Counted from the stretch's first letter, positions 1-64,000 are shown. The stretch: DNA of 64,000 nucleotides from Pseudomonadota bacterium (GCA_043808585.1 JAZDES010000221.1:11380-75379), one strand, 5' to 3'. Numbers and translations are program-made. The notes: generated from the sequence alone by a model not told the origin.

Positions 1-344
1 TGTGCAAGTTCGAGGGTGCAGACCGCTTGCTCCAGACCAGAATCTATTACCTTATAGGCTTCGCCTGGTTGAATCAGCCCCAATACAAGGATGGGGGCGA
101 CGATACCCGCCTTTCTAAGCTGTTCACCTTCCTCTGGCAGGGCAACACCCAGACAATTGGCCCCGCTTCCAAGGGCCGAAACGCTCACCTCCACTGCGCC
201 ATGACCATATCCATCGGCCTTTACCACCGCCATCAGATCCCTCTCCTTTCCAATCCTTTTTCTAATTTCGGCGATGTTGTGGGATATGGCCCTGAGATCA
301 ATAAGTGCTAGGGTTGATCTTTGTACATTCCTGTTTGTTTTCAC
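1..344 (-). CDS. alr: alanine racemase, N-terminal part (gene continues past window start)
   Basis: The minus-strand frame is open to the window edge and is missing from the ORF track for that reason. My translation from GTG at 344 reads VKTNRNVQRSTLALIDLRAISHNIAEIRKRIGKERDLMAVVKADGYGHGAVEVSVSAL... The AVVKADGYGHG block is the PLP-lysine motif of alanine racemase. Confidence 0.8.
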   Translation of the reverse strand, partial: MKTNRNVQRSTLALIDLRAISHNIAEIRKRIGKERDLMAVVKADGYGHGAVEVSVSALGSGANCLGVALPEEGEQLRKAGIVAPILVLGLIQPGEAYKVIDSGLEQAVCTLELA

Positions 345-426
345 CTTAGACTAATTGCCCTTTTTGTGTCGTGCACGAAACTAGCCTGTTTTTGTCCCCT
401 TGCAACACTTTGAAACAAAGGCAGAG

Positions 427-645
427 GACCACGAGGGTCTTTTTTCCAAAGGACGTAACCCAAATTCTTCACAGCCGGTGGTACGCCCCCGTAGCTTTAA
501 ATACAGTCTCTGCAAGGCAGGGGAGAGGTTTCTTCATAGGGACATCCTCTTACGGGGCTGTTCCGTGACGAGTTTTAAGACCTCACTGCCGTTCTTTGAA
601 GTGATGCCGTCCTTTACGTCCTTTGGAAAAAAGACCCTCGCGGTC
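427..645. repeat. 219-bp unit bounded by 32-bp inverted repeats (MITE-like element or long-hairpin RNA)
   Basis: 427-458 gaccacgagggtcttttttccaaaggacgtaa is the reverse complement of 614-645 ttacgtcctttggaaaaaagaccctcgcggtc, with one mismatch. A weaker inverted repeat continues outward (ctttgaaaca near 408-417 against tgttttcaaag at 664-674). The unit is intergenic between alr and the NIL-ferredoxin gene. Confidence 0.6.
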
Positions 646-767
646 GGTCATGGGACTCATCACTGTTTTCAAAGCACTAAATTATTACCAAATGGGAAGA
701 TTTCGCAAGAAGCTTTATCCAGGACAGGGGAGAGGTGGCTTGGCGTACATCTTACGGGAAGTTCTCA

Positions 768-1190
768 CTAGACAAGACCCCTGTTGAATTTCACCTTCAT
801 CGCCCTGGCAGGGCAGGCTGAGACGCACAATTCGCAAGCGCTGCAACTATCCCCATCAAAGATGACCTCCATATCAGGTCTTTTTATATGAAGGGCCCCT
901 GTGGGACAAACGGCAGTGCACGCCCCACATTGGAAGCAGGCCTCTTCGTCACGCTTGATATCCTGCCCGATGCTCTCAACCTTGATTCCGAGGCTCTGCA
1001 GATAACGAACACCCTCCTGAAAATTCTTTCGATGCCCGCTTAGCTCCAGGACCATAAGGCCTTCCTTTCTCGGGTAAATGGTGGCCTTGAGAATATTGAA
1101 GGTGAGGTCGAATTTCCTCACAAGATTCACGGTTATTGGCTCATTGACTACCTTTTTTGGAAATCTCAATGAGAGCATCTTCGAATACAT
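768..1190 (-). CDS. NIL-domain / 2x[4Fe-4S] ferredoxin-domain protein
   Basis: The N-terminal half (EPITVNLVRKFDLTFNILKATIYPRKEGLMVLELSG) looks like a NIL domain. The C-terminal half has CFQCGACTAVCP and CSACELCVSACP cluster motifs. An RBS (aggggggat) lies upstream of the ATG at 1190. Confidence 0.75.
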   Translation of the reverse strand: MYSKMLSLRFPKKVVNEPITVNLVRKFDLTFNILKATIYPRKEGLMVLELSGHRKNFQEGVRYLQSLGIKVESIGQDIKRDEEACFQCGACTAVCPTGALHIKRPDMEVIFDGDSCSACELCVSACPARAMKVKFNRGLV

Positions 1191-1228
1191 AGCTCAATCC
1201 CCCCTTTGTGCATTCAGGGTGATGCCTT

Positions 1229-2419
1229 TCACTTGGCGGGCTTCACCTTTTTGATGGCCTTCTCAAATCCGGGCAAGGCCAGGCTAATTACGTCCTCTGA
1301 AACACAGTAGGCGATTCTGAAATGGCCAGGCCCCCCAAAACCGCTGCCCGGTACAGTAAGGATATTTTCCTCCTGAAGAGATGCGACAAACGCCACATCG
1401 TCTTCGATAGGGGTCCTTGGGAAGAGGTAAAAGGCGCCCCCGGGTTTTACAAAATCATACCCGAAGGAGGCCAGTGATCCGCAAAGCATGTCCCTTCTTT
1501 TCTGGTATACCAAGACGTCTACGCTTTCCTCCAGCAGGAAGGGTATCGCCCTCTGCATCAATGCAGGCGCGTTGACATAGCCCAGGACCCTGTTTGATAG
1601 AATCATTCCTGCTACCAGCATCTTCTTGTCCGACATTTCTGGATTTGCGGCCGCGTAGCCGATCCTTTCCCCTGGGAGAGAAAGATCTTTGGAAAAGGAA
1701 GTTACCACAAAGCTCTCCTTATAAAGGTCAAAGATGCTGGGGACAGAAATTCCGTCATATATGATCTTCCTGTAAGGCTCATCCGAGATCAGGTATATGG
1801 GTTCGCCCAATTTCTGGCTGTAATGGGAAAGCAACCGGGCCAGTTCCCTCAGCTCCCCTTCCTGGTAAACCTTACCCGTTGGATTATTTGGGGAATCTAT
1901 AAGGATAGCCCTGGTTCTCTCTGTGACTGCTCCCGAAATGGCGTCAAAGTCAAGGGAGAAATCTCCCTTTGTTGCAACTGGTCTGGGGACCCCCTGATGG
2001 TTATCAAGATAGAAGTCATATTCGACAAAATAGGGTTTTGGGATGACTACCTCATCCCCTGGGTTCAGAATTGTCTTAAGTACGACGTTAAGGGCACCTC
2101 CTGCACCTACTGTCATCACGATATCATCCGGGGTGAAACTGGACCTGTTATATTTATTGAGATAGCCAGCGACCGCCTGCCTGGTTTCTAATAGCCCGGC
2201 ATTGGGCATATAGGCATGCCGACTTGGCGAAGGGTCATTGATGAGATCTTTCAGGACCTCCATGAACCTCGCGGGGGGTGGAAGATCCGGGTTTCCAAGG
2301 CTGAAATCAAAGACATTTTCTGCCCCATACTTTACCCTTCTCAGGTTCCCTTCCTCAAACATCTTTCTGATCCATGAGGACCTCTCAATGGAGGCCTGAA
2401 TTTTCTTGGAAGCAGGCAT
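1229..2419 (-). CDS. PLP-dependent aminotransferase, class I/II (aspartate-aminotransferase-like)
   Basis: It has the SFSKDLSLPGERIGY PLP-lysine motif and NPTGKVY, with family-typical length. The start is moved to the ATG at 2419 (MPASKK...), which has a GGGGGA RBS 7 nt upstream. The ORF track starts 6 codons earlier. Confidence 0.85.
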   Translation of the reverse strand: MPASKKIQASIERSSWIRKMFEEGNLRRVKYGAENVFDFSLGNPDLPPPARFMEVLKDLINDPSPSRHAYMPNAGLLETRQAVAGYLNKYNRSSFTPDDIVMTVGAGGALNVVLKTILNPGDEVVIPKPYFVEYDFYLDNHQGVPRPVATKGDFSLDFDAISGAVTERTRAILIDSPNNPTGKVYQEGELRELARLLSHYSQKLGEPIYLISDEPYRKIIYDGISVPSIFDLYKESFVVTSFSKDLSLPGERIGYAAANPEMSDKKMLVAGMILSNRVLGYVNAPALMQRAIPFLLEESVDVLVYQKRRDMLCGSLASFGYDFVKPGGAFYLFPRTPIEDDVAFVASLQEENILTVPGSGFGGPGHFRIAYCVSEDVISLALPGFEKAIKKVKPAK

Positions 2420-2460
2420 AACCAATCCCCCTTGCATTTATTAGCCTAATAAACTTATCC

Positions 2461-2488
2461 TTTTGTGTAGACTTGTCAACACAAAATC
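2461..2488. promoter_or_regulatory. 8-bp inverted repeat (ttttgtgt-N12-acacaaaa) in divergent promoter region
   Basis: The sequence ttttgtgtagacttgtcaacacaaaa lies between the divergently transcribed aminotransferase and pfk genes. It is a candidate operator only. Confidence 0.25.
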
Positions 2489-2554
2489 GAAGTAAACCCC
2501 GATGTTGCAAAAAAACCGGCGGAGGGGCACATCTCAACACATGCTGGAATCATC

Positions 2555-2583
2555 TTGACAGGGTAGTCCTGTTTCCTTAATTT
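2555..2583 (+). promoter_or_regulatory. candidate sigma-70 promoter for phosphofructokinase gene
   Basis: TTGACA (2555-2560), a 17-nt spacer, then TAATTT (2578-2583), about 35 nt upstream of the ATG at 2619. Confidence 0.3.
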
Positions 2584-2618
2584 AGATGCGCCCTTCAGGA
2601 TTCCAATCATAGCAGGAT

Positions 2619-3803
2619 ATGGATCTTATGAAAAAGAAGACAAAGCGGAAACTTAACATTGCGATCTTGACAGGCGGTGGGGATGTCCCTGGACTTAATC
2701 CTTGCATCAAGGCCCTGGTATACAGGGCGGCAACCGAGGGAATTAATGTTATTGGTATCAGGAGGGGGTGGGCCGGACTGTTGGAGTATGACCCTGATGA
2801 TCCAGGGACATCAGGAAGTTGTTTCCAAAAACTTGAGCCAGCAGAGGTCCGGACTATAGACCGTTACGGCGGCACCTACCTGCATACATCGAGAATAAAC
2901 CCGGCTGCTGCCAAGGAAAGAGACGTCTCCCAGTCCCAGAGAAAGCTCTTCAAGAAGGGAGAATCCGTTAAGGACTTCACCCCCTATGTCCTGAAGAATC
3001 TTGAACTCCTGAAGATTGATGCTGTCATTCCCATAGGCGGGGACGATACACTCAGCTACGCGGAAAGATTACACAGGGAAGGATTCCCGGTTATCGGTAT
3101 CCCGAAGACAATGGACAACGATGTATTCGGGACAGATTACTGCATTGGCTTTTCCACCGCTATTACAAGGGGGGTGAGCCTGATACATTCCCTGAGGACC
3201 TGCGCCGGTTCCCATGAAAGAATTGCAGTCATAGAGCTCTTTGGTCGCAATTGCGGCGAGACCTCTCTGATATCCGCGTACCTGGCGGGAGTGGATAGGG
3301 CGATTATATCTGAAGTGCCCTTTGATCCGGCTAGGCTGGCCGAGCTGGTCATGAAGGATAAAAGGGCTAATCCCAAGAACTATGCAATGATTACGGTCTC
3401 CGAAGGTGCCCGGATGATCGGGGGCGAGATACTGACGTCAGGTGAAAAGGATGCATACGGTCACCTCAAACTCGGAGGGGTAGGGGAAGAGACCGGCGAA
3501 ATTCTCAAGAGGCTGACCGGGGAAGATGTCCTCAATCAAAGGCTATCCTATCTTATGAGGAGCGGTGCACCCGATTCCCTGGATCTCATGGTGGCAGTCA
3601 ATTTTGCCAATATGGCCATTGATCTTTTTCTAAGGTCCATATTTGGTCGCCTCGTTGCCCTGAGCCGGGGAATCTATACGGATATACCCTTGAGTACTAT
3701 AACGACCGGTCAAAAACGGGTAGATGTAAGAGAGCTTTATGACGTGGAAGAATATCGGCCCAAGGTAATGCACGTAAGCGGTAAGCCAATGTTCCTGTAC
3801 TAG
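2619..3803 (+). CDS. 6-phosphofructokinase (PfkA family; GGDD motif suggests PPi-dependent type)
   Basis: Motifs [28 protein letters not shown] and IPKTMDNDV are the PFK-family signature blocks. Confidence 0.85.
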
Positions 3804-3874
3804 GCTCCCAACTTCCTTTTGCCCCCATTGTTGGTGCTCAATTTTTCCCCAAGAGAAGTCTCATTGGACATCGG

Positions 3875-3916
3875 TTGACGATTGACCACTGAATATTGAC
3901 TATTGAAAATTGAACT
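3875..3916. repeat. six tandem heptamers TTGAnnA
   Basis: The run reads ttgacga ttgacca ctgaata ttgacta ttgaaaa ttgaact. It is intergenic and sits next to the REP-like palindrome at 3982. Confidence 0.7.
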
Positions 3917-3981
3917 ATATTACTCCTATTTAAACTAAAAAAGACCAGATTGTAACATTTCAATAAATAGTGGTTTGGCCC

Positions 3982-4008
3982 CTGGATTCCCGCCTTCGCG
4001 GGAATGAC
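3982..4008. repeat. REP-like palindrome (ctggattcccgc-cttc-gcgggaatgac)
   Basis: It is the reverse orientation of the gtcattcccgcgaaagcgggaatccag unit also found at 35693, 46033 and 46153. Confidence 0.8.
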
Positions 4009-4079
4009 AAAAAAGGGGGCATTTCGGACTTTTTACGAGATTGTCAATATTCAATTTCCGGTTTATCCGGCTTAGGCAT

Positions 4080-5141
4080 ATGGAACCAAAAAGAAAAACT
4101 ACGCGTCAGATATATGTAGGTGAGGTCCCGATTGGCGGAGGTGCCCCGGTCGTGGTTCAATCCATGACGAACACCGACACCAGAGATATCCCCTCAACAA
4201 TTGATCAGATCAGGAGGCTCTGCGAGGCAGGTTGTGAAATCGTTCGTCTGGCCATACCTGATAAGGCCTCTATTTCTGCCTTTGAGGCCATCAAGTCAAA
4301 GGTTAAGGTCCCATTAATTGCAGATATTCACTTTGATCACCGCCTTGCCATTGAGGCCTTGGGCGCCGGGGCCGATGGACTCAGGATCAATCCCGGGAAT
4401 ATCGGCAGCCGAAAGGCTGTTGAGAAGGTGGTAAAGGAGGCCCTAAGGATGGGCATCCCCATTCGGATTGGGGTCAATGCCGGGTCTCTTGAAAGAGAGA
4501 TCCTGAAAAAACACGGTAGGCCATCGCCAGAGGCGATGGTTGAAAGCGCAATGAAGCAAGTAGAACTCTTTGAGGCCTTGGGATTTGACAAGATAAAGGT
4601 ATCATTGAAATCCTCAAATGTATTAAATACCATAAGGGCATATGAACTCCTGAGCGACAGGATCGATTACCCACTTCACTTGGGTGTAACCGAGGCAGGT
4701 ACCCTCATATCAGGCACGGTAAAAAACACGCTGGGCATTGGGTATTTATTGGCTCATGGAATCGGAGATACCTTCAGGGTCTCACTCACAAGGGACCCCG
4801 TTGAAGAGATAAAGGTTGCATATGAAATCCTGAGGGCATTGGGGCTCAGAGAACGCGGGCCCGAGATCATTGCCTGCCCTACTTGCGGGCGATGTGAAAT
4901 AGACCTTTTCAGTCTTGTTGAAGAGGTAGAAAGGGCCCTGGGGGATATTAAGGCCTCACCAAAGGTGGCAATTATGGGTTGCGTGGTAAATGGCCCGGGT
5001 GAGGCCAGGGAGGCCGATATCGGGGTTGCTGGCGGTCGGGGTCAGGGGATTCTTTTTAAGAAGGGGAAATTAGTAAGGAAGATTCCGGAAGACAAACTTG
5101 CCGAGGTCCTGATTAAAGAGGTTAAGAAGCTGGTCCAGTAA
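4080..5141 (+). CDS. ispG: 4-hydroxy-3-methylbut-2-en-1-yl diphosphate synthase (IspG/GcpE)
   Basis: TRQIYVGEVPIGGGAPVVVQSMTNTDTRD and the C-terminal CPTCGRCEIDL...GCVVNGPGEAREADIG motifs are present. The start is set at the ATG at 4080 (MEPKRK). The ORF-track TTG start at 4041 reads through repeat DNA. Confidence 0.9.
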   Translation: MEPKRKTTRQIYVGEVPIGGGAPVVVQSMTNTDTRDIPSTIDQIRRLCEAGCEIVRLAIPDKASISAFEAIKSKVKVPLIADIHFDHRLAIEALGAGADGLRINPGNIGSRKAVEKVVKEALRMGIPIRIGVNAGSLEREILKKHGRPSPEAMVESAMKQVELFEALGFDKIKVSLKSSNVLNTIRAYELLSDRIDYPLHLGVTEAGTLISGTVKNTLGIGYLLAHGIGDTFRVSLTRDPVEEIKVAYEILRALGLRERGPEIIACPTCGRCEIDLFSLVEEVERALGDIKASPKVAIMGCVVNGPGEAREADIGVAGGRGQGILFKKGKLVRKIPEDKLAEVLIKEVKKLVQ

Positions 5142-5171
5142 TTAATCAAGAGAAAGGGGTTATTGGTTCTG

Positions 5172-6899
5172 ATGCGATATTCCAAGTATTTCCTTCCAAC
5201 CTATAGAGAGATTCCTTCAGAGGCTGAGGTGATCAGCCATCAATTAATGTTAAGGGCAGGTATGATCAGGAAACTGACAGCCGGTATCTATACATATCTC
5301 CCCATAGGCCTAAAGTCCATAAAGAAAGTGGAGAATATTATCAGGGAAGAGATGAACCGTGCCGGTGCCATAGAGCTGTTGATGCCGGCTGTCCAGCCGG
5401 GAGAGCTCTGGCAGGAAAGTGGGAGATGGGAGTATTATGGTCGGGAGCTTTTGAGATTCAAAGACCGGCACTCTCGAGAGGCATGTCTCGGTCCGACGCA
5501 CGAGGAAGTCATCACAGACCTGGTGAGGAGGGAGATCCAATCATACAAACAGATGCCAGTGAACTTCTATCAAATCCAGACCAAGTTCAGGGACGAGATC
5601 CGCCCCCGTTTCGGAGTGATGCGAGCACGTGAGTTTATAATGAAAGACGCTTATAGCTTTGATGTGGACGAAGAGGGTGCAAACCGAAGCTATGGGGCCA
5701 TGTATGAGGCATACAGCAGGATCTTTCAGAGGTGCGGGCTCAGATTCAGGGCCGTGGAGGCAGATACGGGTGCTATTGGCGGGAGTTATTCCCACGAGTT
5801 TATGGTGCTGGCCGAGACAGGCGAAGATCAGATGATCAACTGTACAAGGTGCAGCTATGCGGCCAACCTGGAAAGGGCCGAGATCAGGCAAGGGGAAGAC
5901 CTTACTGAGGCCGATAATGCCCTGATGGAGCCTTTAGAAGAGGTGGATACCCCCGGGATGAGGAGCGTCCAAGAGGTGACATCATTTCTGGGAATTTCTG
6001 AGGACCAGCTCATCAAGACCCTTATCTTAGTGGTTGACGGTCAGGCGGTCGCCGCCCTGGTGAGAGGGGATCATGAGCTGAACGAGGCCAAACTTAAGAA
6101 TGTGCTAGGCGCCCAAATGGTGGAACTGGCAAGCCCTGAAATGGTGGCAGATACCACGGGCGCTCCTATGGGTTTTGCCGGTCCTGTGGGACTCAAGATC
6201 AAGATGGTGGCCGACATTGCAGTTCAAGGCATGAGGAATTTCGTAACCGGGGGAAATAAGAATGACCTCCACCTCATGAACGTAAACATGGGCAGAGACT
6301 TCAGTGTAGATTGTTTTGGCGACCTGCGAACGATAACGCCGAATGACCCCTGTCCAAGGTGTGGGGGGGAGATAGGGTTTGGGAGGGGAATTGAGGTCGG
6401 ACATATTTTCAAATTGGGTACAAAATATAGCAAGGCCCTGAGGGCAGTCTTTCTTGATGAGCAAGGAAAGGAGAGGCCCATTATTATGGGGTGTTACGGC
6501 ATAGGGGTCGGAAGAACCGTAGCAGCGGCCATCGAACAGAATCACGACAAGGATGGCATCATTTTCCCTATCCCCATATCACCATTTGAAGTGACCATAC
6601 TCCCCCTTCAGATGCATGATGGAGCGGTGCTTGAGGCAGCCGAGAAGATCTATAGGGGACTCTTGGAACGCGAGCTCGACGTACTCCTGGATGACAGGGA
6701 TGAAAGGGCAGGGGTAAAGTTCAAGGATGCGGACCTGGTCGGTATACCGGTTAGGGTGACCGTAGGATCAAGGAAGGTCAGGGACGGACAAATGGAGATA
6801 AAGCTCAGATCTCAACGCGAAAGCCTGAATGTGCCCGTTGGAGATGCCACGGGTATCATAGAAGGAAAAGTCAAAGAACTATATGATTCGCTTAAATGA
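5172..6899 (+). CDS. proS: proline--tRNA ligase
   Basis: [35 protein letters not shown] is a near-canonical bacterial ProRS N-terminus. Class II motifs and an INS editing region are present. Confidence 0.92.
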
Positions 6900-9024
6900 C
6901 ATTACAGAACAGATTCTCAACTATCACCAAAATGCAAATATCGAGCTGGTTGAAAAGGCCTATGTCTATTCGGCCAAGGCCCACCAGGGCCAGATTCGGC
7001 TTTCTGGAGAACCCTACCTCTCTCACCCGCTGGAAGTTGCATTCATCCTCGCCCAAATGAAGATGGATGTGGTGTGTCTCGTGGCTGGGCTCCTCCATGA
7101 TACCTTAGAGGATACTGATGCGGGGATAGAGGAAATAGCCCGCCTTTTTGGTGAAGAAACCGCCAATATCGTCAATGGGGTCACCAATATCAGCAAGATG
7201 CAGTTTACAAGCCACAAGGAGCGCCAGGCCGAGAATGTCAGGAAAATGATCCTTGCCATGTCCACGGACATTCGAGTCATTCTTGTCAAATTGGCGGATC
7301 GGCTTCACAATATGCGGACGTTGGGTTACCAACCCCCCGAAAAACAGCGGAGAATCGCTGAGGAGACCTTGGAGATCTATGCCCCTTTAGCAGGCAGAAT
7401 GGGGATTTTTTGGATAAAATCCAGGCTGGAAGACCTCTGTCTGTATTATCTCGAGCCCGAGATCTATGAGAAGATAAAGACCGAGATAGCCCAGAGAAGG
7501 GATGAGAGGGAGAAATTTATCCGAGATGTTAAGGAACTCCTCTCCAAGAAACTACTCGAATTCGATATTGAAGCAACCATCAGTGGCAGGCACAAGCACT
7601 TTTACAGTATTTACAAGAAGATGGTAGATCAGAACCTAACGGTCAAGCAGGTCTACGATGTCGTGGCATTCCGAGTAATCTTGAGGAACATAAAAGAATG
7701 TTATGAGGCACTTGGACACATACACTCCATGTGGAAACCGGTCCCTGGGCGTTTTAAGGATTATATCTCTGTTCCAAAGGCGAACATGTACCAGTCACTG
7801 CACACCACCGTAATCGGACCATTAGGACAGAGGATGGAGGTGCAAATCCGGACCTGGGAGATGGACAGGGTTGATGAGGAAGGGATAGCGGCCCACTGGA
7901 AATACAAGGAAGGCGCGTTAGCAAGCAAGGCCGACGAAGAACAGTTCTCGTGGCTCCGCCAACTACTGGAATGGCAGCGAAGCCTCAAGGACCCTGCAGA
8001 ATTCCTGGATAGTGTCAGGATGGACCTATTTCCTGATGAGGTCTATGTCTTTACTCCCAAGGGAGAGGTGAAGGCATTTCCGAAGGGTGCCACCACGATC
8101 GATTTTGCATACAGCGTCCACTCGGAGGTGGGGGAAAAGTGCACGGGAGCCCGGATAAACGGAAGAATGGTCCCCCTGCGATACGAACTAAGGAATGGGG
8201 ATCTCGTAGAGATCATTACCTCCCCAAAACAGCATCCCAGCAGCGATTGGCTCAAATTTGTAAAGACTCCACGGGCAAAGACCAAGATCAGGCACTGGGT
8301 AAAGGCCCAGGAAAGAGAGGAAAGCATTAGCTTGGGTAAGGAAATCTTTGAGAAGACGCTTGCGCAGACGCATCTGAACCTGCCCAATATAATGAAAAAC
8401 GACCAGGTCGCCGCCGTTGCGAAAGAATTCTCCTTTCAATCAGTAGAGGACCTGCTTGCCCAGATAGGCTTTGGCAAGGTTTCTGCAAGGCACGTGGTTG
8501 GGCGCCTCAAACCCATGCTGGGCATAAAGAAGGAAAAACCTCCCGGGATTGTGAGCAAGGTGGTGGGCCGCATAAAGCGGAGAAAGGTGGAGCACGGGAT
8601 AAAGGTAAAAGGGATCAGTGAGATGTTGATTCGTTTCGCCAATTGCTGCCATCCAGTTCCAGGGGAAAAGGTCATCGGGTTCATGACACGGGGCAGGGGT
8701 ATCACGGTCCACCATGAGGAGTGCAGACATATTGTTAACGCAGACCCCGAAAGATTGGTGGAGATCTCGTGGGAGGCCTCCCCGCATGATACCTATCTGG
8801 CGAAACTGAGAGTAACCAGTATTGAGAGGAAGGGCGTCCTCGCAGATGTAAGCACCATTATGACTCAGAAGGATGCCAATATCGTCCACGCAGAAGTCAG
8901 AACGACAATGGACCAGAAAGGCATTGCCCTTTTTACTATCGAGGTGGAGGATTACAAGCAGCTTCAGGATATCATGGGCGCCATTAAAAAGGTAAGGAAC
9001 GTTTTGGTTGTTGAGAGGCTTTGA
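6883..9024 (+). CDS. relA: bifunctional (p)ppGpp synthetase/hydrolase, RelA/SpoT family
   Basis: It has an HD hydrolase domain (LLHDTLEDT), a synthetase block ([14 protein letters not shown]), and TGS and ACT-like C-terminal regions. Confidence 0.92.
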
Positions 9025-9036
9025 AAGATCGAAGGG

Positions 9037-9231
9037 TCAGCGCATGGGCTTCACAACCCGGCCTGATTTGATACAGCTTGTACAGGCCTTTATCCTCTTT
9101 GTCTGACCGTTTTGAACACACCTTACCGTCTGAAGATTTGGGTACCAGCGTTTCTTTGTCTTGTTATGGGCATGGCTCACATTATATCCGACCGTTGGTC
9201 TCTTGCCACATATATCACAAACTTTCGCCAT
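9037..9231 (-). CDS. rpmB: 50S ribosomal protein L28
   Basis: [29 protein letters not shown]... is typical of L28 in both sequence and length. Confidence 0.9.
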
Positions 9232-9376
9232 TAGGCTGTCTCCTTCTCAAGCGGATATTTAAACTTTAATATTTAGCTTGTATTGAGAAAAATATCAAGC
9301 ATTTTTTCGAGCGTGTCTGAAAAAGGGAAACCGTGCCCAGGTAAGCTGCCAGTAACCAATACGAAATTCATCAATC

Positions 9377-10900
9377 ATGCCATCTAACCGGACAATAGAA
9401 TCAACTCGAAATTACTGGCAAAAAGACAAGGGAGGACTTTCCCCCGAGCTTAACCTTGTCCCAGGAGATCTCCATCACATCCACCTGATGGGTATATGCG
9501 GGACAGGGATGTCATCCCTTGCGGGGATGTTGAAACAAAACGGATTTCAGGTGACCGGTTCAGATCAAAACATTTACCCCCCCATCAGCACCTTGTTAGA
9601 GGGGTTGTCCATCCCTGTATTGAGTGGATACAGGCCGCAAAACTTGAAACCCAAGCCTGATCTGGTCGTGGTGGGAAATGTGATAACCCGGAACAATCCA
9701 GAGGCGCTGGAGCTTTCTCGTCTGGGACTCCCTTATGTCTCATTTGCTCAGGCAATCAGACACTTTGCATTAAAGGGAAAACGATCGGTCGTTGTCAGTG
9801 GCACCCATGGCAAAACCACGGTCTCCGCCGCAATCGCCTGGATCCTGGAAAGGACTGGGATGGACCCAGGGTTCATGATAGGAGGGATTCCACGGGCATT
9901 TCAGAAGAACTTCAAAATGGGAAAAGGAACCTATTTTGTCATCGAGGGGGATGAGTACGATACGGCATTTTTTGACAAAGGCCCTAAGTTCTTGCATTAC
10001 AACCCGTGGGTGACCATTCTTACCAGCATAGAATTTGATCATGCCGATATCTACCGTGACCTGGATCATGTTGTGGAAAGCTTTAGGAAATTGATCGCTT
10101 TTACTCCCACGGAAGGGCTTATCATTGGAAACAGTGATGACCCCATGGTGGCGCAAGAAATTCGGGGGACAAGATGCCCTGTGATCACCTATGGCCTGTC
10201 CGGTGAACCGGGATGGAAGGCCGTTGATATTTCCGTTGGAGAGGATTTTACTTCCTTCAGGGTAATTGCCAAGGGGGAAGAATATGCAAGTTTTCTGACT
10301 CCCCTATACGGGAATTACAATATATCCAATCTGCTCTCCGTTGTGGTCTTGGCCGACTTCCTTGGGATCCCCAAAACAATCGTTCATGAGGCCTTGAAGG
10401 ATTTTACAGGGGTCAGGCGAAGGCAGGAGATCGTCGGCAAGGAGCGAGGAATTCTCGTCCTGGATGATTTCGCTCATCATCCCTCGGCGGTCAAAGAGAC
10501 CGTCACGGCGGTGAGGGAAAAATATAGAGGACGAAGATTAATCGCTGTGTTTGAACCCAGATCTAACTCCAGCCGGAGAAATGTCTTTCAAGATCGATAT
10601 GCGTCATCGTTTGACAACGCAGATCTTGTCATGATCCCGGAACCCCCTCTGATGGAAAAGATACCGGCAGACAAAAGGTTTTCCTCCCAGCGGCTGGTAG
10701 AGGACCTGAGAAAAAAAAGCCTCAAAGCGCACTATTTTCCGACCACTGATCGCCTCCTGGAGGCCTTGATGACAGAGGTTCGGTCGGGAGACGTTGTCCT
10801 GTTCATGTCCAACGGTGGGTTTGATAACCTGCCGGAAAGATTAGTGGGGGGTCTACACGAATTCCCCCTAACCCTGTCAGAGCGACAGCTCAATTCTTAG
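9377..10900 (+). CDS. mpl: UDP-N-acetylmuramate:L-alanyl-gamma-D-glutamyl-meso-DAP ligase (Mpl) / Mur ligase family
   Basis: HIHLMGICGTGMSSLAGML, VSGTHGKTT and EGDEYDTAFFDK are characteristic of Mpl. Confidence 0.8.
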   Translation: MPSNRTIESTRNYWQKDKGGLSPELNLVPGDLHHIHLMGICGTGMSSLAGMLKQNGFQVTGSDQNIYPPISTLLEGLSIPVLSGYRPQNLKPKPDLVVVGNVITRNNPEALELSRLGLPYVSFAQAIRHFALKGKRSVVVSGTHGKTTVSAAIAWILERTGMDPGFMIGGIPRAFQKNFKMGKGTYFVIEGDEYDTAFFDKGPKFLHYNPWVTILTSIEFDHADIYRDLDHVVESFRKLIAFTPTEGLIIGNSDDPMVAQEIRGTRCPVITYGLSGEPGWKAVDISVGEDFTSFRVIAKGEEYASFLTPLYGNYNISNLLSVVVLADFLGIPKTIVHEALKDFTGVRRRQEIVGKERGILVLDDFAHHPSAVKETVTAVREKYRGRRLIAVFEPRSNSSRRNVFQDRYASSFDNADLVMIPEPPLMEKIPADKRFSSQRLVEDLRKKSLKAHYFPTTDRLLEALMTEVRSGDVVLFMSNGGFDNLPERLVGGLHEFPLTLSERQLNS

Positions 10901-10942
10901 AGGGACAATGAACATCCTGTATAGACCCCCATGAGGATGTTG

Positions 10943-12316
10943 TTATTTTTCAAGGCCATATCTCTTCATTTTCCTCCAGAGGGAAACGCGGTCAATGCCC
11001 ATAGTCTTGGCCGCCTTGGTCTTATTCCCTTCGCATTTTTCCAGTATCCATTGTATATAATGTTTCTCCTGATCTTCCAGGCTGGGAATGGCAGAACGGG
11101 TGCGGCGGTAGGTCTCTATGGAGAGATTTCGGATGTAATCAGGAAGGTCGGCGACGAGAATAGAGGTCCCGTTTTCCAGGGCAACGGCCCTTTCAACGAC
11201 ATTTTCCAATTCTCTCACATTTCCAGGCCAGCCGTATTGACATAGTAGGTCCATTGCCTCCCGTTCGATTTCTCGGATGTCTTTTTTCATGGCTTGAGTT
11301 TTTTGAGCCAAGAAATAATTAGCGAGCAAGGGAATATCCCCGTTCCGGTCCGCTAGGGGTGGAAGCTGAATGGTGATTACATTGAGGCGGTAAAAAAGAT
11401 CCTGCCGAAAATAACCGTTTTTCACGTCTTCCTTGAGATCGCGGTGAGTTGCGGCGATGAAGCGTACATCCACGGGAATAGGGTCCACACCCCCTACACG
11501 GAGGAATGTCTTCTCCTGAATGACTCGCAATAGCTTTACCTGCATGGTCAACGGCATGTCACCGATTTCATCCAAGAATACCGTTCCGCCATCCGCCACT
11601 TCTATCAATCCAGCTTTTTCTTTGGTGGCCCCGGTGAATGCGCCTTTTTCATGACCGAATAGTTCATTTGCCATCAACTCTTCCGTGAATGATCCACAAT
11701 TAAATGCTATGAATCTTTTTTCCGAACGAGCGCTCAGATGATGTATCGCCTTCGCCACCAGCTCTTTCCCGGTTCCACTTTCGCCCAATATCAATACATT
11801 GATATCTGAGGAGGCAATCTGCTCAATGGTTTTTTGAACAGAGATCATTGCCTCGCTTTTCCCCACAATAAAGGGAACCCGTTGCATCTTTTTCAGCGAC
11901 TCTTTCAGTTCAAGATTTTCCAGAAGGAGCCTGCGCTTAGTGAGGGCCTCTTTTACAATTTTACGGACCTCATCGATTTTATATGGTTTGGCAATATAAT
12001 GATAAGCCCCCTCCTTCATGGCCTTTACCGCAGAATCAACGGTAGCATATCCCGTGATCATGATCACTTCCGTATGGGGCTGCAGTTCCCGGCTTTTCTC
12101 TAAAACCTGCATCCCACCCACCTTCTCCATCTTGAGATCCGTAATGACCAGATCGAAGGTTTTTGAATTGAGCATTTCTAGGGCCTTCATTCCGTTATCC
12201 ACAGAAATGACGCCATACCCCTCTTTTTTGAGGATATGCTCCAGATTCTTCCGTGCTATAGCCTCATCTTCCACAATAAGTATCATTTCTTCGGTATCTG
12301 CCAGCGCTCCTAACAT
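10943..12316 (-). CDS. sigma-54-dependent response regulator (REC + AAA+ + Fis-type HTH; NtrC family)
   Basis: The REC domain has DLVITDLKM and AKP. The AAA+ domain has GESGTGKE, the GAFTGA loop (EKGAFTGA) and the RVGG/ATHRDL blocks. The C-terminal HTH is [22 protein letters not shown]. Confidence 0.9.
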
Positions 12317-12363
12317 TTGAGACTCGTTACGATTCCAGAATAGGCAGGTGGAGTGGTACTATT

Positions 12364-13884
12364 TCAATTGCCGTCTCTTATCGTGCTTCTCGGATCATGA
12401 AGGTGAATAGGCAAAAAGACGGTAAATGTTGTGCCCCTATCTTGTTTACTTTCAACTTGTATTCGACCTCCATGTTGTTCAATAATGCCATGGGTTATAG
12501 AAAGGCCTAAACCGGTGCCTTTCCCCACCTCTTTGGTGGTGAAAAATGGATCAAAGATTTTTGAGAGATCTTCTTCACGTATTCCTTTACCACTATCTTG
12601 AACCCTAAAACAGAGCTCTCCTTTGACTTCGTTTTTGCAGGTATAGATCTTCAGGACTCCCCCGTTTTCCATGGCCTGAACACCATTGAGGATCAGGTTG
12701 ACCAGGACCTGTTGGATTCGCCGAGGATCCAATTCTAACCGAATATCCTCCGGTACCTCAACCCTTAGTTCTACATTGGGCGGCATCTCACCCTTGATCA
12801 GTTTGAGGGTATCATCCACCAGGTCCTTAAAACGAACCTCTTTTAGGCTAAATGATCTTTCTCTGGAAAATTCGAGTAGTGCTTTTACAATATCCCTGGT
12901 CCTTTCTACCTGTTTTTCTGTTTCGACCAGTAGCTCTTTTTTGTATTCCAGGTTACCCTCTTCCAGTTCTTCGAGCAGGATTTGAACAGAAGTGGAGATG
13001 TTATTCAGGGGGTTGTTCAATTCATGGGCTACACCTGAAGTTAAGGTCCCTAGAGAAGCCAACTTTTTGGCCTGTACAAGCTGTTCGTTGCGTTTGTTTA
13101 GTTCGTCGATCATATTGTTCAAGCTGTTCACCAGAGATTCAAATTCGTCTCCGGTAGATATGGGAGGTATATTCGCGTAATCTCCCACGGCGATCTTGTG
13201 AATGGCATCCTCAATAGACTTTAAGGGGCGATTGACATTGAAGATAAAAAAGAGGACAGCAAAGATAGATAGGACAAAAATTCCCAACAGGGCCAAAAAG
13301 TGATAATTCCTCGATTCCCTGATGAGCTGATTCACATAGCGGCGCTCCTGGGTGAGGATGGCCTCCATATCCTCTGTAATTTTTTTGCCGACGCCTCTGA
13401 TGATCTCTTGGTGCTGTGAAAAGCCCTTAATCAGATCTTGGCTGATCTCGGGGGAGCCCCTTAGCTGATGGAGTTTGAGTAGAGTGGACAGGGCCTTTTC
13501 GTATTTTCGAAGGTCATCGAGTCTTTCTTCCAGATTCTTTGAGAGGGTGAACCGGCCATAATCGTGAATGATGTTGGTCAGTTTTTGTTCTCCCTTGCGC
13601 GCATAAGATAAGGCTTCTTCCAGATTCTTAGGTTCCATATAGAGGAAATAGTTTTTCTCGTATCGACGGGCCTCAAGAATAGTATTGAAAAGGTCATCTT
13701 TCTTTTCCAAAATCCGAAGTTTTTGATTCAGGAGGTGGTGTTTATAGTAGTTCAAAAACCACATGGATCCACCAAGGATCAGGAAAAGCGAGATAGCGAT
13801 AATGATCTTTTTTCTCATACTGAGCTTTATATTTGACCCTTGTAGCTTCTGCAAACAGTCATGGACTGATTTCACTAAAGGCAA
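12364..13884 (-). CDS. sensor histidine kinase (helical periplasmic sensor, TM, HAMP, HisKA, HATPase_c)
   Basis: The H-box is SGVAHELNNPL, the N-box LVNLILNGVQAM and the G-boxes QDSGKGI and GTGLGLSI. It sits immediately upstream of the NtrC-type regulator. Confidence 0.88.
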   Translation of the reverse strand: MPLVKSVHDCLQKLQGSNIKLSMRKKIIIAISLFLILGGSMWFLNYYKHHLLNQKLRILEKKDDLFNTILEARRYEKNYFLYMEPKNLEEALSYARKGEQKLTNIIHDYGRFTLSKNLEERLDDLRKYEKALSTLLKLHQLRGSPEISQDLIKGFSQHQEIIRGVGKKITEDMEAILTQERRYVNQLIRESRNYHFLALLGIFVLSIFAVLFFIFNVNRPLKSIEDAIHKIAVGDYANIPPISTGDEFESLVNSLNNMIDELNKRNEQLVQAKKLASLGTLTSGVAHELNNPLNNISTSVQILLEELEEGNLEYKKELLVETEKQVERTRDIVKALLEFSRERSFSLKEVRFKDLVDDTLKLIKGEMPPNVELRVEVPEDIRLELDPRRIQQVLVNLILNGVQAMENGGVLKIYTCKNEVKGELCFRVQDSGKGIREEDLSKIFDPFFTTKEVGKGTGLGLSITHGIIEQHGGRIQVESKQDRGTTFTVFLPIHLHDPRSTIRDGN

Positions 13885-13887
13885 TTA

Positions 13888-14748
13888 TCAATAATAATAG
13901 GGGAGGTCAATATCGCATATGGCGTCTTTAACGCCCGGGATCTTTTTCACGATTTGCAATATCTCCTTGGTCAAATCCTCTCTGATCTTTTCGCTAACTT
14001 GATCCTGCAAATTTGGGCTGGCAAAACCCGTTTTTTTGAGCCTCTGGGCCTTGACATGGATATGGACCACGCCATCATTTGCAGTCACTTCCGCTTCACA
14101 GACCTCTTGAATACCGGCCTGCACATGGCTACTCATGGCGAGATTATGGATAGCCTTTTCTGAATCCGAAGTTGCCTTGTAGGTATCACTTCTTGCTGCT
14201 GTGCAGATGATCTCGCAGGCATCCCGAAGCGTCAACCTCCCTATGCCTATATGCAAAACCATATCGTATAAGACTGGGTCACTCATATCGGCCTTAAAAA
14301 AATAGTGATTCCAATCAGCCCGTTCCCTGTCTTCCCTTTCAATAAATTTTATGGCTTCATCTCTGGATATATTCCTGTTTTTCTGTAGGAGAGCGATCCG
14401 GTCTTCCACTTCGGCAATCACCCGCACCTTCAGTACATGGGAGATTCCTGGAATGAGAACATGCCCTGCATAGCCATGATAGACGACGCTATCCTTCTTC
14501 ACATGTTCCAGCAAGGCTGCCTGGATGCAAGACAGAAACTTGTCCCTGGCGTGGGTTATTTTCTCTAAGATCGTAGGGGCATCATGAATGGAAGCCATCA
14601 GTTTCGCATCAGGGATATGAAAAAACTGAGAGGCCTCATCAATGACGACCTCCTGGCTCACACATTCGTAATTAAGGGTCCCCGCCACTCTCTCAGCGAT
14701 CTCCTGACCATGGCTGAAACATCCCCGCGAAATCGTTATTATCGCCAT
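13888..14748 (-). CDS. cytidylate-kinase-like family protein with C-terminal extension
   Basis: MAIITISRGCFSHGQEIAERVA... plus the VKVRVIAEVEDRI and RERADWNHYFF blocks resemble the Cytidylate_kin2-type family. Function is unknown. Confidence 0.55.
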   Translation of the reverse strand: MAIITISRGCFSHGQEIAERVAGTLNYECVSQEVVIDEASQFFHIPDAKLMASIHDAPTILEKITHARDKFLSCIQAALLEHVKKDSVVYHGYAGHVLIPGISHVLKVRVIAEVEDRIALLQKNRNISRDEAIKFIEREDRERADWNHYFFKADMSDPVLYDMVLHIGIGRLTLRDACEIICTAARSDTYKATSDSEKAIHNLAMSSHVQAGIQEVCEAEVTANDGVVHIHVKAQRLKKTGFASPNLQDQVSEKIREDLTKEILQIVKKIPGVKDAICDIDLPYYY

Positions 14749-14774
14749 AGACGCCTCCTTGCCAATTCTCTATA

Positions 14775-16586
14775 TTAAATCCCATAGAAGAAATAGAGTA
14801 TGGAAAGCTCCACCGTTAAAAAGATCACGGTCATGATGGCGCCTGCTTTCGCATAGTCCACTGTGCGATATCCTCCGGGCCTCATAACCAGTGCATTGAC
14901 TTGGTGAGTGGGCAAAACGAAGGTGTTGGAAGCCGACAGTCCCACAACCAGCGCGGCCATCCGGGGATCTCCTCCGGCCATAACCGTCATATTCATACAG
15001 AGTGGGACCAGCAGGACAGTTGCCCCCACATTGGAAATCACAAGTGTGAAAAAAGAGGTCATGATGCCTACCACAGAAAGAAGCACAATGGGTGTGGGAT
15101 GGCCAAGCAATCCCAGGACCTTATGAGCAATGAAGGCCGCCGTCCCTGTTTTTTCAAAGGCAATTCCAAGGGGTATCAGTCCGGCCAATAGAAAGACGGT
15201 CATCCAATCCACAGCCCGGTATGCTTCATCCACTGAGAGCACGCCTGTGAGGATCATCCCCAATGCCCCGGACATGAGCGCAACGGAAAGCTGAACCTTA
15301 AAGAAAATGATCTGAAACAGGGCTGCCCCAAGCCAGAATATAGCAAGCTTGGCCTTATGGGGGCGCATAATTTCACCCTCAAGGGGGGTGGCAAAGGTGA
15401 GGGCTCTTGGCTGGGGGCGATTTTTCAAGATATGAAATCTCTCCCATGGCCCCTGCAGCAATAAGGTATCTCCCATTTGCATCCGGATACGTGTTAGGCC
15501 GCTATAGTATATCTTGTTGCCCTTGAATAAGGCCACAGGGTTGACCCCATAGAGTTCTTTGAAATTGATTTCGCTCATGGTTTTACCGATCAATTCCGAC
15601 CTAGGAGATACGACCGTTTCCGCCATTCCAGCGTTGGTTCGAGACAGAGTTTCGGCAAACACCTCAAGGCTGTCTTTTAGGCGCCAGCCATATTCGTCAA
15701 CAAGTCTCCGAATATTTTTCTCTCTTCCAACCACTGCAAGATCGTCATTTGCCTGGATTTTATCTGTACTACGGGGCACAAAGTTCTTCTCCTTTTTCTC
15801 TGAATGGCTGATGGCCACTACAGTTACGAGAAACCTTGCCCTGATGCCCAGTTCCTCCAAGGTCTTGGGGCCGCTGAAATTCCCTGATACGTGCAATTCA
15901 AAAATGGTATCCAGCGCTCGATATTCCTCAATCAAGGAAGCGGTGATCCCCTTGTCCGCTTCTCCTCCTCCACTCGGGAGGACAAATTTACCAAATATCG
16001 TAAAATATGCAATGGCGCTCACGAGCAGACATAGCCCTATTGGCGTCTGCGTAAATAGGCCAAAAGGTTCTAATTTTTTCCCTCCCAGCACCATCAGGTC
16101 GTTCAACAGGATGGTGGGACTAGCTCCCACCAAAGTGATGGTCCCCCCTATGATAGCGCAGAAGCCCATCGGCATAAGAATCCTGGATACAGGTACCTCC
16201 ATTCTCTTCGCGATACGTTGGGCCGCAGGCAGGAAAAGGGCGGCAGCTCCGATATTTTGCATCATACTTGAGATCAATCCAACGGTTCCGGAGACCAAGG
16301 TAATGACCCGTTTTTCACTCCTTCCTGCCAGTTTTATGATGGGGCCGGCCACCTGGTTCATCACGCCCGTCTTATCCAGCCCTGCTCCGATAATAATAAC
16401 CGCAATGATGGAACAAACCGCATTGCTGCTCAGGCCAACAAAGGCCTCCTTAGGGGAAATAAGGCCGGTAAGAGGGAGCAACACCATCATGATGATCCCC
16501 ACGACATCCACCCTGACCCACTCAAAGATAAAAAGAACAATCGCAAAGGCAAGTACCATCATCGTCAACAGCATTTCAGGCGTCAT
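14775..16586 (-). CDS. SLC13/DASS-family permease with two central TrkA-C domains
   Basis: Multi-TM halves flank two soluble RCK_C-like segments (GKTMSEINFKELYGVNPVAL...). The architecture is typical of this family. Confidence 0.8.
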   Translation of the reverse strand: MTPEMLLTMMVLAFAIVLFIFEWVRVDVVGIIMMVLLPLTGLISPKEAFVGLSSNAVCSIIAVIIIGAGLDKTGVMNQVAGPIIKLAGRSEKRVITLVSGTVGLISSMMQNIGAAALFLPAAQRIAKRMEVPVSRILMPMGFCAIIGGTITLVGASPTILLNDLMVLGGKKLEPFGLFTQTPIGLCLLVSAIAYFTIFGKFVLPSGGGEADKGITASLIEEYRALDTIFELHVSGNFSGPKTLEELGIRARFLVTVVAISHSEKKEKNFVPRSTDKIQANDDLAVVGREKNIRRLVDEYGWRLKDSLEVFAETLSRTNAGMAETVVSPRSELIGKTMSEINFKELYGVNPVALFKGNKIYYSGLTRIRMQMGDTLLLQGPWERFHILKNRPQPRALTFATPLEGEIMRPHKAKLAIFWLGAALFQIIFFKVQLSVALMSGALGMILTGVLSVDEAYRAVDWMTVFLLAGLIPLGIAFEKTGTAAFIAHKVLGLLGHPTPIVLLSVVGIMTSFFTLVISNVGATVLLVPLCMNMTVMAGGDPRMAALVVGLSASNTFVLPTHQVNALVMRPGGYRTVDYAKAGAIMTVIFLTVELSILYFFYGI

Positions 16587-16649
16587 CTGGGATACTCCTT
16601 TCCCTTCTACAATCTAATCCAGGACGTCTCTTCTCTAAGGACCATCCGT

Positions 16650-16754
16650 CTATTCTGCCCGGTCCGTTTTTTTCCTATTTCCTTTTCTGAACCAGAAACA
16701 CAAAAGAAATGTAAAGACGATGAGTGCTAAAGAAAAATAGAAATGGGCGCCCAT
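16650..16754 (-). CDS. possible 34-aa single-TM mini-protein upstream of the SLC13 gene
   Basis: An internal ATG with a strong RBS (agggaggaaaaaATG) gives the product MGAHFYFSLALIVFTFLLCFWFRKGNRKKTDRAE. No homology evidence is available. Confidence 0.3.
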   Translation of the reverse strand: MGAHFYFSLALIVFTFLLCFWFRKGNRKKTDRAE

Positions 16755-16993
16755 TTTTTCCTCCCTAATATTGATAAAATAAAAGCCCCCTCGCAAAATC
16801 GTGAAGCAAGAGGAGGCGGATGTATCTTTACACAAATAAACAGAAAACCCCACATGTCTTATGAAGACCGTAGGAGATTCTGTCTATGAAGAAATACTTG
16901 AATCTAAAGCGTTATGAAAACTGCCCCGAGTCAGCCAAAACAAAGGAAAAGCCTTACACTATTTGCCTTAAGCGCCGATCCTTTTGCCTTATC

Positions 16994-17554
16994 CTATACC
17001 ATTGAATAGACAAACATCTCACGCCTTGGCCTTTCACCCTCCTCCGCCCTGTTGGCTATCTGTTCTTCCTCAGCCTCTGAAACCACAAACTCGATATCCT
17101 CATACTCTCGCTTTATCTCTTGAAGGGCCTCATCCGGTTCACTGAATTTGACGACATGGGAAAAAGAAATCCCCATTTTTTCGGCCTCTTCCTGAAATAC
17201 CCTGACGTTTTTTTTTGAGATATCCCGAAATTCCTCACAGAGCTTGTTTCTTGAAAATGAAAACAATTTGAAGCTCTCGCAGGAGAGGGGGGCAGTGTTC
17301 AGGGCCAATATCTCGTAGGACATCCTTGCGGCCATCTCCAGGGCATAATCGATGATCTCTCTGGAGAATGTGCCTTCCCTTCCAACAACGAGCAGCTTTG
17401 CAGGCGTTTCTTCAATCCTTTCTTCTTTGGTAATCAGGCCCGTGGCATGTTCCTGCTGGCCCACCTCGGCAAATGTGACGGCTTCATGGTATTGGTCCAT
17501 CTTGTCTGTAAGCCTGCGTGCCCTATTTGTTAATTTTCCAAACAGTCCGCTCAT
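16994..17554 (-). CDS. USP-like protein with N-terminal FAEAGE-type module
   Basis: The N-terminus carries YHEAVTFAEVGQQEHATGLI (nt 17432-17482). The remainder resembles a universal stress protein fold (LLVVGREGTFSREIIDYALEMA...DIEFVVSE). Confidence 0.6.
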   Translation of the reverse strand: MSGLFGKLTNRARRLTDKMDQYHEAVTFAEVGQQEHATGLITKEERIEETPAKLLVVGREGTFSREIIDYALEMAARMSYEILALNTAPLSCESFKLFSFSRNKLCEEFRDISKKNVRVFQEEAEKMGISFSHVVKFSEPDEALQEIKREYEDIEFVVSEAEEEQIANRAEEGERPRREMFVYSMV

Positions 17555-17558
17555 CTTC

Positions 17559-18116
17559 TTAGATCCTCCTCTCAGAATGTCTGCAATGATTTAGCGCTGG
17601 ATACTCCTTCATCATCACAATAGGAGTAGATAGGTTTTTCCTTATCTTTCTGGGCAGAATCTTTTTCTTTCTTCCCGTTGGAGCCTCCTTGCCTTCTTCC
17701 TCGGAAGCATCATAGATGGTAAGAACGATATCCCGATGATCATTCACATAACTCAAAATCTCTTGATCTGGACTTCCTGATCTCATCGTTAGGTGCCAGG
17801 GAATGCCTGCCCTTTTCGATTCAGGGAGCAATTGGTTGATATTCCTTAAGGCTTCGGCCTTCATCTCTTTCATCTCTTTAGCCATCTCATGCTCACCGGC
17901 CTCTGCAAAGGTAGCCGCAATCATGGCTCCTTCAATATACCTTTTGGCATGATGAGACCCTTGACGGACTTTTTTTGCGTACCGGCTATAGGTTCTCAGC
18001 CTGATGATCTGCAGGATATCAAGTTCTGTCTTAATGCGTTTGCAGAGTTCCACCGCATAGCTGAATACCCTTCTATCCGGTGTCATCCCGTCGATGGCCA
18101 GCAAGACCTTCTTCAT
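17559..18116 (-). CDS. universal-stress-protein-like protein with internal FAEAGE-type module
   Basis: MKKVLLAIDGMTPDRRVFSYAVEL... and ...DIVLTIYD...STPIVMM are USP-like. The insert AMIAATFAEAGEHEMAKEM lies at nt 17871-17924. Confidence 0.65.
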   Translation of the reverse strand: MKKVLLAIDGMTPDRRVFSYAVELCKRIKTELDILQIIRLRTYSRYAKKVRQGSHHAKRYIEGAMIAATFAEAGEHEMAKEMKEMKAEALRNINQLLPESKRAGIPWHLTMRSGSPDQEILSYVNDHRDIVLTIYDASEEEGKEAPTGRKKKILPRKIRKNLSTPIVMMKEYPALNHCRHSERRI

Positions 18117-18153
18117 CGCTCTTTTCCCCCTATTGTGGAACGGTCCACCACTT

Positions 18154-18339
18154 TTAGGCCCTTAGTACCGGACGCTGTTCTTCCCGTTTTATGACCCTAT
18201 ATTTGACCCGCTTTCGATTCTTCTTCCTTGGTGACTGGTTCATCATCTCCAGGGCGGTCTCCCGTTCTCCGGCCTGGGCAAACGTGGCCGCCATCATCCA
18301 TTGATCAAACGTATTAATCCTGGCTTTGATATTGAACAT
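18154..18339 (-). CDS. 61-aa mini-protein consisting mainly of the FAEAGE-type module plus a basic tail
   Basis: The product is MFNIKARINTFDQWMMAATFAQAGERETALEMMNQSPRKKNRKR... The start is moved to the second ATG (18339), which has an AGGAGG RBS 9 nt upstream. The ORF-track ATG at 18375 lies only about 5 nt after the -12 element of the sigma-54 promoter. Confidence 0.6.
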   Translation of the reverse strand: MFNIKARINTFDQWMMAATFAQAGERETALEMMNQSPRKKNRKRVKYRVIKREEQRPVLRA

Positions 18340-18380
18340 CTTAGATCGCCTCCTTTTTTGGACCTTTGTTACCATGGTTC

Positions 18381-18396
18381 AGCAATTTCTGTGCCA
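18381..18396 (-). promoter_or_regulatory. sigma-54 (-24/-12) promoter
   Basis: The minus strand reads TGGCACagaaaTTGCT, an exact TGGCAC-N5-TTGC consensus. It heads the operon 18339 to about 16994. Confidence 0.75.
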
Positions 18397-18695
18397 CCAT
18401 CTTAAAATAGTAGTGTATCCAGTTGATATCATTTATATATTGGCTATAAATGATGAAAATGAAAAATAGTGGCTGGTGTTACAATTTGCAACAAACGAAA
18501 GGGGATATTCCAATTATCTAACAATATTAATGCATTAATAACCATTACAAAAACAAATGAGATGTTTCGAAATGCAACGGAGGCAGACGTTTCGAGCTTC
18601 TGAGGGGTGAAGGGGATCCTGACTGCGCAACCCTTTGAGTTGCGATTCATCTTGAAAAGATTTATAGTCCTACCCATTTCAGAAGGAGTCACCAC

Positions 18696-20696
18696 ATGCG
18701 GATATTTAAGAAAAAAGGGGGGGAGCTTGAGGTAGTCACAGAGATAGGAGAGTTGAAGGATACGGTAAAGGACGCACATATGCCCGAGGATGTGGAAAAG
18801 GTGGCCCTAAACGAAATCGAGAGAATCGCTAAGATGGGTCCTTCTACTGCCGAATACACCATCGGGATGAACTACATCCACTACTTGGTGACCCTCCCGT
18901 GGAACAAAACGACCAAAGATCACTTAGATATTAAGACCGCCGAATCCATTCTTGATGACGCGCATTATGGCCTGTCAGAGATCAAAGATCGGATCGTAGA
19001 ATATTTGGCCGTCAGGGTATTAAAGGCCTCCCATAAGCACAGGATGCTGGTGGTGGATGATGAAAAGTTGACGAGAATGAACCTGGAACATGTCCTTACA
19101 AAGGAAGGATACCTTGTTCTTACTGCCGCCGACGGGGTCGAGGCCCTTGAGCTTCTGGAAGAAAACAGCTTTGATGTCATCTTGACTGATCTAAAGATGG
19201 AGAAGGTAGACGGAATGGGGGTCCTGGAGAAGGCCAAAAGTCTGAACCCCAATACGGAAGTGATTATGATTACGGGTTATGCCACAGTGCCTACAGCCGT
19301 TGAGGCCATGAAAAAGGGATCCTACCAGTTCCTTGCCAAGCCCCTCAAACTGGATGAAATCAGATCCAGCGTCCGAATGGCCCTATCTAAGAAAACGGCC
19401 CAATTAACCTCAAGAGGGCCGATTCTATGTTTTGTAGGTCCACCGGGTACCGGAAAGACGTCACTAGGAATGTCTATTGCACGTAGCCTTCACAGAAAAT
19501 TTATCCGTATCTCTCTGGGCGGGATGAAAGACGAGGCCGAAATAAGGGGGCATCGCAGAAGCTATGTGGGCGCCTTGCCCGGCAGAATAATCCAGGAAAT
19601 TCGCCGTGCCGAATCAAAAAACCCGGTCTTTATGCTGGATGAACTGGATAAGATCGGGCAGGATTTTAAGGGTGATCCAGCATCTGCCCTCCTGGAAGTC
19701 CTTGACCCAGAGCAGAATGCCCATTTCATGGACCACTATCTGGACGTGCCTTTTGATCTATCAAAGGTCATGTTTCTTGCCACGGCAAATACCGTTGATC
19801 CCATACCTGGCCCACTCCTGGACAGATTGGAGGTCTTGAGGCTTTCTGGGTATACCGAGCAGGAAAAGGAGCAGATCGCCTTCAGGTATCTTATCCCCAG
19901 AGAGATGGAGGAGGCTGGCCTTTCAGAGCACCCAGTTCAATTCACCCCTGATGCCGTCCACAAGATCATCAGGGAATACACCCGGGAAGCAGGTCTAAGG
20001 AACCTCCAGAGGCAAATCGCCGCCATATGCCGTAAAATGGCCAGGGACATTCTGTGCCAAGACGGAAAAGAAAGGACAGACCTGATCACCCCGGAGCTTG
20101 TGGAAACCTTGCTCGGGCCCCGAAAATTCTATTTTGAGGTTGCAGAAGCCAAGGAAAGAATAGGGGTCGCAACCGGGCTGGCATGGACGGAGACAGGGGG
20201 AGAGATCATATTTATCGAGGCCACAAAGATGAAAGGAAAAAACCGCCTCATCCTGACAGGTTCTCTTGGTGATGTGATGAAAGAGTCTGCTCGGGCGGCA
20301 TTGAGTTATATCCGAAGCAATACGGATCTATTTAATATTCCCGAAGACTTCTTCGATAACCATGACATACATATTCACGTCCCTGCCGGGGCCATACCCA
20401 AAGACGGTCCGTCGGCAGGCCTGACCATTGCTATCGCCCTGCTTTCACTGTTAACCAACCGTCCCAGCAGGAGAGATACGGCTTTGACAGGGGAATTGAC
20501 GTTGACCGGAAGGATACTTCCGGTCGGCGGAGTGAAAGAAAAAGTCCTGGCTGCCCATCGCGCTGGGGTAAAATCAGTGGTCTTTCCGGCCAAAAACGAG
20601 GCGGATCTCAAAGATATTCCTGATGATATAAAAAAGGATCTGGAAATCATTACGACAGATGAATTAGGAAAAACTGTTGATTTGGTTCTCAAGTAA
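18696..20696 (+). CDS. lon: Lon-family ATP-dependent protease lacking the N-terminal substrate domain and carrying an inserted receiver (REC) domain
   Basis: The Lon helical linker ([17 protein letters not shown]) is followed by a REC domain of about 120 aa (MLVVDDE...ILTDLKM...LAKP). Next come the AAA+ Walker [17 protein letters not shown] and Walker [10 protein letters not shown], then the Lon_C domain with the catalytic Ser (PKDGPSAG) and Lys (GGVKEK). An RBS (gaaggag) lies 8 nt before the ATG. Confidence 0.85.
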
Positions 20697-20952
20697 TCGC
20701 TCTGCCTGCATATCTCGCTGATATTGTCCGGGGCAATACTTTTAGATTCTTACACGTTCATTCTGAGAGTTCATCCCTCACGATCAATAATTGGTTGATT
20801 ATTCAGGATGTTGTAGAGAGCTCCTGCTTTCAGTGTTCAGGTTTCAGGAAGACGCCCCTGACACCTGAAACCCGAAATCTGTCACCTCATTGAGGGAGCA
20901 GAGCTCAAATTTCAAATATCTTTGGTTAGATATTTGCAAACACTTGGGTCGG

Positions 20953-21408
20953 TTACTTATCCTTGTCTCGCTCCAGGATTTCCTTAGCCGTCTTATAGTC
21001 GCCAGCTTCAGCAAAGGCCGCTGCTGCCATGGGGCCTTCGATCTTGCTCCTGTAAGCCTTTCTAATGGTCTGAACAAGCCTCTCAATCTCCACCGGTTTC
21101 TGGAGGTATTCAAAGGCACCCAAGCGGCGAGCCTCTTTTTCGTCTTTCTCCGTACCATGGCCCGTTAGAATGATGACCTGAACCTTGGGATAGGCCTTCT
21201 TGATCCGCCGAAGAACCTCCATGCCATCAATACCAGGCATCTTCAGGTCCAGCACCATCACATCGGGGACCTGATTATCAACGATCTTGAGGGCCTGTTC
21301 TCCGTTGAGCGCAATATCCGGCCCAAGATCCCGCATCTGAATCCGTTCGGCAAGCGTCTTTACAAATTCCTCTTCATCGTCCACCAGAAGGATCTTGATC
21401 TGTTCCAT
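20953..21408 (-). CDS. single-domain response regulator (REC) with C-terminal FAEAGE-type module
   Basis: It is a canonical REC (LLVDDEEEF, VMVLDLKMPG, ILTGHG, LQKP) followed by the tail GPMAAAAFAEAGDYKTAKEILERDKDK (nt 20974-21030). Confidence 0.85.
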   Translation of the reverse strand: MEQIKILLVDDEEEFVKTLAERIQMRDLGPDIALNGEQALKIVDNQVPDVMVLDLKMPGIDGMEVLRRIKKAYPKVQVIILTGHGTEKDEKEARRLGAFEYLQKPVEIERLVQTIRKAYRSKIEGPMAAAAFAEAGDYKTAKEILERDKDK

Positions 21409-21585
21409 TTCCTGCTCCTTAAAGAGAATTGATCTGTGAAGGGGACTCTCCCTATTATTCTAATGTATAAGCAATTACGTCGTGATGCAACATTTTTCCA
21501 ATGTCCGTGAATTGAAGCCCCCTACCGTGAGACTTCACCGAACTCAGTCGAACCATCTCTTGAAGCATTCGGTCACGGGTATGAA

Positions 21586-22131
21586 TCAACTGGCCTTTGT
21601 CCTTGAGGTTGTTGCTCCGGTTGGGAGGCCTTTTTCTTTGGGGAGGAATTCCCTGGCTATGTCCGGCTCACCTGCCTCTGCAAAGGTAGCGGCAACCATA
21701 ACGTCTTGATAACGTCGGAGCAATGACTTCTTTGTCTTTTCATTTTTCTTTTTTAGCCGGTATGCTTCCTGAATTCGCTCAGCCAGTGAATCCATGTTAA
21801 GGGGCAAAAAGACATCGTCAAAGGCGCCTAGCTTCATGCCTTCTATGGATAGTGAGAGGTACTCTGATGTATTTATGATGATAACTTCGGTGAGGGGGCG
21901 AATCTTCTTGATCCTTTCGAGGAGCAAAAGACCTTGCCGCTTCAGTCCATTTAGGCCCAGCAATACGACATCGATCTTTTTTCTCTCAAGTATCTTTCTG
22001 GCATCAGCTTGTTGCTCTGCTTCAAAGACCCGATACCTTTGGAGGCGGAGACGCCGAGACAGATTCAGACGAAATAGGCCATCCGCTTCTACGATCAAGA
22101 GATTGATTCCCATAAACACAAAGGGGGACAT
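21586..22131 (-). CDS. pseudo-receiver domain protein with C-terminal FAEAGE-type module
   Basis: The protein has a REC-like fold. The acidic pair reads VEAD, the phospho-acceptor position reads VVLLGLNG (Gly in place of Asp), and the conserved Lys position reads FLPL. The tail is VMVAATFAEAGEPDIAREFL (nt 21643-21702). Confidence 0.7.
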   Translation of the reverse strand: MSPFVFMGINLLIVEADGLFRLNLSRRLRLQRYRVFEAEQQADARKILERKKIDVVLLGLNGLKRQGLLLLERIKKIRPLTEVIIINTSEYLSLSIEGMKLGAFDDVFLPLNMDSLAERIQEAYRLKKKNEKTKKSLLRRYQDVMVAATFAEAGEPDIAREFLPKEKGLPTGATTSRTKAS

Positions 22132-22139
22132 TCCGAGAG

Positions 22140-22331
22140 TTAAACCCGTGCCAACCCATACGATACGCGAACGTTCGATAACCCCACCGTCTCCAAAAAG
22201 GTCTCTAAAGATTGATGCCTTTTTGGGGCTAGTCTCTTCCCCAAGAATTCCTTGGCCATTTCAGGACATCCAGCTTCTGCAAAAGCGACCGCTGCAAAGT
22301 CTCTTTCTATCCGTTTTAGCCATTTCTTCAT
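22140..22331 (-). CDS. 63-aa mini-protein with FAEAGE-type module
   Basis: The product is MKKWLKRIERDFAAVAFAEAGCPEMAKEFLGKRL... An RBS (caaggagga) lies 7 nt upstream. It is the first gene behind the sigma-54 promoter at 22384-22399. Confidence 0.6.
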   Translation of the reverse strand: MKKWLKRIERDFAAVAFAEAGCPEMAKEFLGKRLAPKRHQSLETFLETVGLSNVRVSYGLARV

Positions 22332-22383
22332 GACGTTGTCCTCCTTGCTTTGTTGGGTATAATGATTCTCTTTTCTTTCTTAA

Positions 22384-22399
22384 AGCAAAAGGTGCGCCA
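22384..22399 (-). promoter_or_regulatory. sigma-54 (-24/-12) promoter
   Basis: The minus strand reads TGGCGCaccttTTGCT, with correct GG-N10-GC spacing, about 50 nt upstream of the ATG at 22331. Confidence 0.65.
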
Positions 22400-22467
22400 A
22401 ACTAATTTTTCAATTATTTCAAATTGTTGTTCGATTGAATGGAATAACAAAGGAAGAAATGACACAT

Positions 22468-22502
22468 AATGAAACATTATCCATAAACCAAAATGAAACA
22501 TT
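22468..22502. promoter_or_regulatory. two copies of palindrome AATGAAACATT, candidate enhancer (UAS) for a sigma-54 activator
   Basis: aatgaaacatt occurs at 22468-22478 and 22492-22502, 24 bp apart and 70-120 bp upstream of the sigma-54 promoter. A related atgtttcgaaatgca occurs at 18562-18576, upstream of the other sigma-54 promoter. Confidence 0.3.
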
Positions 22503-22644
22503 GTGGTACATTTGCTGATACTTCAGGCCGCTTGTGTCTCTCGTTGGTGCCGCGGATTTATGTCTGTTATCCTCGACATATTTTTTGGGTAGGCGCACTC
22601 TATTCGATCGTGAAGCAACCTTATTAGGAGGCTGGAGGGGCCGG

Positions 22645-23013
22645 TTATGTACCTTTTACGGCCTCCTGCATCTTCACAATTAACTCATCAAGCTTTAATG
22701 GCTTCATCAGATAATCAAAAGCGCCCAGGCGCATCCCCTCAATACCTTCTCTAGTGGATCCTCGTCCCGTCAAGAGAATCACAGGCAGCTGGGGATTTCC
22801 AACTTTGATAAGACGAAGGACTTCAAGCCCTCCCAAGCCTGGCATCAGCACATCTAAGACGACCACCTGAGGAGGGTCGGCCTCAATGAGACGCAATGCT
22901 TCTTCACCGGATGTCGCAGTCTTGACCTGAATCCCTCTCAGTTCGAGTCTTTCTGCGAGGGTTGTGACGAATTCCTCCTCGTCATCTACAAGTAACACCT
23001 TCCACTTATCCAT
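22645..23013 (-). CDS. single-domain response regulator (CheY-like REC)
   Basis: LLVDDEEEFVTTLAERL, VVVLDVLMPG, LLTGRG and LMKP are present, with a GGAGGAG RBS. Confidence 0.88.
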   Translation of the reverse strand: MDKWKVLLVDDEEEFVTTLAERLELRGIQVKTATSGEEALRLIEADPPQVVVLDVLMPGLGGLEVLRLIKVGNPQLPVILLTGRGSTREGIEGMRLGAFDYLMKPLKLDELIVKMQEAVKGT

Positions 23014-23031
23014 TTTACTCCTCCAGCCCTA

Positions 23032-23394
23032 CTAGGCCTCCGTTTTTCCCAGACCCTTCCGCCTATAAAGTATATCGCCCGCCCGAAGGGCGCCTTTTCT
23101 AAAATGCTCCAGCACAGATTCATAAGGACCGATCACCGAATCCAGAACCCTTACTCTTTTCCAAGTGATGTACTGATAATACTCCTCCTCTATGCCTCCG
23201 CAAATGACCAGCTGGACGCCTTCGGTGAGAATCAGGTGACAAAGTTGTTCTCCAGAGGCCTGAGGGAGCACCACCATCTTTTCATCAGTCTTCTCTCCCT
23301 TTTCATCCGTAGAAACAATAACTGCCTCTGTCGCCAAATCAAACCGTGGTGCTACCTCATTACCGTACAAAGGAATAAGCAATTTTTGAGACAT
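23032..23394 (-). CDS. NifB/NifX-family (dinitrogenase FeMo-cofactor-binding domain) protein
   Basis: EVAPRFDLATEAVIV...GVQLVICGGIEEE...RVRVLDSV match the Nitro_FeMo-Co fold pattern in both size and layout. Confidence 0.6.
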   Translation of the reverse strand: MSQKLLIPLYGNEVAPRFDLATEAVIVSTDEKGEKTDEKMVVLPQASGEQLCHLILTEGVQLVICGGIEEEYYQYITWKRVRVLDSVIGPYESVLEHFRKGALRAGDILYRRKGLGKTEA

Positions 23395-23501
23395 GAAGAA
23401 ACCTTACCTGAACTTTTCAGCTCCTTTTCTGTGTTTGATTCTCCTCTTGGAAGACCTGTCTGGACCCGCATCTGTCAGGTGCTCGTTTGAACCTATGGCG
23501 T

Positions 23502-24920
23502 TCATGAGCTTATCCCATACTCTTTCATTTTTCTCCACAGGGTGCTTCTTCCCCAACCCAAAAGGGCTGCGGCCTTGGTCCTCCGGCCTCTCGCCTTGAT
23601 GAGTGCTTCCATGATCATTTTCTTTTCAGTTGATGACCAGGTCTCTGTTTCCCATTTCCTTCTTAGATCCTCTACCCCTGGCTGCACGGAAATCGAGGCC
23701 CAATTCTCTCCGACCCCTCTCTCCTGGAGCTCAAGCCCCTTTTCTGTTAGATAGGTAGGAAGGTGTTTTGGATGAATGAGTCCTCCCTGGGAGATATTTA
23801 CTGCATATTCAATAATATTTCTCAGTTCTCTCACATTACCAGGGTAGTGGTAGTCCGACAGGATTCGAAGGGCCTTGCTCGAAAACCCTCCAATATCCTT
23901 TTTGAATTGGGTGGCGAAGGTGTTGAGAAAGTGATCGATCAGGAGCCTGACGTCGTCATCCCGCTCTCTCAGGGGAGGCAGGTGAAGACGGACTACGTTG
24001 AGCCTGAAGAGGAGATCTTCCCTGAAACCTCCGTCTCCAACCATTTGTTCAAGGTTTCGGTGGGTTGCGGCGACAATTCTCACATCAGCCTGAAAGCCCC
24101 TAGTACTCCCCAATGGATAGATCACCCTGTCATCCAGGAAGGTCAGCAGTTTGACCTGGAGGGAGGGAGGGAGGTCACCGATTTCCGTAAGATAAAGCGT
24201 GCCATGGTGGGCCAGACGAAATCGCCCCGGTTTGTTCTCAACGGCCCCGGTGAAGGCCCCTTTCTGGTGCCCGAAGAGCTCTGATTCCAGCAAGGTTTCA
24301 GGTAATGCCCCGCAATTGAGCTTGATAAAAGGCCCCTTGGCCCTGCTTGAGGCCTGGTGAATTGTCTCTGCAACCAGGTCTTTGCCCGTACCGGTCTCAC
24401 CGGTGATGAGTACAGAAGAATCGCTCTGGGCAAGAACAGGGAGAATCTGAAAGATCTTTTCGATTTGTGGACTCTTGCCGATCAGAGGTCCAAAACTATA
24501 GGCTTGCCCGGTCTTTCCCTCCAGCCTGCGAAGGGGACGCATGTCTTCTACCGTTTCCAAAAAACCGACTAACTCACTTTCAATGTCTTTGAGGGGGGCC
24601 ATCGTAATACGTACAGGAATTTTCTGGCGGGCGCGGTTGATGAGGTCGCTTTCAACACACGGCGGTTCAGCTTCTGCGTTTAGATTCAAGGCAGGGCAAC
24701 CTTGGACGCATATCCTGTTTCGTAGGACATGATAACAGGGAATGCCCCGGGCTTCTTCCCTGGAAAATCCGGTGAGAGCTTCCAAGGCTCGATTCAAGAA
24801 GATGACCGTGCGCTCCACATCAAGCACCACGACACCAAGAGGGATTTCATCAACCAGTGAGCGGAAGGCAACGGGCAGAGAAAAGAGCCCTATGACTTCT
24901 GGCAAATGGCTCGTGTACAA
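23502..24920 (-). CDS. sigma-54-dependent transcriptional activator with N-terminal PAS domain and Cys-rich segment
   Basis: A PAS-like N-terminus carries CYHVLRNRICVQGCP...PPC. The AAA+ domain has GETGTGKD and GAFTGA (QKGAFTGA). The C-terminal HTH is KAAALLGWGRSTLWRKMKEYGI. Confidence 0.88.
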   Translation of the reverse strand: MYTSHLPEVIGLFSLPVAFRSLVDEIPLGVVVLDVERTVIFLNRALEALTGFSREEARGIPCYHVLRNRICVQGCPALNLNAEAEPPCVESDLINRARQKIPVRITMAPLKDIESELVGFLETVEDMRPLRRLEGKTGQAYSFGPLIGKSPQIEKIFQILPVLAQSDSSVLITGETGTGKDLVAETIHQASSRAKGPFIKLNCGALPETLLESELFGHQKGAFTGAVENKPGRFRLAHHGTLYLTEIGDLPPSLQVKLLTFLDDRVIYPLGSTRGFQADVRIVAATHRNLEQMVGDGGFREDLLFRLNVVRLHLPPLRERDDDVRLLIDHFLNTFATQFKKDIGGFSSKALRILSDYHYPGNVRELRNIIEYAVNISQGGLIHPKHLPTYLTEKGLELQERGVGENWASISVQPGVEDLRRKWETETWSSTEKKMIMEALIKARGRRTKAAALLGWGRSTLWRKMKEYGISS

Positions 24921-25322
24921 GATCCTGTTTCTCCATTAATGACCGAAGTTAAAACCTTGACTGAGTGATACAACATCCTCTAACTCAAATAGATCACTTT
25001 GTGTCCGCTCAATAACCCAGGGAAATGATAGAGGCCCGCCACCCATCCATTTTCCCTTGAAAAGGGGGGCCTGGGAGAGGGTGAATTTCCTGCCGATTAT
25101 TGGACAAGTACACACCTTTGAGGTAGGCTATCAGAAAACCAGATTGAAATAAAGTAAGGATTAATCTCTTGACTGATCACCATATATCACATATTGTTCC
25201 CGCGTGAATCCATGAGGGTATTCAGGGCGTTAAAAGTGAAAACGGCAACAGAGGGGTGAAAGAAAAGCGCCCTTTTTCATCTGAGAAATGGTGTCCAAGA
25301 ATTAAGGTAGGGAGGTCGATGG

Positions 25323-26285
25323 ATGATACAATCCGCGAAGACATGGTTCACGGCTTTGTTGAGCATCCTCTTATTTTTTGCTTTGGCATGTGCTGTAGGT
25401 GCAACAGAACTGTCTCAAACTCCTGAAGCCTCGGCCCCTATGCATCCTTGGTGGTTCTGGCCTCTAGTCTTGCTGATTGTAACCTTTTTGATGGGTATAT
25501 TCGCCGTTCTTGGCGGGGTTGGAGGAGGTGTCCTGTTCGTTCCCATCATCAGCGGATTCTTTCCTTTCCACCTGGACTTCGTCCGCGGGGCAGGGCTGCT
25601 AGTGGCCCTCTCCGGGGCCCTAGCCGCCGGGCCCGGCCTTCTCAAAATGAACCTAGCGAGTCTCAGGCTTGCCATCCCGGTTGCCCTCATTGCCTCAACC
25701 TGTGCCATAATTGGGGCCATGATCGGGCTGGCCTTGCCCACCAACATTGTGCAGATTTCTCTGGGAGGCACCATCGTCGGTATCTGCGTGCTCATGTTGA
25801 AAGCAAAGAAGTCAGAGCTCCCTGATGTACCAGAGGCGGATAGACTTTCTTCGGCACTCAGGATCTACGGAGTCTACCAGGAGAGGAGTACGGGAAAGAT
25901 CATCGACTGGAAAATCCACCGGACTCCGCTGGGTCTGGGTTTATTTATTATGATCGGTATTATGGCCGGCATGTTTGGCCTAGGAGCAGGCTGGGCAAAT
26001 GTGCCCGTATTGAACCTCCTGATGGGAGCACCTTTGAAAATCAGCGTGGCGACCAGTAAATTTCTGCTATCCATCACGGACACCTCCGCCGCCTGGATCT
26101 ATATGAATCAGGGATGCGTCATCCCCATGATGGTAGTGCCTTCCCTGGTGGGAATCATGCTTGGCTCCTTTGTAGGCGTCCGGCTTCTCGCCATGGCCAA
26201 ACCCGGTGTTATCCGGTGGATCGTGATCGGAATACTGGCCTTTGCCGGTATAAAGGCCCTTTTAAAGGGCTTGGGTGTAGGATAG
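25323..26285 (+). CDS. TauE/SafE-family (sulfite/anion exporter-like) membrane protein
   Basis: It is a polytopic membrane protein with repeated GGVGGGVLFVP and GLGAGWANVP-type glycine-rich helices typical of the family. Confidence 0.7.
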   Translation: MIQSAKTWFTALLSILLFFALACAVGATELSQTPEASAPMHPWWFWPLVLLIVTFLMGIFAVLGGVGGGVLFVPIISGFFPFHLDFVRGAGLLVALSGALAAGPGLLKMNLASLRLAIPVALIASTCAIIGAMIGLALPTNIVQISLGGTIVGICVLMLKAKKSELPDVPEADRLSSALRIYGVYQERSTGKIIDWKIHRTPLGLGLFIMIGIMAGMFGLGAGWANVPVLNLLMGAPLKISVATSKFLLSITDTSAAWIYMNQGCVIPMMVVPSLVGIMLGSFVGVRLLAMAKPGVIRWIVIGILAFAGIKALLKGLGVG

Positions 26286-26352
26286 CCCCTCAGAGGAGAT
26301 TTTTCTTCAAAAGAGAAGTGGCCTTCAGAACGTCCAGTAAGGAGGAAAGATC

Positions 26353-26778
26353 ATGACTGATAAATTGGAAGCGACGCTTGAAGCAAGCCCGGAACAGGTC
26401 CGTTATGCCGGTATCCTCGAAAAGGGGATGTATATCGGATTATTGTTGCTTCTTATCACCTTTGCCATTTATGCCTTCGGTATTATGAAGCCCTATATCC
26501 CTCTGGATAAGATCTCCAAGTTCTGGAACATGAACGTACATGATTACCTGCGGCATACCAACATTAAGAACGGGTGGGGTTGGCTTGCGATGCTTAAGTA
26601 CGGGGACTTTATTAATTTTATCGGGGTGGCGATTTTGGCTGGAGTGACCATCATTTGCTATCTGACTATTATTCCGATCCTCCTGAGAAACGACGACAAG
26701 GTCTATGCCCTATTGGCGTTTCTCGAAGTAGTAATCCTCTCCCTGGCGGCCAGCGGGATTCTTGCTGTGGGGCACTGA
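26353..26778 (+). CDS. integral membrane protein, unknown function (about 3 TM)
   Basis: Hydrophobic segments are evident and the gene is tightly linked downstream of the TauE-like gene. It may be a DUF1634-type partner, but I cannot verify this. Confidence 0.5.
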   Translation: MTDKLEATLEASPEQVRYAGILEKGMYIGLLLLLITFAIYAFGIMKPYIPLDKISKFWNMNVHDYLRHTNIKNGWGWLAMLKYGDFINFIGVAILAGVTIICYLTIIPILLRNDDKVYALLAFLEVVILSLAASGILAVGH

Positions 26779-26840
26779 GAAAGGGCGTGGCGAGAAAGAA
26801 ATCGAAAGCGATCCATTTTGAAGATCAAGGAGGATAGACC

Positions 26841-27389
26841 ATGTTTATCAAGAAGAAGGTAAGAGACCTGATGATCCCTCTCCACAGATACTCGGTGGTG
26901 AGCCCCAATAGCACCTTACGAGAGGCGGTAGTGAGCTTGAGAAGGTCATACTGTCAATTGGAAACGGGCATGTGTACCGAGGTAGGCCCCCGCTCCGTCT
27001 TGGTGGTTGATGACCACGGGAAACTTGCAGGGATACTCGATTTCCGAAGTATACTCAGGACCCTTATTCCTGAGGTAGCCGGTGGGTTGACTGCCAGATT
27101 AGAAGCGCTCGAAGTAACCATCGCTTTTGCCCAGGCGGATTCCCCATCCCTGGATGAGGCGCGAGCCGACTTCAACGCACGAGTAATAAGGAATGCAGGT
27201 GTAAAGATAAAGGACATCATGCTCAAAACGAGGGGAACAATTCAGGCCGATGCCAGCCTCACCGAGGCGCTCAAGTTGATTTTTCGCAATAAGATAACCA
27301 AACTCCCTGTGCATGAGGGGAATAAACTGGTAGGGATTATCCGCGATACGGACCTTTTCCTGGCCGTTGCTGATATATTGGCGGAGTAA
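26841..27389 (+). CDS. CBS-domain pair protein
   Basis: There are two CBS-like units (VRDLMIP...VLVVDDHGKLAGILDFRSIL and IKDIMLK...LPVHEGNKLVGIIRDTDL). Confidence 0.8.
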   Translation: MFIKKKVRDLMIPLHRYSVVSPNSTLREAVVSLRRSYCQLETGMCTEVGPRSVLVVDDHGKLAGILDFRSILRTLIPEVAGGLTARLEALEVTIAFAQADSPSLDEARADFNARVIRNAGVKIKDIMLKTRGTIQADASLTEALKLIFRNKITKLPVHEGNKLVGIIRDTDLFLAVADILAE

Positions 27390-27679
27390 CTTTTTGCACG
27401 ACCTGGTCCTGGTCTGATTCAGCTCCGCATTCTTGAACCTTCCCTCATCGCCGTTCGGAGCCCGTTTATCCATAAAGTCCGCGACCCCAGTTCGTTGCCC
27501 TCTATTTTTGCTCCTGCACGACCTCATCGACGGCAATTCACCTACTTCGCGATCCTTTTTCCGTTTACAGGCAGCGGCCTCTTTTTATATACTAGCCTCA
27601 TCAGAAAGGATTGACTCGAATAACCGGCCCTTCTAGCCTTATGAAAGATTGATGTCTCTACTTTATTCTGGATATCGAG

Positions 27680-29452
27680 GTGATTGAAGGACGAAAACCT
27701 CTAAGGTTTGCATGGGATATGTCAATACGTGTGAGACTGAAACCGAAATTCTGGGACTACCACGATGCAGCGGCAGGCCCGTACAAACCTCTGTTCAATT
27801 TCCGCCGAATCTGGAAGATGGCAGTCCTCCTTACGTCCGGCGTGGTTCTCTTGCCGCTGATTTTCATAACTGTTGTTGACTACCTCGTGACACAACATGC
27901 CATAGAGTCCGAAATCCTCTTGCGCACTGCTCGGCTCGTCTCCAATACCCGCCGGACCTTCTCTTACTTCCTGGATGAACGCATGGCCGCACTAGATTTC
28001 ATTGACAGGGACAACACGTTCGAAGCGCTGAACGATCCGACCCGGCTTGCCACTATCCTGGAAAACCTGAAGAAGGGGTTTGGTGGATTTGTGGACCTCG
28101 GAGTGATAGATTCCCTGGGCAGACAGAGGACCTATGTGGGGCCATACAGGCTTGAAGGAAAGAACTACAGCGAGCAGGAGTGGTTTAAACACGTCTTAGA
28201 CCGAGGCGTGTACATCAGCGATGTGTTCTTAGGGTTCCGGAACGTTCCGCATCTTATCATTGCAGTCAAGCACAACCGGCCAGACGGCTCCTTCTATTTG
28301 CTTCGGGCCACCCTGGATACCGAGCGCTTTAAGGATATTCTCTCAAGACTTGAGGTGAGCGGGCTGGGTGATTTCTTTATCATCAACCGGCAGGGTGCGC
28401 TCCAGACTCCGTCCCTTTACCATGGCAAGGTTTTCGAAAAGCTCTCATTGCCCGTACCAGAATACGCACCGGAAACTCGCGTGTTCGAATGGAAAAACGC
28501 CGAAGGGCCCCCCCTCATTATCGGATACAGGTATATTGAAGATACCCCTTTTATCCTTATGGTGGTCAAACAGAAAGAGGCGCTCATGAGGCCCTGGTAC
28601 GAGACCCGCATGAAACTTATCGGGTTTCTTGCTGCCAGCATCGTCGCCATTCTGATAGTGATCTTGGGCGGGACAACCTATCTTGTGGATCAGCTCTATG
28701 AGGCGGACCAGAGGCGGATCACAACCCTGCACCAGGTGGAATACTCCAACAAGTTGGCCTCCCTCGGCCGATTGGCAGCGGGCGTGGCCCACGAGATCAA
28801 CAACCCACTGGCCATTATCAATGAGAAGGCGGGACTTATTAAGGATCTTTTCACGCTCAAGGATGACTATGCTAAGGACCAGAAGCTGGTAGGTCTGGTT
28901 GGTTCAGTGTTGACGTCTGTGGAGCGGTGTGCGACCATCACCAGGAGACTTTTGGCCTTTGCGCGGCACATGGAGACAAGCATCAAGCAACCGATCAACT
29001 TGAGGGACCTCATCCATGATGTACTCGGCTTTTTGGCCAAGGAGGCAGAGTATAGATCCATTTCGGTCACCGTAGATGTGCCCGACAACATCCCTCAATT
29101 CGAAAGCGATCGAGGCCGGCTGCAACAAATTCTTCTCAATATATTCAATAACGCCTTCGCGGCCATGAGCGACGGTGGGCGTCTTGAGATTACTGCCAGA
29201 GCCGAGGATAAGAACTTTGTTTCGGTCTCGATCGCAGACAACGGATGCGGAATCCCTGAGGAAGACCTCAAACGCGTCTTTGAACCGTTTTTTACCACCA
29301 GAGCAAACAAGGGCGGGACAGGTCTCGGCCTATCCATTACATACGGTCTCGCCGAGGAACTGGGGGGGAGCATTAGCGTAAAAAGCGAGGTGGGGAAGGG
29401 AACGACTTTCATCGTTTTTTTGCCGCTTATCAGGGAGAAAAAGGAAGGCTGA
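27680..29452 (+). CDS. sensor histidine kinase with extracytoplasmic Cache-like domain
   Basis: Two TM segments flank a sensor of about 270 aa. The H-box is AAGVAHEINNPL, the N-box LLNIFNNAFAAM and the G-boxes ADNGCGI and GTGLGLSI. The exact start (GTG at 27680 or a downstream ATG) is uncertain. Confidence 0.85.
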   Translation: MIEGRKPLRFAWDMSIRVRLKPKFWDYHDAAAGPYKPLFNFRRIWKMAVLLTSGVVLLPLIFITVVDYLVTQHAIESEILLRTARLVSNTRRTFSYFLDERMAALDFIDRDNTFEALNDPTRLATILENLKKGFGGFVDLGVIDSLGRQRTYVGPYRLEGKNYSEQEWFKHVLDRGVYISDVFLGFRNVPHLIIAVKHNRPDGSFYLLRATLDTERFKDILSRLEVSGLGDFFIINRQGALQTPSLYHGKVFEKLSLPVPEYAPETRVFEWKNAEGPPLIIGYRYIEDTPFILMVVKQKEALMRPWYETRMKLIGFLAASIVAILIVILGGTTYLVDQLYEADQRRITTLHQVEYSNKLASLGRLAAGVAHEINNPLAIINEKAGLIKDLFTLKDDYAKDQKLVGLVGSVLTSVERCATITRRLLAFARHMETSIKQPINLRDLIHDVLGFLAKEAEYRSISVTVDVPDNIPQFESDRGRLQQILLNIFNNAFAAMSDGGRLEITARAEDKNFVSVSIADNGCGIPEEDLKRVFEPFFTTRANKGGTGLGLSITYGLAEELGGSISVKSEVGKGTTFIVFLPLIREKKEG

Positions 29453-29457
29453 GATAT

Positions 29458-29817
29458 ATGCGGGTATTGTTGGTGGACGACGAAAAAGAACTGGTCTCCA
29501 CGCTGGCAGAGAGGCTGGAGCTTCGAGGAATCGAAGCGGGCTGGGTTATCAGTGGGGAAGAGGCACTGAAACAGGTGGAAACCGAGACTTACGATGTAGC
29601 TGTCCTAGACGTAAAGCTCCCCAGGATCGACGGGATTAGGCTAAAGAAAAAACTGGAGGAAAAAAGTCCTAACATGAAATTCATCTTCATGACCGGGCAC
29701 GGCTCGGAAGATGATTACAGGGTCGGTTCTATGGAGGCTGGAGCGGAGTATTACCTGGTGAAGCCGGTCAATATCGAGCTCCTGGTCAAGAAAATGAGGG
29801 AGATCCTCAAAGAGTGA
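29458..29817 (+). CDS. single-domain response regulator (REC)
   Basis: LLVDDEKELVSTLAERL, VAVLDVKLP, FMTGHG and LVKP are present. Confidence 0.88.
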   Translation: MRVLLVDDEKELVSTLAERLELRGIEAGWVISGEEALKQVETETYDVAVLDVKLPRIDGIRLKKKLEEKSPNMKFIFMTGHGSEDDYRVGSMEAGAEYYLVKPVNIELLVKKMREILKE

Positions 29818-30494
29818 GGAGGGGTGTTGCTATGGGCTTTGAATTGGGTATCCTTGGTGATGCAGGGCTTCAGTTCTTTGGGAAGATGACCGCTTCCATC
29901 TCCCATGAGATCAAAAACGTGCTGGCCATTATCAACGAAGATGCGGGACTTCTGGAGGATCTGGCGTCCTTGGCCGAGAAGGGGAGACCTCTTGAGATAG
30001 AGCGGGTCAAGGTCCTGGCCGGAAAAATGAAGGCCCAAATCAAGAGAGGGGATGAGATCGTAAAGTGGATGAATCGATTTGCCCACAGTATTAATGAACC
30101 CCTTCAGGTGGTGGATTTAGACGAGATCCTGACACTCATGGCATCTCTTGCAGAGCGGCCTTCTTTGATGCGGGAGATCGCGCTGGAGAAGGAGCCTCGC
30201 CGGGGCAGGGTAACGGTCAGGACCAAACCGTTTATCCTGGAAAATCTGATCTGGCTTTGCCTGGATTTCGCCATGGCTGGGGCCGGCGGATCGAAGACCG
30301 TCGTCCTGGGCTGTGAAGCAGGGGAAAATGGGGTGCGGATCAGGATCAAGGGGCTGAAAGGTCTCTCAGAGCTGAGAGGAGAGACCTTTCCAAGAGAGGA
30401 ACATAAGGCCCTTCTCAGAGCCGTTAAGGGAGATCTGGCAGTCGATACGGAGGCAGGAGAGCTTGTTCTAGTATTGCCACCGGATGCCGGGTAG
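29814..30494 (+). CDS. HisKA-containing protein with degenerate ATPase domain (phosphotransfer/phosphatase-like)
   Basis: The H-box TASISHEIKNVLA is present. I cannot find the G1 (DxGxG) or G2 (GxGxGL) boxes in the C-terminal half. Confidence 0.6.
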   Translation: MRRGVAMGFELGILGDAGLQFFGKMTASISHEIKNVLAIINEDAGLLEDLASLAEKGRPLEIERVKVLAGKMKAQIKRGDEIVKWMNRFAHSINEPLQVVDLDEILTLMASLAERPSLMREIALEKEPRRGRVTVRTKPFILENLIWLCLDFAMAGAGGSKTVVLGCEAGENGVRIRIKGLKGLSELRGETFPREEHKALLRAVKGDLAVDTEAGELVLVLPPDAG

Positions 30495-30552
30495 CCAGCG
30501 GTCTGAATGTACTAGAGGAGAAACCATTCATCTTATCGAAGGAGGACTCATC

Positions 30553-30996
30553 ATGAAGACACGGGTCTTAATCGTCGATGACGAGAAGGAATTCACAGAG
30601 GCATTATCTGAGCGTTTGAGGATAAGGGATTACGATGTGACCACATCCCTCAGCGGTGAGGATGCGACTGAGAAGGTCAAGGGCTACAATTTCGACGTTG
30701 TCATTCTGGATGTGGCCATGCCCGGGATGGATGGTATCGCTACGCTGCATGAGATCAAGAAACTCAAACCCCTGACCGAAGTGATCATGTTGACCGGGCA
30801 TGCCACGGTAGACTCAGCCATACAAGGGATGAAGCTCGGTGCCTATGATTACCTCAAGAAACCGTGTGAGACCGAAGAACTGCTTGCCAAGATCAATAAG
30901 GCTTTCGAGAAAAAGGCTGAACATGAGGAGCGTATTCGGGAGGCCAGGGTAAAAGAGATCATCTCTTCACCCAGGGCGGCTTTACGGGAGGATTAG
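30553..30996 (+). CDS. response regulator (REC) with short charged C-terminal extension
   Basis: The start is set at the ATG at 30553 (MKTRVLIVDDEKEF), preceded by an RBS (ggagga). VVILDVAMPGMDG, MLTGHA and LKKP are present. Confidence 0.85.
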   Translation: MKTRVLIVDDEKEFTEALSERLRIRDYDVTTSLSGEDATEKVKGYNFDVVILDVAMPGMDGIATLHEIKKLKPLTEVIMLTGHATVDSAIQGMKLGAYDYLKKPCETEELLAKINKAFEKKAEHEERIREARVKEIISSPRAALRED

Positions 30997-31122
30997 TCTC
31001 GTCCAGGGCCGTGCCCGCACTTAGGCTAAGAGACGGTGGAAGACTGAATTAGATTGACTTTCTTGAGGGATTTTGAACGGACTGGATTGGCTTTAAATGG
31101 TCTCGATAACCCTTTGTCTGGA

Positions 31123-32382
31123 TTAGGGATAGATCCCCCGGAGGGCGTGGGCCTTTGCCACCCTCCCCACACCCAGGACATAGGCCGCTGAGCGCATGGA
31201 GATCTTCTTCTCACTGGCAATGGCAACCACTTCATCAAAACTCCGATGAAGAATATTTTCGAGACGTTCAGATATCTCTGCTTCACTCCACAACAGCTCC
31301 TGTAAATTCTGAAGCCATTCAAAATAGGATACAACGACTCCTCCGGCATTGGCCAAAATGTCGGGAAGTACCGTAATTCCTTTATCGTACAAGACCTGGT
31401 CTGCCTCCAGAGTGGTCGGCCCATTGGCCCCCTCCACAATGAGCTTCGCCCTGATACGGTCTGCGTTCTCTGCTGTAATCACGTTTTCCAAGGCCGCTGG
31501 GACCAAGATATCGCAGTCCAGTTCCAGTATCTCTTCGTTTGTTACTGATTCGCACCCTTTAATCCGTTCTGGCAGAAAAGCGTCGTGTTGCTTCTTACAA
31601 TCCAAGGCCCCCTCCAAGTTAAGGCCTTCCTTCCTGTAAACACCCCCCCTTGAGTCGCTGATGGCGATGACTTTGGCCCCAGCCTTATCAAAATACCGGG
31701 CGGCAATGCCTCCAACATTTCCCGCACCCTGAATAACAACGCGTGCCCCCTCCATGGAGAGCCCCAGATACTGGCAGGCCTTATGAGTGTTAATCACCAC
31801 GCCTTTCCCGGTCGCCTCAAAGCGGCCCAAAGAGCCACCCAGCTCGATTGGTTTCCCGGTCACCACACCCGTGACGGTATATCCTTTCATAATCGAATAG
31901 GTGTCCATGATCCAGGCCATGACCTGGGGATTGGTGTAGACGTCTGGGGCAGGGATATCCACGTCCGGCCCTATAAATAAAGATATCTCCCAGGCAAAGC
32001 GCCTTGTCATGCCCTCGATCTCACGCTCGCTCATTTCCTTGGGGTTGCACTGAACCCCGCCCTTGGCCCCCCCGAAAGGAATGTTGACCACAGCGGTCTT
32101 CCAGGTCATCCACATGGCCAGGGCCCTGATTTCATCTAGATTTACATCCGGGTGATATCTCATCCCCCCCTTGAATGGGCCTCTGGTATCATTGTGCTGT
32201 ACGCGGTATCCAGTAAAGATCTTTAATGATCCGTCGTCCATTTTTACTGGAAAATGTACGATTAACTCTCGGCGGGTACTCTTTATCGTCTCGAGTATAC
32301 CCTCATCCAGCTCCAGATATTTACTAGCAATATCCACCTGTTTCCTTGCCATCTGAAAAGGGTTGATTTTCGGTGCGACCAT
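31123..32382 (-). CDS. gdhA: glutamate dehydrogenase (Glu/Leu/Phe/Val dehydrogenase family)
   Basis: FKGGMRYHPDVNLDEIRALAMWMTWKTAVVNIPFGGAKGGV and the Rossmann GAGNVG motif are present. Confidence 0.9.
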   Translation of the reverse strand: MVAPKINPFQMARKQVDIASKYLELDEGILETIKSTRRELIVHFPVKMDDGSLKIFTGYRVQHNDTRGPFKGGMRYHPDVNLDEIRALAMWMTWKTAVVNIPFGGAKGGVQCNPKEMSEREIEGMTRRFAWEISLFIGPDVDIPAPDVYTNPQVMAWIMDTYSIMKGYTVTGVVTGKPIELGGSLGRFEATGKGVVINTHKACQYLGLSMEGARVVIQGAGNVGGIAARYFDKAGAKVIAISDSRGGVYRKEGLNLEGALDCKKQHDAFLPERIKGCESVTNEEILELDCDILVPAALENVITAENADRIRAKLIVEGANGPTTLEADQVLYDKGITVLPDILANAGGVVVSYFEWLQNLQELLWSEAEISERLENILHRSFDEVVAIASEKKISMRSAAYVLGVGRVAKAHALRGIYP

Positions 32383-32799
32383 GGCTACCCTCCATTTAAA
32401 ATAGAGACGCCCAGTGCCTTTTAGCGCAAAGATCTCTGGGTGTCTACCCGCTTAATATGGCCAAAACCTCGATAAAATGAACCCTTATGCCAGAATAGCA
32501 CCAGGGGCTTAGGGTCCTTAGGATAGCTGAAGAAGCTTCGCATTACAATAGGACTTCTGTTTTCAAGGGGGCTTCGGGCGTCATAATTACGAAGCCGCTG
32601 ATCGTATTATCAGTTTGCGCATGTCTAACTGACCTGGAAATTCCCGGTGTCCTACCCGCATATGCGTTGGGATTTCAATTGGATTGAAAAGGCCATTCTT
32701 TTCCTGTAGAATGACCCTGAAAATAGACGAGTTAGTAGTGTCTGTGAATTGTGCTGGAAGAGGGGGAATCCCGGGAAATCTGATAGGCTCCGGATTGAT

Positions 32800-33510
32800 A
32801 TGGAAAGAATTACCCAAGAGACTTATGACAAATATATAAAGGCACTTACGGACATCAGTCGGGCTATTACTTCCGAGCAGTACTTGGAGGATATACTCAA
32901 GCTGATCGTAATGGTCACGGCCAAGGTGACGGGTGTGGAGATCTGCTCGCTATGGTTGATCGATGACTCAACAGATCCCAGAGTGATCCGTTTGAAGGCG
33001 ACCCAGGCCATAGATCCAGACTATGTAAAGGACCGTTCCCTGCGGATGGAGGAGGGGGTTGTAGGCTATGTGGCTACCCATAATGAGCCTCTCATAGTCA
33101 GAGATGTCTTGAAGGAGCCCCGGTTCAAAGAAAAGGAAATGGCAAAAAAATTGGGGCTGGTATCCATGCTGGGTATCCCTTTACAGGTAAAGGATAAGGG
33201 GGTCATTGGGGTACTCAATTGCTTTACTTCAGAACCCCATGAGTTCTCTGTTACCGAGATAAACCTTGTTACTGCTGTTGCCAATCAGGCTGCTGTCGCA
33301 ATCCTAAATACAGAGCTTATGGTCAAGACCCAGGTCATCCAGGAGGAACTGGAGACCCGGAAGCTTGTTGAGCGGGCCAAGGAAGTTCTTATGCGCCGCC
33401 GCAACATGACCGGTGAACAGGCCTACCGCTGGTTGCAAAAGCGCAGCATGGATTCCCGGAAATCCATGCGTCATGTGGCCGAAGCCGTTCTTATCTCTGA
33501 CGAGATCTGA
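32800..33510 (+). CDS. GAF + ANTAR RNA-binding antitermination regulator
   Basis: A GAF-like N-terminus (LEDILKLIVMVTAKVTGVEICSLWL...) precedes a C-terminal ANTAR helix bundle (ELETRKLVERAKEVLMRRRNMTGEQAYRWLQKRSMDSRKSMRHVAEAVL). The start is moved to the ATG at 32800. Confidence 0.85.
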   Translation: MERITQETYDKYIKALTDISRAITSEQYLEDILKLIVMVTAKVTGVEICSLWLIDDSTDPRVIRLKATQAIDPDYVKDRSLRMEEGVVGYVATHNEPLIVRDVLKEPRFKEKEMAKKLGLVSMLGIPLQVKDKGVIGVLNCFTSEPHEFSVTEINLVTAVANQAAVAILNTELMVKTQVIQEELETRKLVERAKEVLMRRRNMTGEQAYRWLQKRSMDSRKSMRHVAEAVLISDEI

Positions 33511-33604
33511 TCGTTATTACAGGACCCGGCAGTGCCGGAGCCGAATGGCGTTTCTAAGGCGTAAGTTCCTTGAATAAAAAAATCGGCGCTTCAATAAATA
33601 TTTC

Positions 33605-33632
33605 TTGACAAAAGAGAAAAAAGTGATATGTA
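33605..33632 (+). promoter_or_regulatory. candidate sigma-70 promoter (extended -10)
   Basis: TTGACA at 33605-33610, a 16-nt spacer, then tgaTATGTA (-10 at 33627-33632). Confidence 0.35.
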
Positions 33633-33656
33633 AAGAATTTCATATTACTTGAGAGA

Positions 33657-33712
33657 GGCTCTCCACAATGATGTGTGGAGCCTCGGAACCATAAGGGACA
33701 AAGGCGTCTTTT
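33657..33712 (+). promoter_or_regulatory. candidate ANTAR dual-hairpin target in leader RNA
   Basis: P1 is ggctctccaca-AUGAUG-tgtggagcc (33657-33682). P2 is agggac-AAAGGC-gtcttt (33694-33711). The P2 hexaloop has A at position 1 and G at position 4, and its 3' arm overlaps the 5' arm of the terminator. The P1 loop matches only the A1 rule. Confidence 0.4.
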
Positions 33713-33740
33713 CCCGTAATCGGGAAGGCGCCTTTTTTTA
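33700..33740 (+). terminator. intrinsic terminator in the leader of the glutamate-synthase-like gene
   Basis: The stem aaaggcgtcttttcccg-taat-cgggaaggcgcc is followed by ttttttt. It lies 50 nt upstream of the ATG at 33789 and directly downstream of the ANTAR gene. Confidence 0.65.
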
Positions 33741-33788
33741 TTCGAATATTATGCTCGAAAACTACATTACGAAAAGGAGGAAAAAGTC

Positions 33789-35354
33789 ATGTCATTTAGC
33801 AAGCCGAACCGTAGTGCTGCAACCGTAACCACAACCCGTGTGGAACCGGCGCCTATCTCGGGGATCTGCGTCACCTGTCTGGATGGGTGTGAAGGCCCTT
33901 GTGAGATAGGACGCTCCGCCCTCAAGGGACGGGAGATGCTTTACCCCCAGCCTTACGGAAAAATTACCGCAGGGGCTGACAAGGATTATCCGGTAGATCT
34001 TTCCCACTTTAACATTCTGGGGACCTGTGTAGGGGCCGTAGGCGTGGATGCCGATCCGGATCTGGCAACATTTCCCGCGGTTGACTGCACAACCACCGCG
34101 GGTGCGGACGGAGGCATCAAACTCGATTTTCCCGTTGTGACCGGTGCCCTGGGATCGACGGACGTTGCTAGGATTAACTGGGAAGACATGGCGGCTGGAG
34201 CGGCCATATCTGGCATCATCCTTGTAGCCGGAGAGAACATCTGCGGAATGGACCCCAAGGCGGAGTTCCAGAACGGCAAGATAGCCAAATCACCCGAAAT
34301 GGAACGTCGTGTGAATATCTATAAGAGGTGGTATGACGGCAAGGGTGGGCTCGTTGTCCAGGCCAATGTGGAAGACATCAAACTCGGCGTCCCTGAATAC
34401 GTCATTGAGAAGCTGGGTGTGGAGATCTTCGAATTAAAGTGGGGGCAGGGTGCGAAGGATATCGGCGGTGAGGTCAAGCTGCCTACACTGGAGCGGGCCC
34501 TACAATTGAAAGAACGGGGGTATATCGTACTCCCCGATCCGACAAGCCCTGCCGCGCAAGAGGCCTTCAAGTCTGGTGGGATCACCGAGTTTGAAAGACA
34601 CTCAAGGCTAGGGATGGTGGACGAAGAGGCATTTCACAAGATGGTAGAGTATCTTCGGAGCGTAGGCGCCAAGTACGTCACCCTCAAAACCGGCGCCTAT
34701 CGGCCGGCAGACCTCGCTCGCGCCATTAAGTATTCTTCCGATGCAAAAATCGACCTTTTGACCATTGACGGCGCCGGTGGCGGAACAGGCATGAGCCCAT
34801 GGCGGATGATGAATGAATGGGGAATTCCTACCGTCGAGTTGGAGTGTCTGACACATCAGATGTGTGAACGCCTGAGAGCCAAGGGCGCCTATATCCCCCC
34901 GATCGCCGTTGGCGGGGGATTATCACTCGAAGACCACATGTTTAAGGTCCTCGCATTGGGTGCGCCTTATGTCAAGGCGGTTCTATTCGGACGGGCCGTT
35001 ATGACCGCAGCCATGGTGGGCAAGACCCATGGAAAAATGATGGCGGAAAAGTTGGAACTGGAAGGAGAGGATGCCGATGTCGGATATTTGAAACTATTTT
35101 CCGTTGGCACGCAGCTCAAGGAGCGGTTTGGTAAAGACTTTGCGGAGCTCCCGGCCGGCGCCATCGGCATGTATTCCTATCTCGATCGCTTGAAGCAGGG
35201 GCTACAGCAACTGATGGCCGGTGAGAGGAAATTCGCACTGAAATATATAGAGAGAAATGACCTTGTGGCCCTGACCAGGGAGGCGGCCGAAATATCGGGA
35301 ATTCCGTATGTAATGGATGCCGACAAGGAAGAGATTGATAAAATATTGGGATAG
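33789..35354 (+). CDS. FMN-binding glutamate-synthase-family protein (GltB domain-2-like) with N-terminal Cys cluster
   Basis: CVTCLDGCEGPCEIG lies at the N-terminus. Blocks typical of the Glu_synthase FMN barrel are present (LKWGQGAKDIGGEVK, TIDGAGGGTGMSPW, VGGGL). Confidence 0.75.
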   Translation: MSFSKPNRSAATVTTTRVEPAPISGICVTCLDGCEGPCEIGRSALKGREMLYPQPYGKITAGADKDYPVDLSHFNILGTCVGAVGVDADPDLATFPAVDCTTTAGADGGIKLDFPVVTGALGSTDVARINWEDMAAGAAISGIILVAGENICGMDPKAEFQNGKIAKSPEMERRVNIYKRWYDGKGGLVVQANVEDIKLGVPEYVIEKLGVEIFELKWGQGAKDIGGEVKLPTLERALQLKERGYIVLPDPTSPAAQEAFKSGGITEFERHSRLGMVDEEAFHKMVEYLRSVGAKYVTLKTGAYRPADLARAIKYSSDAKIDLLTIDGAGGGTGMSPWRMMNEWGIPTVELECLTHQMCERLRAKGAYIPPIAVGGGLSLEDHMFKVLALGAPYVKAVLFGRAVMTAAMVGKTHGKMMAEKLELEGEDADVGYLKLFSVGTQLKERFGKDFAELPAGAIGMYSYLDRLKQGLQQLMAGERKFALKYIERNDLVALTREAAEISGIPYVMDADKEEIDKILG

Positions 35355-35436
35355 TGTGGAACCAGAGGATTGCGATCAATAAATTAATATAGAATGTTGC
35401 CGAGCAAGGCGTAGCGGAAATGAAAGGAGAAAAAAG

Positions 35437-35643
35437 ATGCTCAACGTGATTTGCCCCCACAACTGCAAGGACTGTTACGCGATGAGGGTATGTGCGGTTC
35501 GCGCTATAAAAGACCAGCAGGGCTCCATCTATGTGGAGACCGATGATTGTATCGGCTGCGGCTGCTGTAAAACCTCGTGCATTACCTTTGGGTACAAGGC
35601 CCTGGAGCAGAAGACTCCTCAATGGCTAATGGGAGCTGCATAG
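35437..35643 (+). CDS. small 2x[4Fe-4S] ferredoxin
   Basis: CPHNCKDCYAMRVC and CIGCGCCKTSC motifs in 68 aa. Confidence 0.7.
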   Translation: MLNVICPHNCKDCYAMRVCAVRAIKDQQGSIYVETDDCIGCGCCKTSCITFGYKALEQKTPQWLMGAA

Positions 35644-35692
35644 GCAATTGAATATTGATTAATTCGTAAAAACACATTAACAGCCACTTTTT

Positions 35693-35765
35693 GTCATTCC
35701 CGCGAAAGCGGGAATCCAGTGGTTTTGTGTTGTTATGGACTGCCGCCTGCGCGGGAGTGAGGAGA
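35693..35765. repeat. REP-like palindrome pair
   Basis: gtcattcccgcgaaagcgggaatccag (35693-35719) is followed by the degenerate second unit ctgccgcctgcgcgggagtga. Confidence 0.8.
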
Positions 35766-35793
35766 AAGGGGGGTTTTTACGGAAGCATCAATA

Positions 35794-35821
35794 TTGATTA
35801 TTGAAGATTGATGGTTGTTGG
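35794..35821. repeat. four tandem heptamers TTGnnnn
   Basis: The run reads ttgatta ttgaaga ttgatgg ttgttgg and lies next to the REP-like unit. The ORF-track start at 35808 reads through it. Confidence 0.65.
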
Positions 35822-35885
35822 ATTAGCGATTTTCTTAGATCGTCAATCTCCAATCGAAAATCGTCAAGAAACCTGGAGTCAAAAC

Positions 35886-37697
35886 ATGAACGGCTGGACC
35901 GGTCGATGCCTCAGGGTAAACCTGACGAATGGTCGTTTTCAACATGAAGATATCCCCTATGAGCTTATGGAAGGGTATCTTGGAGGGCGCGGCCTTGGCG
36001 CCAAGGTCCTTTCAGACGAAATCGATCCTTCAGTTGACCCTCTTTCCCCTGACAATAAAGTGATATTTGTTTCAGGTCCGCTGGTGGGCACTGGCGCGAT
36101 AACCGGTGCCTCCTGCAATGTCCTGACCAAGAGTGCCCTGTCCGGCACCATCGCATGCGCCAAGGTCAGGGGGCACTTTGGGGCCGAACTAAAGTTTTCA
36201 GGATTCGACATGGTGATCCTGGAAGGTCGGTCAGAATCACCCGTGATCCTTACCATTATGGATAACAAGGTAGATATCCTGTCTGCCGTTGAGTACTGGG
36301 GGCGGAGTACCTCGGAGACAGAGGATCTCTTCATGAGGAAACTGACCGACAAGTGGGCGGCTCGAGAAACCTATCTCCTGACCATCGGTCCGGCAGGAGA
36401 AAGACTGGTGCCCCTCGCGAATATCATTAATGATGGTTTTCTGTCTGTTGGGGGTGCTGGCATTGGCGCCGTTCTGGGCTCTAAGAACCTCAAGGCCATT
36501 GCCGTCAAGGGGAGCCGGTCGGTAACCGTTGCTGATGGAAACCGTTTTGTTCAGGTAATCACCACCCTCATTAACAAACTGAACAGCGCCGCTTTGACCT
36601 CTCAGTCGATGTCATCCTGGGGGTCTGCGTTTTTTGTCGGTCTTTGTTATCAGAAGGGGATATTGCCTTTCAAGAACTTCCAAAGCTCCTCCTTTGGAGA
36701 ATCCAAGAGTGTGGGGACCCAGTCCCTTTCAAATGCCTTTGCCTTGAGAAGCAGGGGATGCTTTGCATGTCCGATCGCATGCATAAAGAAGACCGATGTG
36801 AATAACCCGCTCTTTAGGGGAAAGGGCATGGCTCCAACCTATCTGGCAGTCGGAGCTTTGGGTCTTAATTGCGGCATCACTGACCTGACGACGATCGGAA
36901 TGGCAAATATGATTTGCGCAGAGATGGGCCTGGATCCCATGGCAACGGGGGGGACAGTTGCCGCTGCCATGGAACTCGGTGAGAAAGACGTTATATCAAA
37001 GGACGATCTCAAACTTGATCTGAGGTTCGGTCACGGGGAAGACCTCCTTCAGGCCTTGACGCTGATGGCGACCAAGAAGGGGCATGCCAAACGGTTGGGG
37101 CAGGGGGGTGATGCCCTGGTTAAGGAATATGGACAGCCCAAATTATTTATGGGTGTCAAAGGTCTGCCCATGGCGCCGTTTGATCCGAGGTGCATTCAGG
37201 GGATGGGTCTTCACTTCGCCACCTCCAATTACGGACCCCACCATCTTTATGCCTACACCTTTATTGATGAGGTGCTGAACGTTCACGAAAACCTGAATCC
37301 GTGGACCACCGAAGGCAAACCGGAACTGGTCAAGCGGTACCAGGACATAACAGCGGTGATGGATTCGTTGGGGCTATGCAACTGGCCATTGATGGGGCTT
37401 AAGTTCAACAATTTTGTTCCAATGGTAAACAGCTGCCTGGGCACCAGTTACAAGGCAGAGGATCTGCTCAAGATTGGGGAGCGGATATGGGATCAAGAGC
37501 GGATGTTCAATATCAGGGCGGGTTTTGATCGGAGCCATGACACCCTTCCCCAGAGGTTCTTCGAGCCCATGCCCGATGGGCCGGCCAGGGGACAGGTCAG
37601 CAGGGTTCCCGAGATGCTCGGGGAATACTACAGACTTCGTGATTGGGACGAAGAAGGCCAACCCCGGTCCCTAACCTTAAGTGAATTGGAGGAATAG
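35886..37697 (+). CDS. aor: aldehyde:ferredoxin oxidoreductase family (tungstopterin) enzyme; BamB-like position in cluster
   Basis: MNGWTGRCLRVNLTNGRFQHEDIP...GGRGLGAKVL is the classic AOR N-terminus. The CFACPIAC [4Fe-4S] ligand region is present. The start is set at the ATG at 35886. Confidence 0.88.
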   Translation: MNGWTGRCLRVNLTNGRFQHEDIPYELMEGYLGGRGLGAKVLSDEIDPSVDPLSPDNKVIFVSGPLVGTGAITGASCNVLTKSALSGTIACAKVRGHFGAELKFSGFDMVILEGRSESPVILTIMDNKVDILSAVEYWGRSTSETEDLFMRKLTDKWAARETYLLTIGPAGERLVPLANIINDGFLSVGGAGIGAVLGSKNLKAIAVKGSRSVTVADGNRFVQVITTLINKLNSAALTSQSMSSWGSAFFVGLCYQKGILPFKNFQSSSFGESKSVGTQSLSNAFALRSRGCFACPIACIKKTDVNNPLFRGKGMAPTYLAVGALGLNCGITDLTTIGMANMICAEMGLDPMATGGTVAAAMELGEKDVISKDDLKLDLRFGHGEDLLQALTLMATKKGHAKRLGQGGDALVKEYGQPKLFMGVKGLPMAPFDPRCIQGMGLHFATSNYGPHHLYAYTFIDEVLNVHENLNPWTTEGKPELVKRYQDITAVMDSLGLCNWPLMGLKFNNFVPMVNSCLGTSYKAEDLLKIGERIWDQERMFNIRAGFDRSHDTLPQRFFEPMPDGPARGQVSRVPEMLGEYYRLRDWDEEGQPRSLTLSELEE

Positions 37698-37699
37698 GG

Positions 37700-38074
37700 A
37701 TGGCGAGAATAAAGATCGATCACACCAAATGCACCGGTTGTAGACATTGCGAGACGGCCTGTTCTCTCAACCATGTGGCGGGTGTCTGCAATCCGAGACG
37801 AGCGCGAATCAGGGTCTTCAGAGAAGGGCATACCTATTTTCCGACCATTGCCGGGCCTTTTGTAGATGCTGCGTGCACCTCCAAGAACGACTTGGTTGTC
37901 GGTGACCAGAGATACAACATGTGCCTGGTCTGCCGGGCATCATGTCCGGAGAAACCCTTTTTTATTGAAGCTGAAACCGGTTTTCCCCTGAAATGTGATT
38001 TCTGTGGGATCCCACCAAGCCCCTCCTGTGTCAGGTGGTGCAATAGCGGTGCCCTGGAATTAATAGAAGATTAG
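37700..38074 (+). CDS. 4Fe-4S ferredoxin-domain protein (AOR partner; BamC-like position)
   Basis: CTGCRHCETAC, CLVCRASCP and CDFCG...CVRWC motifs are present. It starts 3 nt after the AOR stop. Confidence 0.75.
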   Translation: MARIKIDHTKCTGCRHCETACSLNHVAGVCNPRRARIRVFREGHTYFPTIAGPFVDAACTSKNDLVVGDQRYNMCLVCRASCPEKPFFIEAETGFPLKCDFCGIPPSPSCVRWCNSGALELIED

Positions 38075-38176
38075 CAAAAAGCCTTCATATGCGAAACTGG
38101 AGACTCTGAACACCGAGAATGCCTTCTTGTCCGTCGGCTTCACGTTCGGAGTTTTCAGTCTCGGAGCCATATTCGT

Positions 38177-41100
38177 ATGAATCGGATCAAGAGCAAAGGG
38201 GATCTCATTGGAGCCGTGTTGGTTGTCGGTGGAGGGATTGCCGGTATACAGGCCTCGCTCGACCTGGCTGAATTGGGCTACTATGTCTATCTGTTAGATA
38301 AGCATACCTCTATAGGAGGTGTGATGGCGCAGTTGGACAAGACGTTTCCGACCAATGATTGCGCCATCTGAATCCTGGCACCCAAACTGGTGGAGGCCGG
38401 TCGGTCTCCAAACATTGAGATCATTACCAAAGCGGAATTATTGTTGATTGAGGGTGAAGTCGGCAATTTCACTGCAAGGGTGCGCCGTCTGCCCCGCTAT
38501 GTGGACGAAGACCTGTGCACAGCCTGCGGCACGTGCACCGGTTACTGCCCGATGCCTGTCGAGGACGTTTACAATGAAGGGCTTTCCTACACCAAGGCCG
38601 TACACATTGATTACCAGCAGGCCATTCCCGCCGCCTTTCATATAGATGAGAAGGCCTGTCTATTCCTGACAAAAAAAGAATGCAAACAATGCGAGAGGGT
38701 CTGCCTTGCCAAGGCCATCGACCTTAATCAACAACCCCGGGATATGGATCTTCATGTGGGTGCAGTAATCCTGTCTCCTGGGTTTGGCCATATCCGAAAA
38801 GATGTACTGGCAAAATATGGTTATGGGAGATTCCCTGATGTGGTAACCGGTTTGGAATTTGAGCGTTTGACATCGGCCTCCGGACCCTTCATGGGCGAGA
38901 TTATCAGACCATCAGATAGGGAACACCCTGAAAGGATCGCCTTTCTCCAATGCATCGGCAGCAGAGACCTGTCAAGCGGCAATGGGTATTGTTCGTCGGT
39001 CTGCTGTATGTATGCAATCAAAGAGGCCTTAGTGGCTAAGGACCACAACCCAAATCTGGATATAGTCATTTTCCATATGGACATGCGTACCCATGGGAAG
39101 GAATTCGATAATGCCAGGATCCGAGCCAAAGAGAAGGGCATCCGCTTTGTGAGAAGCCGATTTGGAAGTATTCGGCCCAAGGGTAAAGGCCTTGAACTGA
39201 AATACGTGAAAGAGGAGGGGGAGCATTGCAGAGAGACGTTTGACATGGTGGTGCTTCCTGAAGGGCTTGAATCCCCTGAAGACGCGCGTCCTTTATCAAA
39301 GGCCGCTGGTATCGATCTGAACCATTATGATTTTTGCAGGACCCAGGGTTTTTCCCCGCTGGAAACTTCCCGCCCCGGTGTCTTTGTAGCGGGTGCCTTT
39401 CAGGGCCCCAAGGATGTGCCGGAAAGCGTTACCGATGCGAGCGGTGCAGCCGCCCTTGCCGCCGAGGCCCTCTCTCAGGCGCGAAACACGAAAGTCGAAG
39501 TGAAGGTCTATCCAGATGAAATGGAGATAAGGGAATCGCCTCGTATCGGCGTGTTTGTCTGCTCTTGCGGCAGCAATATCGGCGGCGTTGTTGATGTCCC
39601 GGACGTGGCAGATTATGCTGCAACTCTGGAAAATGTGGTCTTTACAGATACGAATCTTTATAGCTGTGCCCAGAACACTCAGGAACTCATTACAACGAAG
39701 ATTAAAGAGAACCGGCTGAATCGGGTGGTGGTGGCGGCGTGTACGCCACGCACCCATGAGCCCCTGTTTCAGGAAACCCTGAAGAATGCCGGCCTGAACA
39801 GGTCCCTGTTTGAGATGGCCAATATCAGGGATCATTGCTCATGGGTCCATTCCCATCTCCCTGAAGAAGCAACGGAAAAGGCCAAAGACCAGGTCAGAAT
39901 GGCTGTGGCTAAGGCCCGCTTGTTACGTCCTTTACCGGAACAGAGGATTGCAGTCACTCCAAAGGCGCTGGTCATTGGAGGGGGTCTTTCAGGGATTACG
40001 TCTGCCTTGAGCATAGCTCGACAAGGATTCGAGTGCTTTTTGGTGGAAAGATCATCAGAGCTGGGAGGCAATCTCAGGGATGTCAAGTTCATGCTCAGCG
40101 GTGATGATCCCCGTCTATTTCTGAAGGGTCTCATAGAGGAAGTCATGTCCCATGAACTGGTGCAGGTTTATACCAACGCCCATATAAAGGAAATCTCAGG
40201 CTACGTTGGCAACTATGCCACCACGCTTCAAACCAAGGAAGGGACCAAGACCTTACAGCACGGAGTTATTGTGGTGGCCACCGGGGGGAGGCCGTATGAG
40301 CCCAAACAATATCTGTATGGTAAATCGAGTCACGTGGTTACGCAACTCGAACTGGAGGAGATGTTGGCGGGCTCTAATCGTATCAAGACGACAAACAGTA
40401 TTGTCATGATTCAGTGTGTAGGCTCCAGAGGAGAAGACCTGTCCTACTGCAGCAAAGTGTGTTGCGGTCAGGCCGTTAAGAATGCCATTCAGATTATGGA
40501 CTGCAACCCGTCGGTCGACATAACCGTTCTCTTCAGAGACATGCGGACTTACGGGTTCATGGAGGACGCCTACAACCTGGCCCGTGAAAAAGGGGTCAGT
40601 TTCATCCATTTTGATGGAAATTATCCTCCGGATGTGACTGAACAAGACGGGAGACTCCGTGTAGAATTTTGGGACAAGCTTTTGGAAGAGAAGATGACCC
40701 TTGAGCCTGATCTCCTTGTCTTGGGTGTGGGCATCGTACCTGCAGAAACAGAGGGGTTGGCAAGGATTCTCAAGACCCCGCTCACCGAGAGTGGGTTCTT
40801 TTTGGAGGCCCATGCGAAGCTTCGGCCCGTGGAGTTTTCAGTAGACGGGGTTTACCTCTGCGGTCTTGCTCATTCCCCCAGGCCTATCTCCGAGTCCGTT
40901 GCCCAAGCCAAGGCCGCTGCCGGTAAGGCATGTATCCATTTAGCCAGGGGATATATTGCAGTAGAGCCGATCGTTTCTTCGGTGGATCAGGAGATCTGTA
41001 TCGGATGCGGAATATGTGAAAGCCTCTGCCCTTACAATGCCATTCAGATGACAAGGGTTGGAAATAAGAAAAAGGCGGACACGGTCTCGGCATCATGTAA

Positions 41101-41209
41101 GGGATGCGGGATTTGCGCATCCCATTGCCCTGCACTGGCCATATACATGGGAGGTTTCAGCAGCGAACAGATTATGGCCCAGATAAGGGCCTATGGAGAA
41201 CGCGGCTAG
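38177..41209 (+). CDS. hdrA: HdrA-like FAD/FeS protein, double-length (about 1010 aa), selenocysteine at TGA 38369-38371
   Basis: ORF-track pieces 38177..38371 and 38390..41209 are in the same frame. The joined sequence reads [31 protein letters not shown], where HdrA proteins have ...DC(S/A)(M/I)CI(L/M)(A/S)PK. There are two GxGxxG FAD folds ([10 protein letters not shown] and [10 protein letters not shown]) and four ferredoxin-type CxxCxxCxxxCP motifs. Confidence 0.85.
38392..38409 (+). promoter_or_regulatory. candidate bacterial SECIS hairpin for hdrA-like UGA
   Basis: ggaggcc-GGUC-ggtctcc forms a 7-bp stem (one G-U pair) with a GGUC apical loop. The loop lies about 30 nt after the UGA. 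GGUC is also the loop sequence of the E. coli fdhF SECIS. Confidence 0.5.
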
Positions 41210-41230
41210 TTATTGGAGGTTTTTCTTTAA

Positions 41231-41848
41231 ATGACAGGTAAGAAATCATTTGAGCCAAGAATCCTGGGTTTCCTTTGTAACTGGTGCTGTTATGCGGCAG
41301 CGGATTCTGCGGGGATTTCCCGTTTTCAGTATCCACCCAATATAAGGGTCATCAGGATTATGTGTACCGGTAGAATGGATCCCCTGTTCATTATTGAAGC
41401 CTTCTGCTCAGGTGCTGACGGTGTCTTTGTGGGCGGCTGACAACTCGGGGAATGCCATTACCAGGTTGGTAATTATGACGCCATCTTCACCGCTCATTTC
41501 GCCCGGAGGATTCTTAAAGAGGCAGGCGTCCATCCAAACAGGGTTGCCCTTGACTGGGCCTCTGCCGCTGAGGCCCCGCTTTATGTGAAATTGATAACGG
41601 AATTCACCAAGCACATAAGAGAATTGGGCCTGCTCGGAGAAACAGAGGGAATGCCCTTAGAGAAACTCAAATTGAGGTTATCCGCGGCCAGGTCTGTTGC
41701 AGCGAATCTTAAATTGCGTACGCGGTTTGCCAGGGTCGCCGTGGAACTGAGAAAGGCAGATGATTATTCCTCTCAGGTGATAGAAGCCAAGATGTCAGAA
41801 AAGTTGGACGAGGCCATTTCTCGCGAAATGGAAAACTGTCACCGTTAA
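41231..41848 (+). CDS. mvhD: MvhD-like (methyl-viologen-reducing hydrogenase delta subunit family) protein, selenocysteine at TGA 41438-41440
   Basis: Pieces 41231..41440 and 41585..41848 lie in one frame with an open frame between them. The joined sequence reads [25 protein letters not shown]...WASAAEAP, against the family consensus G(C)HxGDCHYxxGN. Confidence 0.8.
41457..41473 (+). promoter_or_regulatory. candidate SECIS hairpin for mvhD-like UGA
   Basis: attacc-aGGUu-ggtaat. The loop lies about 26 nt downstream of the UGA. Confidence 0.45.
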
Positions 41849-42187
41849 AAGACCAGTTGACAGGATAACTGGATAGACATGATTCAAATGTATCTTCTCA
41901 ATAAATCGGGGCAACTGCTTTCTAAGACCCCTTTTCTGGATTGCCGCCACTCATTGAGCTGTTACATTCAAATCCAGCTCACCCTGTTAAATTTCCCGAA
42001 GGGAGCCCTATTTAACAGGGTAAATCAATACTATTTATGGCAACCCCTGGCCAGACCTGTTTATCCCAGAGGTTAGGCGTGAAATCAAGGACTTAACATA
42101 GCGAATCAGCAAGAAAAAAACTGTCATGTCTATCCTGTTTATCTTGTCCAAAAACGGCTGTAAGCGGATAAGGAGTGGCCTTTCACA

Positions 42188-43954
42188 TTGACAAGCACTC
42201 ATTTCCAACCGAGATTCAAATCCGAAGTCAGTGCCATACCGGGCGGAGAGCTGGTCAGTCGGTGCTTCGGCTGCGGCAGCTGTGCAGGTGTATGTCCGGT
42301 CAGTGAATCAGGAACCGGCTTTGATCCGAGAAAAATCCTTCATATGATTCAAATGGGCCTCAAGGATAGGCTCCTGAGCTCCCCCACGATTTGGCACTGC
42401 ACCCATTGTGATTCGTGTGCGGTTGTCTGTCCCCAGGATATCCGGTTTAGCTCTGTTGTGGATGTGCTTCGAGAAATGGTCATGGGTGAGGAATATCCTG
42501 GCGGAAAGAACGTGGAGAGGTGGGGGACCGCCCCTTGCAAGGCAGCCTGTCCCGCACACATCAGTATCCCCGGTTTTGTGGGCGCTGTTGCAGAGGGGAG
42601 GTATGAAGAAGGGTTGAAGCTCATCAAAGAAGAGATGCCCTTCCCGGCCATATGCGGACGTATATGTCCCCATCCCTGTGAGCTGCAGTGCAATAGGGGA
42701 GGGATCGATAAACCAATCGCCATAGAGTTCTTGAAACGTTTTCTGGCGGATCTGGATATCTCAAAGGAGACTTCCTATGTCCCGAAGAAGAAGCCGGGCA
42801 AGAAAGAGAGAGTTGCCGTCATAGGGGCAGGACCAGCCGGGCTTACGGCAGCCTATTATTTAGCTATCGAAGGCTATCCTGTCACCGTCTTTGAGAAACT
42901 TCCTGCGGCCGGGGGTATGATGGTCCTGGGAATTCCTGAGTTCCGCTTACCTCGAAATATCCTCCAGGCTGAAATTGAGGTGATTAAGAAGTTAGGGGTA
43001 GATATCAGACTCAACGTCGAGGTCGGAAAGGATATCAGTTTTATGGAACTGCAAAGGGAATTCAATGCCATTTTTGTCGGCATTGGATGTCAGCGTGCCA
43101 TAAAGCTCGGTATCCCTAATGAAGATGGGTTGGCCGGCGTTTTCGACGGCCTCACGTTCTTGAGAGACATAAATTTGAAGGACATGCCCGTTTGCGAGGG
43201 CAGAGTGGTTGTTATTGGCGGCGGAAATACTGCGGTTGATTGCGCCCGCGTGGCAAAGCGGTCAGGACCTCAAAGTGTCGCGATCCTTTACAGGAGAACG
43301 CGAGAGGAAATGCCGGCAAGCCCATGGGAACTTGACGAAACCCTGGAGGAGGGAATTGATATCCAGTTCCTGACAGCACCTGTTAAAATCCTGGGCGAGA
43401 ACGGGAAGGTTTCCGGACTTGAGTGCATTCGCATGAGGTTGGGAGAATCCGATAACTCGGGTCGGCGCAGACCTGTACCGATTGAGGGGTCCGAATTCAT
43501 GGTGAAAGCGGAAACTGTGATAATAGCCATCGGTCAGGCACCGGACTTGACCTGTCTGCCCCATGAGTTGGAAATGAATGTTGCCGGAAACGGGCGCTTA
43601 ACCGCCGATCCTCACACTGGGAGGACGCAAATTCCAGGAATCTTCTCAGGGGGGGATGCGGTTTCGGGCCCAGGGACCGTTGTGGAAGCGGTCGCCTTTG
43701 GAAAGGAGGCGGCAAGATCAATAGATCGCTTCTTGAAGGGTGAAGACATCGACGCCAGGCAGAGGCGTGACTGGAAAGGGATTGCGTTTATATCTGAGGA
43801 AGTTGAGTTTCAAGAAAGGGAATCAATGCCCCGCCTCTCCCTGGCAGAACGGAGGAGGACCTTTAAAGAGATCGATCTGGGATTCAGTGAGGAACAGGCC
43901 AGATGTGAGGCTGAACGGTGTTTGAGAACATGCGGGGTCCAATTAAAACCTTAG
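42188..43954 (+). CDS. fusion of HdrC-like 2x[4Fe-4S] domain with GltD/NfnB-like NAD(P)H-dependent FAD oxidoreductase
   Basis: The N-terminus has CFGCGSCAGVCP and CTHCDSCAVVCP. The GltD-type region has CPAH...CGRICPHPCE..C, two Rossmann motifs (VIGAGPAGLTAA and VIGGGNTAVDCA) and GIFSGGDA. The TTG start is uncertain. Confidence 0.8.
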   Translation: MTSTHFQPRFKSEVSAIPGGELVSRCFGCGSCAGVCPVSESGTGFDPRKILHMIQMGLKDRLLSSPTIWHCTHCDSCAVVCPQDIRFSSVVDVLREMVMGEEYPGGKNVERWGTAPCKAACPAHISIPGFVGAVAEGRYEEGLKLIKEEMPFPAICGRICPHPCELQCNRGGIDKPIAIEFLKRFLADLDISKETSYVPKKKPGKKERVAVIGAGPAGLTAAYYLAIEGYPVTVFEKLPAAGGMMVLGIPEFRLPRNILQAEIEVIKKLGVDIRLNVEVGKDISFMELQREFNAIFVGIGCQRAIKLGIPNEDGLAGVFDGLTFLRDINLKDMPVCEGRVVVIGGGNTAVDCARVAKRSGPQSVAILYRRTREEMPASPWELDETLEEGIDIQFLTAPVKILGENGKVSGLECIRMRLGESDNSGRRRPVPIEGSEFMVKAETVIIAIGQAPDLTCLPHELEMNVAGNGRLTADPHTGRTQIPGIFSGGDAVSGPGTVVEAVAFGKEAARSIDRFLKGEDIDARQRRDWKGIAFISEEVEFQERESMPRLSLAERRRTFKEIDLGFSEEQARCEAERCLRTCGVQLKP

Positions 43955-44113
43955 TCACTTCAAGCTGATCCAGCGTACCTTCCAGATACCAAGAAAACAA
44001 ACCACGTCGACTGTGGGTAGTCACTTGACTTGCCCGGAAAGACATGCCATTGATAGGTCGGTTGTCAGGAATGGAGCAGAGCCCGCGGGTACTAGTGAGG
44101 GGGGGTTGAATAA

Positions 44114-45592
44114 ATGGATGGAATTGTTGGTGTATTTGGTATGGATGACGCTGAATTGGTGTGCAAGACATTTCTGGCGACAGGGGCCTGTCAGCACAGG
44201 GGAAAGGCCAGCACCGGGATTGCCATTGGAAACAGCAAAGGCATCTATGTGCACAAGGGTCTGGGAAGGATAGCCGAGGTAATTGACCATGACATAGTCA
44301 GGGTTTTTCAGGATCTGGCGCCCGTGGCAGCAATCGGAAACATCGGTTATACCAAGAGGAGAATAGCCGAAAAGGTCAACGCCGAGCCAATTGAAATCCA
44401 TCCGAGGAATAGCTCCAAATACAAGGTTGTCTTAACGATGGACGGATACCTGATCAAAGAGGATGACCTGAGAGATGAGCTGGAGCCGGACTACAGCATC
44501 CAGACCGATAATAAGACAGAGATCGTAGGTGCCTTGCTGCACAAATACATAACCCAGGAAGGTGTATCCTTTGCTGCCGGGGAGAAGCTGGTTTACAGGC
44601 TGCACGGCAGGGCGACCTTTGCCCTCACAGCGCTGGTTCATGACGGCGGAGAGATTTACCTAATCGCCTTGAATGATGACAGGGCCTTTGAGCCCTTCTG
44701 TTATGCTATGATTGACGGTACATTCGTTGCCAGCTCTGAATCCTGTTCTCACAGGAGGCTAAATGGCGTTACCGAAAAGGAATATGACGGCTCGGAGATG
44801 ACCGTATGCTCGTCTGGGGGGATCGAGACAAGAAGACTGAGAGAGGAATCCCTGATGCCTGATATTTTTCAAGGTGTCTATTTCGGGAATGTGGGGTCCA
44901 TCTTCCGAGGAAAGGAGATATTTCAGCTGAGAAGAGAGCTGGGACTAGAGTTGGTGAAACAGTACGGGGATTCCAAGGCCGATATTGTTATTCCCAATCC
45001 GGAATCAGGGTGGGGTGTTACAGTGGGGATTGCTGAGGGCCTGGGAAAAAATCTGTTCCCCGCACTCATAAAACTCCCGCAGGCCATCAGGACATTTCAG
45101 GAGGGTGAGCAGACGACCCGATCTCAGGAAGTGGGACTCAAGTTCGGGGGAATCGATTCTCTGCTCAAGGGAAAGAATGTCGCAATGGGGGACGACAGCA
45201 TCGTAAGAGGGAGTGTGAGTGAGGGCGGTTCTGTCTGGGTGGTATATAACGCCGGTGCAAAATATATCGAATTTTGGATATCTTACGGCCCGATGTTTTT
45301 CCCTTCCTTTAAAGAATGGCACCGAGGCGTAGAGTGCGTCCAAGAACTTGCAGTCCAGCGAGCCTTCCCAGACGGTAACCCCTATGACAAGACACTGGAT
45401 GAGATCAACAAGGCGGTCGCCAAGTTAGTTGGCGTCGATGAGGTGAGGTACAATTCCCTGGAGAGGATCAGAAAAGTCGCCGGCAACGGATCCTTCCAGG
45501 CACTCGATTCCACCTATCCCATAGCCCGAGAATTTTGGCCTGACTGGTTAAAAAGTGAATATGAAAGATTCGAACGGTATCGTGTGGGCTAG
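44114..45592 (+). CDS. amidophosphoribosyltransferase (PurF)-like protein lacking the N-terminal Cys nucleophile
   Basis: It has the layout of a class-II (Ntn) glutamine amidotransferase followed by a PRTase fold (ADIVIPNPESG, VAMGDDSIVRGS). The N-terminus reads MDGIVGVFG where PurF has MCGI(V/F)G. An in-frame TAA lies directly upstream of the ATG. Confidence 0.7.
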   Translation: MDGIVGVFGMDDAELVCKTFLATGACQHRGKASTGIAIGNSKGIYVHKGLGRIAEVIDHDIVRVFQDLAPVAAIGNIGYTKRRIAEKVNAEPIEIHPRNSSKYKVVLTMDGYLIKEDDLRDELEPDYSIQTDNKTEIVGALLHKYITQEGVSFAAGEKLVYRLHGRATFALTALVHDGGEIYLIALNDDRAFEPFCYAMIDGTFVASSESCSHRRLNGVTEKEYDGSEMTVCSSGGIETRRLREESLMPDIFQGVYFGNVGSIFRGKEIFQLRRELGLELVKQYGDSKADIVIPNPESGWGVTVGIAEGLGKNLFPALIKLPQAIRTFQEGEQTTRSQEVGLKFGGIDSLLKGKNVAMGDDSIVRGSVSEGGSVWVVYNAGAKYIEFWISYGPMFFPSFKEWHRGVECVQELAVQRAFPDGNPYDKTLDEINKAVAKLVGVDEVRYNSLERIRKVAGNGSFQALDSTYPIAREFWPDWLKSEYERFERYRVG

Positions 45593-46008
45593 ACCGCCAT
45601 CCCCTCTGCCTCTTTTTCGCGGACCCTGACTTTTTTATCGAGGCGGCTCGGTTTCGGAAATGGGACGGCTCTCTTCTGAGCGTAGTCCAGTTTCTTCTTT
45701 CCGCTCAAGAGGGCAAGCAGGAGGCCCTCCTCCCGGCAGCGACCCTGATGACCACACGCCTTTCTGGTCTTTTCAAAGTAGTTATAGGGCACAAGACAGC
45801 CGAATGACCTCACGTCAACACTATCATCCAGGCCTGTCTCCCCGTGGTAATTGACCTTCTTTTTCCCCCTCAGTATTTCCTGGCCCAGGCCAAGATCCGG
45901 ACAGTTTTCAAAACGGGGGCATGCATGACACTGCTCAAAGAATTTCAATGGGGTCCCACATTCGAATTCAAGGGCGTGGATCTTTTTCGACTTGGTGCTA
46001 TCCATCAC
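45589..46008 (-). CDS. hypothetical Cys-rich protein
   Basis: It is a 139-aa ORF with CGT...CHACPRFENCP...C...C..GRC spacing and no family I recognise. Its end overlaps the PurF-like stop by 4 nt (convergent genes). Confidence 0.4.
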   Translation of the reverse strand: MMDSTKSKKIHALEFECGTPLKFFEQCHACPRFENCPDLGLGQEILRGKKKVNYHGETGLDDSVDVRSFGCLVPYNYFEKTRKACGHQGRCREEGLLLALLSGKKKLDYAQKRAVPFPKPSRLDKKVRVREKEAEGMAV

Positions 46009-46032
46009 AGGCTCCTTTCACTTGCTTCAATC

Positions 46033-46060
46033 GTTATTCCCCGCAAAAGCGGGAATCCTG
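46033..46060. repeat. REP-like palindrome
   Basis: gttattccccgcaaaagcgggaatcctg. Confidence 0.8.
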
Positions 46061-46152
46061 AAACATCAATACGGTTAATGGTTCAAGATCTCGTTTCCGA
46101 ATCCTCTTAGAATTGATTACCTTCAGATCCAAAATTCTTTATAATCTCACCC

Positions 46153-46235
46153 CTCATTCCCGCGATAGCGGGAATCCAGGAATATCGTTGGGTATGGATT
46201 CGTGCCTTTGCAGGAATGAACAGACTTTGGACTAC
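46153..46235. repeat. REP-like palindrome pair
   Basis: ctcattcccgcgatagcgggaatccag is followed by a second unit, ttcgtgcctttgcaggaatgaacagactttggactac. Its tail (caggaatga-cagaactttggact) recurs at 62959-62981. Confidence 0.8.
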
Positions 46236-46342
46236 GTAATTATTAATACTAAATAATATTATTATATGTTAGCGGTAATAATTGTCAAGATCAAAAAAAG
46301 GCCTCCCGAGATAATCGGGTGCCCGGTGACAATTGTCCTTGA

Positions 46343-47641
46343 CTATTTGATATTGAGCCAGAGCAGTCTGGCCACGCCTGGGCCGGGATTTTTCCACTGG
46401 GAAGGCATTTCAGAGGTCAGATAGATCACATCTCCAGAGCGCACCGTGAATACGGCATTCTGCAGTTTCATTTGCAGCCTCCCAGACATGAGATAGCCAA
46501 CCTCTTCACCCTTGTGGACAAAAAAATGTGAGGGCAAGGTCTGCTCCGGGTGGATTTCGATCAGGTAGGGTTCAGCCTTGGGCTCGAAATCCACAGGGGT
46601 CAAGAGGCGGCCGCTGATACTGCCGGGGGGAAGGTCGGGGAATTTTATGTCAACCGCCTCAGGGCCGGGAAAAATGACCCGGTTCTTTATCTCAGCGGAC
46701 TCCTGAAAAAAGGACGTAATCTGAACGGAGAGCACTTCCGCCATTTTGAGCAATGCTGGCAGAGAGGGGTATATCAGGTTGCTTTCTACCTGGGAGATGG
46801 TACTGGGAGTTACTCCCACAAGCTTGGCCAGTTCAGTCTGCGATAGACCCCGCTTGATGCGAAGCTCTTTCAATCGCATTCCCAGATCGACCCGGCCGGT
46901 GACCCGTTTTTCAATTTCAAATGTGATATTAAGATCTTTGCTCCAATAATTGTAAGGCCGGTTCAACGTATCCAGATTACGCTTTTCAGCCTTGAGAATG
47001 GTCATGGAGGTCTTGCCTCTTCTCACGGAGAGATCGATGGCCACCTGGGCGATTTGATTGATCTGAGCCCTGAGACGGGGAGAATGGGCCCGTTTCTCCA
47101 TAATCCAGTAGGCGATAGTATTCAGTTCGTATAGCCTGGGGCAAGAGTGGGAGTAGAAATTTAGGATATGGTCTTCACCGCCCCAAAGTTCTTGCATACC
47201 GGTCAGGCTTTCAAACACAAACCGGACATCCCCTTCCATGGTGGCGTGGACGCCGTAAAAGGCGTCCATTACCTTATCCACCTTTTGGGGTTCATCTACA
47301 CGGATGATCCTGCATGCCGGTTCTGATTCCTTTTCTTTATAGAATCTGAGAAAGACATCCGAGCCCGACCCCTTCCCGAAGGTGAAACAGTCGAGGATCG
47401 TCAGGAATGGGTTGTCTGCCAGTGGCCCGAGTTTTTCCAAGAGGTTTCGCGGGGATCGGTCAAAGGATACATAAATGAGCGGTCTTTTTTGCGCTTGAGA
47501 TGCCTGGATGAAGTTGAGGCCGAAGACAGCGGCTAGACTGCCGGCATCATCGTGCCATACCACATTGTCACCGATATAAAGCCCCCCCAAGAGACGATCC
47601 AGCTGGTAGACTCCTGAGGCCACTCTAAGTCTTTCTACCAT
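46343..47641 (-). CDS. XRE-family HTH + cupin regulator with N-terminal KaiC/RecA-like domain lacking a P-loop
   Basis: The HTH is LKELRIKRGLSQTELAKLVGVTPSTISQVES. The C-terminal cupin reads HKGEEVGYLMSGRLQM...GDVIYL. The N-terminal 230 aa follow a KaiC-like pattern (GVYQLDRLLGGLYIGDNVVW HDDAGSLA...VFESL), with HDDAGSLA where GPPGTGKT is expected. Confidence 0.7.
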   Translation of the reverse strand: MVERLRVASGVYQLDRLLGGLYIGDNVVWHDDAGSLAAVFGLNFIQASQAQKRPLIYVSFDRSPRNLLEKLGPLADNPFLTILDCFTFGKGSGSDVFLRFYKEKESEPACRIIRVDEPQKVDKVMDAFYGVHATMEGDVRFVFESLTGMQELWGGEDHILNFYSHSCPRLYELNTIAYWIMEKRAHSPRLRAQINQIAQVAIDLSVRRGKTSMTILKAEKRNLDTLNRPYNYWSKDLNITFEIEKRVTGRVDLGMRLKELRIKRGLSQTELAKLVGVTPSTISQVESNLIYPSLPALLKMAEVLSVQITSFFQESAEIKNRVIFPGPEAVDIKFPDLPPGSISGRLLTPVDFEPKAEPYLIEIHPEQTLPSHFFVHKGEEVGYLMSGRLQMKLQNAVFTVRSGDVIYLTSEMPSQWKNPGPGVARLLWLNIK

Positions 47642-47714
47642 TGCTTCTCCCCATTTCCGCTGAAAACGTCGCCTAAATAAAATAACCGATTTTACTGTAA
47701 ATGAGATTAATAGA

Positions 47715-47736
47715 ATTCTTGACCCACGTCAAGAAT
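47715..47736. promoter_or_regulatory. perfect 9-bp inverted repeat attcttgac-N4-gtcaagaat
   Basis: It lies 74 nt upstream of the XRE/cupin regulator start and 29 nt downstream of the cyclase stop. It could be an operator or a terminator stem. Confidence 0.35.
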
Positions 47737-47764
47737 AGAGATATGTTAATAGGGCATGTGACCT

Positions 47765-49552
47765 CTATGAAGCTACGGGAAAGGCGGGGGGAACCAACTC
47801 TGTGGGGCCTTTCGAGGCATGTTGCCGGTGCGCCTGTAAATATGATCTCACCTCCGGCGGAACCGCTGTGAAACGAATTATGTGGGGATTTCCACGATCC
47901 CCAGCATTCCCTATCACCTTGCCATAGAAGACCTTATTCATCAGGTCTTCATCGACTCCTCTCAGGTTCATCTTTAGGTTGGTCAAAAGCTCAACGGGTT
48001 CGTCGAGGTTAATCTCAGCGGATTTTTTTGAGAGTTTGACCATAAAGCCCTCGATGCCCTTTCTCCCCACGTGCTTGCCCTCGAGCACCGTGTATCGCAC
48101 CGGAATTTGTCGCACCAGGGTAACAGGAGCAGGGTCCATCTCCTCCAGGGCGAGATTGAAGCCCCCGGCTATGCCTCCCACCTCGTAGATTTTTAACGGC
48201 GTTTCAGCTCCTTTAGGAAATACCTCTCGCTGGGCGTCAATTCGCAGGATCTCGCCTGCCTGTTCATATAGGGATTCCGAGACTAGTATCTGCCCACCGA
48301 CCGTATAGGACTCAATCCGACTTGTCATGTTAACGCCGCTCCCCACCACGGCATACTTGCTTCTCTTGCTGGATCCGATGTTCCCGACTATTACCTCGGC
48401 CTCGTTGAGACCAATCCCCATTTCCAGCTCTGGAAGCCCGTTAGTGCGGTTCTCCCTGTTTACCTCGGCCATGGCGTTTTGCATGGCAATGGCACATGCA
48501 ATGGCTCGATGGGCCCGGTCCGGCATCTCCTGTGGTGCACCAAAGATGACAAGGAGGGCGTCGCCGATGATTTCATTTATGGTTCCGTTGTATTTAAGGA
48601 CCACCTCCACCATGACCTCGAAGTAGGAGTTGAGCAACTGAACGACCCGCTCAGGCTCAAGACGCTCTGAGAGGGCAGTAAATCCCCTCAGGTCTGTCAT
48701 CATAATCGTGACTCTACGCTTCTCGCCCCCTAATTCAAGGGCCGAAGGGTTCTCAATGAGGGAATTCATGACCTCTGTGGAAAGGTAGCGGCCGAACATC
48801 TTCTTGAGAAGATCGGTCATCTCAGCCACCTTTGCCTCCCGGTCCCTCCACCGGATGAAGATGTAGGCAGTGAGCAGGAGCATGAGGAGAAAGACCACCA
48901 TCACAATAGCGAGGGTCCCAGCAAAATAATAGGTCTCTATCCTTCCGCCCGTAAAGGGAGATGATGAAAAGAGGGGTGCGTATGGTATGAGTCCAGCCCA
49001 CGTAGCTATTGATGAACCCAGGGTGAGGGCTGTGAAGGTGACGGCCCATGGCAGGGCGATTTTCGTTTCGAAGAGGAGGAAGTTAAGGGTCCCAAAGGCC
49101 ATCGCTAAGAGAAACGGCCCGGGGTGGGTCACAGACCCAAAGGCGTAACATACCAGTGACACATGAACTGCGTTATATTGAATAACAATGTGTGCAAAGG
49201 CCCTGCTTTCCGGAGAGCGCCGGCGTAACCATAGGCCTAAAAGCAAGAGGAGTATCCAGGGAATCCCGACAATTCGATTTAACTGATAGCCCAATTGAAT
49301 AATATTCCAATTGATCCAGGGCAAGCGCTCAAAATACTTTGATATCGCAATGTTCATGACGAGATTGCTGGCCCCTCCCACGAAGCAAAATAGGGCAATG
49401 AGAAGGAGGCAACGGTCGATCGTGCACCATTCCAAGGGGTTCTTGTTTTTCCGATTATATCGGAGAAGCAACACCCCGGTAAGAAACGCAAACGCCCAAG
49501 GGAATGCGGTTTGGGAAAACTGCTTGACCCATATTCCTTCCATGGCCAACAC
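47765..49552 (-). CDS. membrane-anchored class III adenylate/guanylate cyclase with C-terminal PilZ-like region
   Basis: An N-terminal domain of about 6 TM segments precedes the cyclase core (VTIMMTDLRGFTALSE, INEIIGDALLVIFGAP, GIGLNEAEVIVGNIGS, YAVVGSGVNMTSRIES). The C-terminal 120 aa are beta-rich with a loose PilZ resemblance, which is tentative. Confidence 0.82.
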   Translation of the reverse strand: MLAMEGIWVKQFSQTAFPWAFAFLTGVLLLRYNRKNKNPLEWCTIDRCLLLIALFCFVGGASNLVMNIAISKYFERLPWINWNIIQLGYQLNRIVGIPWILLLLLGLWLRRRSPESRAFAHIVIQYNAVHVSLVCYAFGSVTHPGPFLLAMAFGTLNFLLFETKIALPWAVTFTALTLGSSIATWAGLIPYAPLFSSSPFTGGRIETYYFAGTLAIVMVVFLLMLLLTAYIFIRWRDREAKVAEMTDLLKKMFGRYLSTEVMNSLIENPSALELGGEKRRVTIMMTDLRGFTALSERLEPERVVQLLNSYFEVMVEVVLKYNGTINEIIGDALLVIFGAPQEMPDRAHRAIACAIAMQNAMAEVNRENRTNGLPELEMGIGLNEAEVIVGNIGSSKRSKYAVVGSGVNMTSRIESYTVGGQILVSESLYEQAGEILRIDAQREVFPKGAETPLKIYEVGGIAGGFNLALEEMDPAPVTLVRQIPVRYTVLEGKHVGRKGIEGFMVKLSKKSAEINLDEPVELLTNLKMNLRGVDEDLMNKVFYGKVIGNAGDRGNPHIIRFTAVPPEVRSYLQAHRQHASKGPTELVPPAFPVAS

Positions 49553-49574
49553 TCCTTTTCTTAATAACCCCTAT

Positions 49575-50069
49575 TCAGACCAAAGGTCTTTCGAATGTAT
49601 CCAACTTCCCGACATCCTTTTCTTCATTGACCGAAATGTTAAAATGGATTGGAATACAATTCCTGATTGTACGGGTAAGGTGGCAATACTCCTTCATCAG
49701 CTCCAGGCACCTTTCGCCGATTTTCATCTCACCTTTTTCAACCACTATCTCCCCGGAGACAGTAATATCCGTGATAATATACCCCCTACCGTCAAATCCC
49801 ACAGTGGCCTTACCCTGAAGGTTCAACAAGACGAGCTGGATGTCGAAACCCGTTTGAAAGTCAAGGAATGTATTGTTCAGACATCCAAGAATGGCTGAGA
49901 CAAACAATTCATCAGGGCAGATCCCTTTTCCCATGCCACCAAATGTCTCGGGTGTGTCAAAGGCAATTTTGCGGCCCTGACTTATTGTTGCAGTACCGCC
50001 TGTCTTACCGTCCCAGACGCTGTCTGCGTGGAACGTGAGGAGCTTTGGATATCTAAATCTCAGATCCAT
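49575..50069 (-). CDS. OsmC/Ohr-family protein
   Basis: GICPDELFVSAILGCLNN and a later CHLT Cys fit the OsmC fold pattern. The size is typical, with a short tail. Confidence 0.65.
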   Translation of the reverse strand: MDLRFRYPKLLTFHADSVWDGKTGGTATISQGRKIAFDTPETFGGMGKGICPDELFVSAILGCLNNTFLDFQTGFDIQLVLLNLQGKATVGFDGRGYIITDITVSGEIVVEKGEMKIGERCLELMKEYCHLTRTIRNCIPIHFNISVNEEKDVGKLDTFERPLV

Positions 50070-50213
50070 TGCCTTGCTCCTTCCGCAGGATGTTATCGAT
50101 TTGATAACTACTTGTTTTTGTCAAAAGAAGGGTAGATAAATCGCGGCTCTATGTCAATTCACAGTTCATAGGGAGCCGAGCGGGCGGAAGGCCGGATGCA
50201 TTGATTGGCTGAA

Positions 50214-50248
50214 TTCGTTGTTCGTTGCTGGTTGCTCGTTACTCGTTA
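50214..50248. repeat. five tandem heptamers (ttcgttg ttcgttg ctggttg ctcgtta ctcgtta)
   Basis: A period-7 repeat in the intergenic region between the OsmC-like and SMC-head genes. Confidence 0.65.
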
Positions 50249-50487
50249 ATAATGACTTTAGGTCACTTGAAGAAGAACTGGCCCAGGACTTTGCAAGGGG
50301 CGATTTACCCACCGAGACTGTCCACCTTTCAACCGGGCAGGGGAAGATGTTGCACTTGCTACGTTTGGAGCCATGGTGGGGCCTTCACTTGAGGCGGCAG
50401 AGATCTTGAGCCAGCTGCGTACCCTTTTGCCGTGTGACTGGGCTACGGTCCTGCGCTCGGTGGTCAAGACCGGGACATTCATCACTC

Positions 50488-51510
50488 CTAGCAGCACTTG
50501 TAAAGCCTCAAAAGGCGCTCGTCCATAACAAAGTAGAACTTCATAAATGAAGAGCCGTCCCATCGTGTCCTTACCCCGTGGACCGTATTTGCGAGCGCTA
50601 TGGTGCTGCGCAGGTGGGTGATCATAATGAGTTGCTTATTTTGGGCCATAGTCTTTAGAAGGGCCTGCATGGACTTGTGATTTGTATAATCAAGAGATGG
50701 TTCCACTTCATCTAGCAGGTAAAAGGGGCTGTCCAACTGCCCGAAAATGGCCAATTTCAGGGCAAGGCTCGTTACCGACTTTTCCCCGCCGGATAGTTGG
50801 TGAGATTTGCGCCTTCGGTTCCCCGGTAATGTAACCTCAACCTCTAACCCGCTTCGGCCATTCTGCTCAATGACTTTTAGGTGGCCCTCGCCCAATGGGA
50901 ACAGGAAATCCAGATACTGACGAAAAAGGGGATCTATCTCCTCATAGATGCGTTCGCCCAGATCTGGCCTCTTGCCTGTGGACAATAATTCCTCAACCCA
51001 ACGAAAACGTCTCCAGGGATCCAAAAGGATCATATCATTAATCTGTTCCTGTCTTATAATCGACCTTAGGGCATGGGGCAGTTTCAGATTTATCAACTCC
51101 TGCTTGTACTGTTCCCTTTGATGAAGTTCATCTTGAACCCAATAGGCATCCTTTCCATCCTTTGTCATCTCTCGTATCAGGCGTATGGTGGGCGCCTTCT
51201 TTTCCGTCCCCTGTTTAAAGATCAGCTCGACCCGAATCCGTGAGGCTGGAGGATAGTCCTTGCTGCCGCAGAAGAATAACTCGTCTTTTTCATAGCATCT
51301 GAGCCGGTTGAGATCATCTTCCCCCAGTGCCCAAACGATTGCATCCAATATGTTAGATTTCCCGACCCCGTTATTGCCTATAATTACGCCAATACCTGTT
51401 TGAAAACCCATATTCGTTAGCTCTGAAAAGGATTTGAACCCTTCAATATTTACATCCTCTAAGTAGAAGTCTTTCGATGTCTTGATTGCCTTCTCTTCTG
51501 GTGAATCCAT
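50488..51510 (-). CDS. SMC-head-only ABC-type ATPase (no coiled coil or hinge)
   Basis: The N-terminal head half has FKSF...GVIIGNNGVGKSNILDAIVWALGE...LRC...ELFFCGS and RQEQINDMILLDPWRRFRWVEEL. About 40 aa later comes the C-terminal head half: LSGGEKSVTSLALKLAIF (signature), FYLLDEVEPSLD (Walker B), MITH (H-loop) and GVRTRWDGSS. The start is set at the ATG at 51510, with a GGGAGG RBS. Confidence 0.75.
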   Translation of the reverse strand: MDSPEEKAIKTSKDFYLEDVNIEGFKSFSELTNMGFQTGIGVIIGNNGVGKSNILDAIVWALGEDDLNRLRCYEKDELFFCGSKDYPPASRIRVELIFKQGTEKKAPTIRLIREMTKDGKDAYWVQDELHQREQYKQELINLKLPHALRSIIRQEQINDMILLDPWRRFRWVEELLSTGKRPDLGERIYEEIDPLFRQYLDFLFPLGEGHLKVIEQNGRSGLEVEVTLPGNRRRKSHQLSGGEKSVTSLALKLAIFGQLDSPFYLLDEVEPSLDYTNHKSMQALLKTMAQNKQLIMITHLRSTIALANTVHGVRTRWDGSSFMKFYFVMDERLLRLYKCC

Positions 51511-51540
51511 TACCCTACCTCCCTGACACATTGGATGAAC

Positions 51541-51834
51541 TCAGGCACTATTCCTATTAAGGTGTCGCCGGCGTATCTCATCGCTCAGTTCCTCCTGCCC
51601 TGGGATTATGGCCTCGTATACCAATTCTCCATCCAGTGCGACGCTGGGCAAAGACCTGGCCTTAAGTTCTCGGAAGCGCTGAATCCCTTCGCGCGTGCGC
51701 ATATCCCATTCCCTTACCTCTATAAGATCTTGAATCTCTTCCGGTAAGACCCTTACCGACTCCGCCATATAGACGCAGGCAAGTCATTGATTAAAGTCTG
51801 TCAGAAGCACATCAACAACAACCTTTTCCGCCAT
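51541..51834 (-). CDS. thioredoxin-fold selenoprotein, U-x-x-C motif (Sec at TGA 51784-51786)
   Basis: My translation from the ATG at 51834 (RBS agagga) reads MAEKVVVDVLLTDFNQ-U-LACVYMAESVRV... It then continues into ORF-track ORF 51541..51768 in the same frame. The cis-Pro-type block LPSVALDGELVY is present. It is a paralogue of 52817..53110. Confidence 0.75.
51742..51758 (-). promoter_or_regulatory. candidate SECIS hairpin
   Basis: The minus-strand RNA cgguaag-GGU-cuuaccg forms a 7-bp perfect stem (or 6 bp with a GGGUC loop). The stem starts 26 nt after the UGA. Confidence 0.45.
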
Positions 51835-51849
51835 ATTAATTTCCTCTAA

Positions 51850-52827
51850 TCATCTCACTTCCATGATTTTGAAGGCGATCTCTTCACCTCTTCGCTCTAA
51901 CAGGCCCCAGGCCGGCCCGTTAACGCCCAAGGCCGGTCCTAGACTGATGAAATCTATTCCTCCCACAGTCCAGTGCCCCCATTCCTTTGACTGGCTGAAT
52001 GCAATAATCTCTGCTTCGAACTGCGGTGCCATGGCCTCGAGTGCAGGAAATACTGTCTCATCATGTAAGAACTGGGTTAAACCGCACACCATATTTATTT
52101 CAAGGGCAAATGGTTCGAAGTCCGAAAATCCGGGGAGATCCTGGAGGTATTTTCCAAAAAAGGCCATCCCTCTCTTTTGAGCAATCTGGAATAAAAGGAC
52201 CTGGGGAAGACAGGTAAGGTAGTCTCTCTCCTTCTGCTCTAGATCGGGCAGTTTTTGTGACTCCATTCCCTGCCCATACTGCCAGTCCAGTTCTCCCTGA
52301 ATGGCCAGGAGTCCTTGTTTTCTTATCAGCCCGAGAATATCGCTACTATTCGATAATCGACCCGTAAGGTTTCCCAGGCAGTAGACCGTCTCAACCCCCT
52401 CTTTGCGGATCGCGTCAATAAGGCCTTGTAAGACATCGCTGCGTCCCTCCAGGTCGCCTATCAGGCCTGCGCGGTCTCTAAGCCCTGTGTCCTTGTATAC
52501 CCGAAATGAGTGCGCTGGAGCAAGGGTACCGTCTTGTACTGCCAACAAGGCCTTGGTCAGTTGATCCGGGCATGAGGTGTCATTCCTGCACCGGATGTCT
52601 TTGATCAGCTCCAATACCTCTTTTATGGGTCTTTGTCTCAAGAGCCGGCTCACTGCCTGGGCGTTGCCCGGGCAACCTCCACCTACGAAGCGTACTTCCT
52701 TGAGGACGTCCTCTTGCGTCTGGAAATGGATCTCCGGCGGACATACGCCCTTTGTTTGGTAAACAAACCGCAAGGTTTCATTGTTCGATTTCACTTGTCG
52801 TTTCCCGAATCCGCTTTCAATCGGCAT
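51850..52827 (-). CDS. TSCPD-domain (TIGR03905-like, 4-Cys) fused to a degenerate calcineurin-like metallophosphoesterase domain
   Basis: The N-terminal 90 aa read GVCPPEIHF...VRFVGGGCPGNAQAVSRL...RNDTSCPDQLTKAL, with the literal TSCPD motif. The C-terminal domain follows the MPE layout, but motif I reads GDLEG (not DxH) and motif II reads LGN (not GD). Confidence 0.7.
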   Translation of the reverse strand: MPIESGFGKRQVKSNNETLRFVYQTKGVCPPEIHFQTQEDVLKEVRFVGGGCPGNAQAVSRLLRQRPIKEVLELIKDIRCRNDTSCPDQLTKALLAVQDGTLAPAHSFRVYKDTGLRDRAGLIGDLEGRSDVLQGLIDAIRKEGVETVYCLGNLTGRLSNSSDILGLIRKQGLLAIQGELDWQYGQGMESQKLPDLEQKERDYLTCLPQVLLFQIAQKRGMAFFGKYLQDLPGFSDFEPFALEINMVCGLTQFLHDETVFPALEAMAPQFEAEIIAFSQSKEWGHWTVGGIDFISLGPALGVNGPAWGLLERRGEEIAFKIMEVR

Positions 52828-53110
52828 CTGCTATGATGCGTTCGATACAGGCCCTCAGTTCCTCCTGACCGGGGGTTTGAGCGAATACAAGTTCCCCTTC
52901 AATAAAGATGCTCGGAACAGGCGCTGGCCGCCCCAGGGCCTTGGAAATCTCATTGTACCGGGTTGCACCTTCAAGCTGTTTGGTGATGACCTTTTCCACT
53001 CTGAGGGCGTCACCGAAATCTGGTGCCACGGAATCGACCACCCTGGCCATGTACACACAGGGGATTCAGTGTTCCCCTTCATGGAGAAGTACCAAGCGTA
53101 TTGGTTTCAT
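52817..53110 (-). CDS. thioredoxin-fold selenoprotein, U-x-x-C motif (Sec at TGA 53066-53068)
   Basis: My translation from the ATG at 53110 (RBS gggagg 7 nt upstream) reads MKPIRLVLLHEGEH-U-IPCVYMARVVDS... It continues into ORF-track ORF 52817..53056 in the same frame. The cis-Pro block VPSIFIEGELVF is present. Confidence 0.78.
53033..53050 (-). promoter_or_regulatory. candidate SECIS hairpin
   Basis: The minus-strand RNA auggcc-AGGGU-ggucgau has one bulged G. The loop lies about 22-26 nt after the UGA. Confidence 0.4.
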
Positions 53111-53243
53111 CTCATGCCTCCCTCAGGAAGTTGAAGCGCAATAATGCTCTTTCCAATTAAAGCGTTATTACGGAATTTAGCTCCGGTTGGAAATCGTCCA
53201 AGGGACGATTTATCCAAACAAAGTAGATGATAATAAAATGGGG

Positions 53244-54044
53244 CTAAAAGCGCAATAGGGGAGCAGATACCTTCTTAAGGGCGTCCTGAAGGCTGGTTTC
53301 TGTAGCGGTGTTTACGATTTCTTTGATTACTGCATATTTGAGCAGCACGGTCTTTTTCATGCCCAAAGCAAATGAGGTCACAAGAAAACTGAAGTCAGAA
53401 TGATATTCCTCCTCGAATCGGGTTTGCAGGTCGCCCAGGGGTCTCCCGAGGTCATATACCCTTTTTAAAAGCTCCATTATCCCTTCGTCTGAAAGAGGTT
53501 CAGGTGACTGGATTTGGACCTTGCTGCAATAATCCATCTCGAATTCAACAACATCGGCAGGAAGCTCCACACCGTACCTCTTCCACATCTCCTTCAAGGC
53601 CTTTTTCCCGTTACGGTTTTCCATGGTCCGGGTCTTGCCCATTTCCTGGCTCCACAGACCATAGGATCGGCACCCGAATGTCCGGTATTTGTATATTGTG
53701 CACAGGCCGTCGGCCATAAATGGACACCCTCTAAGGCGGGCCGGATTGGTGAGGTAGAATTCCGCGAACCTTTTAAGCAGGACGGTCGACTCGGGCTCAG
53801 GCATTGCCTGCAGGAGCTTGAGCCATTGAAAGGCCTCAAGCACTGTCATCTCCGGCAGAAATATGCAGCAGAGTCCCGGCTCCTTGCACATACATTGGGT
53901 CTCAGGCAACCGGCTATAGAGGTCTTGCAACCGTCCGAAAAGCGGTTCTGCAACTGGCATAAACGATCTCAGATCTTCCAGGGTGATCATCCGAATCCCC
54001 ATGAATTGGGCTACCAGCCAAATTGGATCAGAACCCGATTGCAA
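53244..54044 (-). CDS. YkgJ-family (CxxCxxCC-type) zinc/iron-chelating Cys-cluster protein
   Basis: CMCKEPGLCCIFLPEMTVLE...GCPFMADGLCTIYKYRTFGCRSYG follows the UPF0153/YkgJ pattern. The start codon is uncertain because several in-frame Met codons are available. Confidence 0.65.
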   Translation of the reverse strand: MQSGSDPIWLVAQFMGIRMITLEDLRSFMPVAEPLFGRLQDLYSRLPETQCMCKEPGLCCIFLPEMTVLEAFQWLKLLQAMPEPESTVLLKRFAEFYLTNPARLRGCPFMADGLCTIYKYRTFGCRSYGLWSQEMGKTRTMENRNGKKALKEMWKRYGVELPADVVEFEMDYCSKVQIQSPEPLSDEGIMELLKRVYDLGRPLGDLQTRFEEEYHSDFSFLVTSFALGMKKTVLLKYAVIKEIVNTATETSLQDALKKVSAPLLRF

Positions 54045-54111
54045 AAGAAAGAAAGAAGTTGAAGGTAGTAGTAAAAGACATGCCTGGTTGTTGGCGTATC
54101 TCTCTCAAGGC

Positions 54112-54498
54112 TCAATGCACTGAACCGGAGGTGATAATCTCCTCCTGCAACATCATCTTGAGCCTGGTCTTCCACAGGGAGTAAAGGTCGGCCAAGGCCT
54201 TATCACAGTCCATAGATCTCCCCAGATACTTAAGTTGCCCGAGGCAGTAACCCAATTCCAGGGAGAGTATGATGCTGACCGGTATTGCTAATTCTTGTCC
54301 AATCTCTGCAGGGAGACGACCTTTTTCTACCTCTTGGAGGAACGTCTTTTTATCAAATTCCGGCCCCAGTAATTGAAAAACCCGCTCTACGATGGCCTTC
54401 AGCATGGCTTCGTAAAAGTCGCTTCGATCTGCGTCTATTATGATCTTTTCTCCAAGCAGCGCGATCTTCGAATCCATGGCTTCGGCCAAAACCCCCAT
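54112..54498 (-). CDS. hypothetical protein (helical, 128 aa)
   Basis: It is an ORF in the same operon orientation with tight spacing to its neighbours. I recognise no motif. Confidence 0.45.
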   Translation of the reverse strand: MGVLAEAMDSKIALLGEKIIIDADRSDFYEAMLKAIVERVFQLLGPEFDKKTFLQEVEKGRLPAEIGQELAIPVSIILSLELGYCLGQLKYLGRSMDCDKALADLYSLWKTRLKMMLQEEIITSGSVH

Positions 54499-54517
54499 TA
54501 GTTTTCCTGCTAAACAC

Positions 54518-55162
54518 CTACAATCTTTCCAGACCGGTTATGACCCCGTGGCAGCGGCACGCCGTGCTCAGAAGAAGCTGACCCCCGGCCTTATCCACCT
54601 GGTCCATCAACGAGCGAAGCTCCTTGGGGCGGTAACCGCCGACACCCGGCGCAAGTTGGCGGCTCCTGATGGCGAGCGGCCGATAAGGGAGAAACCTTAT
54701 GTCCCCAAGGATCTCAAACATGTTCTGTTTTCTCTTTTCTCCTGTAGCCGTACAGATATCACGCGGTTCCGCACAATCATCAGGACACCTGAAATCGGCG
54801 TGGCTAACATATATGTTCCCGTCGGTTCCGCGAATGGAATTAGGGAGAAGTGGCTCAATACCATGTGGCAGGGTGACGCGTCGAAGCCGCCCAGGGCCTA
54901 GGCGGGCCAGAATCCACTCAGCGGCCAGGTGAACGGGCAAGGCGGGAATAATCCAGTCCGGGTTGCCGTGGGTGAAGAGGTTTTCCTTGAGAAAGTCTAC
55001 CCCATCGGCCTTTTCGAAGGTAGAATAGGGGCCCTTGCACCGAGAAAGATTCTCCTCAACCGGATCTACCAGTACAAAACGCCTCGTTTTTCTTGTTTTC
55101 GAGAGCCTCTGGTAAGCTATCGATCCAAACCGGCCCACACCGATTATCCATATCTCTTCCAT
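54518..55162 (-). CDS. Rossmann-fold protein with C-terminal Cys motif, unknown function
   Basis: The N-terminal IWIIGVGRFGS...VLVD is a dinucleotide-binding motif. A later CPDDCAEPRDIC and a C-terminal CRCHG are present. Confidence 0.55.
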   Translation of the reverse strand: MEEIWIIGVGRFGSIAYQRLSKTRKTRRFVLVDPVEENLSRCKGPYSTFEKADGVDFLKENLFTHGNPDWIIPALPVHLAAEWILARLGPGRLRRVTLPHGIEPLLPNSIRGTDGNIYVSHADFRCPDDCAEPRDICTATGEKRKQNMFEILGDIRFLPYRPLAIRSRQLAPGVGGYRPKELRSLMDQVDKAGGQLLLSTACRCHGVITGLERL

Positions 55163-55283
55163 AATAGTGAGTTTAATACCACACTACCGTGTCTGCCTTC
55201 AACTCATCCCTCAATTTCTCATTTGAACTTCGTTCAATTCGTGGTAGTCTTCGTAGAGGATATCTTATGCGGGGGCCCTATTA

Positions 55284-55475
55284 ATGGATCAAGAGATGAT
55301 TGAATGTCTTATTCGTGAGGAAATAAACGCCTATTGTTCTTGTCCTAAGATTGACTGTGAAAGACACGGCCTTTGTTGTCAGTGTATCGTGGCACACAAG
55401 AACAGGTTGGATACTGAATTCATAAAACGTTTCCCGCACTGTCTGAGAGGGCTTGTCGAAGAAGTGATGGGTTGA
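55284..55475 (+). CDS. small Cys-rich protein (CxC-x5-C-x5-CCxC-x3-H pattern)
   Basis: CSCPKIDCERHGLCCQCIVAHKN...PHC resembles small cytoplasmic Cys-rich proteins of anaerobes (DUF6485-like). This comparison is from memory and is unverified. Confidence 0.45.
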   Translation: MDQEMIECLIREEINAYCSCPKIDCERHGLCCQCIVAHKNRLDTEFIKRFPHCLRGLVEEVMG

Positions 55476-55703
55476 TGGCCCAAACGGCTTGATGCCCCTG
55501 GGAGCAATTCCTCTCCTCAGAACTCTATCCCTTTTTGGGCCTTGATTCCCGTGCTGTAGGGATGTCTTATTTCTCTCATCTCTGTGACAAGATCTGCAAT
55601 CTCAATTATTTCTCTCCTTGCTCATCACTGCTGGAACCCCAGGTGCGGACTATAATTTCGGTTCTTGAAGAGATTAGGGTGCCGTTACCGGTCTCTTGAA
55701 CAC

Positions 55704-57464
55704 TCAAGGAATTGTTTTTCCGAAGGATTTTCCACAGGCTATGCATACCCACTTAAATGCTTCATCTACAGTCGAAACATGAACTGGGAAACTAAAGTTT
55801 GCCAGCCCATGAGCCATTTGTGTGATTTGAGGCAGTTTCAATCCAGCCCTTTTCATAAGCTCTGCTTTGGCTAAGGCCATACGGATTGGAGCATCCAGGA
55901 CGATCCGACCCTCATCAAGCATGACCACTCGCTCGACATCCTGAGTTAAAAGTCGCATGTTGTGGGTAATAAGGATAATGTTTTTGCCCGAAGCGTTCAG
56001 ATTTCGGAGAATTCGCATCAATAAGTCCGATAACCCTTTATCCTTGCAGGAAGACGGTTCATCCACGATGAGAATATCCGGCTGCATGGCCAGTACCGAT
56101 GCCAGGGCAATCTTTTGCCGAGCGGCTTCTCCTAATGAGAAAACCGGAAAATTAAGAGGGTAGGCTAACTCTACCGCGATCAGGGCATCGTGCACTCGTC
56201 TCTCTATCTCCTCGGGTCTTAGCCCCAAGTTCTTCAAGCCATAGGCCACCTCCTCTTCAATCGTTGTGCAGAACAACTGGTGATCCGGATTCTGAAAGAT
56301 GTACCCGACTCTGGTGACAAGTTCTTTTGTCGAGACCTGCCTGGTATCAACCCCGTGTATCGTGACTTGGCCACTTGTGGGTCTTAGCAGACCGAGGGAA
56401 TGCTTAGCCAGGGTGGTTTTCCCGCTCCCATTTTTCCCCAAGAGAGCGATATATTCGCCCCGGCCTATGACTAGGTTTATGTCACGCAGTGCTTCGCTGC
56501 CATCAGGATAGGCGTAGGATAGGTGTCTGATTTCTATGGCCAGGTCGTTGGATATCTGGAAAGGCCGAGCAAAAAGGTGAGGGATAGAAAGTGTAGGAGC
56601 GGATTGGCTCTTACCAGTAACCAAACTCCCTATCATGTCCTGAGCTGCCTCCAGGGTCACTGGTAATTCCTCTTTCCAAAGCCCACTTTCCGATAATCGG
56701 TAGCCCAGTTCTGTCACTTGAGGTAACCAGACACCATTTGCTGCTGTTGAATCCATTCCTTGAAAGAACCTTTGGGGTGCTTCTATGTGTAAGATCCCTC
56801 CCTTGTTCAGCAGGACGAGGCGATCCACCAAATTAATCAGTTCCTCTGTGTTGTGTTCCACGATGACTGCGGTCGTTCCAAATGTCTCTTTAAGGTCATG
56901 GATGGTCGAGAACACCTCTTCCTGGCTTGGTCCATCTAAATTGGAGAGAGGTTCATCGAGAACTAATACGTTAGGTCGAAGGGCAAGTATGGATGCCAGC
57001 GCCAGCCTCTGTTTCTGTCCGCTGGAAAAGGCCAGAGGGTGCTTATCCTCGTATCCGGAAAGGCCAACCACTTTTAGGGCCCATTGGATCCGGCTCAACA
57101 TCTCCTCATATGAATAGCCGAAGTTCTCCAGGCCAAATGCTACCTCATCCAATACGCTCATGGATACAAACTGGGACTCGGGATTCTGAAAAAGCATACA
57201 AACCCGCCTAACAATTTCTTTCAAGGTTACAGTCTTGGTCTCTACTCCTGCCACGTACACCGAACCGTTCATCTTGCCGGTCACAGCGTGGGGTATCAAG
57301 CCTGCTATTGCCAAACATAGGGTGGTCTTCCCAGCTCCGGTAGGGCCAATGACTCCTACTACTTCTCCCTCGCCAATTTCCAGATCGATCCCTTTCAGAA
57401 CCCAGTCTTCACCGTCTTCATATCTCCACCACAGATCCTCTATGATGACCATCTTGCCATTCAT
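55704..57464 (-). CDS. ECF-transporter duplicated ATPase (EcfA-EcfA' fusion, CbiO-like)
   Basis: There are two complete ABC cassettes (GPTGAGKTT/FSSGQKQR/LVLDEP and GKNGSGKTT/FSLGEAARQK/LIVDEP). The start is probably the ATG at 57464 (MNGKMVIIEDL). Confidence 0.88.
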   Translation of the reverse strand: MNGKMVIIEDLWWRYEDGEDWVLKGIDLEIGEGEVVGVIGPTGAGKTTLCLAIAGLIPHAVTGKMNGSVYVAGVETKTVTLKEIVRRVCMLFQNPESQFVSMSVLDEVAFGLENFGYSYEEMLSRIQWALKVVGLSGYEDKHPLAFSSGQKQRLALASILALRPNVLVLDEPLSNLDGPSQEEVFSTIHDLKETFGTTAVIVEHNTEELINLVDRLVLLNKGGILHIEAPQRFFQGMDSTAANGVWLPQVTELGYRLSESGLWKEELPVTLEAAQDMIGSLVTGKSQSAPTLSIPHLFARPFQISNDLAIEIRHLSYAYPDGSEALRDINLVIGRGEYIALLGKNGSGKTTLAKHSLGLLRPTSGQVTIHGVDTRQVSTKELVTRVGYIFQNPDHQLFCTTIEEEVAYGLKNLGLRPEEIERRVHDALIAVELAYPLNFPVFSLGEAARQKIALASVLAMQPDILIVDEPSSCKDKGLSDLLMRILRNLNASGKNIILITHNMRLLTQDVERVVMLDEGRIVLDAPIRMALAKAELMKRAGLKLPQITQMAHGLANFSFPVHVSTVDEAFKWVCIACGKSFGKTIP

Positions 57465-57474
57465 CTTCAGACAC

Positions 57475-58335
57475 CTAGGATACTGAGAGATAGCCGTAAA
57501 CATATCTATCTACAGTCACGACAATGAAAAGCGCGGATGTGGAGGCCAACAGGACATAGTCGTAGATATTCCATTTTAAGTGCCTGAAACAGGTTCTGTG
57601 TGTGGTTTGAAGGGTGAAGCCGCGTGCCTGAAGAGCTAGGTCTACCTTTTTTATATTGATGAACATATTGGCAAGTAGAGGAGATGCCAATTCCGACAGC
57701 CTTTTCATTCGCTCTATCAGGGAGCCGCTAAACTCCATCCCTCGTGCCCGCTGGGCCTCGACCAAGGCCCACCAACCATCAATAAGGGTCGATATAAGGC
57801 GTAGGATGAAGGCAGAGGCAAAGCAAACCACATAGGGCAAGCGAAGAAAACGCATAGCCATTATGACATCAGCCTCCCGTGTGGTGCACAGGAAGATGAG
57901 GCTGATAAATGAAGCAGTCAAGAACCGGGAATAGAAGGTCACGATGACCAAGAGGGTCCTCTCTGTAAAATACGAGCCCCATGGCAGGGTGAAAAAAGTG
58001 ATGCGGCCAGGGACTTGGCTGAAAAAGGCGTGGGAGAGGGCTGCAATCAAAAGCAAGCCTGACATGGCCACAACGATCTTTTTCAAAAATACCCCTGGCA
58101 TGCGTGCCAACAGTAAACCACCACAGACCAGGGACAGCAAGAGTAGGCTGGCGTATATGTTCTCAATCATAAAGGCCACTGCACCCAGGAAGACTACCAT
58201 CACTAATTTGGTCAGAGAATTTATACGTTGGAGAGGAGAGTCGGGAGAGAAGTAATAGAGAAAAGACCTGATTTTGCTGCCTTTTCCTAATGCCGCCGAC
58301 CTTGCTTTATCTCCGCAAGCGCAATAGGTTGTCAT
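57475..58335 (-). CDS. ECF-transporter transmembrane component (EcfT/CbiQ family)
   Basis: It is a polytopic protein with the C-terminal ARG-type coupling motifs (AQRARGMEF...ALQARGF). Confidence 0.8.
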   Translation of the reverse strand: MTTYCACGDKARSAALGKGSKIRSFLYYFSPDSPLQRINSLTKLVMVVFLGAVAFMIENIYASLLLLSLVCGGLLLARMPGVFLKKIVVAMSGLLLIAALSHAFFSQVPGRITFFTLPWGSYFTERTLLVIVTFYSRFLTASFISLIFLCTTREADVIMAMRFLRLPYVVCFASAFILRLISTLIDGWWALVEAQRARGMEFSGSLIERMKRLSELASPLLANMFINIKKVDLALQARGFTLQTTHRTCFRHLKWNIYDYVLLASTSALFIVVTVDRYVYGYLSVS

Positions 58336-58347
58336 ACTACGGTCCTG

Positions 58348-58968
58348 CTAAGTCAAGAAACCTTTGGCATAGGCTCCTGTTGTCCGGGCAAATTTGGTGA
58401 AGCCCTTCAAAATGAGTGGAGTGATAAACCCAAGGAGCAGCAGAGATGCGATTACATATTGCACCCATATGACAGCTACGGCTCCGCTGGGCCAGATGCC
58501 GAAATAGACCGGGATCCAGGTCCCCCAGGTGCAAGCGATCAGGGTGTTGATTAAGACGCCAAAAATGATGAAGATCACCCAATCGCGTCTCGTGTTCAAG
58601 CCAGGGTCACCTTTTAGAAGCCTGAATGCAAGCAACGGGATGCCTGCCATAAAAACATCGTTGATAACCCAGGGCAGAGCCACTATCACTGGCGTGCCTT
58701 TAAGAATACCGCCTATAGCACAACCGATATAGGCGGCAGCCACGCCCCATGCTCCAAACCACAGGGCGAAAGGGACCATCAGTGGCACAGCGGGACAAAA
58801 CCCCAGAGGCAGACCGGGTATCACCGCGAATAGGAAGCCAGCAGCCGTGCAAAGGATGGCCATGACAGCCGTACAAAAGGCAAATGTCACGATATGGGTC
58901 GTTTTCAACTTCGGTGTGTTGTCTCGATTTTGTACATTCATTATCTTATCCCTCCTTTCCATAGACAA
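58348..58968 (-). CDS. putative ECF substrate-capture (S) component
   Basis: It is a membrane protein of about 6 TM segments located directly upstream of ecfT and ecfA. The substrate is unknown. Confidence 0.55.
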   Translation of the reverse strand: MSMERRDKIMNVQNRDNTPKLKTTHIVTFAFCTAVMAILCTAAGFLFAVIPGLPLGFCPAVPLMVPFALWFGAWGVAAAYIGCAIGGILKGTPVIVALPWVINDVFMAGIPLLAFRLLKGDPGLNTRRDWVIFIIFGVLINTLIACTWGTWIPVYFGIWPSGAVAVIWVQYVIASLLLLGFITPLILKGFTKFARTTGAYAKGFLT

Positions 58969-59021
58969 AGAAAGTTGTAATAGATGGTGATGGCTCTATT
59001 AATAAAGTTGCAAATAGGATA

Positions 59022-59273
59022 TTAACCCTTAAGAAGGCTGACTATTCTTTCCACACCGTACACCTTTCCCTGGGCTACCAGCACACCATCTATAGCAAGG
59101 GCAGGGCTGAGTGGCAGACCATATTTCTTTCGTACTTCTTCTGAAAGGACCCACAGCTTTACTACCTCTGCTTCTATCCCGGCCTCTACCGCTGCCTTCT
59201 TTGCGTTTTCCAACAGTTCAGAGCACTTTTCACACGGCGGCTCCAGGCCTATGACCTCTATTCGCATCAACAA
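59022..59273 (-). CDS. small thioredoxin-fold protein with CxxC (Thioredoxin_3 / MTH895-like)
   Basis: IEVIGLEPPCEKCSELL...SPALAIDGVLV. It is the Cys counterpart of the two UxxC proteins further upstream in the window. Confidence 0.7.
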   Translation of the reverse strand: MLMRIEVIGLEPPCEKCSELLENAKKAAVEAGIEAEVVKLWVLSEEVRKKYGLPLSPALAIDGVLVAQGKVYGVERIVSLLKG

Positions 59274-59296
59274 TCTCCCTTTCTTTCACTTTAGCC

Positions 59297-60436
59297 TTAT
59301 TGCTCCCTCATTAGATATGGGGGATCCGGGTAGGCAGGGCTGAAACACTGCAGATCCACGGTCTCGAACTTCATTCCCTGGTCTTTGAATAGCCTGGCAA
59401 CCGATTCTCGCACAATCCGTTCCAGATCCTCTGGATCAAGCCTTACCCGTGCATTCAGGATGAGGGAACCCTTAGAGACCTCGCCCAATTGGTAGCCACC
59501 AACGACAGGCCCTGCAGAGAGGTGCGTGATGTTTGTCCACAGGGTTTTCCCGGCACTGGTGATCACAAACTTTAAGTGCCCGATTTCGCTGTCTCGTTTC
59601 CTGAAGGCATCCCTGAGCTCCACGGCCAGGGCATTGGCGAATTGAGCGGCATTGAAGGGCACACTGGCCTTGAATGTAAATGCGGCATTGAGCCAGCCCA
59701 AAACCGCCTCTGCCGTTGCATACCGGTCATAATCGATCTGCCTCAATACAGTGCCTGCCCCTGGCCTGCCTGATAAAAGGTCCTCCAACCATGCATCCAT
59801 TCCATGACCCTCTGTGGCTGAGACAGCTGTTACGGTCTTTTCCGGAAATGTCTCTTTGAGGCGCGACAGGATCCTTTCGGTTTCCTCGTGTGAAAGGAGG
59901 TCAATCTTGTTTAGGACGATGACATCCGCCTCTTCCAACTGCTTTTGAAAGAGGTAAGAGACCTCCTCGGGAAAGGCTGTGGGTGTTTCATGGAACAGGA
60001 GCTCGCGAGCACGCTGGGGGTCGACCATGATGGAGAAGGGGGCAAACCGGAACGCGTCCTTATAGTGGATCTTTATGGGATTGGCTACCGCAGCCACGAA
60101 ATCGGTGCAGCTGCCGACCGGTTCGCCCATAAGGATATCAGGTTTGTGAGCCAGGATCTTTTCCACCTGCTTGATCAGGTCGTCGAACTTGCAACAGAAG
60201 CACCCCTCTACCACCTCTTCCACTGGGATTCCAAGTTCGCTGAGCATCTGCTTTACAATCACCGTGTCCACAAGGTTTTCGCTCTGGTCGTTGGTGATTA
60301 TGCCCACTCTCATGCCGCGGCGAATCAAATCCTTTGCAAGGGCTGCCAGGGCCGTTGTTTTTCCAGAACCCAGAAATCCGCCTGCAAAGATCAACTTCAC
60401 AGGCCTTTCCACGGTTAGTTGCCTGGGGACTCTCAT
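59297..60436 (-). CDS. G3E-family P-loop GTPase (COG0523/CobW-like metallochaperone type)
   Basis: GGFLGSGKTT (P-loop), EGCFCCKF (GCxCC-like metal motif) and VLNKIDLL (NKxD) are present. Confidence 0.7.
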   Translation of the reverse strand: MRVPRQLTVERPVKLIFAGGFLGSGKTTALAALAKDLIRRGMRVGIITNDQSENLVDTVIVKQMLSELGIPVEEVVEGCFCCKFDDLIKQVEKILAHKPDILMGEPVGSCTDFVAAVANPIKIHYKDAFRFAPFSIMVDPQRARELLFHETPTAFPEEVSYLFQKQLEEADVIVLNKIDLLSHEETERILSRLKETFPEKTVTAVSATEGHGMDAWLEDLLSGRPGAGTVLRQIDYDRYATAEAVLGWLNAAFTFKASVPFNAAQFANALAVELRDAFRKRDSEIGHLKFVITSAGKTLWTNITHLSAGPVVGGYQLGEVSKGSLILNARVRLDPEDLERIVRESVARLFKDQGMKFETVDLQCFSPAYPDPPYLMREQ

Positions 60437-60447
60437 CTTATCACCTC

Positions 60448-60873
60448 CTATGGTTCAAGGTTTCCTTGATCTCTTGTAGTTTTTGCGGTCCTGTGCTCCT
60501 CAAAAGGAAAAACGCTCCTTGCCTTATGGAAAAACCTCGTAATCAGTTCCTTCTGGATGGTCAGGGTCTGGACCCATCGCCAGAGGCACTCTTTTCCCAT
60601 TTCAGTAAGATAGTATTGCCGCTTGGCAGGGCCTTTATCCGGCGTATCCCATCTGGAGGACAACATCCCCCTCAGTTCAAGGAGTTTGAGATGCCGGTAT
60701 AAGCCTGTAATATTAATTGTAATTTTAAGGTCATCCATATTTTTTTTCAAAATTTGCTTTATTTTATAACCGTGGGTTCCCTCATGGTTATAAAGCGTCA
60801 AGAGTATCCATGGGGCCGTGAAGTAGCTCATATTTTTCCCGGAACAGGGGCAATCCTCAAACCTAATAGACAT
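60448..60873 (-). CDS. PadR-family transcriptional regulator with N-terminal CPC motif
   Basis: MSIRFEDCPCSGKNMSYFTAPWILLTLYNHEGTHGYKI...GLYRHLKLLELRGML...KRQYYLTEMG. The start is set at the ATG at 60873, with an AGGGAGG RBS. Confidence 0.75.
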   Translation of the reverse strand: MSIRFEDCPCSGKNMSYFTAPWILLTLYNHEGTHGYKIKQILKKNMDDLKITINITGLYRHLKLLELRGMLSSRWDTPDKGPAKRQYYLTEMGKECLWRWVQTLTIQKELITRFFHKARSVFPFEEHRTAKTTRDQGNLEP

Positions 60874-60969
60874 GGTAAGATAACCTCCCTTATCAATTAT
60901 TATACCATGTATACTATAACCTAAATTCTTTTTCAACTCAAAAAGAACGTAATGGTGTAATGACTTCTG

Positions 60970-61017
60970 GGTTCCGGCCCCTGTTCAAGCCAGGGGCAGG
61001 CTTTTGGCGGGGATCAT
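60970..61017. repeat. nested-palindrome REP-like unit (variant)
   Basis: ggttccggcccctgttcaagccaggggcaggcttttggcggggatcatc. The core cccctgttcaa(g/a)ccagggg is shared with 62929-62950. Confidence 0.7.
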
Positions 61018-61157
61018 CGCTTGGACCTTGGGCACCTGTTGCTAGGGAAGGAAGATGTGACTGGGTCGATAAGTCGGTATGTAGACTTAACTCAGGTGAT
61101 TCACATTCACGGGGTGAGGGGGTATGAGGATTCAGGGGCAGGAATGGATCAGGTGCC

Positions 61158-62858
61158 TTATGAGGCGTTCAACATCTTTTCTCTCAACAGCTCTCCCAGA
61201 TTAGAGGTAGCCTTTTCCTGATTGTCGACGTAGCTCTTATGAACACCTCTTTTCGAGGTTTTTCCCAGTCTTCGGGTGGAAAGCTCAATCCTCTTATCCT
61301 CCTGCGAGACATTAACAACCTCGGCCTCTATTTCATCCTTAATCTGAAATCCCTCCATGGGATTGCCATCTTTGCGCTTGGGCAATTGGGATACGTGAAT
61401 CAGGCCCTCTATACCTTTTTCTAGTTCAACGAAGAGGCCGAAATCGGTGATGTTGATCACGGTACCGGAAACTCGGGTGCCGGGTTTGTATTTTTCTGGG
61501 ACGTCATTCCATGGGTCTGGCGTTAGTTGTTTGATTCCCAATGAAAAATGCTGATTCTTCTTGTCAATGTCCAGAATAATTGCCTGGACTTTTTCGCCTT
61601 TTTTGTAAAGCTCCGAAGGGTGATTTGTCTGTCTGGTCCATGACAGGTTAGATGTGTGGACTAGGCCATCGATCCCTTCATCAATGCCGATAAATATACC
61701 GAAATCCGTTATATCTTTTATCTTTCCCTCTATAACGGCCCCTACGGGATAGTTTTCAGCAATGGAATCCCAGGGATTTGGCTCAAGCTGCTTGATACTT
61801 AAGGCAATCCGCTCTTTGGCAACATCGATGTCTAAGACAATTGCCTCCACCGTGTTACCGGTGCTCAAGACCTCGGAGGGATGTCGAATCTTTCTTGTCC
61901 AAGACATTTCAGATATGTGAACCAGGCCTCCCACCCCTTCTTCCAGTTCCAAGAAGGCCCCGTACTTTTTCAGGCTCGCGACACGTCCTGTGACTCTGGT
62001 CCCCACTGGATATTTATCTTCAACTATGCTCCATGGGCTGGGGGTTAGCTGTTTGATGCCGAGGGACACCCTTTTCCTCTCTCTATCGATGTTCAGAATC
62101 TTGACCGTGACCTTGTCACCAATCTTATATGCCTCTGAAGGATGGCCGACCTTGCCCCAAGACATGTTGGTAATATGAACATGGCCGTCAATGCCGCCCA
62201 GATCGATAAACAAACCATAATCGGTAATGCTTGTAACCGTCCCGGGAATCGCAGAACCCTCCTCGAGGCTTTCAAGAGTTTCTTCCAGCAAGGCCATCCT
62301 CTCCGCCTCTAAAACGGCCCGGCGGGATACCACGATATTCCCTTGTTCTTTTTCGTACTTTATGATCCTAAAATCGTGCTCCGTGCCAATCAGGCGATCC
62401 AAGTTTTTGACTGGCGGCAAATCGGCCTGAGATCCTGGCAAGAAAGCCCGCAGACCAATATCTACAAAAAGTCCGCCTTTAACCTTTGAAATGATTTTCC
62501 CTCTTACAATACCCTCCGTTTTATAGGCATTTTCTATGTCATCCCATAGCTTGACTTTCGCTGCCTTCTCCTTGGAGAGAATGACCCGCCCTTCTTCATC
62601 CTCTTTTCGCACCAAAAGGACTTCTATTTCGTCACCCACCGTGGCTGTCACATGACCATCAGAATCAATAAATTCAGCGATCCGAACTGTTCCTTCTGAT
62701 TTGTAACCAATATCAACCAGAACATATTCCTGGTCTATTTGAAGGATCTGCCCTTTGACAACTTTCCCCTCCTGGATGCTCTTGAAGCTCTCTTCGTATA
62801 ATTCCATAAAGTTAGAGCTGGCTGGGGTGTTTTCCAAGGAAAATCCGTTTTCTGCCAT
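61158..62858 (-). CDS. rpsA: 30S ribosomal protein S1
   Basis: There are six S1 OB-fold repeats (e.g. GKVVKGQILQIDQEYVLVDIG, GTRVTGRVASLKKYGAFLEL). The start is set at MAENGFSLEN (62858). The ORF-track N-terminal extension reads through the REP-like repeat. Confidence 0.92.
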   Translation of the reverse strand: MAENGFSLENTPASSNFMELYEESFKSIQEGKVVKGQILQIDQEYVLVDIGYKSEGTVRIAEFIDSDGHVTATVGDEIEVLLVRKEDEEGRVILSKEKAAKVKLWDDIENAYKTEGIVRGKIISKVKGGLFVDIGLRAFLPGSQADLPPVKNLDRLIGTEHDFRIIKYEKEQGNIVVSRRAVLEAERMALLEETLESLEEGSAIPGTVTSITDYGLFIDLGGIDGHVHITNMSWGKVGHPSEAYKIGDKVTVKILNIDRERKRVSLGIKQLTPSPWSIVEDKYPVGTRVTGRVASLKKYGAFLELEEGVGGLVHISEMSWTRKIRHPSEVLSTGNTVEAIVLDIDVAKERIALSIKQLEPNPWDSIAENYPVGAVIEGKIKDITDFGIFIGIDEGIDGLVHTSNLSWTRQTNHPSELYKKGEKVQAIILDIDKKNQHFSLGIKQLTPDPWNDVPEKYKPGTRVSGTVINITDFGLFVELEKGIEGLIHVSQLPKRKDGNPMEGFQIKDEIEAEVVNVSQEDKRIELSTRRLGKTSKRGVHKSYVDNQEKATSNLGELLREKMLNAS

Positions 62859-62907
62859 TTGATCTGTTCCTCTTCCCATCAACGCGAGTACCCCCCAAAA
62901 TTTATCT

Positions 62908-62983
62908 GTGATTCCTGCGAAAAGCCTGCCCCTGTTCAAACCAGGGGCAGCCTCTTCGCAGGAATGACAGAACTTTGGACTGT
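62908..62983. repeat. nested-palindrome REP-like unit
   Basis: The outer arms are attcctgcgaa / ttcgcaggaat, the inner arms ctgcccctg / caggggcag, and the tail is gacagaactttggact. Confidence 0.8.
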
Positions 62984-62999
62984 CTAGTTTCTAAGATTT

Positions 63000-63040
63000 G
63001 AAATAAAAGGGCATCTCGTATCAACGCGACAAGATGCCCT
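63000..63040 (-). terminator. intrinsic terminator downstream of cspA
   Basis: The minus-strand stem agggcatct-N15-agatgccct is followed by ttttattt. Confidence 0.6.
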
Positions 63041-63061
63041 AAATAATCGAATTGAAGCGAA

Positions 63062-63262
63062 TTACAATCTATTAACGTTCTTGGCCGCAGGTCCTCGGGT
63101 GCCTTCTTCTATCTCAAAGCTGACCCGCTCACCCTCACCTAGGCTCTTGAATCCGGCCATGTTGATGGCTGAGTGGTGAACAAATACGTCACCGCCGTCT
63201 TCCCGCTCAATAAAACCGAATCCCTTTTTGTCGCTGAACCACTTCACGGTTCCTTTTTCCAT
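63062..63262 (-). CDS. cspA: cold-shock protein (CspA family)
   Basis: [33 protein letters not shown] carries the RNP1/RNP2 motifs. The start is set at the ATG at 63262, with an aggagg RBS. Confidence 0.92.
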
Positions 63263-63401
63263 AGGGCTAACCTCCTTTCTGAGAATCCATGCTCCCAAAA
63301 AATCAGGTTGCCGTTCTGGTCAAGGACCCCTTGAAAGCAGTGTACAACCCTCGAAACAACTAAAAACTAATCGTTCGAACAAATTTTTGAAGCAATAATA
63401 C

Positions 63402-63432
63402 ATTATATTAACCATATAATCTTGAATGTCAA
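63402..63432 (-). promoter_or_regulatory. candidate sigma-70 promoter of cspA with long 5' UTR
   Basis: The minus strand has TTGACA (63427-63432) and TATAAT (63402-63407). The 19-nt spacer is longer than optimal. The implied UTR of about 130 nt is typical for csp genes. Confidence 0.35.
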
Positions 63433-63690
63433 CACAAAAACCCAAAAGACAGCACTCCGAAATTGGCCCGTTGCTTGACCTTCACAAAGAAACCATAAAT
63501 TCCAGCACCTGACCCTTTCTAACATCCACCAAACCTTCTTCAGAAAGCCGCAAGAATGGGATCGAAATCCCAGGGCCGCGGCCTTCTCCTGAATCCGCCT
63601 TAACCCACGAGCCAGTGCCTCGATGACGTGGGTATCGGGCCCATATGTTTTGGTTCCTGATCCTTTATGTTCTTGTTTCTTCCTGTTCTT

Positions 63691-63718
63691 CAATCGACAA
63701 TCGACAATCGTCAATCCT
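63691..63718. repeat. four tandem heptamers (caatcga caatcga caatcgt caatcct)
   Basis: This period-7 repeat is the reverse complement of the ATTGnCG type seen at 3875 and 35794. Confidence 0.7.
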
Positions 63719-64000
63719 ATAGAGACCCGGTGAAATTGTGACAGCAAAGACTGGACTATAATCCCGTTATTTTCAATCCCTTAATTAATCGTTCAAACCT
63801 TCAGCTATGCTGATGGTCCGAGCTTTGCCATATTGAAGAATGGCCCGCACAACGATTAGCGGAACCGTTTCCATGTCAGCAACAACGTTGACATTATCCA
63901 TGGGGCACTATACCTTCTGTTTCTACTCCTACGGGTGACGAAAAACGGGTGATCAGGCATTGGTGGTTTCAGATATGCCTCAGCATCCCGACATCCATGG

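Follow-up and report, generated by a model that had tools for sequence, protein, structure and literature searches.

Three adjacent genes, encoding a TSCPD/pseudo-phosphoesterase fusion (g5), a thioredoxin-like selenoprotein (g6) and an SMC-head-only ATPase (g7), are best explained as a three-protein functional unit, with the neighbouring genes g3, g4 and g1 as optional extras. From gene association, we propose that this module may act as an ATP-gated thiol/selenol relay which processes, reactivates or delivers the corrinoid cofactor of methyltransferase systems, a reading to which we give slightly less than an even chance.

Gene organisation and conservation

The genes lie at positions 50,488-55,162 of a 64,000-nt stretch of DNA from a Pseudomonadota bacterium (GCA_043808585.1 JAZDES010000221.1:11380-75379; hereafter the window). 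The first-pass annotation of the window had described seven minus-strand ORFs here, and all seven were recovered at the coordinates it gave. In order of transcription, the features are:

54518-55162, minus strand: g1, occasional; 214 aa, Rossmann-like at the N-terminus, containing the motifs C-x3-C-x6-C and C-x-C (sub-threshold TrkA_N match, E 0.003)
54112-54498, minus strand: g2; 128 aa, without family, limited to the window's closest relatives
53244-54044, minus strand: g3, frequent accessory; YkgJ/CxxCxxCC-like Cys-cluster protein (PF03692 E 0.016, below cut-off)
52817-53110, minus strand: g4, frequent accessory; HUIPC-motif thioredoxin-like selenoprotein, TGA at 53066-53068 (H-U-I-P-C)
53041-53062: candidate g4 hairpin
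51850-52827, minus strand: g5, first core member; fusion of a TSCPD (Cys4) domain with a metallophosphoesterase-fold domain that is catalytically degenerate
about 52546-52764, minus strand: TSCPD domain of g5 (residues 22-94)
about 51853-52515, minus strand: pseudo-phosphoesterase domain of g5
51541-51834, minus strand: g6, second core member; thioredoxin-like selenoprotein, motif TDFNQ-U-LAC, Sec codon TGA at 51784-51786 (Q-U-L-A-C)
51742-51758, minus strand: SECIS-like hairpin, CGGUAA-GGGUC-UUACCG, 27 nt 3' of the g6 UGA
50488-51510, minus strand: g7, third core member; 340-aa SMC-head-only ABC-type ATPase, C-terminal Cys-Cys codons at 50491-50496

The gene content assigned earlier, with two selenoproteins, a degenerate phosphoesterase and a head-only SMC ATPase, was correct, as was the 30-nt gap between g6 and g7. 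The 11-nt overlap reported between g4 and g5 is present as annotated, but in its g5 homologues the start corresponds to GTG 52794, which gives a protein of 314 aa; this is likely the true start and would replace the overlap with a 22-nt gap. Homologues of g3 start at ATG 53990, the probable start of this gene, and g3 and g4 are spaced by 133 nt. No convincing promoter or terminator was found between the genes, with site counts at or below shuffle expectation. The B12/corrinoid context, the invariant C-terminal Cys-Cys of g7 and the membership of g4 in a curated family had no place in the earlier description.

We compared the window with 72 related loci, independently retrieved from Desulfobacterota MAGs. 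Genes g5, g6 and g7 were adjacent and collinear in 62 of these, at 42-92% g5 identity, and this arrangement is not due to chance. Conservation of the neighbourhood was looser for g3 (21/62 triplet loci) and g4 (15/62, upstream of g5), and the seven genes did not behave as one fixed unit, as g1 was present in only 9/62 triplet loci and g2 only in the closest relatives. Both g3 and g4 are add-ons that recur often and change position, g1 turns up occasionally, and g2 is confined to one lineage. The g3 homologues usually lie downstream of g7 (median +2252 from the g5 start), whereas g3 is upstream in the window; g3 was also found in loci L079, L080 and L081. In several of its loci g1 is beside FNR-like, DUF1638 or CobA genes, and a search for a PDB relative of g1 found none. 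No matches to g2 were obtained in Pfam, NCBIfam or PADLOC, and tblastn matched it only in L001 (69%), L062 (91%) and L080. One MAG (MFD01721.bin.2.15) carries two triplet copies, each beside its own methyltransferase set (L035, L040). The first-pass annotation knew of no described system of this composition; likewise, none was found in PADLOC or NCBIfam, and the authors of a paper in which these genes were encountered stated that they could propose no function (PMC10907483).

Properties of the core proteins

The TSCPD domain of g5 matched PF12637 (59.9 bits) and TIGR03905 (72.1 bits, cut-off 67.7), and it has at least 600 homologues; four cysteines (C29, C52, C80 and C86) are invariant. The proposed degeneracy of its phosphoesterase domain was borne out by the absence of any invariant His from residues 105-325 in 24 homologues. 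The AF2 model of g5 has a metallophosphoesterase fold (pLDDT 82.5), and its top Foldseek matches were PH1004/PF1291 (PDB 2gju, 1nnw), SapH and Vps29, of which PH1004/PF1291 and Vps29 matched the C-terminal domain best. Vps29 is a non-catalytic scaffold. PH1004 and PF1291 are Pyrococcus structural-genomics proteins of unknown function, without a TSCPD domain or a known ATPase partner, and the canonical Asp/His motifs are likewise missing from 1nnw at the positions that HMMER aligned. Mre11 and SbcD were absent from the top 50 structural matches to this domain.

Each of the two UxxC genes has an in-frame TGA and genuinely encodes a selenoprotein. In g6 this codon is kept in 67/67 orthologues, together with a conserved upstream peptide, and the family motif is TDFNQ-U-[LVI]AC; a Cys paralogue (LDSVQCAAC) is present in six loci. 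The SECIS-like hairpin was found in 63 unique orthologous sequences, in which the stem substitutions noted are mostly wobble-compatible, although a few break the terminal pair. Normalised synonymous-codon entropy was 0.35 over codons +1 to +15, compared with 0.80 upstream and 0.81 downstream, and the single-sequence MFE of the hairpin was not significant. Public records give g6 as a truncated "hypothetical protein" of 72-85 aa, or with W at the UGA. The HUIPC-motif family is NCBIfam NF047660 (Haft & Tolstoy 2025, listed in PMC13188914), which g4 matched with 150 bits (cut-off 105); g4 copies in the retrieved loci and the window have TGA in 13 cases and the Cys form HC[IV]PC in three. With its own motif and 46.7 bits to NF047660, g6 is a homologous thioredoxin-fold protein that has no dedicated model. 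Of the two, g6 is the universally conserved partner in the module, and g4 belongs to a family that is already curated.

Judged by its sequence, g7 derives from SMC. It matched SMC_N (149.6 bits) and, in two stretches, SMC_prok_B (197.7 bits), and its nearest sequence kin is the canonical bacterial SMC (condensin), of which both head halves and the ATPase motifs are kept. The predicted lack of a coiled coil was confirmed with 1e69, an engineered head construct of T. maritima SMC, to which g7 aligned without a break (E 1e-45). In g7 proteins (326-340 aa), some 25-30 residues replace the coiled-coil arm and hinge of about 850 residues. The Walker A, Q-loop, LSGGE, Walker B and H-loop motifs are all invariant, and, unlike SMC, 118/120 homologues end in YKCC-COOH. 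Whereas SMC acts in a chromosomal context with the kleisin partner ScpAB, g7 has a B12 context and is partnered by the TSCPD/pseudo-phosphoesterase protein and the selenoprotein. Among 1.84 billion representatives, only three full-length 50%-identity clusters of g7 were found, the next matches being SMCs of 1100-1200 aa; DUF1638 and CobA genes lie 5.5-7 kb from P0245, which at 41% identity diverges most among the head-only clusters. The comparison with SbcCD/Mre11-Rad50 drawn in the first-pass annotation holds for the juxtaposition of an ABC-type ATPase gene and a calcineurin-fold protein gene. However, it could not be sustained further, as the phosphoesterase is of the small PH1004/PF1291, SapH and Vps29-like type with lost ligands, and the ATPase has no coiled coil or zinc hook and scored 198 bits against SMC and 55 against Rad50.

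Association with B12 genes

At least one B12-linked family was present within 10 kb in 59/62 triplet loci, and in 54/62 when CobW was left out, counts which are uncalibrated against genome background because the loci stem from a B12-rich clade. The linked flanking genes encode CobW-type GTPases (46/62), CobA adenosyltransferase (20/62), DUF1638 (20/62), RACo (6/62), CbiM (5/62), CbiB (5/62), BtuFCD-like importers, and methyltransferase sets with MtrH (26/62), UroD (26/62) and corrinoid protein (15/62). In the archetypal operon, from independent gene calls and Pfam, the order is Peripla_BP_2, FecCD, ABC_tran, FNR-like, CobA, DUF1638, TSCPD, a 76-aa protein, SMC head and YkgJ-like, followed on the opposite strand by cobW and GltD-like genes and then by MtrH, V4R, histidine kinase and response regulator genes. 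TrxR-like genes lie directly upstream of g5, or of the HUIPC gene and g5, in about 10 loci.

Rosetta-stone fusions join DUF1638 to TSCPD and the pseudo-phosphoesterase (P0095, 565 aa; P0115, 18 member sequences; P0117). DUF1638 mutants are methionine auxotrophs, and a split methionine synthase that depends on B12 co-varies with DUF1638 (PMC5764234); DUF1638 and RamA have been described as allowing cob(II)alamin to be recharged to cob(I)alamin, and methylated substrates induce them (PMC12478193). In Desulfofundulus kuznetsovii TPOSR, the methanol methyltransferase operon contains an insertion encoding a protein with a TSCPD domain, an ATPase of the AAA family, a protein that binds GTP, an Fe3+-hydroxamate SBP and an aquaporin (PMC10907483).

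Upstream of g1, the window holds a co-oriented group (55704-60936, minus strand) and a pseudogene:

60448-60936, minus strand: PadR regulator (Pfam PadR)
59297-60436, minus strand: cobW-family G3E GTPase with GCFCC motif (Pfam cobW 97 bits; falls far short of the cut-offs for CobW and ZigA)
58348-58968, minus strand: putative ECF S component
57475-58335, minus strand: CbiQ-type ECF T component (Pfam CbiQ 72.8 bits; NCBIfam ECF_T_CbiQ 60.8 bits, below cut-off)
55704-57503, minus strand: duplicated ABC ATPase (ABC_tran x2)
55520-55672, minus strand: CobA/BtuR (ATP:corrinoid adenosyltransferase) remnant, pseudogene

The remnant matched only residues 128-178 of 178 by tblastn (61% identity, two in-frame stops), and CobA is intact at the equivalent position in L001 and L010. 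Several observations count against a corrinoid role: this pseudogene, the lack of a methyltransferase or corrinoid-protein gene in the 64-kb window, the lack of a B12 gene within 10 kb of the near relative L080, and the failure to find a cobalamin riboswitch in the window or seven loci. In addition, CobW-family GTPases are generic metallochaperones.

Possible functions of the module

We infer that the proteins form a complex and contact a corrinoid, and for the proposed relay we infer the chemistry and the direction that follow. ATP binding would engage two g7 heads, as in SMC, Rad50 or SufC, and so change the conformation of a bound g5 scaffold. The Sec-thioredoxin g6, the Cys4 site of g5 and the flexible Cys-Cys tail of g7 would then form a thiol/selenol relay that either passes reducing equivalents or ligates and strips the upper ligand of cobalt. 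An imported or inactivated corrinoid may thereby be reduced or processed and passed on to CobA, DUF1638 or a corrinoid protein, and the electrons would come from flavoproteins of neighbouring genes (FNR-like, TrxR-like or GltD-like). The potentials of thioredoxin-type couples are much too positive for reduction of Co(II) to Co(I), and therefore the Sec-thioredoxin is excluded as the low-potential donor; since at least six loci also have RACo, the module is not simply a RACo replacement. RACo/RamA, DUF1638, CobA, MeaB and human CblC/CblD are likewise accessory to corrinoid methyltransferases or B12 uptake and share the use of ATP or GTP; CblC/CblD compare in their thiol chemistry on cobalt, and DUF1638 in its fusion to the TSCPD part. 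However, these activators and chaperones have no homology to the module: RACo and RamA belong to the ASKHA ATPases and carry Fe-S clusters, and no match to RACo or any other B12-chaperone Pfam family was obtained with g1-g7.

The same parts could instead handle soft metals or metalloids, which we consider unlikely. The Sec-thioredoxin, the Cys4 site, the g7 Cys-Cys, the GCxCC CobW GTPase and the YkgJ-like protein would form a thiolate/selenolate ligand-exchange chain, which might traffic cobalt or present a thiophilic substrate such as Hg, As, Sb or Se to corrinoid methyltransferases. ArsD-ArsA and the C-terminal Cys pairs of MerA and HgcB are precedents for such a chain. The invariant g7 Cys pair, the GCxCC motif of the GTPases in the 46 loci, the CbiM cobalt uptake genes, and aquaporin (MIP) genes in L001, L010, L052 and the Desulfofundulus insertion are consistent with it, and it is also favoured by the fusion of DUF2284 to arsenite methyltransferase selenoproteins and by the mostly Hg/As-linked nature of the selenoproteins found recently (PMC13188914). 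However, ars, mer and hgcA/B families were absent among the scanned proteins, MIP genes were scarce (2/62 by clustering), and CobA, DUF1638, RACo, CbiB and BtuFCD-like genes indicate a cofactor rather than a metal substrate.

The SMC-head ATPase, the DUF1638 fusion and the CobA/BtuFCD operon structure would be left unexplained by protein-thiol maintenance, in which electrons would pass from TrxR/FNR through the Sec-thioredoxin to the TSCPD cysteines and keep the methyltransferases and Fe-S accessory proteins reduced at their oxidation-sensitive Zn-thiolate or Cys sites. In a broader form, this would be an oxidative-stress module with the ATPase as unfoldase or clamp for a client. The two thioredoxin-fold UxxC proteins, the adjacent TrxR-like genes and other Trx-like, DsbD-like and DsrE-like genes in related loci agree with such a role, which we nevertheless judge improbable; both the window and L062 have an OsmC-like gene downstream, at 418 nt in the window, but this linkage is limited to the window's closest relative.

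A sulfur or selenium relay, or SUF-like metallocluster assembly, seems quite improbable. Here a SufC-like ATPase would drive an IscU/SufU-like TSCPD domain on a scaffold, and an Fe-S or other cluster would be built or inserted into the YkgJ-like protein, g1, RACo or DUF2284. Like SufBC2D/SufU, the module combines a soluble ABC-type ATPase with a Cys-rich domain: the TSCPD profile matched NifU/IscU chains (E 0.1-0.2), the top Foldseek match of a TSCPD-only model was SufU 8ztq (E 0.037, probability 0.72), and hhalign aligned C52 with the "YGCG" cysteine of E. coli IscU (E 0.015, probability 3%). However, all three signals are weak, the ATPase is of SMC rather than SufC type, a pseudo-phosphoesterase forms the scaffold, and SufB, SufD, SufS and IscS were seen in no locus. 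Rhodanese, DsbD-like and DsrE-like neighbours, and an Rrf2 regulator adjoining a standalone TSCPD gene in Cetobacterium, would fit, but SUF-like logic alone does not explain the B12 linkage.

We give very little credence to a DNA-directed machine or anti-phage defence of SbcCD-, MADS-, Gabija- or Lamassu-like type, to which the pairing of an SMC-derived ATPase with a calcineurin-fold protein and PADLOC matches of g7 (140 bits for "mad3", weaker for GajA, AriA, LmuB and PtuA) would point, as coiled coil, hinge, zinc hook, phosphoesterase ligands and a Mre11/SbcD-like fold are all missing, g1, g2, g3 and g5 had no PADLOC match, no nuclease, methylase or mobile-element gene was recognised in the conserved core, relatives are absent from viral contigs and the fused form from plasmids, family identity is 68-86%, unlike fast-evolving defence genes, and a chromosomal B12 context is almost always present.

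Because the conserved trio almost always lies among genes for B12 uptake, activation and methyl transfer, in about 60 related sulfate-reducer genomes, our results suggest that it is an undescribed B12-servicing machine.

Operon structure and conservation

The seven co-oriented open reading frames on the minus strand at 50488-55162 were recovered exactly as listed in the first-pass annotation. In order of transcription, with their matches in family scans, they are:

g1, Rossmann-like protein: weak match to TrkA_N (E 0.003)
g2, protein without a family: no match
g3, YkgJ-like protein: weak match of CxxCxxCC/YkgJ type (E 0.016)
g4, HUIPC selenoprotein: 150 bits (cut-off 105) with NCBIfam NF047660, 'HUIPC motif thioredoxin-like (seleno)protein'
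g5, TSCPD/pseudo-phosphoesterase fusion: TSCPD/TIGR03905 at residues 22-94
g6, QULAC thioredoxin-like protein: NF047660 model at 46.7 bits only
g7, SMC-head ATPase: SMC_N at 149.6 bits, two stretches matching bacterial SMC at 197.7 bits, Rad50 models at 55 bits or less

The reading frames of g3 and g5 stood. Both genes probably begin elsewhere than first assigned, as homologues favour ATG at 53990 for g3 and GTG at 52794 for g5, the latter giving a protein of 314 aa. Intergenic spacings from g1 to g7 are 19, about 67-120, 133, -11 (or +22), 15 and 30 nt, and a GGAGG lies 8 nt 5' of the g7 ATG at 51510. Consensus scans for separate promoters and terminators between the genes gave no sites above shuffle level.

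Two neighbouring features were noted. A 63-aa Cys-rich ORF (55284-55475, plus strand; CxC..C..H..CCxC..H...HC) is divergent from g1 and matched no Pfam or NCBIfam family; it is kept at the same position in two related loci (L062, 90%; L001, 68%) and is probably a genuine small protein that binds metal or acts as a regulator. Following a 418-nt gap after g7 are genes for an OsmC-like peroxiredoxin (49575-50069, minus strand) and a membrane adenylate/guanylate cyclase (47765-49552, minus strand). Since this linkage is common only to L062, a 92%-identical relative, these two genes are probably outside the module. The remainder of the window encodes unrelated metabolism.

Scanning GTDB with one genome for each species yielded 72 related loci, almost all from Desulfobacterales, Desulfatiglandales or 'Deltaproteobacteria' MAGs. 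Conservation of the neighbourhood was upheld for g5-g6-g7, which tblastn of the window proteins placed in collinear order in 62 of these 72 (contig ends cut a further four), but not for the full seven-gene order, which is confined to the closest relatives. That order recurs only in L062 and L080 (L001 is truncated), with six of the seven genes in L010. Across the triplet loci identity was 65-97% for g6 and 53-94% for g7. The other genes are found less regularly: g3 in 21 triplet loci, as a rule immediately 3' of g7; g4 in 15, on the upstream side and frequently accompanied by a Cys paralogue; g1 in nine; and g2 only in L001, L062 and L080. As g5-g6-g7 are kept while g1-g4 vary, the conserved unit is the triplet, surrounded by a variable shell. 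One MAG, MFD01721.bin.2.15, carries two triplets, each adjoining its own methyltransferase set (L035, L040). Two apparent variants were discarded: a 'second TSCPD paralogue' after a histidine kinase was a REC+LuxR response regulator brought in by single-linkage clustering, and a truncated YkgJ in L079 was a gene-caller artefact.

Selenoproteins, adaptor and ATPase

The proposal that both UxxC genes encode selenoproteins was substantiated by a conserved UGA, conserved coding sequence upstream of it and Cys in homologues. Readthrough of the in-frame TGA gives 97-aa proteins for both g4 (HEGEH-U-IPCVYMA; TGA at 53068-53066) and g6 (LTDFNQ-U-LACVYMA; TGA at 51786-51784). By score and HUIPC motif g4 belongs to NF047660, a family already curated and credited to Haft & Tolstoy 2025 in a review (PMC13188914); 13 UGA and 3 Cys forms of it were counted among the retrieved loci and the window. 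With its low score and QULAC motif, g6 is not a member. The g6 TGA is at the same position in 67 of 67 orthologues from related loci, within the context VDVLLTDF[N/R/K]Q before and [L/V/I]ACVYMAE after, and a g6 paralogue in six loci has Cys at the Sec position (LDSVQCAAC).

Codon usage around the g6 UGA was analysed in 65 unique sequences. In the 12 codons 5' of the UGA the amino acids are kept while synonymous sites vary freely (normalised codon entropy 0.80), which shows that these codons are translated. From codons +1 to +15 synonymous variation is suppressed (entropy 0.35, versus 0.81 further downstream): Ser is always UCG and Lys always AAG, with Val as GUA, Leu as UUA and Pro as CCG. 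The same codons fold as a hairpin, CGGUAA-AGGUU-UUACCG, 27 nt 3' of the UGA, in which the noted stem substitutions are mostly wobble-compatible and a few break the terminal pair. Judged on these sequence features, the suppressed variation and the hairpin are the signature of a bacterial SECIS. Folding of single g6 sequences did not outperform shuffles, g4 has a candidate SECIS hairpin only, and no tRNA-Sec, nor any other tRNA gene, is encoded in the 64-kb window.

Public records do not reflect the g6 selenoprotein. The window's own g6 is recorded as a 75-aa 'hypothetical protein V1689_14660' (affected annotation 51541-51768) on an NCBI MAG contig labelled Pseudomonadota. Its relatives are 72-85-aa hypothetical proteins starting at the Met after the UGA, and the few full-length records have W at the UGA position, or R in one, apparently because UGA was taken for sense where contigs were short. 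The family has 1138 database relatives at E<=1e-3, and a selenoprotein label is absent from all names shown among them (entries P0391-P0510). With the family truncated or mistranslated as Trp in every inspected record, selenoproteome counts for sediment Desulfobacterota are affected.

A separate candidate was seen 3' of the SMC-head gene in L080 (11062-11412, plus strand), where a DsrE-like 116-aa ORF has an in-frame stop in 'GV*PPC'. This ORF is probably another selenoprotein, as it is kept at 72-80% identity across five loci (L080, L028, L044, L041, L037). A thioredoxin-like Cys paralogue, KKKGC[MV]LC, adjoins it.

At least 600 homologues of g5 were found, each about 314 aa long. The window protein scores 72.1 bits against TIGR03905 (cut-off 67.7), with C29, C52, C80 and C86 invariant; the model spans 78 positions, and g5 carries an extra domain of 220 residues. 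An AF2 model (pLDDT 82.5) combines an N-terminal beta3-alpha3 TSCPD domain with a C-terminal metallophosphoesterase fold (Foldseek E 4e-8; Metallophos_2 matches in homologues P0117 and P0118), for which PH1004 and PF1291, both of unknown function, SapH and Vps29 were the top matches in the PDB. Canonical phosphoesterases bind metal through the motifs DxH, GD, GNHD/E, H and GHxH. In g5 the motifs read GDLxG, LGNLTG and QGExD, and no His is invariant in residues 105-325 of 24 homologues, in keeping with the degenerate phosphoesterase originally suspected. The fold of an active calcineurin-like metallophosphoesterase is thus present but its catalytic ligands are absent, and the domain most likely serves as a scaffold. 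TIGR03905 was not mentioned in the literature searched. A Cys-rich zinc domain of class II RNR (PMC5704485) was set aside as a precedent for TSCPD, since its authors found no interaction with thioredoxin and the Pfam name does not occur there.

The g7 protein was confirmed as a head-only SMC ATPase without coiled coil: its 340 aa align continuously, end to end, with the engineered armless Thermotoga maritima SMC head 1e69 (E 1e-45). Both halves of the ABC head are present as two stretches matching TIGR02168 (SMC_prok_B), at 197.7 bits versus a curated cut-off of 567, and the arm and hinge of SMCs of about 1100-1200 aa are missing. Walker A, the Q-loop, LSGGE, Walker B (LLDEVEPSLD) and the H-loop are invariant in 15 family members, so g7 should hydrolyse ATP. 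A profile search of 1.84 billion representatives found only three full-length head-only clusters at 50% identity (329, 323 and 316 aa); the next matches were canonical SMCs of 1100-1200 aa, where residues 1-180 and about 1020-1170 correspond to the two g7 halves. These matches indicate that the family is a narrow SMC-derived clade that has lost arm and hinge. Of 120 homologues, 118 have the C-terminus YKCC-COOH and two have YRCC; the ends in divergent head-only clusters are YRCCG and NYKCF. An SMC-like protein of 624 aa with a short arm (P0267; L076 4827-6701) also ends in a Cys pair, as TCC-COOH, and this pair may be older than the loss of the arm. P0267 comes from a high-GC organism and adjoins a LysR regulator; it was dropped, there being no B12 genes nearby.

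The first-pass annotation had likened the phosphoesterase and ATPase pair to SbcCD/Mre11-Rad50. This part of its interpretation failed: the metal ligands are lost, neither Mre11 nor SbcD is among the top 50 Foldseek matches, and g7 scores no more than 55 bits with Rad50 models versus 198 with SMC. SbcCD and Mre11-Rad50 also have a coiled coil and a zinc hook, whereas g7 has no arm. The observations themselves were borne out.

Corrinoid context

All ORFs of the 72 loci were clustered and cluster representatives were checked against Pfam.

Families encoded near the triplet (number of the 62 triplet loci)
cobW-family GTPase: 46; of the 46 loci with room, 30 have the gene no more than 3 kb downstream of g7
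MtrH-like methyltransferase: 26
UroD/MtaA-like methyltransferase: 26
FNR-like reductase: 24
CobA/BtuR adenosyltransferase: 20
DUF1638: 20
B12-binding corrinoid protein: 15
TrxR-like: 10
DUF2284: 10
RACo: 6
CbiM: 5
CbiB: 5
Peripla_BP_2: 4
MeaB: 3

At least one B12-context family is present in 59 of the 62 loci, and in 54 when CobW is left out, as raw counts within one B12-rich clade. The archetype is seen in L079 and L081, from independent gene calls with precomputed Pfam matches. It comprises Peripla_BP_2-FecCD-ABC_tran, an FNR-like reductase, CobA, DUF1638, the TSCPD fusion, a 76-aa truncated g6 call, the SMC head and a YkgJ-like protein, followed by convergent cobW and GltD-like genes and then by MtrH, V4R, a PAS histidine kinase and a response regulator. 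Fusions of DUF1638 with the TSCPD/pseudo-phosphoesterase protein occur in L081 and in two further clusters, and a 41%-identical head-only cluster is also near DUF1638 and CobA.

Upstream of the operon in the window itself are co-oriented genes for a PadR regulator, for a GTPase of the cobW family (GCFCC) and for an ECF transporter whose T component is of CbiQ type. A further feature separates the ECF ATPase gene from g1:

55520-55672, minus strand, CobA/BtuR pseudogene remnant of 51 C-terminal codons with two in-frame stops

An intact CobA at this position in L001 and L010 suggests that an ancestral operon running from CobA into g1 was disrupted by insertion of the ECF transporter or by deletion. 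The B12 linkage is weakest in the window's own lineage, with CobA decayed here and no link in L080. The window matched no Rfam model, and cobalamin riboswitches were found neither there nor in seven related loci.

A recurrent island was also observed beside the triplet, +4 to +10 kb from g5 (L014, L016, L019, L033, L035, L036, L046 and others). Its genes encode two proteins with V4R domains, a PAS histidine kinase, a response regulator of REC+LuxR type, one MtrH-like and one UroD-like methyltransferase and a corrinoid protein, and it looks like a substrate-induced demethylase system. Another recurrent neighbour is a zinc-ribbon-like protein of about 100 aa with two CxxC pairs (L073 1292-1600, L053 4892-5206 and other members of cluster c53), encoded 3' of the divergent head-only ATPase P0242 and preceding 'CobW-TrxR-HUIPC-TSCPD' in Desulfobacterales loci.

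Published work touches on several of these partners. DUF1638 mutants of Phaeobacter inhibens are methionine auxotrophs, and these mutants co-vary with a B12-dependent methionine synthase of split type and with a RamA-like activase (PMC5764234). DUF1638 with RamA has been described as enabling the recharging of cob(II)alamin to cob(I)alamin and as induced when methylated substrates are present (PMC12478193). The operon for methanol methyltransferase in Desulfofundulus kuznetsovii TPOSR contains an insertion, with an AAA ATPase, a TSCPD protein and short ORFs, for which the authors could hypothesise no function (PMC10907483); the inserted genes may be orthologues of the triplet.

Candidate functions of the triplet

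The reading with most support makes the triplet an accessory of corrinoid metabolism; everything past a conserved module linked to B12 is what we infer. The g7 ATPase would act as an ATP-gated clamp on the Cys4 scaffold of g5, and the Sec-thioredoxin g6 would form a thiol/selenol relay with the Cys-Cys tail of g7. A thioredoxin couple is unable to reduce Co(II) to Co(I), and the Sec-thioredoxin is more likely a nucleophile, a ligand or a reductant of Cys sites. Operon partners make two versions plausible. Imported corrinoid might be processed before CobA, by upper-ligand removal and reduction, in a role functionally like that of CblC/CblD, or the triplet might help DUF1638 and RACo to reactivate or load a corrinoid protein. 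RACo/RamA is itself an ASKHA ATPase (RACo_C_ter/DUF4445) with an Fe-S domain, whereas g1-g7 have no such Pfam match at E<0.1, and in at least six loci genuine RACo has an ORF of its own. Split RACo ORFs in L052 and L063, considered as possible Sec codons, were frameshifts.

Rival roles for the triplet would be a relay for thiophilic metal(loid)s or cobalt, or the maintenance of protein thiols. A SUF-like role in cluster assembly would fit a resemblance of TSCPD to IscU and SufU, seen as three weak, independent signals that are suggestive only: a profile match to NifU/IscU chains (E about 0.1), hhalign with Escherichia coli IscU (E 0.015, probability 3%, against an approximate IscU sequence) and SufU as top Foldseek match (E 0.037). 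No SufB, SufD or SufS was seen in the neighbourhoods. Anti-phage defence has almost no support, as PADLOC 2.0 matched only g7 (mad3 at 140 bits and generic ABC-type ATPases; none for g1, g2, g3 or g5), viral contigs held no relatives, and plasmids held only standalone TIGR03905 proteins, whose neighbours (Rrf2, Nramp and C-GCAxxG-C-C) gave too little information to be used.

No described counterpart of this composition was found, in keeping with the first-pass annotation, within a literature whose description of HUIPC neighbourhoods was covered in part. Among the module's components are the g6 selenoprotein family, which has no annotation, and an SMC ATPase reduced to its head and ending in an invariant Cys-Cys.

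In its fullest form the corrinoid reading is tentative and rather unlikely. It would make the triplet a new class of B12 chaperone or reactivase, in which an SMC-derived head dimer uses ATP, a swinging Cys-Cys arm, a Cys4 adaptor and an obligate Sec thioredoxin to strip or reduce the upper ligand of cobalt and pass the corrinoid to CobA, DUF1638 or corrinoid proteins. If true, the module would correspond to CblC/CblD in bacteria without being homologous to them, would work alongside RACo/RamA or in its place, and would contain the first SMC ATPase recruited to cofactor metabolism. An SMC ATPase with a Cys-Cys tail and without arm or hinge, outside chromosome biology, bears on the evolution of SMC and ABC ATPases. 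The processing, reactivation and delivery of corrinoids in anaerobes are only partly known, through RACo/RamA and through DUF1638, whose mechanism is unknown. A tightly conserved, unannotated three-gene module in methyltransferase islands offers testable candidates for corrinoid handling.
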